From the human T2T-CHM13v2.0 reference genome, Homo sapiens, in NCBI RefSeq assembly GCF_009914755.1, contig NC_060928.1: a stretch of DNA of 64,000 nucleotides, one strand, 5' to 3'. Within the stretch, counting starts at the first letter, position 1. Every line of letters starts with the position of its first letter. Position numbers and translations under genes: made by a program. Shown here one piece after another: positions 1 to 64,000 of the stretch. Under the pieces are notes generated by a model. The model saw only the letters and a program-made list of their open reading frames with translations, was not told the DNA's origin and did not search any database.

Positions 1-20
1 CTACATCTTCATTTGCCACT

Positions 21-371
21 TGACATGATTTGGCTGTGTCCCTACCCAAATCTCATCTTGAATTGTAATTCCTTCATGTTGTGGGAGGGACCCGTTTGGA
101 GATAATTGAATCATGGGGGTGGTTTCTCCCATACTGTTCTCATGGTAGTGAATAAGTCTCAGGAGATCTGATGGCTTTATAAGGGGAAACCCGTTTCACT
201 TGGCTCTCACTCTTCTCTTGCCTGCTGCCATGTGAGACGTGTCTTTCACCTTCTGCCATGATTGTGGGATCTCCCCAGCCACATGGAACTGTGAGTCCAT
301 TAAACCTTTCTTTTGTAAATTGCTTATTCTTGGGTATGTCTTTTTCAGCAGTGTGAAAATGAACGAATATA
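21..371 (+). mobile_element. THE1-family (THE1B/C-like) MaLR solo LTR
   Basis: Starts TGACATGATTTGGCTGTGTCCC, ends ...GAACGAATATA. Perfect 5-bp TSD CCACT at 16-20 and 372-376. Confidence 0.93.
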
Positions 372-659
372 CCACTATTCTTGATACTGTTTTTTATATC
401 CACAACTCTTTTATTATAAGTCACCTATTATCATCTAATCATCAAGTCCAATAATTTCTTCTTCATCTCCATACCACATGAACTTACTTTAATTTTGATT
501 TTGTTGATCCATCTTACATCTTATACCACCACCACGTTTTGTTTAACTCTTTGTCTTCTTGTTACTCTTCATAAATATTTGGTAAGCATATGTAATTTAT
601 TTAATTTCTTCCTGTTTTTCATATACAACCAAAAATATGGGTGCTAGCCAAAGTCCTAT

Positions 660-1110
660 GCTCTGGTGCTAGTGATCAAAACCCAATTCGGAACAACCGA
701 AGCAATAACAGAATGTAGAGTGGGCCTCATTCATGGACTCCAATGTCATCATCAGACTCTCTCTGCTATGCGTCCTCCATTCTGTGAGTCCCATGTAATG
801 ACAAAGTTGACCACTAAGTGCTCTCAGCTTATATTATCTTTATAGCTAACAAGCTGGGGAGAAGCGACTACCTTTTTTCTGTTATCTTTACAGATAGCAG
901 ATGTTCCCAATAACTTTATAGATGTCTATAGTTACTTACTGGCCCAGCTTAGGTTCTGAGATCATCCCTGAATCAGTCACTACGATCAAGGGATGGGAGG
1001 ACTTGGAATTACCAGTCTTGGATCACATACTCACTCCTGCAGTTGGGATTTGGGCCATGTCTTTCTCAGAAGCACATGACCTGAGAATGGGAGAGGATTG
1101 GGTCTCTAAA
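660..1110 (-). mobile_element. Old MLT1 (J/K-like) LTR fragment
   Basis: Degenerate motifs GGCCCAGCTTAGG...CATCCCTGAATCAGTCACT...GGATCACATACTCACTCCTG resemble MLT1J/K. Boundaries approximate. Confidence 0.45.
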
Positions 1111-2598
1111 GCGATACCGAGTATCTTACCTTCCTATTTTTTTATACGTATTCTTGGGTTATCATGTCAACTGCTGTAGCTTCTACTATTATCTATTAGT
1201 TGGTATTTTGCAAGTCTCATAATAAGAATGAGCCTAAATAAACTAGAAAGCCACTGGAAAATTAATTGGAGCTAGAGGCACTGCTCCAAAGGCAATGGTT
1301 GATACTAATGAAAAAAAAAAATGAAAGCATAACGTTCAAAGAGGATGTCACACTTATATGTGGTTTGCAAAGTATCACTACCAGATACCAAAGTATCACT
1401 ACCGGAATCAGGCAAATCATAATAATTCAATAGCTGAGTAGGTAGATATTGCCAATATTGCCCCAATTCAGGTAGATTTCCAGGACTTCTTTGCAGTCTC
1501 AGAAGAAAGCCCGCCCGAGGCAGGTAAAAAGCAGGATCTGACCCTGCAGCTGAAGGAGGGCTGAGTGGGAACCAGAAGGGGCATCAGGGGCCTAGTCAGG
1601 CAGGTTGGTTTCCAGTAGAAGACCCTAGTCCTGGGGATAGACCAGGGAAGCAAATACATACGCTGGGAAGAACATAGAAAGTGGCAGACAGGAGACTAAT
1701 ACAGGTGGGACCGGTACAGAGAGGAGATGGGTATTGAAAAAGTAGTTGCTTGGGGTTACACTCAGGTTTTTTTTTTTTTTTTAATGTAACAAGTACCACA
1801 GCTCCTTGTAAATGTAACTTTGCTATAATCCAAAGTATTGTGAATACTCAAAGATAGGCTTTTGAGAACTTCTGTTCCTACCAATTGCATTTCAGTTTTC
1901 TTCTTTGTAAATAAAAAATTACAAACAAAACATTCAGGTTGAATTAGCTAATCTCTAAATTATCTTCTCAATTATACATACCTATAATTCTATGAGTATT
2001 CAAAAATATAATTAATAACTTAAGTGAGGGCAAAGATTTTTTTCTGGTTTTCTTTCTCCAATTAAGTCAATACTTAGAGCAGTACTTTACACAAAAAAAA
2101 TTTCTTAAATTTGAAAGAACGTTGTGCATGGGAAAATAAAAAGTGGGCTATTGAATTTACTCTCCTCTGAATTAAGGAATAAGATTTAAAAATATTTTTG
2201 TAATATATGACATGAAAAGGGGATAATAAGTTTAACTGGAAACCTGTAGATTTCATAACTATTGTAAGAAAACTATGATAGTAGTAAGTCAAAGACATGT
2301 CTATTGCTAATTTTCAAACAAATTTGCTTTCGGTTTACTTGGCTGGCCCTTGATCTTGCCTTAAAGGAAGAAAGGAGGTGGACAGAATCCTAAGACAAAA
2401 TGTTTATGTTTTAATATTAATTTTAATTAGCTTTAATTATTTAAAAAGTCCATTATACAGTATCATCCTGTGGACGACTTTTTACCACATGATGGTATAA
2501 TGTAGGAAATTTTGATTTAAGTAAGAAATCAAGAATTTCAAGTTGTCTTTTTTAGAGCCGAAATCATACTTGTTATCCTCAAGTTGTAAGACCAAATT

Positions 2599-2617
2599 TT
2601 GCCACTAGGTGGCAAGA
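2599..2617 (+). promoter_or_regulatory. Candidate CTCF binding site
   Basis: TGCCACTAGGTGGCAAG matches the CTCF core CCACYAGRKGGC, in non-repeat sequence. Confidence 0.55.
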
Positions 2618-3256
2618 GTTGCAAGTTGAAAGGCAGTGGTGTTACCAGACATGAAGTATACTGGCTGATGCGTACATGTATACCAGCTTATTTTTGTGTG
2701 CAAGTATATTAATCTTAGAAACTCTTACTAGGAGAAAATAAATTTTATTTGGGTCTTTACTTCTGAAAGCCATATAATAAAATAGAAAACAGGCATAAGC
2801 TCTTAGAATAAAGAAAAGAACAATAGTTTCTCTTAATTGCAGTGATTGGATATTGAGCTAAAACATTAGGGAGCATAAGTAAAGTTAGCCTTAGGCAAAA
2901 CTGCAAAGTGGTGGTTTCATTCTCCTCTCTGGTATCCCCTAGGAATCAAAAGAGATGGTTTTCAACTTTCCTCATTCTCTTTTAGAAAGTTCCCCCTCCC
3001 AGCTGCTGCTGTTCCTGCTGTCCCAGCTGCTCCATTGTGGGCACTTACCACACTGATTTTTAATTGTACCTTCATCAAAACATGCCTATTCTATGTCTCA
3101 TCCTTCTGGAGTCAAAACCTTGAATGCAGGCTAATCAAAACACAAACCCATTTCCATATTTTAATAAGGACTTCAGATTTAATGGAGAAGTAGCTCAATT
3201 TTGTTTCATTGTGTTACTCCTCTCTTAGTAGATACACTACATTTCCAAATGGGTTC

Positions 3257-3735
3257 TGTTAGTCATGATCTGAGCAGGAAACAGAAGGCACGCTTGACAG
3301 ATGGGGTAACTGGAGAGAATTTAGTAAAGGAACTAGTTAGTGAATTCCCTAAATGAAGAGCTCAGGGACATCAACAAGTGATAGGGAACCACTGTGGGAC
3401 TATTCACAGTGAGAAATTATTACCATTCCTTGCCACGGAGTAGACACCTTCCATAAGGAGCTGTGAATATAGAGAGAAGACTGCAGCTACTACAAACCTG
3501 AGGCGCCCATGGGGAGTGTGTGAGGGGGATGGTGAGGATTAAGTATTCTGACTTTTCTTTCCTTCCACTGTCTGTCTGGTTTCCTGAGTTGCTCTTTATT
3601 GGGAAGATCTTAACCAGAAGCCGGAGGGCAAGGGAGCCTTGAGATGTGGTACACAGAGATCAACTCTTTGGGTCCAGAACAGGAAGAAGAAATTAGAGAC
3701 TGAATCTGGAAGGGCAAATGAGAAAATCCACCCCA
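3257..3735 (-). mobile_element. ERVL-class LTR (LTR41-like)
   Basis: TGTTAGTC...AGCAGGAAACAGAAGGCAC...AGTAAAGGAACTA at the start and GAATCTGGAAGGGCAAATGAGAAAATCCA at the end resemble reversed LTR41. Confidence 0.5.
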
Positions 3736-5148
3736 AGGGAACTTTGATAATAGTGCTTAAAAATGGCCTTTAAGTAGGGAGTTTCAACTGACCAGGCTTG
3801 TTGGCAAGTGGGCCTGAATTTATCACTCAGATCACATTAGCTGGGCAGATCAATGTTCTACAAATGTATTTTCTCCTGTCTTCAGATATACTTGGTAAAT
3901 ATCACATAGTAAATATCTATTAATTTATGATTGTCTTTGCATACCAACACATAACTAGGTGGTTTGTTAGGATATTTGATCCTAAAGATCTTGCAAGTGC
4001 TTTCTCTCATCTTCATTAGTGGTTTTTAATGTAGCAAAAAACACAATACTCTATCCCCCATAATTCTAAAAAAAGAAGCTTTGGGAATGCAAAAGTAAAC
4101 ACAAACTGTATTATTTACTATGCCAATTTAACAATTCCAGTTTTCATACAACATGTCCAAATCTTTTGTTAAAGAAACCTTCATGCCAGAATTCATTATA
4201 TATACAGAAATATAGATCCAGGCAATTTCTACTACGCTAACTTAAGCTTGCCTGGTGGCAGAACTATAGCTTGAACAATAGCTAGCTTGATAGGCTAGTT
4301 CTTTTTCTTCCTCCATGCAAAATAGTTCTGCCACTTTTATACTGAGGAAAAGAACATAGACCACGAGAGGGACTGAGAAGCCAGAGAAACATACCCTGGA
4401 ATCTCTCAGGTTTGGTTTGGAAGCTTTCACAAAGGATTGATATCAAGCACATGCTCAATATTTTGCAGACAGTAGACAATTTCTGCTCTACTAGGTCTTA
4501 AATAAAAATAATTAAAATTAAAACACAAAATGAATTTTCTTTTTTCTTTTTCCTTGGCCCAGATTGTTCTACTATTAGAAAAGATTTGTATGTCCTGAGA
4601 GAATCTGATAGCAAAGGTTTAGAAACGCTTTACCATCCCAGACTGCTAACTGCTTACTAGTATACTGAGGAGACATTTTATAAGTAATTTGGATTTTGGT
4701 CACCCTCTGACTTAGACCCTCAATTCTTCTGGTACTTACCACCAGGTTGCTAAGCATCTAGAGTAAACTAGGCCATCCTTGGTGCTCTTATTTCTTATTT
4801 TAGACATTCTGCAGGCAAATTTATGTAAGCTCACTGCTCCAGCAACCAAGTATACACAGATGACACTCAGTTGAAACATTCTCTTCAGGTTCAAACACAA
4901 CTGCTTCACAACCTACTTTGCTAATCCTCTTTTCAGATAAGGCCACCATAATCTCCCTGTGAGTAATCATCCATGCCACCTTCTCCGTTACTTTCCAGTA
5001 AGTCACTCATTTCCCTTTGCTCCATCAGTTCTGCTGGAAGTCCCTTTTCTGCATCCTCTCTGCCACTGCTCTAGGTCAGGTCCTTTTCTTCTGGCCACGT
5101 GCTGTGGTCATACTGAATTACTTGCTCTTCTCCAAATACAATCAAGGG

Positions 5149-5751
5149 GTACATTGGTTTGGTTCAGAAAGGCAAGACAACTTGAAGTGGGGCAGGGGGT
5201 CGAGGTGAGGGGTGAGGGGCTTCCAGGTTATAGGTAGATTAAAAAAAATTCTGGTTGACAATTGGTTGAGAACTAGGATCAATAGAAAGGAAATGTCTGG
5301 GTTAAGATAAAGGAATGTGGAGACCACAATTCTTATTGTGCAGAGGAAGCCCTAAAGTAGCAGGCTTCAGAGAGAATAGACTGTAAATGTTACTTAATGG
5401 ACTTAAAAAGGGTGCCAGACTCTTAGTTGACTATCTTCCAGATCCGGAAAAATGCATGGAAAAAAGGGAAGAAGTGATTCTCTACAGAATGTGGATTTTT
5501 CCCCACAAGAGATGACTGCAGGGCAGTTTCCAGATATGGCAAGGAAATACATTTGGAGTTAAAATATTTTTTATTTCCTTCCTTATTTGTCATGTGATAT
5601 TATGCCAGAGTCAGTTTGGAAAGTGAGCCACATTATTTAGGGTTAAATAAACTCCTCTGATGAGACTTTATGGTTTGTAGGGCATGACTCCCCGAGCCCT
5701 TTAGATAAGACTTTAGAGAAGAGAAGAAAAAAGTTCAGAGTTTAGTCCTCA
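5149..5751 (-). mobile_element. MER4-family (ERV1) LTR, partial
   Basis: Reverse strand starts TGAGGACTAAACTCTGA... and has GGGGAGTCATGCCCTACAAACCATAAA. The plus strand has TACATTGGTTTGGTTCAGAAAGG and AGCAGGCTTCAGAGAGAATAGA blocks. Confidence 0.8.
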
Positions 5752-6007
5752 GTGTCTTGTAAAGAGCATGAAACTGAACACTTAAAAAAATCTAACATGG
5801 TAATCTTTCTTTATTGGTAAATGTAAACATTTAATTTTCAATTTTATGCTTAAGGTAATTTATAACATATTTGACTTTAATGCCTCCATTTTATTTTATA
5901 GTTTTTATTTGTCCTTTATATATATTTTTGCTTTTTCTACCTTCTTTTCAATAGATCAAGGTTTATAAAATTCCATTTTAGTGTATGTGCATTATCACTT
6001 TCCTAAC

Positions 6008-8293
6008 TGATATGGTTTGGCCCTGTCCCCACTCAAATCTCATCTTGAATTGTAGTTCCCGTGATCCCCATGTGTTGTGGGAGGGACCTGGTGGGAGGTA
6101 ATTGAATCGTGGAGGTGATTACCTCTATGCTGTTCTCTTGATAGTGAGTGAGTTCTCATGAGATCTGATGGTTTTATAAGGGGCTTTTCTCCACCTTCTC
6201 TATGCACTTATCTTTGCTGCCACCATGTGAAGAAGGATGTGTTTGCTTTCCCTTCTGCCATGATTGCATGTTTCCTGAGGGCTCCCCAGCCATGCTGAAG
6301 TGTGAATCAATTAAACCTCTTTCCTTTAGAAATTACCCAGTCTCAGGTATGTTTTTATTAGCAGCATTAGAATGGACTAATATGGTAAATTAGTACTGGT
6401 AGAGTGGAGTGCTAATATAAGGATACCTGAAAATGTGGAAGCGACTTTCGAACTGGGCAACAAGCAGGGGTTGGAATAGTTTGGAGGGCTCAGAAGAAGA
6501 CAGGAAAATGTGGGAAAGTTTGCAACTTCCTAGAGACTTGTTGAATAGCTTTGACCAAAATACTGATAGTGATATGAACAATGAAGTCCAGTGAGGTGGT
6601 CTCAGATGGAGAAGAGGAACTTGTTGGCAACTGGAGCAAAGCTGACTCTTGTTATGCTTTAGCAAAGAGACTGGCAGCATTTTGTCCCTGCCCTAGAGAT
6701 CTGTGGAACTTTGAACTTGGGAGAGATGATTTAGGGTATCTAGTGGAAGAAATTTCTAAGTGGCAAAACATTCAAGAGGAAGCACAGGATAAAAGTTTGG
6801 AAAATTTGCAGCCTGATGCTGTAGAAAAGAAAACCCATCATCTGAGGAGAAATTAAAGTCCATTGCATAAATTTGCATAAGTAATGAGGAGCCAAATGTT
6901 AATCACCAAGACAATGGGTAAAATGTCTCCAGGGCATGTCAGAGAACTTAATAGAAGCCCCTCCTATCACAGGCCCAGAGGCCTAGGAGGGAAAAATGGT
7001 TTTGTGGGGCAGGTCCAGGACCCCCCTGCTGTGTGCAGCCTTGGGACTTGGTGCCCTGTGTCCCAGCCTCTCCAGATGTGGCTAAAAAGGGCCAATGTAC
7101 AGCTCAAACCATTGCTTCAGAGGGTGTAAGCCCCAATCCTTAGCAGCTTCCACATGGTATTGGGCCTGCAGGTGTGCAGAAGTCAAGAAGTGAGGTTTGG
7201 GAACATTGGCTTAGATTTCAGAGGATGTACGGAAAGGCCTGGATGTCCAGGCAGGTGTGCCACAGGGGCAGGGTCCTCATGGAGAACCTCTGCCAGGGCA
7301 GTGTGGAAGGCAAATGTGGAGTTGGAGCCCACATAGAGTCCCCACTGGGGCACTGCCTAGTAGAGCTGTGAGAAGAGGGCCAACATTCTCTAGACTCCAG
7401 AATGGTAGATTCACTGACACCTTGCACGGTGCACCTGGAAAAGCTGCAGATCCTCAATGCCAGCCATGAAAGGAGCCAGGAGTGGGGCAGGGCCCTGGAA
7501 AGCCACAGGGCAGTGATGTCCAAGGTCATAGGAGCCCATCTCTTGCATGAGCATAACCTGGATATGAGACATGGAGTCAAAGAAGATTATTTTGAAGCTT
7601 TAAGATTTATTTACTGCCCAATTGGATTTTGGACTTGCATGGGGCATGTAGCCCCTTTGTTTTGGCCAATTTTTTCAATTTGGAATGGCTGTATTTACCT
7701 AATGCCTGTACCTCCATTCTATCTAGGAAATAACTAACTTGCTTTTGATTTTACAGGCTCATAGGCAGACTGGACTTGCTTTGTCTCAGATAAGACTTTG
7801 GACATGGACTTTTGAGTCAGTGCTGGAGTGACTTAAGACTTTGTGGTACTGTTGGGAAAGCGTGATTGTGTTTTGAAATGTGAGGACATGAAATTTTGGA
7901 GGGGTGAGGGGTGGAATTATGTGGTTTGGCTGTGTCCCCACCCAAATCTCATCTTGAATTGTAGTTCCTATAATACCCACGTGTTGTGGGAGGGACCTGG
8001 GGGAAGGCAATTGTATCATGGGGGTGGTTATCCCCATGCTGTTCTCATGATAGTGAGTGAGTTCTCATGAGGTCTGATGGTTTTATAAAGGACTTTTCTT
8101 CTACTTCACTCTGTACTTCTCCTTGCTGCCACCATGTGAAGAAGGATATGTTTGCTTCCTCTTTCACCATGATTGTAAGTTTCTTGAGGCCTCCCCAGCC
8201 ATGCTTAATTGTGAGTTAATTAAATCTCTTTCTTTTATAAATTATCCAGTGTCAGGTATGTCTTTATTAGCAGCTTGAAAACTAACTAATACA
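6008..8293 (+). mobile_element. Full-length THE1D-like MaLR provirus (LTR 6008-6384, internal 6385-7916, LTR 7917-8293)
   Basis: Two ~377-bp direct-repeat LTRs flank a ~1.5-kb internal region starting GTAAATTAGTACTGGTAGAGTGG. A purine-rich tract precedes the 3' LTR. Frameshifted MaLR-internal ORF pieces (VVSDGEEELVGNWSK...). TSD is degenerate (CTAAC/CTAGT). Confidence 0.95.
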
Positions 8294-8299
8294 CTAGTT

Positions 8300-9610
8300 A
8301 ATGTCAAGTCGTTTTCCAAAATGGCTTTAGCAATTTGTACTCCTACATGCAATGCATGAGAATTTTCTTTGCTTGATGGTCTCACCAACACTTGATGTTG
8401 TTTGGCTTCTATTATTTTTGACAATCTGGTATTTATGCAATGGTATTTCAACATTTTAAATTTGCATTTATCTGACTACTAGTGAGGTTGATCATCTTTT
8501 CATATATGTAGTGGTCAATTAGATTCTTCTTTTCACAGGAAGAGAGAGAAAAAAGTGAAATAAGCCAGGCACAGAAAGAAAAATACTGCACGATGTCCCT
8601 TATATGTGAAATCTAAAAATGTTGAACTAACAGAAGTTGAGAGTAGAATGGCAGTTACCAGGGGCTAGAGAATGGGGGGTCTGGGGAGATGTTGGCAAAA
8701 GGGTACAAAGTTTCAGTTATTCAGGATGGATGCAATCTAGAGAGATCTAAGGTACAGCATAGTGACTGTCATTCACAATAATGTACTGTATATTGAAAAT
8801 TGCTAAGAGAGTACATCTTAAATGTTCTCACTGCAAAAATGATAAATATGTGAGGTGATGGATATGTTAATTAGCTTAATTTAATCACTCTACAATGTAC
8901 ACATATATCAAAACATCACTTTGTACCCCATACATACATGCAATAAAAATGTTTTTAAAACGTGTTTATATCTTTAGCCTGTTGTTTTCTATTAGGTAGT
9001 TTGTTTCTTTCACATAAATTAGTAGCATTCTTTATGTTTTCTCTGTACTAATCCTTTGTTGATTATATGTGTTGCAAATGCCTTTTTCCACTTTGGGGCT
9101 CATTTACCTCCTCTTTCTATGGTGTCTTTTAATGAGAGTTCTTAATTTTAACGTAGTTAAATTTATCATTATTTCCTTTATGGTTAGCAATTTTTGTCCA
9201 TGTTTTTGTAAATCTTGTTTATGATATATTTCCCTTCCCTGAAGTCTTGAACATGTTTTCCTGTATAATATTCTAAGAGCTTTATAGTTTGCTTTTTTCA
9301 TAGGTCTTTAATTTGCTTGGTAGTGATTTTAGTCTGTGGCAGGGGGCAGACCTTTTTTTTTTTTTTTTAAAGACGAATCTATTCAATTACTCCAGACCAT
9401 TTATTTATAATTTGTAATGAAACTTCTATGATCTATCATATTTCCCCAAGTTGTAGTAACACTTCTGTTATATCACATATTCATAGATGTGTGTGTTAGT
9501 TTTTGGATATCTTTTTCTGTTCCATTGGTCTAGTTTTCTATCCCTGCAGCATGACTAAACAGTCATATATACACTAGCTTTATAATAAGTATTGCTATTT
9601 TGTGACAAAT
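8300..9610 (-). mobile_element. Ancient L1M ORF2 3' fragment, split by a younger L1
   Basis: Diverged antisense L1 ORF2 sequence at ~8300-8530 and ~8960-9610. Confidence 0.7.
8553..8950 (+). mobile_element. L1MA (MA8/9-like) 3' end
   Basis: AAGTGAAATAAGCCAGGCACAGAAAG...GAGAGTAGAATGG...TATATCAAAACATCAC...AATAAAAA. Confidence 0.8.
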
Positions 9611-10062
9611 TTCTTTCTAAACCACCCATCTAGCCTTAAGTTTTAAAGCTTCATATTCCAGGAATTGGCATATGCCCTCAGGAGTCATTCAAGTACTAAT
9701 ATATCACATTGTATCCCTAAATCTTCTTCATTTTGTGGCCTCTGACGATTTTCCTAACCTTCTGTGTTCTTAGCTACATATTTTAAATACTCTTTATTAT
9801 AAGTTATCTCACATGGTGTTTTGTTTGGAAGGATTTTTCAGCATATCTTGTTCTCCATGTTGTCAGAGCAAAAGCCTCCTCCATTTGGCAAGGAGAAATA
9901 ACATGCCTCAAAAAGCATTTCCACAATTTAAGCAGAAATACTACTTTAAAATATTTAAGTGAGTGTGAATAGAAAGATATGGAAGAAAAATTTAGTTTTA
10001 TGACTTATCCCCACCATCATGCAGTCAATTATTCTCAGATTTTGATGGGATCTACTGATTAG

Positions 10063-10380
<318 letters not shown>

Positions 10381-10521
10381 AGCATGAAATATTTTCATAG
10401 AGATACTTAGTAGCCTATTATGGCATTCTGTTTCCTATAACACATACTAAATTCTTTTTAGTTAACTAACTGATGGTAATGTCTTAGAAGACAACTTTTA
10501 AAAAACATTTATATAATTCTT

Positions 10522-10558
10522 GCACACGTACCCTGGAACTTAAAGTATAATAAAAAAA
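10522..10558 (+). mobile_element. Ultra-truncated L1PA 3' tip (37 bp)
   Basis: GCACACGTACCCTGGAACTTAAAGTATAAT plus A-tail, between perfect 15-bp repeats ATTTATATAATTCTT (10507-10521, 10559-10573). Confidence 0.9.
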
Positions 10559-10573
10559 ATTTATATAATTCTT

Positions 10574-10782
10574 ATGTATCAGGCACTATTTTAAACGATA
10601 TGTAAACATTATCTGTTTTAATGCTCATAAAATTTGATGAAGTAGGTAGTAGTATAACAGATAGATTAACTGACACATGGGACAATTAATTGGGTTGCCT
10701 AAGGCCAACAGCTGGTAAATAGGGCAGGGATTGGAATCCAGACAGTTTGACTCCAGAGTTAGCACTCTTAACCACTATGCTA
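10574..10782 (-). mobile_element. MIR SINE
   Basis: TTGCCTAAGGCCAACAGCTGGTAAAT...GGATTGGAATCCAGACAGTTTGACTCCAGAG...TTAACCACTATGCTA. Confidence 0.8.
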
Positions 10783-10987
10783 CTCATAGTGATTTCAGCT
10801 CATGTTTCTGTGGAGTTTGCACAGGTGAGAGAAGTCTTAATGAGTGAAACATGATAGTCAACCCAGAGGAGAAAAATCAGAAGTCATATAATATGATTTC
10901 ATTACCTGTATTTGGCATATTTACAATAATTTGCCGGTAAGATGTCAAATGTCAAATGTAAGCATAATTTAAAAGTGGCTATAGTAT

Positions 10988-11323
10988 TGTCTTAGTTCAT
11001 TTGGGCAGCTATAACAAAATGCCATAAACTGGGCAGCTTGCAAACAACAAAAATCTATTTTTCACACTTCTGGAGGCTGGGAAGTCCAAGATCAAAGAGC
11101 CACAGATTTGGTGTCTGAGGACCCATTTCCTTGTTCACAGATGGCACCTTTTGTGTCCTCATGTGGTGAAAACGTGGGAACTAGCTCCTGTTTTATAAGG
11201 GCACTAATCCTATTCATGAAGGCTTATGACCTAATCACCTCCCAAAGAGCCTCTAACATCACCTTGAGGGTCAGGACTTTAACATAAGAATTTCAGGAGA
11301 CACAGAACATTCAGACTATAGCA
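10988..11323 (-). mobile_element. MLT1A/MLT1A0 solo LTR
   Basis: TGTCTTAGTTCATTTGGGCAGCTATAACAAAATGCC...CATTCAGACTATAGCA. TSD AGTAT/AGCAT. Confidence 0.88.
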
Positions 11324-11342
11324 AGCATGCACAAACTATATT

Positions 11343-11430
11343 TTATTCATTTAACATTTTTGAGTGCCTGTTACATGGCAAATATTGTGCTACATGCTGA
11401 GGTTATGAATGTGAACAAGTCATGCCCTCC
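11343..11430 (-). mobile_element. L2 3' end fragment
   Basis: TTCATTTAACATTTTTGAGTGCCTGTTACATGGCAAATATTGTGCTA. Confidence 0.55.
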
Positions 11431-13938
11431 CTCCTCCAACTCTCAAGAAAGTTCACCAAAATGGCTGAAGGCGTTTCCATTAAAAAGAGATATATCTCTG
11501 CAGGAACTTTCTTAGATAAGCATGTTTGACAGTGGGAAGAGAAAGAGGAAAAGGTAAATCCATATAAAAGAAAGAAAGCAGGGAGATGGGTTATTTCCTT
11601 TGACCCTTTGCTGGTTTGTTCCTGTTTTACCTGTGCGAGTAGACTATTGCTATATTTCTAGGACAGTGTCCAGAGATATCTTTTTCCTCTGCTTTGGACA
11701 CTGCAGGTAAGATGTAGGTGTGATAAATAATTTTGAGCTTGTTAGTTTCAGGGTAATTGGTGAGGAAGGAAAAAGAAGATGACATACCTCAGAGTTCACT
11801 AATTGGCATTTCTTCTTGAAACGTGAACAAGAAAGCAAAATTGGCAGTGTTCTAAGACAATAAGGCAAAGGATTGTCTGCTGTGCATACATGGCTGCTGT
11901 GACTTTTCATTTCAGTTGCGTGACCAACTTGTTTGTGACCTTGATTTGTGCCTGAGGGTTTCATTACCTGATTCTTAGAACTGTAAAATAAAAACCAACA
12001 TGAAGCCAGTCAAAACCCAAAGTTGATAATCAACTATAAATTCTCTGAATTTTTAGGCTATTTGTTAGTTGCAAGTTTTAGATTTTTTGTACTCTATGTA
12101 AACACTTTCAAATCACATAAATGCTTCCAGAAAAGTCCACACAATATGCTCTTCATATAGAGCTGGTTCTACTAGTTGATAATCAGTAATATTATTTACT
12201 GGGCTCCTCTTCTAATAGGAGGGATAATTCCATACTATTTCCATTTATTCCCTTTTACCTTTACCTGGAACTTGTTTTCTTTGTGAAAATACCATGTAGA
12301 GGACAACCAAGTAGCATTTTGGCGAGAAAAAGTTTTATATAAATTGACTGAATTAAGAAAACAGAACCTTTTGGAGCATTTTTTTTACTAATTTTTTTAC
12401 TAAAGAAAGTGTATTTGTCACTGCATTTGCTATATGTCATATTCGAAACCATGTGGAATCTTTTTGAATAAAGAAACAGATCAGGTAAAAGCCTGGAAAA
12501 ATGTGTAAGAAAATAACAAGTTGTAAGGAAATATTAGCAACAAAAATTTATGGTGAAATGAAACAAAGCAGTAGCATCTTAATAATCAGGAAGGCTAATG
12601 GATCTCTGCAACGTATCATTATAAAAGCATTTCAAAGGGCTGGGAAGCCATCCCACTTGGAACTCTTCGCGTAATCCTGAACCTTATATGACAGGAATGG
12701 TAACAAAGCATCAATAAAGACAGCCGTGATGATAAAATATCTTTAGGTCATAGCTCCTTTTGGAGACTAAAAAAAATAAGGTCAGTACTTATTCTGAGAG
12801 GAAATGAAAGGTGAACATGACTAAGGCAGATAAAGTTTGGAGTATAAAAAAGTATATGAAAGAAAACTCTTCAAGGATAAAATAGTTCAAAAGCAAGAGG
12901 GCATGAAATAGAACAAAGGAAGGACTGACGTTTAAAAGAATGCTATTAAAAGAGTGCAATTCAGGTGTGAAAATAATGACCAAAGGTAGCCATGGAAATT
13001 AATAAATGCTTCCATTTAGTAAGAAGGAATTTATGAGATACTTAGGTAAAATTATGGAACAAATTAGTGGGTGTTGAAAGTATGACCTGAATGTACTTTT
13101 AATGAAGAACTTCTATATTCTACCTTGAAGTATATCTTACAGATAATTTGCTCAGAGGTAAAAGATTACATCTACTGGGCAGCTGATGGCATGTTATATG
13201 CTGCTTTGAATTTATTGCTGACAGTCAATCAATTGTATATATAGGATTATGTTATGAAGTTTTTATTTACAAGCACATTTATAGGCCAACACAGACACCT
13301 GTCAATGGAGAAAACTATATTTTGCTAACTATGTAATTAATAAAAAGACATAACTAGGGTTTGCTGAAGTAGATCTGGGAAGTGACTATAGTCAATTATT
13401 CCAATTCAGTACCTTCTTTGTTAAGTGAAAGTAAATTGTATGCACATGAGACTTGTATTTCCCTGAGCTACACTAGCTTTACAGGCAAAAATGTACTTAC
13501 ATTAATTACAGTAGATTATGTTTATTTTTCTCCTTGTTATTTTATTTCCACCTGCAGGATTTTTTACTACCTGTTATTTTGTGATTTCCATTACCACTCA
13601 CATCTCTTCTATACATTTCTTGGCATCTCCAGGATGTTTCCTGTGATCTCACAAATATATCCCTTTAAACTATTACTCTCTATGCAAAGGCATTTTGCTA
13701 GTTGCATCTGGTATCCACAGTCCCCTATTAGGCACAACCACTAAGTACTAACATTGCCCTTGGGTGTTCTAAGGCAGTATCACACTATGTGAGGCCTTCA
13801 GCACACTGTGGGGCCCTTGGCCATACTTAACTTTCCCCAGAAAAGGTAAGGAGAGTGTCTCTTTCCTACTTTAGGTTCTCTTGTTACATGGATACCACAG
13901 TGGTGCCGTCTTGACTTTAGAGATTTTAGTGAAAAGGT

Positions 13939-13994
13939 CATATATAAAAAGATATACATGCATGCATATATATATATACACACACACATACACA
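13939..13994. repeat. (TA)n/(CA)n compound microsatellite
   Basis: ATATATATATATACACACACACATACACA. Confidence 0.75.
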
Positions 13995-15170
13995 AAATTA
14001 GGACTGAGATATGAGTCCATAGGTCAAGACAGATGGCTTATGAGAAACACTATGCTTTCTCCATGCCAATGATGAAGGTTTTGTTGCTCAGCCAAATCAT
14101 TTATATTCCTTGCATGTATTCCTTCCCAAGGGGCTTGCTTCTCAGTCCTGAATGCAAATAGATTTCTATATTTCCTTCTTCCATTTCTTTCCCCCTAGTC
14201 TGTCAAAATCTATCAGAAAATTTAGACATGTCTGAAGCCCAGAGATGAACCACTAAGGTAAAACTTGGGAGATCTGGCTGAATGAGGAATCTTAAAGTAA
14301 AAATAAGGTGGAGAGGAAGTGGAGGGGAAGGAGAAGAAGAAAAAGGAAAAAAACATAAGAAAATGAAAATTCAAAACAAACAGTGAACCAGTCTCTCTTT
14401 CTCTTTCCCTCCCTTGATCCACACCTGTTCTTTCATTAATGCTCTGACTCTTTGATGTTTCTTAGTTTAATATTCAAAATTTTTCTTCTATTGGCATCAG
14501 AGTCTGATACTTCTTATCAAATGGGATCAATTAAATCCCACCAAAATATTTAACATTTTACACTTTAGAGAGTAAATGCAATTTCATGGTTCAAATGAAA
14601 TTCAGTTTTAAGCACAGTGAATACCTTAGAGGCATCCAGCTTGATTCTTTTAATTTCTAAGAGAATGTCAGATGTGCACCCCTTTGGTTGCTGAAAAGAA
14701 GAAAATTCTCCATAGCTGTTTCCAATTCTCTTTGTATCCTGCTTCATGCCATTGTTGGTGGCTGGCTGCATCATTATAATATAGTTTTCCCTAGCATATT
14801 TTTTTCTCTCCTGGAACATAAGTTGCTGTTTCAACCTAGTTAAGCAGATCATTTTCATAGATGTTTCAGTAATATCAACAAAGCTTGCGAGCCACCAAAT
14901 ACTGGTGTGACCTGACTATGTGGACTTTGGTTCCTTTGATCTCTGGAAGGGAAGATGAGAAATCTCACAGGGTGAAGCAAGGCAAGTCCTAGCTGCTGGG
15001 ACACCAGGTAACTTCCAAGGCTAGAATAGCTTTATGTTCTCTAAGAGTAGAAACACCTCATTTTCATGTACTGATGACTTTAGCTGCAGGGTCAATATTC
15101 ACTTTAGCTGCAGTAAAATTAAGAAAGCTATGGCAAATTTCTCTTGTCGTTTTTAAAACCTGCTGGAGAA

Positions 15171-15602
15171 AAGCAATCTACAGATTCAATGCAATCCCTG
15201 TGAAAACTCCAATGGCACTTTTTACAGAAATAGAAAAAATCCTAAAATTTATATGAAACTATGAAAGATGCCAAATAGCCAAAGCAACTTTGAACATGAA
15301 GAGTGAAGCTGGAGGCATCATATTACTTTATTTAAAAATATACTACAAAGCTATACTAATCAAAACAGTATGGTACTAGCATAAAAACAGACTTGTAGAC
15401 CAATGGAACAAAATAGAGAGCCCAGAAATCCAAATCTGTGCATTTACATTTATATGATCTTTGACAAAGGTGCCAAGAACACACAAGGGAGAAAGGATAG
15501 TCTCTTTAGTAAATAATGTTGGGAAAACTGGATATCCATATGTAGAAAAATAAAAGTGGACCTTTATTTTACACTATGTACAAAAATAAACTCAAATGGA
15601 TT
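15171..15602 (+). mobile_element. Internal L1M (MA-like) ORF2 fragment with TSDs, no 3'UTR or tail
   Basis: Encodes [23 protein letters not shown]. Flanked by AAAACCTGCTGGAGAA (15155-15170) and AAAATCTGCTGGAGAA (15603-15618). Confidence 0.88.
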
Positions 15603-15631
15603 AAAATCTGCTGGAGAATTTAAGGTAGGAA

Positions 15632-17960
15632 ATTTTTAAAAATTGAGAAAATCATAGATTCACATGCAATTGCGATACATAATACAGAGTGATCTCTTGT
15701 ACACTTTGCTCCATTTCCCCAATGGTAACAACTATAGTGTATTAACAACCAGGATATTGGCATTAAGTCAATCCACCAGTCTTATTCAAATTTCCCCAGT
15801 TTTACATGTATTCATGTGTGTGTTTGTGTGGGTTTATTTTTATACAGTTTTATCATCTTGTAGGTTTATGATCCACCAGCACAGTCAAGATATTGAACAG
15901 TTCCAATGCCACAAAGATCTCTCCTCTTGCCTTTTTGTAATCATACCTGTCTCACTACTGCCCCAACATACTCTTTAAATAACCACTAAAATTTTGTCCC
16001 TCATTTCCATACTTTCATCATTTTAATAATGTTATATAAATGGAATCATAAACACAGTGTAAACTTTCCTTAATAAACTTTAATTTTTGAGTATTTTGCG
16101 TTTACAGGAACATTAAGCAGAAAGTATAGAGAGCTCCCATATAACCTCTGTTGCCCAATTCCCATGCACAGACTCTCCTGCTATCAACATCCTGAACCAC
16201 AGTACTATATTTGTCAGTCTATGAACGTAGAAACCTACATTGACACATGATTATTACCCAAAGTCCATAGTTTACATTAGGGTTCACTCTTGGTGTTGTA
16301 TGTATACCTATGGAGCTTGGCAAATGTCCAGTGAAATTTATCCACCATTATGGTATCATACAAAATAGTTTTACTGTCCTAAACATCTGTACTCCAACTA
16401 TCCCTCTCTCACCCTAACAACCCCTGCAACTACTAACCATTTTATTGTCTCCATAGTTTTACCTTTTCCAGAATGTTATATAGTTGAAATCATACATAAT
16501 GTAGGCTTCTGGAATTGGCTTTCTTCACACAGTATAAATCTCTGGAGAATCATCTAGGTTGTCATGTATATTAATAATTTGTTTCTTTTTATTGCTGAAT
16601 AATATACCATAATGTGAATGTACCACAATTTGTGTAATCATTCACTTGGTAAAGGACATCAGGACTAATGCCAGTTTTTGGCTTTTATGAATAAAACTGT
16701 TAAGAACATTCATGAATAGACTTTTGTGTGAATGCAAATTTTCATTTCTCTGGCATAAATGCTCAGAAGTATAATTGTTGGTATATTAGTTCATTTTTAC
16801 ACTGCTGATGAAGACATACCTGAGACTGGGTAATTTATAAAGGAAAAGAGGTTTAATGGACTCACAGTTCCACGTGGCTGGGGAGGCCTCACAATCATGG
16901 CAGAAGGCAAAAGGCACATCTTACATGGCAGCAGGCAAGAGAGAATGAGAGCCCAGCAAAAGGGGAAACCCCTTATAAAACCATCAGATCTCGTGAGACT
17001 TATTCACTACCATGAGAACAGTATGGGGGAAACCACCCTGTGATTAAATTATCTCCCACTGCCTCTCTCCCACAACACGTGGGAATTAAGGGAGCTACAA
17101 TTCAAGATGAAATTTGGGTGGGGACACAGCGAAAACGTATCAGTTGGGTTATATAGCAATTGAGTGTTTAGCTTTATAAGAAACTGCTAAGTTAATTTCC
17201 AGAGTGTTTGTATCATATTACAGCCCCACCAGCAATGTATGAGTGATCCAGTTTTTCCACAGCTTTGGTAGCCTTTGGTGTTGTCACTTTTTAATTTTAG
17301 CCATTCCAATAGGTGTGTATCGAAATCTCATCGAGACTTTAATTTGCATTTCCCTAGTTGATAATGATGTTGAACATCGTGTTATGTGCTTAATTGCCAT
17401 CTGTGTGTGCTCCTTGGTGAATTGTCTCTTCATATCCTTTGTCCATTTTCTAATTGAATAGTTTGCTTTTTTACTGTTGAGTTTTGCACATTCTTTGTAT
17501 ATTCTATGTAATAGTCTGTTGTTAGATATGCTAATCTGCAAATATTTTCTCCCAGTTTGCATCTTGTCTTTACGTTCTCTTCCCACGAGCTTTCACAGAA
17601 AAAAATATTTAAATTTTGATGAGGTCGAATTTATAAGATTTTCTTTTTATAGATTGGGCTTTGGTATCAATTCTGATAACTCTATCTAGCTCTAGATCCC
17701 AAAGCATTGCTCCTGTGTAATTTTTTTTCTAGAAACTTTATAGTTTCAGATTTTATATTAAAGTCTATGGTCCATTTTGAGTTCATTTTTGTATAAGGTG
17801 TAAGATTTAGATTGTTTCTTTATTTATTTTGCTTATGGATGTCCAAATGCTGCAGCACTATTTATTGAAAAGTCTATCCTTCTTTTCTGAAAGTGTCTTT
17901 GTATCTTTGTCACCTAACCATATTTATGTCATCTATTTTGTTTCATTGATCTGTTTCCTT
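15632..17960 (-). mobile_element. Nested L1MC-type elements (3'UTR plus ORF2 end); second L1MC 3' end at ~16070-16500
   Basis: Two successive L1MC-like 3'UTRs, then ORF2 C-terminal remnants (WTKDMKRQFTKE...CSTSLSTREMQIK). Confidence 0.78.
16782..17142 (-). mobile_element. THE1B/C solo LTR inserted in L1MC
   Basis: Full reversed THE1 LTR. Perfect TSD GTTGG at 16777-16781 and 17143-17147. Confidence 0.93.
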
Positions 17961-18104
17961 CTTACTAAGGTAGTCTATTTTTGCCATTGAATTTGTTGAG
18001 TGCATGTACTGTAAATGGATTCACTATAATTTATTTTAAGATCAATAGTTTATCGTCATTCTAGAGTTTTCTTATTTTTAAAAAGCTAGTGAATCAAAAG
18101 CAGA

Positions 18105-18255
18105 GATAATGACAATAGCTAAGATTTATTAAGAGCTTATGATTTACCAGGTACTATTCTAAGTACTTTCTTTTGTACAACTACCTTAAGAGGTCAATAC
18201 CATCCTTATTTTATAGATAAAGAAACTGGAGCAAAGAGGGGTTGAAGGTTACATA
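18105..18255 (-). mobile_element. MIR fragment
   Basis: ATAGCTAAGATTTATTAAGAGCTTA...CCTTATTTTATAGATAAAGAAACTG. Confidence 0.65.
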
Positions 18256-18511
18256 GCACTGTGACTCTAGAGATAGGACTGTTATTCACAATGCCAGACA
18301 AGTTCTTAGAAGGGGACATATTTATGCCTCTTAAGAGCATGGATAATATTGCTACAAAAGATACTGCTATGAAAGTTTGTACCTACATTTTGCTGACAAG
18401 CTGACCCATTATAAGAATAAAGATGTAAATTAAAGAGCAAAACATGTCTGCCTAAAAGTACACAAAATTTCCTGAAAGACATCTTTGAATGACATTCAAA
18501 AAAATTTTTCT

Positions 18512-18853
18512 GGATGTGAGGGCAATCTGGCTGCAATATCTTTCGCCCCATTGATTGGCAGGGTTGATTTGGCTGATCTGGCTGGCTAGGCAGATGTCCC
18601 CTTTTTCCCTCACCACTCCATGTGCATTCCTACCAAAGCTGTGCACTCGGTCAAAGAGGACGACCATCCCCGAGAGAGAAGGACTGGTCTTCAGTCAAGG
18701 GTATATGAGTAGCTATGTCCCCTTCTAGAACCTCCAAATAAGCTCTCAAGGTCAATTTGTAGCAGAACGTAGGGTAGTCAAGCTTCCAAGACTCCAGACA
18801 CATCCAAATGAGGTGCTGCATGTGGCAGTTTGCCTTTTTTAAAAAAAAAAAAA
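18512..18853 (+). pseudogene. Full-length processed 7SK snRNA pseudogene (RN7SKP-type)
   Basis: Colinear with 7SK from GGATGTGAGGGC to CATGTGGCAGTTTGCCTTTTTT (~329 nt), followed by an A-tail. Many CpG transitions. A-rich insertion site. Confidence 0.96.
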
Positions 18854-19254
18854 ATTCCTTACTTTTTCTTGCTATTTTTAACCTTTACTTTGAGAATATG
18901 CACCTGATTTTTGTATTAATTAAAATAAAAAAATGAAAGAAAAAGGTTATGTTTTTAGAACACTGGATGGTATATATTGACCTACTGTTATTTCTCCATG
19001 GTTTTACTTAAATCACACCTTGTATACATAGAAAATGTTGCATTAATCCTCTTATAAGTGAGCTTAGATTTTTTGATAGTAAAAAGAAAATGAATTTTTC
19101 ATAAAACCCTCTGACTTGGGTGTTTTGATGTGCATAATGAAGTTTATGAAGCTCTTTAAATATATTCACTGTAAAGCCCTTGTTGAGATTATGAAACTTG
19201 TTTTTAAGAAATGATTATTTTAATGATAGTCTTTATTACAGAAATTCTTTTTCT

Positions 19255-19493
19255 TATTGTTACTCTAGTATTTTCCTTCACTTTCACGGTAGTGTTAACA
19301 TTCACCATATAATTCATCATTATGAATAGAGAGAGCAACGGATAAAACAAGAGTGTTTTGTTTCTGGATGAATCCCAGGAAAATTTTAAGTCCCTTATTC
19401 AATTATGCATGGTACCACATTATGAATATGGTGAATGATACGGTGAATGTTAACACCACCATGAAAGTGAAGGAAAATACTAGAGTAACAATA
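19255..19493. repeat. Inverted repeat, 66-bp arms (19255-19320 / 19428-19493), with templated insert in the loop
   Basis: Arms are 61/66 complementary by manual alignment. Loop 19329-19417 matches 20365-20453 at 80/89. Confidence 0.95.
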
Positions 19494-19496
19494 GTC

Positions 19497-19594
19497 AGAA
19501 GTCTCTTCTGATTTATAAAACTGTAAGAGAATAAATTTATGTTGCTTTAAGTCATCAAGTTTATGGTTACAGCAATCATAGGGAATGAATTATA
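19497..19594 (+). mobile_element. MLT1 LTR 3' end only
   Basis: CTTCTGATTTATAAAACTGTAAGAGAATAAATTTATGTTGCTTTAAGTCATCAAGTTTATGGTTACAGCA matches the MLT1 terminal segment. It is truncated at the palindrome arm. Confidence 0.7.
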
Positions 19595-21898
19595 AGAGTC
19601 TTACTATAATAAGCCAGTAAAGAAATTTTAAAATACAGTTCAAGGAAAAAGTTCTTATTTGACAAGGCAGTTTTAAGGAGAAAAGAAAGCTGAAGTGCAA
19701 AGTGAGAATGGAGTAGAAAGGTAAGAAAAGAGTAGCAAAGGAGAAGGGAGTAGCTAGGTGAGGCTGTGAAGTTTGATATCTGTCGAAGACTGGCCAGAAT
19801 AATGAACTGGAAATGGTTTAAGCTTACTTCTGCTTTGGTTGCATAGCAAACAACTATGTAAATTATGTCCACCAGAAAAGTACACCAATGAATGTGTGCA
19901 GTTACCTGATGACCCTCTTGTTCCTCAAGGAGCTGTCACCTAGGTTCTGTGATCAAATATTGCCTTTTAAGTAATTAGTCTGAGGGTGGGGACATGGTCT
20001 ATCAGTGGTCCACGTACAACCAGTGAAGTTCTTCCTACCTGTGCCATAGTCGCATATGACTATGTTCTATTTTTTGTTGTGTTTTGGGTCTATAGCAGGC
20101 CTGGACATAACCTACCACATGAGCTTTCCAAATGCTGAAAGATAATATCTCATACAAATTCCATTTCACATTCTATTTTTTTCAGTAATTGAGTTTATAT
20201 TATAGTGGTAGCATTTTCTTCTTTATTCCTCCAGTAAGAAGCGGAGGTTCTACTCAATTTTGAACTTGTCTGGTATATATATATTGCACAGACTCTTTTT
20301 TTTGTCTCAGCAAAAATGATGTAAGATAGAAAACCCTCTGTTGCTAGGTTGAGAGGGAGAGGAAGAGAGAGTGACGGATAAAACAAAAATGTTTTGTTTG
20401 TGGATGAATCCCAGGAAAATTTTAAGCCCCTTCTTCTGTTATGCATGGTACCAAAACAACATGGCCCTGTCATAGTGAGAGGTTAGACCTAGATGAGGAA
20501 GGTGTCCAAGCCTCAAGGTTGAAGGCCATTTAAGTGTGATACTGAGAAAGCAGCCTAACATTATCAGCCTAACATTATCAGGCTTCCTATGGGAATAAGA
20601 TAATCTATGGTACCCTGTGGTTAGGACAAGGAGGACAGAGTGTGGGGCCCAAAGATGCAGAGAAAATATTTAAATAGTCATATTTCAGCAGATAACAGTG
20701 CAGGAGACATAGGGAATCATGTGAAATGAGGGATGTTTCCAAGGAGGTGATAAAGATCTAAAAAACAAGGACAGGAGTACATCAGATGCCCCTTGTACTG
20801 GTGCCAGGATGATAAGTAAGCGCCTCAAGAATGTAGATTATGCAGAAAAGGGAGAATCTAAATAAGCAGTCCCTGAGATGATACCTCCCAAAGACTAATC
20901 TGAAACAGCATGAGTTAATCTTACAGAAACAACTGGGGCCTCAAAACTGGATGAGGTTAGTTCTAAAAATAAAGCAATTTACATTAAAACATTTTTTGGG
21001 ACAAAAATTTTGACTCTCACAATCCCTTAACTTTCATTCTTAAGTACTTCTTAATTATCTCAAAGAATGGTGATCATTGACTTCATACTTGTCAAGCCTA
21101 GTGACTTTTCTGTAGTCTTTATTCTACAATTTCTGTGCTGGTTTTAGAACCATCTTCCCTCAGATTCCTCCTCACCCATATCCTTCTCTGGGTTGTACTG
21201 TTGGGGTCTGTTTCCTGGTCTTCCATACGGCTTGCTTATAGGTGAGACAATGGGAGACCTGCTGAAAACTGTCAGGGGATCTTTCTTCCAACTTTAATAT
21301 CTGAATCATACCTAGGTCTGCTTTGATTTTTTAAATTCTTTTGACTTTTAAGACACATTTTACTGCCTTTTCAAATGTCCATAAATTGTGATTGTTGCAT
21401 TATATTACAATGGGTGGTTCACTCATCTTCTCTATCCCCAACCTCAAGCATAAGTAAGTTTCCTAATGATTACAGCACCTGGCTCATAGAGAATAGACAT
21501 TAAAAGTTTATTGGCTAAATGAATAGCTATAGGTATGGGGTGAGGTAACAGAGAGAGCCTCCTCCTGAAGGACTGATCAGAATCAATGTTTGCCATAATT
21601 GCGATATCCTACTGAGAATCACTTTCTGTAAGTGTAATTCATGGAAATATGCCTTATCCTCAGGAATACTCATGTAGAGAAAAGGTGAGAAGCTTTGCTT
21701 TATAGAGAAGAGAGTTTTCCATACAGGCCTGCCTTTTGACTTATTGGAAAGGGAGAGGACTGGACTGAAAATGAACGTAGATCCAAAAATGGTACAAATA
21801 TGGAGATAATGCTTTTCAAACTTTTCCTTCTAATTACTCATCAGGGCAGAGGAAGGTAAATATGCACATCTGGATCTGAGTTGGAGGTAATGATGATG

Positions 21899-22020
21899 TG
21901 GACCAAGAAACCAATCTGCCATAGGCTAAGAGTCTATCTTGAACATTAATTTAGATGTCAATTCTTAAGTTAATATTCAAGATAGACTCTCAGCCTATGA
22001 CAGATTGCCTTCTTGCTCCA
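21899..22020. repeat. Inverted repeat, 55-bp arms (21899-21953 / 21966-22020)
   Basis: 48/55 complementary. The 12-nt loop contains the L1 TSD ATGTCAATTCT. Confidence 0.93.
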
Positions 22021-22572
<552 letters not shown>

Positions 22573-23615
22573 TCTCTTACTTTCAATAGAGTTGATATTC
22601 TAAGTGTGTGGCATGACTTTTACTCTGAGACATTGTCTATCACTGGCTCAGGCTTCTTCAGCAGGAGCTTCATATTTTCCATGCTTCTACCTTGAGAAGT
22701 ACGGCACAAAGGAAAAGATACATCACTTGCTGGTCGCAGACCTCATTCCAAGAGAACATTTTGACAGAGGAGGAGAGCTGGAGGTGGTCAGGTGCTTGCA
22801 GTGCGGGGCAGGAGAGGAGTTTGAGATGTGGATGGGAGAGGCCACTGAAAACTTAGAGTGGGTTTTCCTTTGGATTTTTACTTTGGTTAATTCTGGTATT
22901 TAAAAATTTTGGGCAGCAATGATTTTGATTAATATTAACCACATCTTTTCCCTTCAATCATTTAAAATGGCTCCATTTTCCTGTTATAAAATGGCCAGTA
23001 AGAGAAAATCTGATCTTGGTGGATAACCTGTGTGTCCTGCCCTAAACTAAAACGCTTAAATATTGTTACTGTGGTCTCAGAAGACAAAATGTCCCAGATC
23101 TATTTATTTTTAGTAAGCGCACCTTACTAAAGCACACTTCACCTTTGCTCTTACCAGGTATGTACAATCCCATTTAGGAGATAAGTGCTGAGCTGGGGGA
23201 AATAGAAGCCCTGAACACTCTGAAATCTTATATGCAAATTATATCACAGTTGCATTATTTGCTAAAGTTCATTTTGAGGCACTCTGGGATGTGATTAATT
23301 TTAAGGGTAATGCAGGATGTTGTCTACTGAATTCAGAAGCCCTGAGGGATAAATACATTTGCCTATTTTCTTATTACTAAGGGGATGGTTAATAGAAAAT
23401 GGAAGCAGAATACTTACAGTAGAACATTATAGTATCTAATTTTTACAGGAGGCATAAACTATGCTGGGAGCTACGCTATAGGATAAATGAGCCTATTGCA
23501 GCACAGATCAGGCTAATAAAATAAATGTATGTAAAAATATGTTTATTTGCTCTCTTCTATGCATCACAAGAATGCCTCGTGCCTCTTGGAGAAGAGTCCA
23601 TCATCCACCTGTGTA

Positions 23616-23616
<1 letters not shown>

Positions 23617-23667
<51 letters not shown>

Positions 23668-23718
23668 ATCGATCGATCTATCCATCTCTCTATTTATCTA
23701 TCTACCTATTTATCTATC
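23617..23718. repeat. (TATC)12 tetranucleotide STR with degenerate tail
   Basis: 12 perfect TATC units (23617-23664), then GATC/CATC/TATT variants. Confidence 0.97.
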
Positions 23719-23978
23719 TTTCAAACTCTTCCAGATCTCCTTAGCCATAATTTACCACCTCCTTATTTAAACTTATATTCCATAACATCTACAACAATCA
23801 TTTGACAATTCATCTTGTAATGCACTACTTTAAAATTGATATTTAGATTCTGTGTGGCATAGCTAATATATTTTCTTCCTAACTGGACTATAAGCCTTCA
23901 GGGAACAGGGACTATGATTTTCTTTATGTGTTGCACAAATATCCTAATGTAGATATGAATGAATATTTTATGGAGTTG

Positions 23979-24038
23979 TTTCAGTTATATTTTTTTCAGT
24001 TATATTGTTTTCAGTTATATATGTTTCAGTTATATATG
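23979..24038. repeat. 15-bp minisatellite x4
   Basis: TTTCAGTTATATNNN repeated four times. Confidence 0.9.
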
Positions 24039-24296
24039 TTTTAAATGTGTTTCAGGCACATTTAAAACAATAATAATAGAAAATGGAATTTCAAAAATAT
24101 TTAGCATTTCCTCAAGGAGCCAGGTATATGTAGTCAGATTATTTTCCTCTTCATGAGTAACTACTCATGCCAATTTATTTCATGAATATTATTGAGAATT
24201 TTATTTTTAGGGCACTGTTATGCACGGTGGAAGGGAATGTGGATGTGTCCTGAATGTAATGAAGAAAGGATATACATAAACATCTAACTATTGAGA

Positions 24297-24462
24297 AGTC
24301 TTACTTCTCAATGTGTGTTCTGTGGACCAGCAGCCTTGGCAACACTGGGATCTTGTTAGAGAAATGCAGAATCTCAGCCACCAATGAGACCTACTGAATC
24401 AGATTTGCATTTTAGCAAGATCTCAGGAAATTTGCATGCTCATGCAAGTCTGAGAAGCACTG
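24297..24462. mobile_element. MER5A/B (hAT-Charlie) MITE
   Basis: CTTCTCAATGTGTG...GGACCAGCAGC...GAAATGCAGAATCTCAG...GACCTACTGAATCAGA...TGAGAAGCACTGG. Confidence 0.85.
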
Positions 24463-25563
24463 GACTACAAAACACCTTCCAAAATCACTGTTCTTTCCCT
24501 GCTTCTGAACTGGCTTCATATATGGTGTTCATCAGATAGTTCCACAGGAGGACAAAGGAATGGGGCAAGGAACTAATGTCTATTGGCCACCTACCTTCAA
24601 ATACAGACAGACCTAGAGTTATCCTTCCTCCCTCTTTTCCCACTTCCAGATTCTCTGTTATTGTTAAGCTCATGGTAACAGGAGTTACAGACTTATAAAT
24701 TTCTACATCATCGTAATTGCTGTTTAGCTATATGGTCTAGCAGTGATGACTTTCAGGGAAATATCACTTACGTGACTTTTGTTGGTTGTATTCCCATCTA
24801 ATACTACACTCCTGGATGGAACCATGCGTTACAACTTGGGGCAGCATGAAGGAGTGATTGAGATGAAGTGCTAGAGTGGCACCTCTATCTGTTTGTAACG
24901 CTGGGTGTATTTCACACGCTAATGAATGACCTTACTGACTGCTAACGCATGCCAGAAAGCATTAATTTGATCCAGTTTTTACTGAGCACTGACGGATCCT
25001 GTCAGAAATAGGACTAGAAGATGAGATTAGACATTCCCTTAACTAGGTTTTAGAAAAGGACAGTATCTTTAGTTCCGTAAAATGAGTTGACATGTGGCAT
25101 TAAATTCATTGCTGTTATCTGTCATAGGCTTTTCTGGGAAGAATAATGAAGGCTAAACTGTATTAGAAATCTGGCTCAATCTTAATATTGCAAATCTGTT
25201 GGTAGGCCAGAAACAATGTAATTTTATCAGAAGGACTTTGGTTTGTAGAATTGTAATTGATGGAAGAGATAGCTTATACCATCAAAATTTTTCTTTGGGT
25301 TTTGAAAAATTTCACAAAAATCCAATAATTTAATATACAAAAATGAATTATGGTTCACAATATAAAAGAGACTAAAGAATAAATGAGGCAATGTCTCATT
25401 AAGCATGGTGGATAGCATACATGCACTCACTGCCACCTCCACTAAAAGCTTCCTAAAATGACAATACAGAGGTTTTTTTTTTTTTAAAAAAGTCATAAGC
25501 TCCATGAACAGAAAAACAAGGACAGGGGAAAAAAACACATAATTTGGAAGGAGAAAAGCAGCT

Positions 25564-26035
25564 TGTTCTGGTTATGTATTGTTATGTATTTGACTATCCC
25601 AAAAGTTAATGGATTAAAACAACGATTTTATTATACCTTACAATTTTTGTGGTCAAATCTTTGGGCAAGTCTCAGCTGGGTGATTCTCTCATTCCATATG
25701 CATTGACTGTGGTCACTCAGTGGTATTCGTCTGGCAACTGAGCTAGTCTGGAGTCTCCACGATGGCCTTACTCACACACCTTGGCAGGAGCAGCTGGAAG
25801 TCTGTGCCCAGCTGGATCTCCTTTCCTCTCCATAAACTCTCAGTCAGGGCTTCACCTGCAGGGTGGCTGGACTACATACCCGGCAACTCAGAGCTCCTAG
25901 AATGAGCATTCAGTCTGTTAAGGCCTGGGTCTAACAGTTGGCACAGCTCTCATTCTGTCATATTTTATTAGGCATGTGCTAATCTCAATAGAACAGATGG
26001 GGTCAAAAATTTAGGGCCATCCTTAATCTATCACC
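25564..26035 (-). mobile_element. MLT1H-like solo LTR
   Basis: TGTTCTGGTTATGTATTG...CCCAAAAGTTAATGGATTAAAACAAC...GCCATCCTTAATCTATCACC. TSD CAGCT/CAGAT. Confidence 0.75.
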
Positions 26036-26614
26036 CAGATGAATAGTAACATACTTAGAAGACCAGAGGAATCTGAAACCCCAGTCAGGAATAAGAGACG
26101 TGCAAAGGTCAGCTGAGTCCTGCCACAGAATTCTAGAAAGGCTTAGGAATTTCATGTCCTTCTGGAAAGAGGGAGAGGGGTCCAGGTAGGGCTTAAAATG
26201 TACGGGCTAGTTGAAAGTCTGTATAAAAACAGTCAGATCCTCTGATACCCTCCCAAAGCTTGCTGATCCTCTTGTCCATGCAGATAGGAGATCAGAGGCT
26301 TAATTTTTGGAGACATTGAACCACATAACTGAAAGCAGAGAACTACACAGAAAATAAATATATTAAGTAAAACTCTATATTGTTCCATGAAATGTCCTTT
26401 CCCACATTCACTACATTACCTCTGATGATACTGGCAGACTCTCAGATAAGGGCTGGAGGCTTCTTCTCTGGTGAAATTTAACAGTCCAAGAGAAAGCGTC
26501 TACAGATTTTGAGAGCTGTGGGGCCCGGGGAAATGCCACCATCAAATCCATCTTCAGTGAAGCAGTCAACATGTCCCATCTAAGCATAGAGCACCTATCT
26601 ACTCAGCCTTGTAG

Positions 26615-26839
<225 letters not shown>

Positions 26840-26918
26840 TAAAGTGAGCAGATAATCAAGGATCAACAGATATTTGAGGAAGTGTTTTAACATGCCAAAC
26901 CAAACAAGTAGAAATTAA

Positions 26919-27433
26919 TTTTTTTCCATTTGTCCTGAAAATACTTGTTGGCAGTGCTTGTGGCAGCAGCATTTACCCTGAGATAACTTTGCTATGAAAG
27001 ATTTCACTTTTATTATTATTTTTGCATCACTTTAGTATATCAACCTCGGAAACCAAAGACATCATTTTGTTTATAGCATTCTGTTTTTTAGTGGTGGTAT
27101 TTCCATTGACTAAATAGAGTAATTCTCAATTGCTGAAAATGTCAAATCCTAGAAAATGTAACATTCCTACATGTGATGTTAACATTATTCTTGAATAGTT
27201 GTTGGCCACAGATTCATTTAATGAGTCTGATTTTTCTGAAATAGACAATCCTGATGATTATGATGTTCTAATGTTAGTTCTGTTCAGAAATAACTTCAGG
27301 AAGAACAGTTTTTATATATTATTTTCACAGGAAAATCAGTCACATTTGATTCAGGCTCAAAGAGTATGTTTATGTAAAATTAAATGAGCACTGGCAGTGA
27401 GCTGCACTTTTTTTTTCCTAAATGGGAAAAAGG
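26919..27433 (+). mobile_element. MER75 (piggyBac-derived non-autonomous DNA transposon)
   Basis: TTAA duplications at 26915-26918 and 27434-27437. Degenerate TIRs TTTTTTTCCATTT / AAATGGGAAAAAGG. Internal TTTACCCTGAGATAACTTTGC block. Confidence 0.85.
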
Positions 27434-27492
27434 TTAAGATCACTGGGCAAATAAAAAAATGTGAAGAACAAGGTAAAATTAGAAAATTACAA

Positions 27493-29881
27493 GAGGTGGG
27501 GTGGAGCAAGACAGGTGAATAGAAGCCTCCACTAGTCAATCCCTCCTGCAGGAACACCAAATTTAACAAATATCTACACAAAAAAATCACCTTCACAGGA
27601 ACCAAAAATCAGGCAAGCACTCACAGTACCTCGCTTTTACTTCATATCACGGAACAAGGCACTGAAGCGGGTAGGAGAGTCAGTCTTGAATTGCCGACAC
27701 CACACCTCTGCCATCCCCCTACAGTGGCCTTGTGGCATGGAAAGAGAATCTGTGCACTTGAGGGAGGAAAAGTGTAGTGACTACGGGACTTTGCATTGAA
27801 CTCAGTGCTTCTCTGTCACAGTGGAAAGCAAAACCCGGCTGAACTCAGCTGACACCAATGCAGAAAGCATTTAGGACAACCCTAGCCAGAAAGGAATCAC
27901 CCATTGCAAGGGTCAGAACTTGACTTTTGGCAAGTCTCGCCACCACAGGCGAAAGTCCTCTGAGATCCTAAATAAACTTGAATGGCAGTCTAGGCTACAA
28001 GGACTGAAACTACTAGGTAAGTCCTAGTGCTATGCTAGGCTCAGAATCAGCAGACTTAGGGGGAATGCAACCTAGTGAGATACTAGTCAGAGCAGCTAAG
28101 GGAGTGCTTATGCCACCCTTCTCCTAACCCCAGGTAGCACAGCTCATAGCAAGGAAAGTGACTCTGTCCTTCTGATTGAGGAGAGGCGAGTGAAGAGTAA
28201 AGAGGACTTTGTCTTGCAACTTGGATACCAGTTCAGCCACAGTAAGACAGAGCACTGGGCAGAGTTATGAGGTCCCCATTCCAGGTCCTAACTCCAGGAT
28301 GATATTTCTAGACACACCCTGGGCTCGAAGTGAACCTGCTGCCTTGAAGGGAGAGACCCAATCCTGGCAGAATTCATCACTTGCTGACTAAAGAGCCCCT
28401 GGACCCGGAATTATCAGCAGTGATACCCAGATAGTATTCCATGGGCCTTGAGTGAGACTCTGAGACATGCTGGCTTTAGGTGTGATCCAGCACATTCCCA
28501 GTGGTGGTGCTACAGTGGGAGACTCCTTCTGCTTGAGAAAAGCAGAGCGAAAAATAAAGGGGTCTTCATTTTGCAGCTTAGGTACTAGTTTGGCCACAGT
28601 GGGGTAGAGCACCAAATAGGCTCTTGGGGTACCCATTTCCAGGCATAGGTTCTTGGATTGCATTTTGGCCTGCCCTGGGTCAGAGGGGAGTTCACTCCCC
28701 TGAAGGGTGAGCCCTAGGCCTGGCAGCATTCACCACAAGCTAACAGAAGAAGCCTTGGGCTTTAAGTGCACATTGGCAGTAGCCTGGCAATACTCTCTGT
28801 GAGCCTGTTGTGGTGGTGGCCATGGTGAGAGGCTCCTCTGCCTGTGCAAAGAAAAGTGAATAGCGAAAAGGGCTTTGTCTCATGGTTTGAGTGCCAGCTC
28901 AGGTGCAGTAGAGAAGGAATTCAGAATCTTATCAGATACATTTAACAAAGAAATTGAAATAATTAAAAAGAATCAAGCACCAGGTAGATTTCTAAGGTTT
29001 TCGACTCCAGTCCCTGGCTCCCGGATGGCATCTCTGGACCTGCCCAGGGCCTGGGGGAACTCACTGCACAAGAGACGTGGCTGGATTTGCCACCTGCTGT
29101 TGTGGAGTCCCAGGGCCTTCAGTTAACATAGGCGGTAACCAGGCAGTGGCTATAGCAGGCCTTGGGTGAGACTCAGTGCTGTACTGACTTCAGGTCTGAT
29201 CCAGCACGGTCCCAGTGATGGTGGCCACAGTGGTGCTTGTGTCACCCTTCACCTCCAGGCAGCTCAGCACAGACAGGGAGACTCCATTTGTGTGACAGAA
29301 AGTAAGGGAAAAGAACAACAGTCCTTGCCTGGTAAATCAGTGAATTCTGGATCTTATCCAAGACGACCAAGGCAGTACATCTACGAGTCTGTAAGAATCA
29401 CAGCATAACTAGTCTTGAGGTGCTTCCTAATGCAATATGTCTTACATCACAACACCCAAGTCCTTTTGAATACCTGGAAAGCCTTCCCAAGAAGGACAGG
29501 TACAAACAAGCCCAGAGTGTGAAGACTACAATAAATACCTAATTCTTCAATGACTAGACACCAATCAACATCTACAAGCATCAGGACCATCCAGAAAAAC
29601 TTGACCTTACCAAATGAACTAAATAAGGCACAAGGGAGCAATCCCAGAGAGAAAGAGATATGTGATCTTTCAGAGAGAGAAATCAAAATAGTTGTTTTGA
29701 GAAAACTCAAATAAATTTAAGATAACATAGAGAAGGAATTCAGAATCTTATCAGATAAATTTAACAAAGAAATTGAAATAATTAAAAAGAATCAAGCAGA
29801 AATTCTGGAGTTGAAAATGTAACTGGCATATTGAAGAATGCATCAGAGTCTCTTAGTAGCAAAACTGATCAAGCAGAAGAA
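27493..29881 (+). mobile_element. L1 (L1PB/L1MA-era) intact 5'UTR plus ORF1 start, 3'-truncated
   Basis: GGAGCAAGACAGGTGAATAGAAGCCTCCA start. ~340-bp internal UTR repeat units. ORF1 remnant EKEFRILSDKFNKEIEIIKKNQAEILE. Flanks AGAAAATTACAA / AGAAAATTATAA. Confidence 0.85.
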
Positions 29882-32800
29882 AGAAAATTATAATTAATAT
29901 ACTCAAACAGTTGGGGAAAATATATAAATAAAACAACAAAGGATGCTCTAATAAAGGAAAATTGAGTAAACAAGCTAGAATTCTTGGAAATGAAAACTAT
30001 AGAATCAGAAATCAAAAAGTCAATAAAAATTTTAAAAGACAAATTTGAGAAAATTGTATGAGTAAAACAACCAAAGAGATGAACAATAGTACAGAAGTTA
30101 TAAGAAAGAAAGTTCAGGAGGTTTCCCATCTAGATAATATGGTACACACACAGAGAGAACAGAGAAAACAGAAAGGGAATAAGCAATTGGAGGGAAAAAT
30201 CATGAAAATAACTCAGCCCTGAAGGATATGAATTATCAGATTGACAGGGACCACAAAACAAAAAGGATAAGAAAAGCATGCATGTTATGACACATAATCA
30301 TGAACTCTTAGGATACCAACGACAAAGAGAAACTCCCCAAAGCTTCCAAGAAGAAAGAGAACTGACTAGGATTAAAAATTGCACACATTCACTCATGAAC
30401 AACGCTGGATGCTAGACGATAATAAAATGGCATGTTCAAAATTCTGATTGAAATGATTTTCAATCTGAAATTTTAAGCTCAGCTGAGCTGTCAATCAAGT
30501 GGGTAGAAAAAGACGCAATGCTTTTAGCTAGTTGAAATGCGATAAAATGTATTCAGGATCCCCCCTCCCCCCGCAAATTGTGAATGATCATTTCTCTTTA
30601 TTATGCATTCTATTTTCATTAGACTGTATGGTGTTCAAGGGATGCAACTTTAATTTTTAATTGTCCTACATACCATCTGCAAAAAGTAGGCATTAATGAA
30701 TAGTGTTTATGAATAAATGAACTTTGCTCTACTTTAAATCATGATTATTTGAAGTACTGCATATAATAGTGTTGCTTTGACATATGAAAGCAACTTATTT
30801 CTTTATTTGCCATTTATTGATACTATATTTATTATTTACTCACAGATTTTTTTTTTTCTCCATGATCTGGGTCCATTTAGAGGTAAAGATCTTTCATCTT
30901 GTTATTCTGTTATTTGATCCAACAGTCTAAAGGATTTTGTTGCTTGAATATTTAGGAAGAAGAGTAGAATATGTTGCTCACATTTATTATAACAAAATAT
31001 TTCCAGAGCCATTTATGATTATGTTGACCTGATAACACCAACTGCCAATAAATTAAAGACACAATTTGAATTTTCCCCTGTTGTAATTACTCTCCAGACC
31101 ACTAATCAGATGCTTAATTACTTCCAGCATTACTGTTGGTAATAAAATCTTTACTGCCACCAGTGAATAGGAGCAGTAATGAATAAGGGAACAAGCTGAT
31201 TGATTGACACTGTGGAGGGTGGCTCTGGATCTTATGAAGAATGGCTCAAGGAGAACTCAGGGATTGTTGTGACAATCTGGAAATCAGAAAATACTTTGAT
31301 TTGAAATTGTCAAGAACAGTAGAGATCAAGTGAAAGTCAGCTTGGATGAGGTGTAGAAATATTTCGTACTTGAAAGAGAATGCAGACATCGGAATAATAG
31401 GAAGCAAAACTGACCTCAGGAACTAAGCAGAAATAGTCAGAATCAAAGGATATAGGAAGTCATTACCTTACCAATGCACACCTATTTGTTTTTATTCTAC
31501 ATATATGTAACAGTAACTGTGTAATTTCTTCTGCTCACAGCAAAACTTTATTTATTTTTGCTTTCAGGAAGACTGACTTGGGAAGTGTTGAGATATTTGA
31601 CTTTCTACTGAGATAACTTAGAGGATGTACAAAGAATATCATACCACCAGCAATAGTTCCAAAGGCAGTTACAAGGCTGATGGCTACAACTTTGTGTAGA
31701 ACTGTGTGTCTACCCATGGGCTAATTATCAAAAAATGTTGTGGTGTGCTGGGAGCTGTCCAAGTGCAAAGATGGGGACATACTGGGCCATGAAGAATGGA
31801 TGCCTTTGTGGTTAGAGATGCCAGTGATACCTTCCGTACGCATACTCTTAGGGATTCTGGCTCTTTCTAATCCCTGGGATGGATAGCTCTATGTATAACA
31901 TGCCTTCATCCTTCCTGCCATGACTGATTGATTGGACCATGGATAGATTTCTGACCCATGCTATGCCTGGAATTCGGAGTTGAGATACTGAGAGTTTGAT
32001 TCAGATAAACAGTGGTAGACACCAAACCCATGAGTTCATGCAAACTTAGAAATTGTTTTCTTTTTGGCCACACACAGTCATGGAGAGAAATGGAGCAGAG
32101 GAAGAAAGACTAAGCTAATGCTTATGTGACTGCTGTGTGATGGAGACTGTGATAGTGACTGGCTTTTCAATCCAATTCTTATTTACAGGAGGCCTGACTT
32201 TATTTAGATACTTTGAAAATATAAACTTAAAATACACTTCACTACCACAGCTTGAAGGGGATTCTGTTCTTAACAACAGTCAATCCACTTTCATTAATCT
32301 ATTCAGTTTTTCTAACCCAGCAATGAAGTTGACCAGTTAAGATAATATGTCATTATCGAATGCCTTCCATCTATTATAATCACAGTTTTATAGTTACTTG
32401 GATTTTATCCCTCTCCTTTCGAAGACTGTGAACTCTGATTTTTTTAAACAAGAACTTTATCCCAATTTGTTTCACATAGTGGGTGGCCAGTTGCTTGCTG
32501 AAATTGAGTATTGATTGAGCTGCAGTAAATTTGGCTGATGAGAGACATGTTTGGCTTAATGCCCCAAGAAAACAATATTTCTAGTACTATTCACATATAT
32601 TCTCAAAAATTTCCCTTTAAATTTCTTACATGAAAAATTAGGTATGGATGTTACAGTGTGTGCATCCTTTGACTCAACCTATTAGCTGTATTAAGGATGT
32701 TGGGTTCTTTGCAACACGTGGAAGAATTGGCTCAGGGTCAACAGCCTACCTCTCAACTCCATGAGTAAGGAGATGAGCCCGGCAGCCTCTGGCAGGAAGC

Positions 32801-34089
32801 CTTTGGTCATTCTGATTCTAAAATAATCATTCTGATTATAAATGATGTGTAGGGCGAATGGTGAGCTCCTCTAGCTTTAAGAACATTTGAGTGAGCATGT
32901 ATCACTATAAATTTAATTATTTGGCAATTGTTGAGTAAAATTATCTTTAGAAAATAAACTGTCTTTAGAGCTAATTTTCACATTTCCAAATTAAAAAAAA
33001 ATTGCCTAGATAGTAATACAAGCTTAATATTCAATTCATTAAGCTGCCTGTTTATTGACTTTCCCAAGAGACTTCTTGCTTGAGTTTCCTGTAATATGTT
33101 ATAACATTACCATAATAGGGCTTTATTACTTCTTATTTTCCACATGCATTGCTCTGATAATTGGAAAAGGTAAGGAAATTCAACTATTGAAATGAGTGAC
33201 CTTTACATTTGGAAAACTAATTTGTTCAGGTCTCATAAGAGGTCTTATTATGTCACTTAAAACACATGGAATTAAGAGTCAATTTAATTTTTTGTTATAG
33301 GAAATTATTTCCTTAATCAAAATATTCATATCATTTCTCTTGTTTCCCATTCTTCATGTCACCAATTTTTTTTGCCACCACCTCACAAATTTAGTAAGTT
33401 TTTAATATTTATTTTTGCATCTTGACAATTTAAAGATTTTTAGATATGAGCAGTAATCAATGTCCAGGAAATTAACAGCAAATAGGTCATAACAGATATA
33501 GGCTGGGGACAGTGTATGATTTAGTAATCTTCCAGCCTAGGTTCATCCCAGACTTAGCAATGGAGAAGAGCAGCTTTGTGCTTTATGAAGTCTTGTTCTT
33601 TCCTCCTTCTCCTCTTCCTTAAAATGCAAATTACATCCACTTGTGCATTTAGAAAGCAATAGTGCCCATGACAGTTTTTCCCAAATATTTTATTTCTTCT
33701 ATTTCAGCCTCCTAGGCCCGACCTTATTACCTTGTTGAGTTTTCAGCATAGCCCTTAGTCCTTTTGATGAGTAAAAAGCATTTATACACAAGAGGACAGC
33801 CAGTATAGTGGAAGACATTACTCAGCCTCTCCAGGTGTGGGCAGTTCTTGAACCACTGAGTGCTCTCTTCCCATGGACATAGATTGAGGGCTCCAAGAAT
33901 CCCAGGATAAATTCCAACAAGCTTTATATCTCTGTTTACCTTACATTTTACAATGAAAAGCACCAGCCCTTTCAAACTATTCATCATTTCAAAGACAGTT
34001 CTCTTATTCCTTAGGATATACCCTGATCTGATCTTATCTCCTGCCTCTCTCTGTCCCCCCAGGCTCTCCCACTCTGCCCTTGGGAACCC

Positions 34090-37000
34090 ATGGGTTGTCA
34101 TTAGCAAACTGCTCACATCTTCAACCTCTTGTCTGATTGTTCCCATCATATTCTGTTCAAGCAACACTAGCTTTTATTGACACCACTTTCTCTAGAAGCA
34201 GCTGTGTTTTCTCTCATACTCCATGTGAACCTCAAGGCCTGGAGGTGAATGGATGGCCTTGAATCCTTGTTTGCTGCCTTCAAGCCTTCCTCTCCTTCTT
34301 TTAAACTGCTAGTTCTTTTGTAGCTCATGACATTAGATTTTACTATTACTCTGCCTTGTGGTGTCATGTACTCCTTCTGGTTGCTTCTTCTCACTCCTAG
34401 ATGACAATGAAAATGCTTCCTTTCTTTCTTTCACTCATTCTGTTGCTATGCTAAATTCTTAGTTGCCTGACTTTCTTAGCCCCAAGAATCTCTTTCTTCT
34501 CTCCATCTTGCCATGGCTTCCTGACTCCCATATATGGTTATATCCAGACATGGTGTTACTCATAATAATGGCACCATTTCCAGCCATTGTCTTCTCTGAC
34601 TTCACCTCCTGGCTAGCTAACTCCTAACTCTAGTACTCTCACTTTAGTTATTCTTCTTCTTAAACACTTGTCTACTGACCCCACCACGTTTTTGCTATTC
34701 ACAACCCCTCACTCTCCTTTTCACCCAAGTTAGATTCGATGAATTGGCATGATAACCATCCCATTGCTAACATCCTTAATTCTCTTGACCTCCCATCCTA
34801 CTCTATTGTATGCAGCTGACCAAACTTTAGCTGTGCCTAATTAAGGCCAATGGTCTGTGTACTTTGGCTCTTGATATGGTTTGCCTGTGTCCCCACCCAA
34901 AGCTCATCTTTTAATTGTAACTACCATAATTTACACATGTCATGGGAGGAACCCAGTGGGAGGTAATTAAATTATGGGGGTGGGTCTTTCCCACTCTGTT
35001 CTCGTGATAGTAAGTTTCATGAGATCTGTTGGTTTTAAAAATGGCAAGCTCTCTCATTCTCTCCTTTGTCACCACCATGTAAGAAGTGCCTTTCGCCTTC
35101 CACCAGCATTGTGAAGCCTTTCTAGCTGTGTGGAACTGTGAGTCCATTAAACATCTTTCTTTTGTAAATTGCCCAGTCTCAGGTATGTCTTTATCAGCAG
35201 CATAAAAACAGAGTAATGCAGTAAACTGGTACCAGGAGAGTGGGATATTGCTGAAGAGGTATGCAAAAATGTGGAAGTGACTTTGGAAGTGGGTAACAGG
35301 CAGAGGTTGGAACAGTTTGGAGGACTCAGAAGAAGACAGGAAAATGTGGGACAACTAGTCCTAGAGACTAGTTGAATGGCTTTGACAAAAATGCTGATAG
35401 TTATATGAACAATAAGGTCCAGGCTGAGGTGGTTTCAGATGGAGATGAGGAACTTGTTGGGAACTGGAGCAAAGGTGACTCTTGTTATGTTTTAGCAAAG
35501 AGACTGGTGGCATTTTGCCCCTGCCCTAGAGATTTGTGGACTTTGAATGTGAGACAGATGATTTAGGGTATCTGGCAGAAGAAATTTCTAAGCAGCAAAG
35601 TATTCAAGAGGTGACTTTGGGCCCTATTAAAAGCATTCAGTTTTAAAAGGGAAACAGAGCATAAAAGTTTGGAAAATTTGCAGCCTGACAATGTGATAGA
35701 AAAGAAAATCTCATTTTCTGAGGAGAAATTCAAGCCAGGTGCAGAAATTTGCATAAGTAACAAGCTGAATGTTATTCCCCAAGACATTTGGGAAAATGTC
35801 TCCAGGGTATGTCAGAGGTTTTCAGGGCAGCCCCTCCCATCACAGGCCTGGAGCTTTAGAAGGAAAAAATTGTTTTGTGTGTTGGGCCCAGGGTCCCTAT
35901 GCTGTGTGCACCCTAAGGACTTGGTGCCCTTTGTCCCAGATGCTCCAACTGTGACTAAAAAAGGCCAAGGTACAGCTCAGGCTGTTGCTTCAGAGGGTGG
36001 AAGCCCCAAGTCTTGGCAGCTTCCATGTGGTGTTGAGCCTGTGCGTTCACAGAAGTCAAGAATTGAGGTTTGGGAATCTCTGCCTAGATTTCAGAGGCTC
36101 TATGGAAACTCCTGGATGTCCAGGCAGAAGTTTGCTGCAGAAGTGAGGCTCTCATGGAGAACCTCTGCTAGGGCAGCGCAGAAGGGAAATGTAGGATGGG
36201 AGCCCCCCCACACAGAGTTCCTACTGGGGTACCACCTAGAGGAGCTGTAAGAAGCGGGCCACTGTCCTCCAGACCCCAGAATGGTAGGTCCACATACAGC
36301 TTGCACTGTGCACCTGGGAAAACCACAGACACTCAAAACCAGCCTGTGAAAGCAGCTGGGAGGGAGGGGGAGGCTATCCCCTGCAAAGCCTCAGGGGTGG
36401 AACTGCTCAAGACCATGGGAACTCACCACTTGTATTAGCATGACGTGGATGTGAGACATGGATTCAAAGGAAATCATTTAGAGCTTTAAGATTTGACTGC
36501 CCTGCTGGACTTCAGACTTGCATGGGGCCTGTGGCCCCTTCATTTTGGCCAATTTCCCCCATTTGGAATGGCTGTATTTACCCAATGCCTGTATCCCCAT
36601 TGTATCTAGGAAGTAACTAACTTGCCTTTGATTTTACAGGCTCATAAGTGGAAGGGACTTGCCTTGTCTCAGGAGACTTTGGATTTTTGAGTTAATGCTG
36701 AAACGAGTTAAGACTTTGGGAGACTTTTGGGAAGGTATGATTGGTTTGGAAATATGAGGACATGAGATTTGGGAGGGGCTGGGGGTGGCATGATATGGTT
36801 TGCCTGTGTCCCCACCCAAATCTCATCTTGAATTGTAACTCCTATAATTTCCATATGTTGTGGGAGAAACCCAGTGGGAGGTAATTGAATTATGGGGGCG
36901 GGTCTTTCCTGTGCTGTTCTTGTGATAGTGAATAAGTCTCATGAGCTCTGATGGTATTAAAAACAAGAGTTTCTCTGCACAAGCTCTCTCATTCTCTCTC

Positions 37001-38208
37001 TTGCTGCCTCCATGTAAGAAGTACCTTTTGCCTTCCACCATGATTGTGAGGCCTTTCTAGCTGTGTGGAACTGTGGGTCCATTAAACGTCTTTCTTTTGT
37101 AAATTGCCCAGTCTTGGGTATGTCTTTATCAGCAGCAGGAAAATGGACTAATACAACCCTATACCAGAGTAGCTGGACATTGCTGGATGACAGTTAGACT
37201 ACCATGCTGACTGGCCTTGCTTCAGATTTATGACCCCTGATCTCAAAATCACTGAGCACTTTCAGAAACTCCTATTTCAGTTTTCTAGTAAATTCACTGT
37301 CATCCTCTCTAGATGACTATTTCACACCTTCTCTTCTCCAATCTCAAACACTGATTATTCTGTTTTACTCTCAGTTGATGACTTGGTTTTCTACTTCAGA
37401 GAGAAAATGGATATAATCAACAAAAACATGCTACTTTCCTACCACCCGCCTATATCTTCAGTCACATATGCTCTTTTCTCCTGTATTTCTCTTTTTCTCA
37501 AATTTCTCCATTTCTCAAACCGTTCTTATGTTTGCCAGCTCTCTATTTTTGTTAACACATCTCTAACTGCTGGAGTGCCCAGAGTTTATTTTTCAACCCT
37601 CTAATCATCTATAGTTACATTTTCTTAAGATACCCTGCTTAGTCCCAAGGCTTTAAATGCCATCTATATGCTGATGGCTCCCAAATTTTTATTTATAATT
37701 TTGAACTTTGTCCTGAAAATCAGAATTGTATGTCTGATATCTTACACAGTATTTTTACTTGAGTGTCTCTAACCAAACATGGCTTCTCTTAATTTTCTGA
37801 AAAAAATCATCTCTCAATCTTTCCATTTATCAATACATGGTATTATCATCCACTCAGTTGCTGTTCAGGCTGAAAACATGGGAGTTATTCTTGAATCCTC
37901 TTTCTTTCACTGCTCACATTGAATCTACCAGACAGTCCAGTTGCCTGTGTTTCTAAATTATATTTTATATCTGACTATATCTCATCATTTCCAGTGCTGT
38001 AAACTAGACCAAATTGTCACTATATTTTACTCAGAGCACTTAGAAGTTCCTAAAATTATTGTAATTATTTTGCTTATGTTACTGTCTGCTTCCATACATT
38101 AGAATGTCAACTCACTGAAGGTAGGGACATTATCTTGTTCCCTCTTGTGTACCTAGCACCAATACTAGCACATACTAAGGGATCAATAAATATTTTTGCC
38201 TGACTGAT
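34090..38208 (+). mobile_element. L2 element interrupted by THE1 provirus
   Basis: Pyrimidine-rich L2 body (CTCAGTTGATGACTTGGTTTTCTACTTCAGAGAGAAAAT; AAATGCCATCTATATGCTGATGGCTCCCAAATT) and 3' end ...CAATAAATATTTTTGCCTGACTGA. Confidence 0.75.
34872..37155 (+). mobile_element. Full-length THE1B-like MaLR provirus (LTR 34872-35220, internal 35221-36790, LTR 36791-37155)
   Basis: The two LTRs share variants (TTTGCCTGTGT, CCTTTCTAGCTGTGTGG). Internal region starts GTAAACTGGTACCAGGAGAGTGGG. 193-aa internal ORF remnant at 35669-36250. Confidence 0.95.
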
Positions 38209-38399
38209 ATTTTAGTGGAACCTGTCTTTCAGAATAAGCATTGAACTATAGAAAACATCTAAAAATGTATATTTTTGAAATTCCAGCAATTAAATTATCT
38301 CAGTGGTTCAATTTTAGAAAGTTAATCAATCATGCTGGTACCTAGCTCTCAGCTATAAACTATTCATATAACATGACTCTAATGAGTCATTTAAAATAT

Positions 38400-38480
38400 T
38401 TATATTTGTGTGCATATATATGTATACATTCATATATACACACATATATGTGTATGTGTGCATGTGTATATACATACACA
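38400..38480. repeat. Degenerate (TA/TG/CA)n microsatellite
   Basis: Alternating purine-pyrimidine low-complexity tract. Confidence 0.7.
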
Positions 38481-39401
38481 AGCATACTAGTTTACAAAAA
38501 TGTGGTCATATTATGCATGTGGTTTTGGGGATTTTTCTCCCTTCTTATTTCGTTTCCCTTCTATTTGTCCCTCACTCTTCACTACATAGTTCTCCTAATC
38601 CAAAGTAACAATTTGCTGTGTTTTCTTCTGCATGCTATTATAATTATAAAAACATATGCTACATATATTTATTCAAATATATAATTATATAGGGAGATTT
38701 TGTCATTGATTTCTTTACAAAAATTGTATTATTAAAAGGATACTTCTATTAATTTGTCTCTAAAAATTGCAGGCACCAATTCTTGCCATAGGGAAAAAAA
38801 AACCCAGTAAGAATGTATTAAAATATTGCTGTGACAGTTGTGTCACATGAATGAGAAGAGAGGGCTGAAGAATTATATCACTCTTTTTGAATAGGCTTTG
38901 GTAGGTAGTTTGACTAAGAACAACTCAAAGTTTAATAATGGGATTAGTATTGACATTCAGACTAATTTCAGGGAAATGGAGGTTTGTGAGATGCCATATA
39001 TCTTGGTATGAGGGCCTCTGCCCTGTTGTAAGAGCAGTGGCTTGGGAGTAAAGTAGCCCAGGTTTTAATGCATATCCTACAGCTAACTTGCCTGCTAGTC
39101 TTTTGAAATTCATTTAATCTCTCTAAGGCAGCCTAAACTGTGGCTAGAAGGCTTGGGTTCCAGTTTATTACTAGGAGTGTGGTCTCAACTTATGAAGAAT
39201 TTAAGTTATTAAGTTCAATAAACTGTCGGCTAGAGATAATACTTATCATACAAACCCCATAGGTTATTCTTTTGAAACCTACGTGACAAAATATAAAAAC
39301 ATAACTTAGATTGTAATGCGACTTACAAATGTTAGTTGTCTTTATTATTGTTTCCTCACATATCAGTTGAAGACTACAGTAGACATATTTGAGTAATTGT
39401 T

Positions 39402-39628
39402 CAGCTCTGCACTGTTTTACTCTGTGCTACCAGCTGTGTGATTTTTTGAGCACTAGAAATCTGATCTGTCCAAACTGATATCGTACCAGACTTTAAGTCT
39501 TAGTATGAAAAAATATAAACTATCTCATTCTTTTTTGATAATAGCATGTTTAAATAATAATTTTTTGATAAAGTTAAATTAAAATATTATTAAAATGAGT
39601 TTCACCTGTTTGATTAAAATTACATACC
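39402..39628. mobile_element. MER33/MER3-like (hAT-Charlie) fragment
   Basis: TTGAGCACTAGAAAT...TACCAGACTTTAAGTCTTAGTATGAAAAAA...ATTAAAATGAGTTTCACCTGTTT...AAAATTACATA. Confidence 0.65.
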
Positions 39629-41757
39629 TATAAGGAACCACTCAGCTGAAGGCATGGCTTTAGATGGGTATGTTTATAGCAAGTGATCCTGGCACCTATA
39701 GCTAATATAAGCTGAGACTTTTATAGAATTCCCCATCCACTCAGGGCTCATATTCCTGTAAGGTCACATTCTGAGTCAGACTGTCTACCTGTTTCAGGTA
39801 ATTTATTGAAACATGTAGGGTACTAAAAAGCTAGCTGTCTGAAAATGTTCTGCTGTTTCTCTTAATTAGTTTTAATGGATTGGGTTCCCTGGTTGTTTAT
39901 AACATAGGAATTCAGGATGGCTCACATATTCTGTCTGGTTCTTTCCTTGACCATCCTGCTCCATCTTCCACTCTGGTTCCTGTCTAGCTTCACATTTCTG
40001 CTTTCATCTCTTAATATAATTGAGAATTTCTTGTAATCGCTTTCAAGAAGCTTTGATAGCTCTGTGCTCATAGACAGTGGTCTGATTTCTCCTCTTGAAT
40101 TGTATCCAAATGTTAACAGCCTTTGTTCCCACCTTGGCTGGGCTCAAACAAAGATCTTGTCTTTTATTTATTAATGTTTTACTTACCAAGTGTCAGACTT
40201 CACAGTTACTAGTACAGTACCCAGTAGGTTGTCTCTTAATAATGACATGTTGGTTGACTGGGTCATCAATAAATGAGGTATACATATTCAGTTAATTTGA
40301 ATAACTTTAATGCAAACCTGTAAGAACAAATACATTCAAAAGCACAAATCTGGAGAGGCTACACAGGTTTTCCAGTTACATTGCCAAAACTCAATATATT
40401 ACTTTATAGTCACACTTTGTAAGATTCTATTTTTGTGACATTTGAGCTGTGTTTCTAGTGTTCTGAGGAATCCAGTCGTCATGCATAAGCAAAATGTGCC
40501 ATGTCAGGATATGTGCAGCATACTCACACATGGTCCAAAACTTAAGGGGAGAGTGCTCAGTTGGATGGCAGGACCTGCATTCCAAAGAATGATGACAGAC
40601 TAGAAATTGGTCCATCTCCAAGCATGAAAAAAATCAAACAAAATTAAATTTAATTGCATTAATTTTAAGGTCACAACCAGCATCCAGAAAATTAACTAGT
40701 TGAAATAAAAGATGCAGAAAGCATGGGTAAGTGACATTGTAAGATAAATTGAGTAAGAGCGACTAGTCCTGAACTAAACTATTAATATGAAATTTTAATG
40801 GCAGGGAGATGTCACTTAGCCTCTGAATGTATATAATTTTAAACTATGATGTTATCTTAGTCATTTTTATTTGGATCCAGAAAAATGGAAAGCCAGATGT
40901 GTTTTACTTTATATAGAGGATTACAAAGAGTACTTATGGTATAATCTCATTTGTGTAAAAAAAAAAAGCTATATACATTTCTATATAAAATTGGCAAGAT
41001 GCACAAAAAATTGATTGCTGATGGTTTCCTATGGAGAGTAGCATATAATACTTTTATACTAAACACTAGACAATAATACTACTACTAGTATTACTCCTGG
41101 TAGTACTACTCCTCCTACCACTAGGTTGGACTACCAAACCATTTGGTTTCTTTCTGGATCTGACACAGGGTGGTTCTGTCTGCCGCATGAGGGAACAGAA
41201 AAATTCCAAGTCTTTTGGCTTCTTTTATATCAAGGATCTGTATATGCCCAATGTTAAATTAGGTGTATTTACATCATAACAATTCATATTATAATTTTGT
41301 AATGAAATTCACATATGATACCGGTGCTTATGGTGCAGTAAAGTGAATTTTTTTTAGTAACCTTTGCAGCTTAGGGAAAGTTTTTAAAAGTAAATAATAA
41401 TAAAGATAATTGGCTGGTTCATAGTCTTCTCATCTATTTGGTAATTCATTTCTCTATTTTTAATTCTTTTTAAATTTAATTTTTAATTTTTATGGATACA
41501 TACTAGGTATATATATCTATTTAAAATCATACTTTAATAGAGGGCCAAGCACTCATCTAGTGGCTACTGAAAATGCAAGTGCTGTGACCAAAAATAGACT
41601 TTCAAGACTTTATTTTGTACTGATGAATTTATGAGCAATTCATAGCCAGTTTCTTCCCTCAGTGGTGGTCCAGAAGAACCAAAGTACTAATTTCAGTTGA
41701 AAGGTAATATTGCTGCAGTTGTTACATAAATGTACATTCTAAGGTCCTATTAACCTT

Positions 41758-42115
41758 CTTTTTTAATTCAATAGGTTTTTGGGGAACAGATAGTGTTTGG
41801 TTACATGAGTAAATTCTTCAGTGGTGATTTCTGAGATTTTGGTGCACCCATCACCCAAGCAGTATACACTGTACCCAGTGTGTAGTCTTTTATCCTTCAC
41901 CCCACTCCCACTCTTTCCCCCAAGTCTCCAAAGTCCATTGTATTATTCTTATGTCTTTGTGCCTTTATAGCTTACCTCCTACTTATGAGTGAGAACATAT
42001 GATGTTTGGTTTTCCACTCCTGAGTTACTTCGCTTAAAATAATGGTCTCCAATTCCATCCAGGTTGCTGTGAATGCCATTATCTTATTCTTTTTTGTGGC
42101 TGAGTAGTATTCCAT

Positions 42116-42157
<42 letters not shown>

Positions 42158-43469
42158 TACCACATTTTCTTTATCTACTTGTGGATTGATGGACATTTGG
42201 GCTTGTTCCATATTTTTGCAATTGTGAATTGTGCTGCTATAAACATGCAAGTGCAAGTTTTTTTTTTATATAATGCTTCTTTTTCTCTGGGTAGATACCA
42301 AGTAGTGGAATTGCTGGATTAAATAATATATCTACTTTTAGTTCTTTAAGGAATCTCCACACTGTTTTCCATAATGGTTGTACTAGTTTTCATTCCCAAC
42401 CAAAATGTAACAGTATTCCCTTTTCACCACATCCATGCCAACATCTATTTTTTGAATTTTTGATTATGACCAGTTTTGCAGGAGTAATGTGGTATCACAT
42501 TGTGGCTTTGATTTGCATTTCCCTGATAATTAGTAATGTTGAGCATTTTCCCACATGCTTTTTGGTCATTTGTATATCTTCTTTTGAGAATTGTCTACTC
42601 ATGTCCTCAGCCCACTTTTTTTTTGATGGGATTGTTTTTTTTCTTGCTGATTTGTTTGAGTTCTTTGTAGATTCTGAATAGTATTCCTTTGTCAGATGTA
42701 TAGACTGTGAAGATTTTCTCCTACTCTGTGGGTTGTCTGTTAACTCTGCTGATTGCTTCTTTTGCTGTGCAGAAGCTTTTTAAATTAAGCCCTATCTGTT
42801 GATCTTGGTTTTTGTTGCATTTGCATTTGGGTCTTTGGTCATGAAGTCTTTGGGGAATAAAAGCCATCTACGACAAACCCACAGTCAACATTATACTGAA
42901 CAGGGAAAAGTTGAAAGCATTCCCCCTGGAACTGGAACAAGACAAAGAGGCCCACTTTCACCACTTCTATTCAATATAGTACCAGAAGTCGTAGCGAGAG
43001 CAATGTCTAGAAGGGCTTTTCAGATGTTATCTTCTAGACTATTTATAGTTTCAGGTCTTAGATTTAAGTCTTTGATCTATCTTGAGTTGGTTTTTTATAA
43101 GGTAAGAGATGAAGATGAGAATCCAGTTTCATTCTTCTACATATGGCTTGCCAATTGTCCCGGCACCATTTGTTGAATAGGGTGTCCTTTCTTCACTTTA
43201 TGTTTTTGTTTGCCTTGTCGAAGATGAGTTGGCTGTTTATTTGGCTGTATTTCTCAGTTCTCTATTCTGTTCTATTGGTCTATGTGCCTATTTTTATACT
43301 AGTACCATGCTGTTTTGGTGACTATGGACTTATAGTTTGAGGTCAGGTAATGTGATGCCTCCAGATTTGTTCTTTTGTTTAGTCTTGGTTTGGCTATGTG
43401 GGTCCTTTTTTTTGGTTCTATATGAATTTTAGGACTGCTTTTTTTTCTAGTTCTGTGAAGAATGATGGT
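41758..43469 (-). mobile_element. L1PB-like 3'UTR plus ORF2 end
   Basis: Antisense 3' end TTCAATAGGTTTTTGGGGAACAG...GTGGTGATTTCTGAGATTTTGGTGCACCC. ORF2 C-terminal remnant (MEYYSATKKN...WMELETIILSE). Opposite-strand insert at 42853-43000. Confidence 0.9.
42118..42151. repeat. (AC)n microsatellite inside L1
   Basis: About 16-17 AC units. Confidence 0.95.
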
Positions 43470-44249
43470 CAAAGGTTAGTCTTAGGACCACATGAGTAAA
43501 CAAGCTATTTAGATATGTTAATTACCCTTGCTATAGCTCACAGAGGATTAGACTGCCTTCAGCCATAACTCTATCCTGCGGGGGCTTTTACAAAAACCTT
43601 CCCAGCCTTCCAAAAAGGTTTGTATTTATTTTACAATTTCTTCCACCATCCTGACTGAACCCCTACATCTCCCCCTTTTCTGTTTTCTGCATCAGGCCTT
43701 ATTGATTGGAGAGCACAGATGTATGCAGCAACAGGTTTGTCAGGCATGGTGGTCATTGCTTATTCCAGCTTTGCATCCTAGAATTTGTAAATAACATAAG
43801 ACAATCATGAGTATAATTAGCAACATTCTTTTCTAGTCAAAGAATGACGTGTATTGTTATTTGGCACTTCAGTTTGATGTGTGATATTACTAAGGAACCC
43901 CACTGGGAGTATGTTAATCCCTTCTAGCCAAGCAGTCACATTGTTAGATGCTGGGAAGGGAGTGTCTGCCTAGATAATAGGGCCAAAAAAAGGCAGATTT
44001 AGAAGATGAGATTAATAGAGTGTTGCAGGTATAGGTAGCAGGCACAGTGAGATAATTAAAAAAGATTAATAAAGCATAGTAAGGAACAAATTATCTGGAG
44101 TAAATGGTGTCTGTGTCCAGAGCAGGATTCACTCAGTCTTCTGACTTGTCTTCAGCATAATGTCTGGGGCCTGTGTTGTCTGTGGAAGCTGCATCGTCCA
44201 GGGCTGTGGGTCCTGTAGGGTCAGTTCCTTCATTTCTGATACTGGGTTG

Positions 44250-45400
44250 GGTCCTAGCCATACCATGGTATGGTTTGATGTGTTGTGCTGGAATCCAAAG
44301 AGGACCTAAGGGGTTGTGAACACAAGCATACTCTCTTCCCCAATTTAACAATTCATTTGGACCACACCATACATTACTGTTACAACTTTCCATAAAACTG
44401 CAGGTTTCATGTCTTGAGAGGTTTTAGCAAAGTGCTTTTCTGTAGCCGATTGAAATTTATCATCTAAATTTAGAAGATTGAGGATAAATAAGGCTTATGC
44501 CAACAGTGTTGCAAGTCCTTTACCCATACTCCCCCTTTTCCATTTTTTGAGCATATTTTTAAGGATGGAGTGGGCACGTTCCACTATGGCCTGTCCTTGG
44601 GAGTTATATGGGATGCCGGTGGAATGTTGGATGTTCCACGTGTGACAAAATTGTTGAAATTGTGAGATGGCATAAGCCGGACCATTATCAGTTTTAATTT
44701 TTGTGGGCTGCCCCACAAACGTAAAAGTTAAAAGAAGATGTTTAATGACATATCGAATGGACTCTTCAGGAAGGGCGTGTGTACTAATTAAATGAGAATT
44801 GGTATCAACGGATACATGTACATCTTAGTTTTCCAAATTCAGGGATGTGTGTAACATGTTTGCCATAACTGATTCTGTTCTAGTCCTCTAGTGTTAACAC
44901 CTGTTGAAGAAGGGGACCTGCCTTTGAGCTGGCAATCTGGGCATTGCAGTATAATTTGTTTAGCCAGTTGAGATTGTTTATATAAGTTTCTCCAATTTTG
45001 GTGGAAAAATTGATGTGATTGGGTGGCTTGGTCAAACAGTGATGTCATAACCTGAAAGTCTGCTTGATCATTGCCATAAGCCAATCGGCCAGGCAGTGAG
45101 CTGCGGGCTCCAATGTGTGTAATAAAAATTGGTTGTGTATGTTGATCTAGCAATTGCTGAAGTTGGAGAAAAAAAGCACACAGGGCGGCCTCCAGAGTTG
45201 ACTTAATTAGGGCTGTTTCAAGGTTCTGCAATAAATAAACAGATAAGCAAAATCGCTAACTATATTGATGGGCTGAGTGGAAAAATTTTCCAAGGCCAAT
45301 ATCAGGGCCCCAGTTTTAGCTCTGAGTGCCAGTAAATCCAGATTGAATGACTGAATTATGTGGCCTCCACCAGACTGCTGCTTTTCCATGTTTACCATCT
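44250..45400 (-). pseudogene. pol: ERV pol remnant (RNase H plus integrase), frameshifted
   Basis: PIFITHIGARSSLPGRLAYGNDQAD (RNase H end). H-x3-H...C-x2-C zinc finger (SHQFFH...QCPDCQ). Integrase core KIKTDNGPAY...HSTGIPYNSQGQAIVERAH. Confidence 0.92.
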
Positions 45401-46019
45401 GGCTTTTAACTGCTCTTTAACTAACTCATGGGCTCTTTGTAATCTCTCTCCCTTTAGAGGTTATTGTTTTACTTAAATTGGATTAGGAGAGAGTCACATT
45501 AGGGGTAAGAGAGAGATAACAGTGGCCTTTATCAGAAAAAGATCTTCTAAATTCTTAAATTTTACTTAAATCTTAGCAGCGAATTATAATCTGGGATGTC
45601 GCTTGTATACAAGGAACACATGAAATTTTACTGTGGGCTGACTGTAGAGCTGGAGAGCTGAGCAGGAGGATCCTGGGGTGGCGGTCGCGTTGCAGTCGCA
45701 CCCACCTAGGCGATGCTTTTTGTTTGTGCCATGTTTTTTTCTTGCTTTTTTTTTTCTTTTTTTTCTGTTTGTGCTACTCCCTCCCCCTGCCACCAGGTGG
45801 CTGCTGCCAGCTGGGTGGACCTTCCCACGTGTGCACCTCCAGCCTGTCCCCAGCAGGCCAGCTCTGGCATGCTGGGCCTGGCTCCCTGTTGCTACTGCCA
45901 CCATGCAGACTGAGTTCCTGGGAGCATTTGCTGGCTCCGGATTTGCGAGCTTTTTCTCTGCCAAGCCTTTCTTCCTACTTACTGCCTGCTTGGTGGCGCA
46001 GCTCCGGCCTCTAAGGCCT

Positions 46020-46563
46020 TTTCTTAACTCTTTATGCACCTGATTGCCTTGTTGATCTTGCATTACCAGGCAGGCTAAGAGCTCCCCTTCTATTGCCGCT
46101 TGCTTAAGACAAGGTCTTATAGCTGTAGCGTGTCTCTTGTCTTTTTTCCTATTTTTTGGAGGAGGAGGCTCAGGCAAGACCTCCATTTCCTGTTTGTTAT
46201 TTTGGCTTGGTGATAGCAGGGCTGAGGGACTCAGGGGTGGTTAAATAGGTAAAGGTTCTTCCTCTTTCTCTTTTTTAGGCTCTTCTGTGTATAATGGGAC
46301 CAAAACCATCCTTACTAGAGCTCACAGTGTTAAAGATGATACTGGGACCCGTTGCCCTTGTGCGTGATGTTGTTTAAGATTTCTCCCCACCTGTTCCCAG
46401 AACTCTACATCTAGCATGCCTTCTTTTGGGAACCATGGATTATGGGTCATGACAGTTTGCATTAGGTCCCTTGAGCCTGCAAAACCAAGGCTCTGCTAAC
46501 TTTAAGCAGCTGCTTCAACACTTTTATATACTGTTTTTGTTGAGCTGATAACTGTTGTCCCAC
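46020..46563 (-). pseudogene. gag: ERV gag 5' remnant (matrix region)
   Basis: Start codon mutated to GTG, then GQQLSAQQKQYIKVLKQLLK. HNPWFP-type matrix motif. Proline-rich EVLPEPPPPK segment. Confidence 0.75.
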
Positions 46564-46701
46564 GATGAAACCTCAGCCTGAACAATCCCCTCCGAACTTG
46601 GAAATCTCGAGTGGGCACCAATGACTTACTGATTACTCACTGACTGCGTGGTCCTTTTGACCTTCGTTTTCCGGGGCTCTGTCATGCTCCCTTTGCAGCA
46701 T

Positions 46702-46719
46702 TCCTCACACAGGGCACCA
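46702..46719 (-). other. Retroviral primer binding site, tRNA-Met type
   Basis: Minus strand TGGTGCCCTGTGTGAGGA is 17/18 complementary to the 3' end of elongator tRNA-Met (...TCCTCACACGGGGCACCA, recalled). It lies 2 nt from the LTR end. Confidence 0.85.
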
Positions 46720-47250
46720 GCTGCAGGGGTCTGTCCCACAGACCCTGACCCAACAACAGATGAATAATATACATTGACACAGATATTATGCCTGTCAGTC
46801 TAGCGGAGTGTCTGGGCCACTTACAGACTCCGTGGAAGGTGCTATAAAGACGCAGCAGCCACAGCCTCAACTCACTTGCCCTCTGGGCATGTATTCAGCA
46901 CACATTAAATGACAAAGGTCTCAAGTAAACACCACTAGAAGGTAATTACCGTTGCCAATCCCACCCCCACCCCCGACCCCCCCCCCCCCACGCCCCACGC
47001 CCCGCTCAGTAGAGAGCAGTCATGTACCCGCAGATGGTCAAAGGTTAGTTTTAGGACCACATGAGTAAACAAGCTATTTAGATAGGCTCTTCTACATTCC
47101 CATGTTAATTACCCTTACTATAGCTCAAAGAAGATTAGGCTGCCTTCAGCCGTAACTCTATCCTGAGGCTTTTACAAAAACCTTCCAGCCTTCCAAGAAG
47201 GTTTGTATTTATTTTACAATTTCTCCCACCATCCTGACTGAACCCCTACA

Positions 47251-48596
47251 CTGGTTTTTCCTCATCTTAGTGGATTTATCTACCTTTGGTCTTAGATGTT
47301 GGTGACCTTCTGATGGGGTTTTTGTGTGGACTTCCTTTTTGTTGATGTTGATGCTATTCCTTTTTGTTTGTTAGTTTTCCTTCTAACAGTCAGGCCTCTC
47401 TGCTGCAGGTCTGCTTGAGTTTGCTGGAGGTCTACTCCAGACCCTGTTTACCTGGATATCACCAGTGGAGGCTGCAGAACAGCAAAGATTGCTGCCTGAT
47501 CCTTCCTCTGTAAGCTTAGTCCCAGAGGGGCACCCGCTGAATGCCAGCTGGAGCTCTCCTGTTTGAGATGTCTGTCAGCCCCTACTGGGAGGTGTCTCCC
47601 AGTCAGGATACAGGGAGGTGAGGGACCCACTTGAGGAGGCAGTCTGTCCCTTAGCAGAGCTCGAGCACTTTGCTGTGAGATCCACTGCTCTCTTCAGAGC
47701 TGGCAGGCAGGAACGTTTAAGTCTGCTGAAGCTGTGCTCACAGCCACCCCTTCCCCCAGGTGCTCTGTCCCAGGGAGATGGGAGTAAGACCCTGACTGGG
47801 GCTGCTGCCTTTCTTTCAGAGATGCCCTGCCCAGAGAGGAGGAATCTAGAGAGGCAGTCCCACTACAGCAGCTTTGCCGGGCTGCAGTGGGCTCCGCCCA
47901 GTTTGAACTTCCTGGAGGCTTTGTTTACACTGTGAGGGGAAAACTGCCCACTCAAGCCTCAGTAATGGTAGGCACCCCTCCCCCCACCAAGCTGGAGCAT
48001 CCCAGGTCAACTTCAGACTGCTGTGCTGGAAGTCAGTATTTCAAGTCAGTGGATCTTAGTTTGCTGGGCTTTGTGGTTGTGGGATCCACAGAGCTAGACC
48101 ACTTGGCTCCCAGGCTGCAGCCCCATTTCCAGCAGAGTGAACAGTTCTGTCTCATTGGTCTTCTAGGTGCCACTGCGGTATGAAAAAAAATTCCTGCAGC
48201 TAGGTGGGTGTCTGCCCAAACGGTCACCCAGTTTTGTGCTTGAAACCCAGGGCCTTGGTGGTGTACGCATCCGAGGGAATCTCCTGGTCTGCTGGTTGCA
48301 AACACTGTGGAAAAAAGCATAGTATCTGGGCTGGAATGCACCATCCCTCATGGCACAGTCCCTCAAGGCTTCCCTTGGCTAGGGGAGGGAGTTCCCTGAC
48401 CCCTTGTGCTTCCTGGGTGCGGCAACACCTCACCATGCTTTGGCTCCCCCTCCATTGGCTGCACCCACTGTCTAACCAGTCCCAATGAGATGAGCTGGAT
48501 ACCTCAGTTGGAAATGCAGAAATCACTTGCCTTCTACATTGATCTTGCTGGGAGCTGGAGACCAGAGCTTTTCCTATTCGACCATCTTGCCAGCCA
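47251..48596 (-). mobile_element. L1PA (PA7/8-like) 5'UTR plus first part of ORF1 region
   Basis: Minus strand begins GGCTGGCAAGATGGTCGAATAGGAAAAGCTCTGGTCTCCAGCTCCCAGC. GC-rich L1P 5'UTR, interrupted by the ERV LTR at 47250. Confidence 0.88.
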
Positions 48597-51500
48597 CAAT
48601 AATTTCATTTTTTATGGCTGCATAATATTCCAGGGTGTATATGTACCACATTTTCTTTATCCAGTCTACCATTGATGGATACCCAGGTTGACTCCATGCC
48701 CTTGCTATTGTGAATAGTGTTGTGATGAACATATGAGTACCATGTGTCTTTTTGGTAGAATGATTTATTTTATTTTGTATGTATACCTAGTAAAGGGATT
48801 GCTGGGGTGAATGGTAGTTCTGTTTTAAGTCCTTTGAGGAATCTCCAAACTGATTTCCACAGTGGCTGAACTAATTTAAATTCCAGTGAACAGTGTAAAA
48901 TAATCCTCTTTTTTCTGCAGCCTCACTAGCATCTTTCGTTCTTAGACTTTTTAATAATAGCCATTCTGATTGGCATGAGATGGTATCTTATTTTGGTTTT
49001 GATATGCATTTCCCTGATGAGTAGTGATGTTGAGCATTTTCTTCATATGTTTGTTGGTTGCTTGTATGTGTTTTTTGAGAGGTGTCTGTTTATTTCTTTT
49101 CCTCACTTTTTAATGGGGTTATTTTTCTTGTGGATTTAAGTTTCTTATAGATTCTGGATATTCGAACTTTGTCAAGTTCATGGTTTGTGAGTATTGTATC
49201 CCATTTTGTAGGTTGTCTATTTACTCTGTTGGTAGTTTATTTGGCTGTGCCGAAGCTCTTTGGTTTATTATGGCCCACTTGTCAATTTTTGGTTTTGTTA
49301 CAATTGCTTTGGAGGGCTTGGTTATGAGCTTTCCCAAGGCCGATATCCAGAATGGTGTTTCCTAGTTTTTTTTTTTCCCTAGGATTCTTATAGTTTGAGG
49401 TATTACATTTAAACCTTTAATCAAGTTTGAGTTAATTTTTGTATATGGTAAAAAGTAGGGTTCCAGTTTCATTATTCTGCATATGGCTACCCAGCTATCC
49501 CAACATCATTTATTGAGTACACAGTTCTTTCCCCACTGATTATTTTTGTTGACTTTGTCAAAGATCAGAAGGAATAGATGTGAAGCTTTATTTATGTGTT
49601 CTCTATTCTGTTCATTGGCCTATGTGACAGTATCATGCTATTTTAGTTACTGTAGCCTTGTAGTATAATTTGAAGTTGGGTAATGTGATGCCCCCTGTTT
49701 TTTTTCTTTTTGCTTAGGATCGCTTTGGCTATATGGGCTCTTGTTTGGTGCCATATGAATTTTAGAATAGTTTTTTTCTAATTCTGTGAAAAATGACATC
49801 GGTAGTTTGATAGAAATAACATTAAACATACAGACTGCCTTGGGAAATATGACCATTATAATAATATTGATTCTTCCAGTCCATGAGCATGGAATATTTT
49901 TCCATTTGTGACATCTATCATTTCATTCAGCAGTATTTTACAGTTCTCCTTGTAGAGATCTTTCACCTCCTTGGTTAAATGTATTCCTAGGTATTTTATT
50001 TTAATTTTTTTTGGTTGCTATTATAAATAGAATTGAGTTCTTGATTTGATTCTCAGCTGAAATGTTTTTGGTGTATAGAAATGCTACTGAATTTTGTATA
50101 TTGATTGTGTATCCTGAAACTTTAGCAAAGTCATTTGTCAAGTCTAGGAGGTTTTTGGAGGAGTCTTTAGGGTTTTCTAGGTATAAGATATCACCAGTGA
50201 ACAGAGATAATTTGATTTCTTCTTTTCTTATTTGGATGCCTTTTGTTTTTTTCTTTTTCCTGATTGCTCTGGCTAGAACTTCCAATACTATGTTGAATAG
50301 GAGTGGTGAGAGTGAACATCCTTTTCCTGTTCCAGCTCTCAAGAAGAATGCTTCCAGCTTTTGTAAATTCAGTATGGTGTTGGCTGTGGTTTTGTTGTAG
50401 ATTGCTCTTATTATTTTGACATATGTTCCTTCAATTCCTAGTTTGTTGAGGGTTTTTATAATGAGATGATGTTAGATTTTATCAAAATCTTTTTCTGCAG
50501 TTATTGAGATGATCATATGGTTTTTGTTTTAAATTCTGTTTCTGTGGTGAATCACATTTATTGATTTGCATATGTTGAACCAATCTTACATCCCAAGAAT
50601 GAAGCCTCCTTGATTGTGATGAATTAACTTTTTGAAGTGTTGCTGAATTTGGTTTCCTTGTATTTTGTTGGCGATGTTTCCATCTATGTTCATTATCCTT
50701 ATATTGGGCTGTAGTTTTGTTTTCTCATTGTGTCTTTGCCAGGTATTGGTATCAGGGTGATGCTGGCTTAATGGAATGAGTTAGGGAGGAGTCCATCCGC
50801 CTTGATTTTTTTTTTTTTTAAGAATAGTTTTGGTAGGATTTGTACAAGCTCTTCCTTGTACATCTGGTAGAATTAAGCTGTGAATATATCTGGTCCAGGG
50901 CTTCTTTTTTTGGTTGGTAGATTTTTTATTACTGATTCAATTTTAGAATTTAATATTGGCCTGTTTGGGGTTTCAATCTCTTTCTCAGTCAATCTTGAGA
51001 GGTTGTGTGTTTTCAGGAATTTATCTGTTTACTCTAGGTTTTCTCGTTTTTTGCGTATGGAGGTATTCATAGTAATCTCAGGGTCTTTTGTATTCCTGTG
51101 AGATTGGTTGTAGTGTCACTTTTGTCATTTCTGATTGTGCTTAATTTGGATCTTCTCTCTTTTTTTCTTTGTTAATCTAGCTAGTGGTCTATTGATCTCC
51201 TTTATTCTTTCAAACAACCCACTTTTGGTTTTGTTGATGTTTTTGAATGGAATTTTGCATCTTAATTTTATTCAGCTCTGCTCTGATTTTAGTTATTTCC
51301 TTTCTTCTGCTAGTTTTAGAGTTTGTTCTCATTTTTCTAGCTCTTCTAGGTGTGATGTTAGATCATTAATTTTGAGATCTTTCCATGAGGTAGGCTTTGG
51401 GATATAAACTTTCCTCTTTCTTTCTCTGAGTTTGTATTATATTAAAATAAAAAAAACTTTCCTCTTAACACTGCTTTTACTGCATACTTTTGGTATGTTA

Positions 51501-52040
51501 TGCCTCTGCTTTCATTTATTTCAAAGAATTTTTTTATTTCTGTCTTAATTTCATTGCTTACCCAAAAGTCATTCAGGAGCAACTTGTAATTGTGTGAAAT
51601 TCAGAAGTCTTCTTGGTATTGATTTCTATTTTTATTACACTGTGGTCGAAGAATATGGTTGGTATGATTTATATTTTTTTGAATTTATTGAGAGTTGCTT
51701 TTTGGCCGAGCATGTGGTTGATCTTATAGTATGTTCCATGTGCAAATGTGAAGAATGTGTATTCTGTGGTTGATGGTTGGAGTTTTCTTTAGATGTCTAT
51801 TAGGTCCAATTGGTCAAGAGTCAAATTTAAGTCCAGAATTTCTTTTTTTAGTTTTCTTCCTTGAAGATCTGTCTAACACTGTAAGTGTGGTTTTGAAGTC
51901 CCCCACTATTATGTGTAGCTGTCTACATCTTTTTATAAACCTGTAAGTACTTTTTAGATGAATCTGTGTGCTCCAATATTGGGTACATATATATTTAGGA
52001 AAGGCAAATCTTATTTAATTGAACCCTTTCTCCTTATGTC
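48597..52040 (-). mobile_element. Older L1P (PA15/16 or PB-like) ORF2 fragment
   Basis: RT remnants ([25 protein letters not shown]...[14 protein letters not shown]). The 3' terminus is absent. Confidence 0.88.
51419..51453 (+). other. 35-bp A-tailed orphan insertion with 13-bp TSD
   Basis: AAACTTTCCTCTT at 51406-51418 and 51454-51466 flank TCTTTCTCTGAGTTTGTATTATATTAAAATAAAAA. Confidence 0.85.
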
Positions 52041-53007
52041 TTTAAAAAGAAGATATTAAAGAACACAATAAATATGGCTAAAAACAAGACAGGGAACCAA
52101 GGATCACAAAGAAAAATGCAGATATAATTTACCAAATAAAAATAATATGGCCAAAGTCATCTCAAATGAAGCCAAAAGACAAATAATTGGCCAAAGAGCA
52201 ATAATAGAAATCATAAATCAAGGGTTGTATTCCTAATGTAAATTGATTCCCGTAAATTGTAGCATGGTGAAGTGCTCTTCTATACTATACGGTTAGTATA
52301 TGCAAGTGCTTGGAAAGTTTTTGAGTTTTTGTTTAATTAGCTCAATTTGGTGGGTCTCGACCTGGACACATATAAAGTAGACTAACTTCCTGTCTAGAAA
52401 AAATACCAGTCAGGCTGGTATATTTTTCACAAGAAATGAACAATTTGCATCCATATTTCTGCCATCTATAGAATGTGTTTTGAACCTCCACTAACATCAC
52501 AGACTACATACTATAAAAACATAGGGAAAACAATCGTATGCTGACTACAGTACTGTCTTGCATAAAGTTCTCCTAAGCCATTTGATATTTGAGAAATAAT
52601 TCTTTCCATGTATTTGATGATCATCAGGGAACAGGATTTCTAGGCCGTCATATCTCATCCTAACAGTCTTCCTAGTATCCTTCTGTATTTTGCTCTGTCT
52701 TCATTGAGAAGGTTTATAATAGGATCTTGCATTTCAGTAACATTTTCATGCCATTTACAAAACTGTAATTGATTAAATGACAAAATTTTACAATGTTAGT
52801 CAGATTTTCTATTATAGTCAGGAGATGAATTAATTCCTATTGAAATTTATTTCCAGCAATAGGGTGTTTTTGCTGATTTGTTCTTCTTTTTTAAAAATTA
52901 TTCTTCCCAGAAAATTTAAAATCAAATATAGAATTTTAACCCAGAAATTAGCTTCTTTCAGAAATCTTATAACAGCCAATCTCACCTCATTTCAGCTGGT
53001 CATGGTC

Positions 53008-53422
53008 TGATATGATTTGGATCTGTGTCCCCACCAAATCTCATGTCAAATTGTGATCCCCAGTGTTGGAGGTGGGGCCTTGTGGGAGGTGATTGGATCA
53101 TGGAGGCAAGTTCTTATGAGTGGATTAGCACCATCCCCTCAGTGCTGTCCTCATAATAGTGTGTGAGTTATAATGAGATCTCATTGTTTTTAAGTGCATA
53201 GCACCTCCCCACTCTTCTTCCTGCTCTGGCTGTGTGAAGTGCTCACTCCCCCTTTGCCTTCCACCATGACGGTGAGTTTCCTGAGGCCTCCCTAGAAGTC
53301 AAGTTCATGCTGCCATGCTTTCTGTACAGCCTGCAGAATTGTGAGCCAATTAAACCTTTTTTCTTTATAAATTACCCTGTCTCAGGTATTTCATTATAGC
53401 AGTGTGAGAACGAACTCATACA
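53008..53422 (+). mobile_element. MSTA/B solo LTR
   Basis: TGATATGATTTGGATCTGTGTCCCCACC...GAACGAACTCATACA. TSD TGGTC/TGGTT. Confidence 0.9.
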
Positions 53423-53908
53423 TGGTTTTAGTTTGTGTTTTGTATTGCTATAACAGAATACCACAGACTGGGTCATTTAGAAAGAAAAAACATTTATTTC
53501 TCACAGTTCTGGAGGCTGGGAAGTTCAAGATCAAGGGAATGCATGTGATAAGGGCTTTCTTGCTACATCATCGCATGGCAGAATGATCAAAAGAGCATGT
53601 ATATATATGTGTGCACTCATGTGCACATGTTCAGGCAAGACAGAGAAAGGCTGGGTGGGGGAAAGGGAGGGGGAGGAAGGGAGAAAGAAAGAGAGAGAGA
53701 GAGAGAGAGAAGAGGGCCAAACTCATTTTTCAGTAAGATCCACTCCTGAGATAACTAACCCATTTTTGAAGTAACAGCATTAACCCATTTATGAGGGCAG
53801 AGCCCTCATGACCTAATTACTTCTTAAAGGTCTCACTTCTCAACACTGTTGCATTGGTGACTGAGTTTCCAACACATGAGCTTTGGGAGGCACATTAAAG
53901 TCATAACA
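53423..53908 (-). mobile_element. MSTC/MLT1A-like solo LTR with internal GA-rich expansion
   Basis: TTAGTTTGTGTTTTGTATTGCTATAACAGAATACCACAGACTGGG...CACATTAAAGTCATAACA. Outer TSD GGTCA (52998-53002) / AGTCA (53909-53913). Confidence 0.8.
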
Positions 53909-54252
53909 AGTCATTCTGTGTTGAATTTTTTTAGACAAGAATACCTTTACAAAGTTTTAAATTTATAAAGTCATGCAAATCATTTTGGAAGCAGAATATA
54001 CAAATCCAACACTGTAAATGCAATGAAACTGAAGTTCAGAAATACTAATTAGCTGATCCAATCTCATGCTGATTTATAGTTAAACCAGGGATAGAGACAC
54101 AGTCTCTTGACTATTGGTACAGAACTTATCCCACATTACTTTCTTTATTGCCAAATATTTGTGAGATATTAATTCTTTAGAATTAGGCAAATTGCACATT
54201 CTAAGGTTTGACCACAAATCCCAAGCTCCAAGTGGGTCTTTGGAATTAATCC

Positions 54253-54547
54253 TTTTTTTTTTGTTTTGAGACAGAGTCTTGCTCTGTTGCTCAGGCTGGA
54301 GTGCAGTAGTGTGATGTAGGCTCACTGCAGCCTCTGCCTCCTGGTTCAAGCGATTCTCCTGCCTCAGCCTCCTGAGTAGCTGGGACTACAGGCGTGCACC
54401 ACCACACCAGGCTAATTTTTTGTATTTTTAGTAGAGATGGGGTTTCACCATGTTGGCCAGGATTGTCTTGATCTCCTGACCTCATGATTCGCCTGCCTCA
54501 GCCTCCAAAAGTGCTGGGATTACAGGTGTGAGCCACCACACCCAGCT
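54253..54547 (-). mobile_element. AluS (Sc/Sx-like)
   Basis: Full dimer. Flanks AATTAATCC / AATTAATTC. Confidence 0.92.
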
Positions 54548-54637
54548 GCAAATTAATTCATTTTTAAAGGCAGTTCCTCATAGTGGCTTTGGACATGAGA
54601 ATATTAGAAGAAAGTAGAAATATATGTAAACATCTAA

Positions 54638-58066
<3,429 letters not shown>

Positions 58067-59526
58067 CCTAAATGTGATATATGCTTATAAATTACACAGT
58101 ATTTCTTCCAAGATAACTTAATCAATCCTACTTTGTAAATATTCCTACCCAGGAAAAATACAAGTTGATATAGAACCAGAGGTATAAATTTCAGCTATTT
58201 TCTTTATGGTCTCTTCAACTTCATGTCTCATTTGACTTGCAGCCTAAGAAATTGTGAATCTGTTGGTGTTCTCCAGGTTTTTATAATAGTGGATTTGAAC
58301 AACCAATTTCCTATGAAATTTAAGCTATAATTTCCTTTTCAATGTTACAACATACCATATTATCTATCCCAATATCTGGTTTACAAGCCTCCCAAAGGCT
58401 CTTTCAGGTATATGCAGCATTACAGTATTTGCCAAGTAAAAAAAGTATTTCAGTTCCAAGGCTTGCATGAAAGGAAGCCCTGTGTATCTGTGGCTGCCAA
58501 ATTGGCTGAGCAATTTCTTCCTGATACTTCCTACTGCAGATGAAGAATATGAACAGGTGAACTGTTACCTTTCCCTAGAGTCAAAAGGGCCTTCCCACTG
58601 AAGTCCATTGCCAGTCATGCTAAATTAAACATTCTTGAAAAAACAGAGGGCAAAATCTTGGGGGCATCATTTTCCTCATATTGATCCCCTTGAAGTTAAT
58701 GGAAATGATATACAGAAGAATTGGGTGACAATGGTGGTGGCAAAACAGTTAGGTTTGTAGTACATCATCATCACCACCGTGACCAAATGCTTCCTAGAGT
58801 CTCCCACACGTCTGGATGGCACCAAGGTAGTTGTAATAGGTTTATAGTGCTTAGTTTTGAACTGTTTTTCAGGGTTACAATGACAATAGGTCATGAGTTT
58901 GCGGCAAGGGGAGCGGGTACCTCCCCACACCAACTCCCCTACAAAAGCAGCACAAGTGGTTGCTTTTTGGCTACAAGACAAGTAAGAAATGTGATAATGA
59001 AGTCGTGCCTTTTTATTTGCTCACTCTTCCAAAAGGTAGAATCTATCTCTGCTTCTGTTCAATATTCAGAACATTTATATGCAAAGGTATGTAATTAATA
59101 GATCTGGAAAAATAGTTAACCACTAAAAATCACTAGTGATAGAAATTGGTGGCAAGATTGCAGAATTAGGCAAAGAGCAGTAAGAAAAAAAAAAGTAATC
59201 CTGACTCTTGGTAGGCAGGTTTTATTTGGAAAGTCTCAGAGGTCAGCAATATTTAGGCAGGTTAGGTAGGTCAAGCCAATGACCGTTCAAATAAGACAAT
59301 GCTATCCTCATCATGAGCACAGATTCTGTGACATAGATACTCCAAGTATTATTGTCAAAAGGGAGGCCAGAATGACAGCCAAGAGATAGACAGAGGTAGA
59401 TGAAAGGTGGCAGTCTACATAAGACTCAGGAAAGTCAAGACGGTTTTCAGAAGATCCGAATCAGCCAGTGTATCAGTGACAAGAGGAGCTTAGTCATAAA
59501 ACATTACTCTCTGGGTATTGTTTTAA

Positions 59527-59884
<358 letters not shown>

Positions 59885-60069
59885 CTAAGAAATGTCTTTC
59901 ACTCTTCTAGCGAGATGGTTCATGAATCTAAGTCTGGATTTCTAGGGATGGGGACTCAACAAGTTACTATAATGCTACACCTTGTTCCTTCACAACACAT
60001 TGAAAGAAGTTCAGTTTATCATATGGAGATATCAGATTCTCTATAAAATTTATTAGGTGATCTCTATCA

Positions 60070-61370
60070 TTCATTATGGAAATTTCAAATAAAAACAGTA
60101 CAGAGAATAGTAAAAACAACTAATCACCCAACTTCAAAAATTACCAACATACAACCAATTTTGTTCCAACAATATTCCTTATACTTCCCTCCCACGACAG
60201 ATACTGAAGCAAATCTCAGATGGCATATTATTTCATCTGTTAAAATTCAGATAGCACTTTTTGTGAAAAATAAGGACTATTTTTAACATAATTATACCTC
60301 TCACATTAACAATCATTTCTTAATATCACCAACTATCCATTTAGTATCTAAATTTCTCTGATTATCTCATAAATGTCTGTTTACAGTTATCATTTAAAAA
60401 ATAATTAATTAACATATTAAATGTATTTACAGGGTACAAGTGCAAGTTCCTTACATGCATATATTGTGTAGTGGTGAAGTCTGGGCTTTTACTGTACCCA
60501 TCACTTCAATAGTGAACATTGTATCCAATAGGTACTTTTTCAACCCTTACCCTCTTCCTACCTTCCTACATTTTGTAGTCTCTAGTGTCTTTAATTTGAC
60601 TTTGTATGCCCATTGTTTAGCTGCCACTTATAAGTGAGAACACGCAGTATTTCACTTTCTGTTTCTGAGTTAATTCACAGAGAATAGTGTCCTCTAGTTC
60701 CATCAATTAGTATCATTTTGAATCAGGTCCCAAACAAGATCCACATTGCTTGGTGTGCTTTTTTTCTTATACGCTGGAAGAGCACATTATGACTTTTTAC
60801 TAACAGTTCTTCCTTCTTGTTTATTTTTTTCCCTTGCCATTTACTTGTTGAAGGAAACAGGTCACTTGTTTTTAGAATTTCCCACATCCTGATTTTAGCT
60901 GCTTGCATTATAGGAGGCTTAATTTAGCATGTTTCTCTCATCCTCTGGATTTTCTGTAAAAGAGTAGTTAGACCTAGAGGCTTGATCAGATTCTTGTTTG
61001 CCTTTTGGTAAGAACATTTCATTAGTGCTGCTCTGTACTTCTTATTGAATCACATCAGAAGGCTCATAATGTCTGGTTGTCTCTTTTTGTGATGTTAAGA
61101 TTGATCAGTGGGTTCAGATGATGTCAGCTGATCCATCCATCACAACTTTCCCACCAGTCCTTCAGGTAATGGCTTTAGTAGCCGTTAATTATTATCTAGA
61201 TGGATTATTTCATTAGGGTTGCAAAAGGGTTATCCTTTAATTCTATCATTCCATTTGTATTTCTTAGCTAGAATTTATCCATAAAGAACTGTCTTTTGTG
61301 GACTATTTAGATAATCTGGGAAGACGTTTGTATAGCCAAGGTAAGGTAACTATTTAATATTTTTCACTTT
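60070..61370 (-). mobile_element. L1MC/ME-type 3'UTR with nested L1PB-like 3' tip (~60420-60705)
   Basis: ATTATGGAAATTTCAAA...GAAGCAAATCTCAGATGGCATATTATTTCATCTG...GAATCAGGTCCCAAACAAGATCCACA. Nested GGGTACAAGTGCAAGTTCCTTACATGCATATATTGTGTAGTGGTGAAGTCTGGGC. Confidence 0.75.
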
Positions 61371-63004
61371 ATTTTCCTCTTTATCATTTTGAGGCAATTA
61401 TTAAGCCCTTACTCTAATGTGTCACAAGAAGGCACACACAAACCAATGGGAAAATCAGAGCTCTAGATGCAGAACTAAGGGACCTAATCTTGCCATTGCC
61501 TGGTATGTAGCAGCAAGTTTGTACATGTGACATATCTGACACATGCACTTCTCTGTGGTCTAAAGAAACATCTTTAATGATACGTCTTATTTCTATAAAA
61601 ATTTAATTCTCTAATTCCTATAATTTCTGACATTGTCAGGACCTGTATCTGCTGCCTTTAATCATACATACATTCTTAGTTCTATAAATATATTTGTAAT
61701 CCCACTCGCTGTACATTGTTTTTATGGTAAGCTTCCATTATTCATTACAGAAAAGATTCATTGAATATCTGGCTCCATTTTATATAGACTCACTATTGTG
61801 TGTCCTTTATCTTGCTTTCTACCTTAACCAATCTAGTAAGACTGCTTTTATTAAGTCAGCCACTTATTTCTGGCAAAAAACTATATATTTACCTACTATT
61901 TTTTTCACTTTGATTCTGCTTATTAGTTATGAAAACTTAGTCAACTCATCTTACTCCTCTAGCCTCAGTTCCTTCATTACTAAAATTGGGATCAAGAAAC
62001 CCTTCTCCAGAGACATTCTGAAGACTAACAAAGGTAAATTATGTGAAATCAGTAGTCATAGAGCCATTCTTACATTCATTTATCCTGTTCAGCAGTCATT
62101 GAGCTCTTTCTGGTGGTAGCTTCTAGGCTAAGTCCTAAGAATATGTAAAGTGAAACAGACATGGGCTTTGCTTTCAGGATGCTTCAGTCTGACGGTGAGT
62201 ATACACATTAAAAATATAATTGCACCTAATCCATAGGTGTTCCACAAATGATTGCCGTATTTGACAATTCAGCAATTTGACTGTTCAATTGTTGATTTAT
62301 TGCTTATTTCTATCCATTTATTAGAAATTAATGTTTAGTTCTGGCTCACTAATGTTTTCACGATATAGGTGTCATGAATTTCTTTACTGTGTTTGAAAGA
62401 ACGTATGACACTGAGTTTCACTTTAGAACTTCCTAAGTATTAAGTATATAAGTAAAAAATGCTGGGAAGTGGAGAATTTTCGTTTTGTTCATTCACTCAT
62501 CCATTTATCAACTGTTCAGTGCAACTAGAATAAGCAAGATGATTTCAGAGAAGATAGTGATGCTCAGATCAACTTGTTTTATAAGGCAACAGAGATGAGT
62601 TAATCAGAATTAGACAATGCCTCTTCTGTGTTTGACTGGCTATTATTGCCTGCAAATTGCATCAAATATTTTAAAGATTTGAGATGAAAGATTTGGATCA
62701 ATATGTCTGATTTAATAAAGCCACTTATAACCCGAGACAGATTGACCATACTTAAAAGAAGTAGGTCTAGATCTGTGAGATAAAGAAATGACTAGCGAAT
62801 GTCATCTGCCAGAACTGAACTCATATGTGCTTGTCTGTGGCTTTATAAGGAAAGTTGTGTACTTTTTATCTCATTTTCCCATTCTCATTGGTATTTCTTA
62901 ATTGCCAAACACATCTTTGGCTACTTGTTTTGTGTATTTAATACCATATTCTCTTTGTTGACATTGAGTTAGTCTACGACATATAGTTTAAAATAGCTAA
63001 GAGA

Positions 63005-63009
<5 letters not shown>

Positions 63010-63046
<37 letters not shown>
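63010..63046. repeat. (TG)18 microsatellite
   Basis: Uninterrupted TG run. Confidence 0.97.
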
Positions 63047-63049
<3 letters not shown>

Positions 63050-63288
63050 AAGCAGCCATTGAGATGACTCAGAAATCTAACTTCTGTTCAGGTGTGTAAG
63101 TTGGATTCGTGTCATATCTTTTAATTCTTAGCTTTATTACTTTTTTTTGCTGGTGATTAAAGGAGAACATATCATCTCGTTGATATTTTGCCTCTCTTAC
63201 TCTTTTTAATAGTTTGATCACAACTTATTTTCTCTTAATTGTTTCTAACTTTCTCATAACATTTCTCTTAACTTTTAGTTTCCAAGAG

Positions 63289-63666
63289 TGAAGGTATGGT
63301 TGAACATACTCTTTTTCTAAATTATTTTTCCACTCTTCTGTAAGAGGATTATGCTTCCTGGCTCTGTTGATATCAGATTTGGTCAAATGACTTGCTAGGC
63401 CAATGAAATGTGAGTGGAGGTAACATGGACTACTTTCTGATAGAAGCTTTAAGAACCATCATGTAGTTCTCTCATTATTCTCCTTCCTCTGCCATGTGAT
63501 AAAAATAAGGGCTGCTGCTTCAGTTTGGGTACCAGGATGAAGAAGACTTTCAGTGTGAATTAATGTGAATTGAGGCTGACAGGCATTAATGAGAAATAAT
63601 AAATAAAAATAGACAGCTCAGATTTGGGGGTCATTTGTTATAGCAATGTATTAGTTGACTAATACA
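63289..63666 (+). mobile_element. MLT1H/I/J-like LTR
   Basis: ATGACTTGCTAGGCCAATGAAATGTGAGTGGAGG...GAAGCTTTAAGAACCA...AGATTTGGGGGTCATTTGTTATAGCA...GACTAATACA. Confidence 0.7.
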
Positions 63667-63695
63667 AAGGAACATGCTAGTTTCATAAGCAGTGG

Positions 63696-63887
63696 GGCTG
63701 TGTATGATGGCTCACACCTGTAATCCCAGCACTTTGGCAGGCCAAAGCAGGAGGATTGCTTGAGGCCAGTTCAAGATCAGCCTGGGCAATATAGTGAGAT
63801 CCCATCACTAAAAAATTTTTAAACAATTAGCCAGGCAACATGTCTGTAGTCCCAGCTACTTGAGGGGCTGAGGTGGCAAGATTGCTA
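63696..63887 (+). mobile_element. AluJ, 3'-truncated
   Basis: Left arm with J diagnostics (GGATTGCTTGAGGCCAG, AGCCTGGGCAATATAGTGAGA) and part of the right arm. No tail. Confidence 0.85.
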
Positions 63888-64000
63888 GAAAAAAGAGGCA
63901 ACAGGATGGACTGTTGGCATAAGAAAGAGAAAAGAGCATGTATTTTGGAGTAAGGTAGATCTGGGTTTGATCAAGCTTTGAATTCCACTAGTTGTGAATA

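What the first reader, a model, noticed from the sequence alone, without database searches (positions are those of the whole stretch)
19255..20453. Palindrome whose tip has captured an 89-bp copy of DNA from 1,036 bp downstream, between 11-bp direct repeats
Seen: arms 19255-19320 and 19428-19493 are 61/66 complementary. The spacer 19329-19417 is a same-orientation copy of unique sequence 20365-20453 (80/89 identical; one CA/TG difference fits CpG decay). It is bracketed by perfect direct repeats CATTATGAATA (19318-19328, 19418-19428). Removing the insert and one repeat leaves a 139-bp hairpin with a 7-nt loop. The right arm abuts an MLT1 LTR that has lost its 5' part. There is no poly-A and no transposon terminus I recognise. 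Inference: either one multi-step template-switching repair event (deletion, fold-back, templated insertion; MMBIR/FoSTeS- or polymerase-theta-like), or a hairpin cut at its tip and patched from nearby DNA. Similar divergence of arms (~8%) and insert (~10%) fits one old event. If transcribed, it would form a 66-bp dsRNA stem.
Basis: partly seen in the sequence, partly recalled or inferred. Interest (0 to 1): 0.8.

Follow-up and report, generated by a model that had tools for sequence, protein, structure and literature searches.

The report
Broken palindrome patched with nearby DNA
A one-of-a-kind 139-base DNA palindrome in a human gene desert was opened at its centre and filled with a 90-base copy of sequence from 1 kb away, leaving a neat but probably functionless scar of old DNA repair.

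Summary
The arms 19255-19320 and 19428-19493 are 61/66 complementary. The stretch 19328-19417 is an 81/90 same-strand copy of 20364-20453. It is bracketed by perfect 11-bp repeats CATTATGAATA.

Neither refutation test is met. In the whole genome the arm matches only its partner, and the insert matches only its source. Repeat controls gave 172, 1279 and 5290 candidates.

The right arm abuts the last ~95 positions of a ~500-position LTR profile. The LTR's 5' part is nowhere nearby.

The 11-bp duplication is centred at 19323, one base from the palindrome axis at 19324. It is direct, not inverted.

Best reading (about 0.55): a fold-back repair event made the inverted copy and deleted the LTR's 5' part. 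The palindrome was then nicked on both strands around its loop and patched with local DNA. A single event with four template switches cannot be excluded, because no other species could be compared.

Nothing suggests a function. A second unique palindrome 2.5 kb away is an L1 insertion with an inverted flank duplication. Interest is modest.

The parts
19255..19320 (+). Left arm of the palindrome. Probably the original unique sequence.
   Evidence: 61/66 complementary to 19428-19493. In the whole genome it matches only itself and the other arm. The left flank 18856-19254 is also unique.
19318..19328 (+). Direct repeat 1 (CATTATGAATA). It covers the 7-nt loop 19321-19327 plus 3 nt on one side and 1 nt on the other.
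   Evidence: Identical to 19418-19428. Its centre is 19323; the palindrome axis is 19324.
19328..19417 (+). Insert: a same-strand copy of 20364-20453.
   Evidence: 81/90 identical. It is the only other match of the source in the genome. There is no A-run at either end. Microhomology is 1 nt (A) at the left junction and 0 at the right.
19418..19428 (+). Direct repeat 2 (CATTATGAATA).
   Evidence: It has the same orientation as repeat 1, so it is not a reverse-complement copy.
19428..19493 (+). Right arm. Probably the newly made inverted copy.
   Evidence: Its outer end coincides with the point where the LTR fragment is truncated.
19494..19504 (+). Junction between the right arm and the LTR fragment. 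The breakpoint lies somewhere in these 11 bases.
   Evidence: BLAST homology to other LTR copies starts at 19505/19506. The nhmmer alignment starts at 19499 with low posterior values.
19499..19590 (+). The 3' terminal ~95 positions of an MLT1/MaLR-type LTR (name recalled). The 5' ~390 positions are missing.
   Evidence: 172 genome candidates, 40 scored at 76-93% identity. Other copies share homology about 365 bp further upstream. Profile positions 392-486 of 503 are matched, and no match to positions 1-391 lies within 8 kb.
20364..20453 (+). Source of the insert, unique DNA 1,036 bp downstream.
   Evidence: No direct repeats flank it (flanks shown), so it is the donor and not the copy. It starts inside a purine run (the stretch printed is 20345-20375). 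It ends exactly at the end of the perfect 8-nt palindrome TGGTACCA, 20446-20453.

Best explanation
This is a neutral scar of two DNA-repair events at one site.

Step 1 (inferred). A break was made near 19328. The 3' tail ending near 19328 folded back on itself at a very short turn: a 7-nt loop closed by CAT/ATG. It was extended for about 66 nt along its own strand, and was then joined to a distant end inside an LTR. This made the inverted copy 19428-19493 and deleted everything between, including the LTR's 5' ~390 positions. The product was a 139-bp palindrome.

Step 2 (inferred from the geometry). The palindrome extruded as a hairpin or cruciform. It was nicked once on each strand at the edges of its loop, 11 nt apart. 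The two overhangs were filled in, and a 90-nt copy of DNA from 1,036 bp downstream was joined between them with almost no microhomology. This left the direct 11-bp duplication. The new 107-nt spacer makes further extrusion much less likely, which may be why the structure survived.

Shown: the anatomy, the uniqueness of arms and insert, the truncation of the LTR, and the centring and orientation of the duplication. Inferred: the order of events, the enzymes involved, and which arm is the copy.
For: - Arms and insert are single-locus. The arm query and the source query each returned only the window's own two matches (1 and 2 first-look candidates), and the whole 239-bp element returned 3 matches, all in the window. 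Repeat controls gave 172, 1279 and 5290 candidates.
- The duplication is direct, 11/11 identical, and centred at 19323 against the axis at 19324. A random insertion into the 139-bp palindrome would land within 1 nt of the axis about 3 times in 139.
- The second CATTATGAATA cannot be produced by reverse-complement copying of the left arm. The stretch right of the insert must therefore already have read repeat + right arm, or have been re-copied from that template (sequence).
- Junction microhomology is 1 nt and 0 nt, which is typical of end joining.
- The outer end of the right arm coincides with the LTR truncation. One breakpoint therefore explains both.
- Literature, passages read. Fold-back inverted insertions of 2 to about 150 bp, made by priming at one end and end joining at the other, are reported in yeast (PMC11724301). 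Self-annealing of a resected 3' end gives inverted duplications in human cells (bioRxiv 10.1101/2024.12.14.628481). Centre-break palindrome revision is cited in PMC3300023. Inverted repeats with a 52-bp spacer no longer stall replication in primate cells (PMC3300023; PMC7999016).
- A second unique palindrome 2.5 kb away shows the same fold-back architecture, tied to a datable break.
Against: - No orthologous sequence could be examined, so no genome with the palindrome but without the insert has been seen.
- Arm divergence (5/66) is not higher than insert divergence (9/90; Fisher p = 0.78). The order of the two steps rests on geometry alone.
- A direct 11-bp repeat would also arise if a polymerase left the template at 19328 and came back 11 nt behind.
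- The one cruciform pathway described for human cells is resolution at the base followed by hairpin opening by Artemis (review PMC7999016). By my own reasoning this would duplicate loop bases in inverted, not direct, order. The nicking step proposed here is therefore not the documented route.
- Three of the five arm mismatches lie in the 14 positions next to the loop. That region is a degenerate ~12-nt repeat, so the exact turn point is uncertain.
- Whether 66-bp arms extrude in vivo is unknown.
Confidence: 0.55

Rival explanations
1. One replication-based event with serial template switching (FoSTeS/MMBIR type). The nascent strand copies the left arm through 19328. It then jumps 1,036 bp ahead and copies 90 nt. 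It returns to 19318 and re-copies 11 nt. It switches to the complementary strand and copies the arm backwards. Finally it resumes inside the LTR.
For: Divergence of arms and insert is statistically the same (5/66 vs 9/90, p = 0.78). All templates lie within 1.2 kb on one chromosome and the insert keeps the donor's orientation. The copied stretch starts in a purine run and ends at an 8-nt perfect palindrome, which are plausible pause points. Template switching that creates inverted repeats and hairpins is documented in human-chimp comparisons (PMC5453318, passages; PMC8794818 and PMC10710096, search listing and abstracts only).
Against: It needs four switches, each with 0-1 nt of microhomology, whereas such models usually invoke a few bases. 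It gives no reason why the excursion should leave and return symmetrically around the axis. The authors of the four-point model state that they do not model long-range or successive switches.
Confidence: 0.22
2. The 90-nt insert was put in by L1 ORF2p or another reverse transcriptase from a local RNA. This would be a templated sequence insertion with a target-site duplication, and the palindrome would be only the landing site.
For: An 11-bp target duplication is the size L1 makes. The L1-type insertion 2.6 kb away has an 11-bp duplication too. Class 1 templated insertions have duplications of 5 bp or more (PMC5110952, passages). Non-polyadenylated L1-machinery insertions are reported (bioRxiv 10.1101/2024.12.14.628481).
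Against: There is no A-run or T-run at either end of the insert. No AATAAA lies 10-30 nt from an end. Neither nick site resembles TTTT/A (sequence; criteria). The donor is 1 kb away on the same strand in a region with no annotated transcript (hub table). Chance landing within 1 nt of the axis is left unexplained.
Confidence: 0.08
3. The 239-bp unit is a non-autonomous DNA transposon (MITE) with 66-bp terminal inverted repeats, and its interior happens to share sequence with 20364-20453.
For: The size and the long terminal inverted repeats look like a MITE.
Against: There are no other copies in 3.1 Gb. A real MITE-type palindrome from a control region gave 1279 candidates, and a third palindrome in the window gave 5290. 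The flanks TTCTTTTTCT and GTCAGAAGTC share no target duplication. The internal 11-bp direct repeats around the insert are not a MITE feature.
Confidence: 0.03
4. The hairpin is a functional RNA gene, such as a long-stem precursor of small RNAs or an editing substrate, kept by selection.
For: The RNA fold is -106.8 kcal/mol with z = -13.3. New miRNA hairpins can arise by template switching (PMC10710096, abstract only).
Against: There is no Rfam match at E <= 1 over 18400-22600 for this hairpin. There is no RefSeq feature, and the nearest gene is more than 73 kb away (hub table). The arms have drifted to 92% with no compensatory pattern. No expression data could be consulted.
Confidence: 0.02

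Closest known systems
Centre-break palindrome revision in mammalian cells (Cunningham et al. 2003). Seen only as a citation in PMC3300023 and PMC7680136. The paper itself was not held.
   Same: The lesion is placed at the symmetry centre of a palindrome and is repaired by end joining. The product has an asymmetric centre that should be more stable.
   Different: As I recall it, that work describes mainly central deletions in transgene palindromes. Here the product is an insertion templated from 1 kb away, with a direct 11-bp duplication of the loop. This is a germline fossil, not an experimental clone.
Fold-back (snap-back) inverted duplications at double-strand breaks: yeast Pol delta plus end joining (PMC11724301), and inverted duplication of the flank at L1-induced breaks in human cells (bioRxiv 10.1101/2024.12.14.628481, Fig. 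4D/E text).
   Same: A short turn with little microhomology, tens of bases copied from the same strand, and the new end then joined to another end. The 66-nt arm is inside the reported 2 to about 150 bp range.
   Different: Here the partner end lies inside an LTR with a deletion of at least ~390 bp, and no L1 is involved. For the second palindrome at 21896-22023 the match to the L1 case is close.
Templated sequence insertion polymorphisms, classes 1 and 2 (PMC5110952).
   Same: A copy of an intact donor is pasted into a break, with end-joining-type junctions.
   Different: It has a target duplication like class 1 but no poly(A), no poly(A) signal and no TTTT/A site. It has end-joining junctions like class 2 but does have a duplication. 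The donor is 1 kb away in cis, not distant.
Short template-switch mutations, four-point model (PMC5453318).
   Same: A reverse-complement copy of adjacent sequence replaces a stretch and creates a hairpin-forming inverted repeat.
   Different: Those events are short-range switch-and-return. This one deletes several hundred bases and carries a second, forward-oriented templated piece.
Palindromic AT-rich repeats (PATRR) that break at their centre and cause translocations. Named in the reference lists and abstracts seen; details recalled.
   Same: The breakpoint is at the palindrome centre, attributed to cruciform extrusion.
   Different: PATRRs are several hundred bp, AT-rich and polymorphic, and give translocations or central deletions. 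This one is 139 bp, of mixed composition, and was healed in place.

Membership tests
MITE / DNA transposon with terminal inverted repeats | Many dispersed copies in the genome | tested here: not met
   The arm and the whole unit match only this locus. Controls gave 1279 and 5290 candidates.
MITE / DNA transposon with terminal inverted repeats | Target-site duplication flanking the whole element | tested here: not met
   The flanks TTCTTTTTCT and GTCAGAAGTC have no shared repeat.
MITE / DNA transposon with terminal inverted repeats | Termini matching a known superfamily | not testable with these tools
   No Dfam or Repbase library was available.
Class 1 templated insertion (L1 ORF2p-mediated) | Target-site duplication of 5 bp or more | tested here: met
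   11/11 direct repeat. The criterion is from PMC5110952.
Class 1 templated insertion (L1 ORF2p-mediated) | Poly(A) tail, with a poly(A) signal 10-30 nt upstream | tested here: not met
   The insert ends in GGTACCA and begins with AGAGAGAG, and has no A-run or T-run.
Class 1 templated insertion (L1 ORF2p-mediated) | Insertion at a TTTT/A-like site | tested here: not met
   The sequence at both borders of the duplication does not resemble it on either strand.
Class 2 templated insertion (break patch) | No target duplication; end-joining junctions; donor intact | tested here: inconclusive
   The donor is intact and microhomology is 0-1 nt, but an 11-bp duplication is present.
Centre-break palindrome revision | Lesion at the symmetry centre | tested here: met
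   The duplication centre is 19323 and the axis is 19324.
Centre-break palindrome revision | Palindrome existed before the central change | not testable with these tools
   This needs orthologous loci, and no primate or mammal genomes were held. It is argued only from the orientation of the second repeat.
Fold-back repair inverted duplication | Inverted copy adjacent to its template with a short turn | tested here: met
   66-nt arms and a 7-nt loop after removal of the insert.
Fold-back repair inverted duplication | Outer end of the copy is a novel junction | tested here: met
   The right arm ends 5-11 nt before a 5'-truncated LTR fragment.
Known RNA family (miRNA or other hairpin) | Match to a curated covariance model | tested here: not met
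   No Rfam hit at E <= 1 on 19255-19493.

The most novel reading that the evidence does not exclude
This locus may be a natural germline record of a palindrome-defusing pathway not yet described. In this reading, an extruded hairpin or cruciform is nicked once on each strand at the loop edges. That nicking would explain a direct duplication of the loop, rather than the inverted one expected from base resolution plus hairpin opening. The gap is then filled with a copy of DNA from about 1 kb away, which turns a dangerous unspaced palindrome into a harmless spaced one. If this is general, spacers of many genomic inverted repeats should be bracketed by axis-centred direct repeats and should match nearby DNA.
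Probability: 0.3. Interest if true: 0.55.

Novelty: new member of a known kind. Interest (0 to 1): 0.32.

Why it matters
The locus has no sign of function. Its value is as a clean, sequence-resolved fossil of how human germline DNA makes a palindrome and then disarms it.

The direct, axis-centred duplication constrains where the strands were cut. This is information that experimental systems rarely preserve.

Together with the L1-linked palindrome 2.5 kb away, it shows that single-copy palindromes in the genome can be repair scars rather than transposons or RNA genes. This matters when such hairpins are annotated as candidate miRNA or dsRNA sources. If a census found many such patched centres, it would point to a general route of palindrome stabilisation.

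Tried and rejected
- **MITE reading.** Rejected on copy number and on the lack of a flanking duplication.
- **Palindrome inserted into an intact LTR.** Rejected. The left flank is unique, and the LTR profile finds no 5' part within 8 kb.
- **Donor and copy reversed.** Rejected. No repeats flank 20364-20453.
- **Analogy with the second palindrome** (loop = target duplication of a retro-insert made of right arm + LTR). Rejected. The only downstream echo of the loop is a 6-mer that belongs to the LTR end itself. The LTR fragment runs to its natural end with no A-tail.
- **Clustering of palindromes.** A scan of 20 arbitrarily placed 10-kb pieces (200 kb) gave 15 inverted-repeat rows. By my reading 12 are Alu pairs and 3 are small non-Alu palindromes. 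The window has 3 in 64 kb. This is not a significant excess, so no claim is made.
- **Tool-based naming of the repeat at 22019-22224 as L1.** This failed. Pfam gave nothing usable on open frames upstream of four other copies (L044, L043, L045, L046), so the name is recalled.
- **Cunningham 2003** was not held.
- **Searches for a described centre insertion with a loop duplication** listed none among the titles and abstracts shown. I did not read those papers in full.
Full report
**What is there.**
- Arms 19255-19320 and 19428-19493 are 61/66 complementary.
- 19328-19417 is an 81/90 same-strand copy of 20364-20453, 1,036 bp downstream.
- CATTATGAATA stands at 19318-19328 and again at 19418-19428, identical 11/11.
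- With the insert and one repeat taken out in a script, the remaining 139 nt fold as a single hairpin with a 7-nt loop (-55.3 kcal/mol, DNA parameters).
- The present sequence still folds far better than shuffles: DNA -61.6 and RNA -106.8 kcal/mol, z about -13, 0 of 200 shuffles as good.
- In the whole 64-kb window only two inverted pairs of 40 nt or more lie within 3 kb of each other.

Chance is not an explanation.

**Is it a repeat family?** The assembly that holds the window (3.1 Gb) could be searched.
- The 239-bp unit found only itself, its own reverse strand, and the 20364 copy.
- One arm found only itself and the other arm.
- The donor region 20250-20560 found only itself and the insert.
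- The flanks 18856-19254, 19600-20363 and 20454-21200 are also single-copy.

The search can see old repeats. The stretch just right of the palindrome gave 172 first-look candidates, 40 scored at 76-93%. A MADE1-like palindrome (name recalled) from a control region gave 1279. A third palindrome in the window, 53327-53518, gave 5290. The tool warns that its counts are lower bounds and that very common words are skipped. No target duplication flanks the unit.

**The right-hand junction.** BLAST against nine other copies of the neighbouring repeat starts at window 19505/19506 and ends near 19596. Several of those copies share a further ~365 bp upstream with each other. A profile of the nine copies (503 positions) matches the window only with positions 392-486, at 19499-19590. 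It finds nothing for positions 1-391 within 8 kb; the other hits lie at 10094-11111 and 53437-53516. The right arm therefore ends 5-11 bases before a repeat that has lost about four fifths of its 5' side. One breakpoint explains both the end of the inverted copy and the truncation. This makes the right arm the likely copy and the left arm the likely original.

**Reading the centre.** Three features constrain the mechanism.
- The second CATTATGAATA has the same orientation as the first. Copying the left arm and its repeat backwards would give the reverse complement, which is a different word. So the sequence right of the insert either already read 'repeat + right arm' when the insert arrived, or was re-copied from such a template.
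- The duplicated 11 bases (19318-19328) cover the 7-nt loop (19321-19327) plus 3 nt on one side and 1 nt on the other. Their centre is 19323, one base from the axis at 19324. An insertion at a random place in the palindrome would do this about 3 times in 139.
- The junctions carry 1 nt (A) and 0 nt of microhomology.

Together these fit two nicks on opposite strands, 11 nt apart, at the edges of the loop of an extruded hairpin or cruciform. The overhangs would then be filled in, and a 90-nt piece joined between them end to end.

By my own reasoning, the documented human route (resolution at the cruciform base followed by hairpin opening; review PMC7999016) would duplicate loop bases in inverted order. 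It therefore does not fit simply.

The donor keeps no flanking repeats, so it is the source and not the copy. The copied stretch begins in a purine run and ends exactly at the end of the perfect 8-nt palindrome TGGTACCA. This may mark where synthesis started and stopped. I treat that as an observation only.

**How the palindrome itself arose.** Fold-back priming at a resected break end is an established way to make short inverted duplications.
- In yeast, such events span 2 to about 150 bp. They use polymerase delta at one end and end joining at the other (PMC11724301, passages).
- In human cells, self-annealing of a resected 3' end gives inverted duplications next to L1-induced breaks (bioRxiv 10.1101/2024.12.14.628481, passages).
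- Replicative template switching is the alternative (PMC5453318, passages).

The 66-nt arm, the 7-nt turn and the junction to a distant end with a deletion fit the fold-back scheme. Sequence alone does not exclude the replicative version.

**One event or two.** Arm divergence is 5/66 (7.6%, 95% interval 2.5-16.8%). Insert divergence is 9/90 (10%, interval 4.7-18.1%). The Fisher test gives p = 0.78. Two arm mismatches and two insert mismatches sit at CpG sites. With a neutral rate of roughly 1e-9 per site per year per lineage (recalled, not from a call), both figures point to some tens of millions of years, with very wide error. They cannot order the steps.

A single event would need four switches with 0-1 nt of microhomology each, and it leaves the axial symmetry unexplained. 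Two events need the same number of joins but do explain the symmetry. I give two steps about 0.55 and one replicative event about 0.22. Only orthologous loci can settle this, and none were available.

**Function.** No Rfam family matches the hairpin at E <= 1. RefSeq lists nothing here except the 7SK pseudogene upstream, and the nearest gene is more than 73 kb away (hub table). The arms have drifted without a compensatory pattern. I could not consult expression, small-RNA or editing data. The most likely consequence of the insert is purely physical. Spacers of about 50 bp already abolish replication stalling at inverted repeats in primate cells (PMC3300023; PMC7999016). A 107-nt spacer should therefore have stabilised the locus.

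**A parallel 2.5 kb away.** Arms 21896-21953 and 21966-22023 (58 nt, 86%, 12-nt loop) are also unique in the genome.
- The loop is G plus ATGTCAATTCT (21955-21965).
- The same 11-mer recurs at 22231-22241, immediately after an A-run.
- Between them lie the right arm and a 5'-truncated multi-copy repeat, 22019-22224. This repeat gave 2349 candidates, with the best at 88-91%. I recognise it as an L1 3' end. Pfam gave no usable hit on open frames upstream of four other copies, so the name is recalled.
- The arm and the repeat overlap by 5 nt. The window reads CATAT, and both sources read CACAT.

The order is flank, target duplication, inverted flank, L1, A-tail, target duplication. This is the 'L1 insertion with inverted duplication of the reciprocal end' that the bioRxiv preprint reports from an L1 clone and a tumour, here as an old germline example. 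It shows that fold-back synthesis does leave single-copy palindromes of this size in human DNA.

A control scan of 200 kb from 20 other places gave 3 small non-Alu palindromes, against 3 in this 64-kb window. I therefore make no claim of clustering.

**Verdict.** It is best filed as a fossil of known repair processes: fold-back inverted duplication, centre break of a palindrome, and templated patching. One detail is uncommon: a direct, axis-centred duplication around a locally templated insert. My searches (listings and selected passages only) did not turn up a description of that detail. Interest is modest.

Noticed in passing
window 21896-22241: A second genome-unique palindrome: 58-nt arms, 86% complementary, 12-nt loop. 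Its loop is the 11-bp target duplication (ATGTCAATTCT, repeated at 22231-22241) of a 5'-truncated L1-type insertion with an A-tail. The right arm lies inside the insertion and joins the L1 part through 5 nt of microhomology. [quoted passage not shown]
   Followed up: partly
window 18512-18855: Full-length 7SK RNA pseudogene (Rfam RF00100, 292 bits, model 1-331), followed by an A-run. It matches the RN7SKP48 annotation and is unrelated to the palindrome.
   Followed up: partly
window 53327-53518: A third palindromic stretch (through-centre alignment of 195 columns at 74%). It belongs to a very abundant repeat (5290 first-look candidates), i.e. two inverted copies or a palindromic element. It served as a positive control.
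   Followed up: partly
window 20551-20578: A perfect tandem duplication of 14 bp (CAGCCTAACATTAT twice), about 100 bp downstream of the donor stretch.
   Followed up: no
window 20345-20375 and 20446-20453: The donor stretch starts inside a purine-only run and ends exactly at the end of the perfect 8-nt palindrome TGGTACCA. These are possible start and stop signals for the copying.
   Followed up: no
window 6010-8218 and 34910-37155: Pairs of direct repeats of 100-300 nt at 85-88% identity, spaced about 1.9 kb apart. They look like the two LTRs of small LTR elements.
   Followed up: no
window 28909-28979 and 29728-29798: A 71-nt direct repeat at 99% identity, 819 bp apart, next to a second pair at 80% (28444/29158). 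This may be a young local duplication or a rearranged repeat.
   Followed up: no
window 19296-19328 and 19418-19452: The tip of the first palindrome is built from degenerate ~12-nt units containing TGAAT or its complement. Three of the five arm mismatches lie in the 14 positions next to the loop, so the exact turn point of the fold-back is ambiguous.
   Followed up: no
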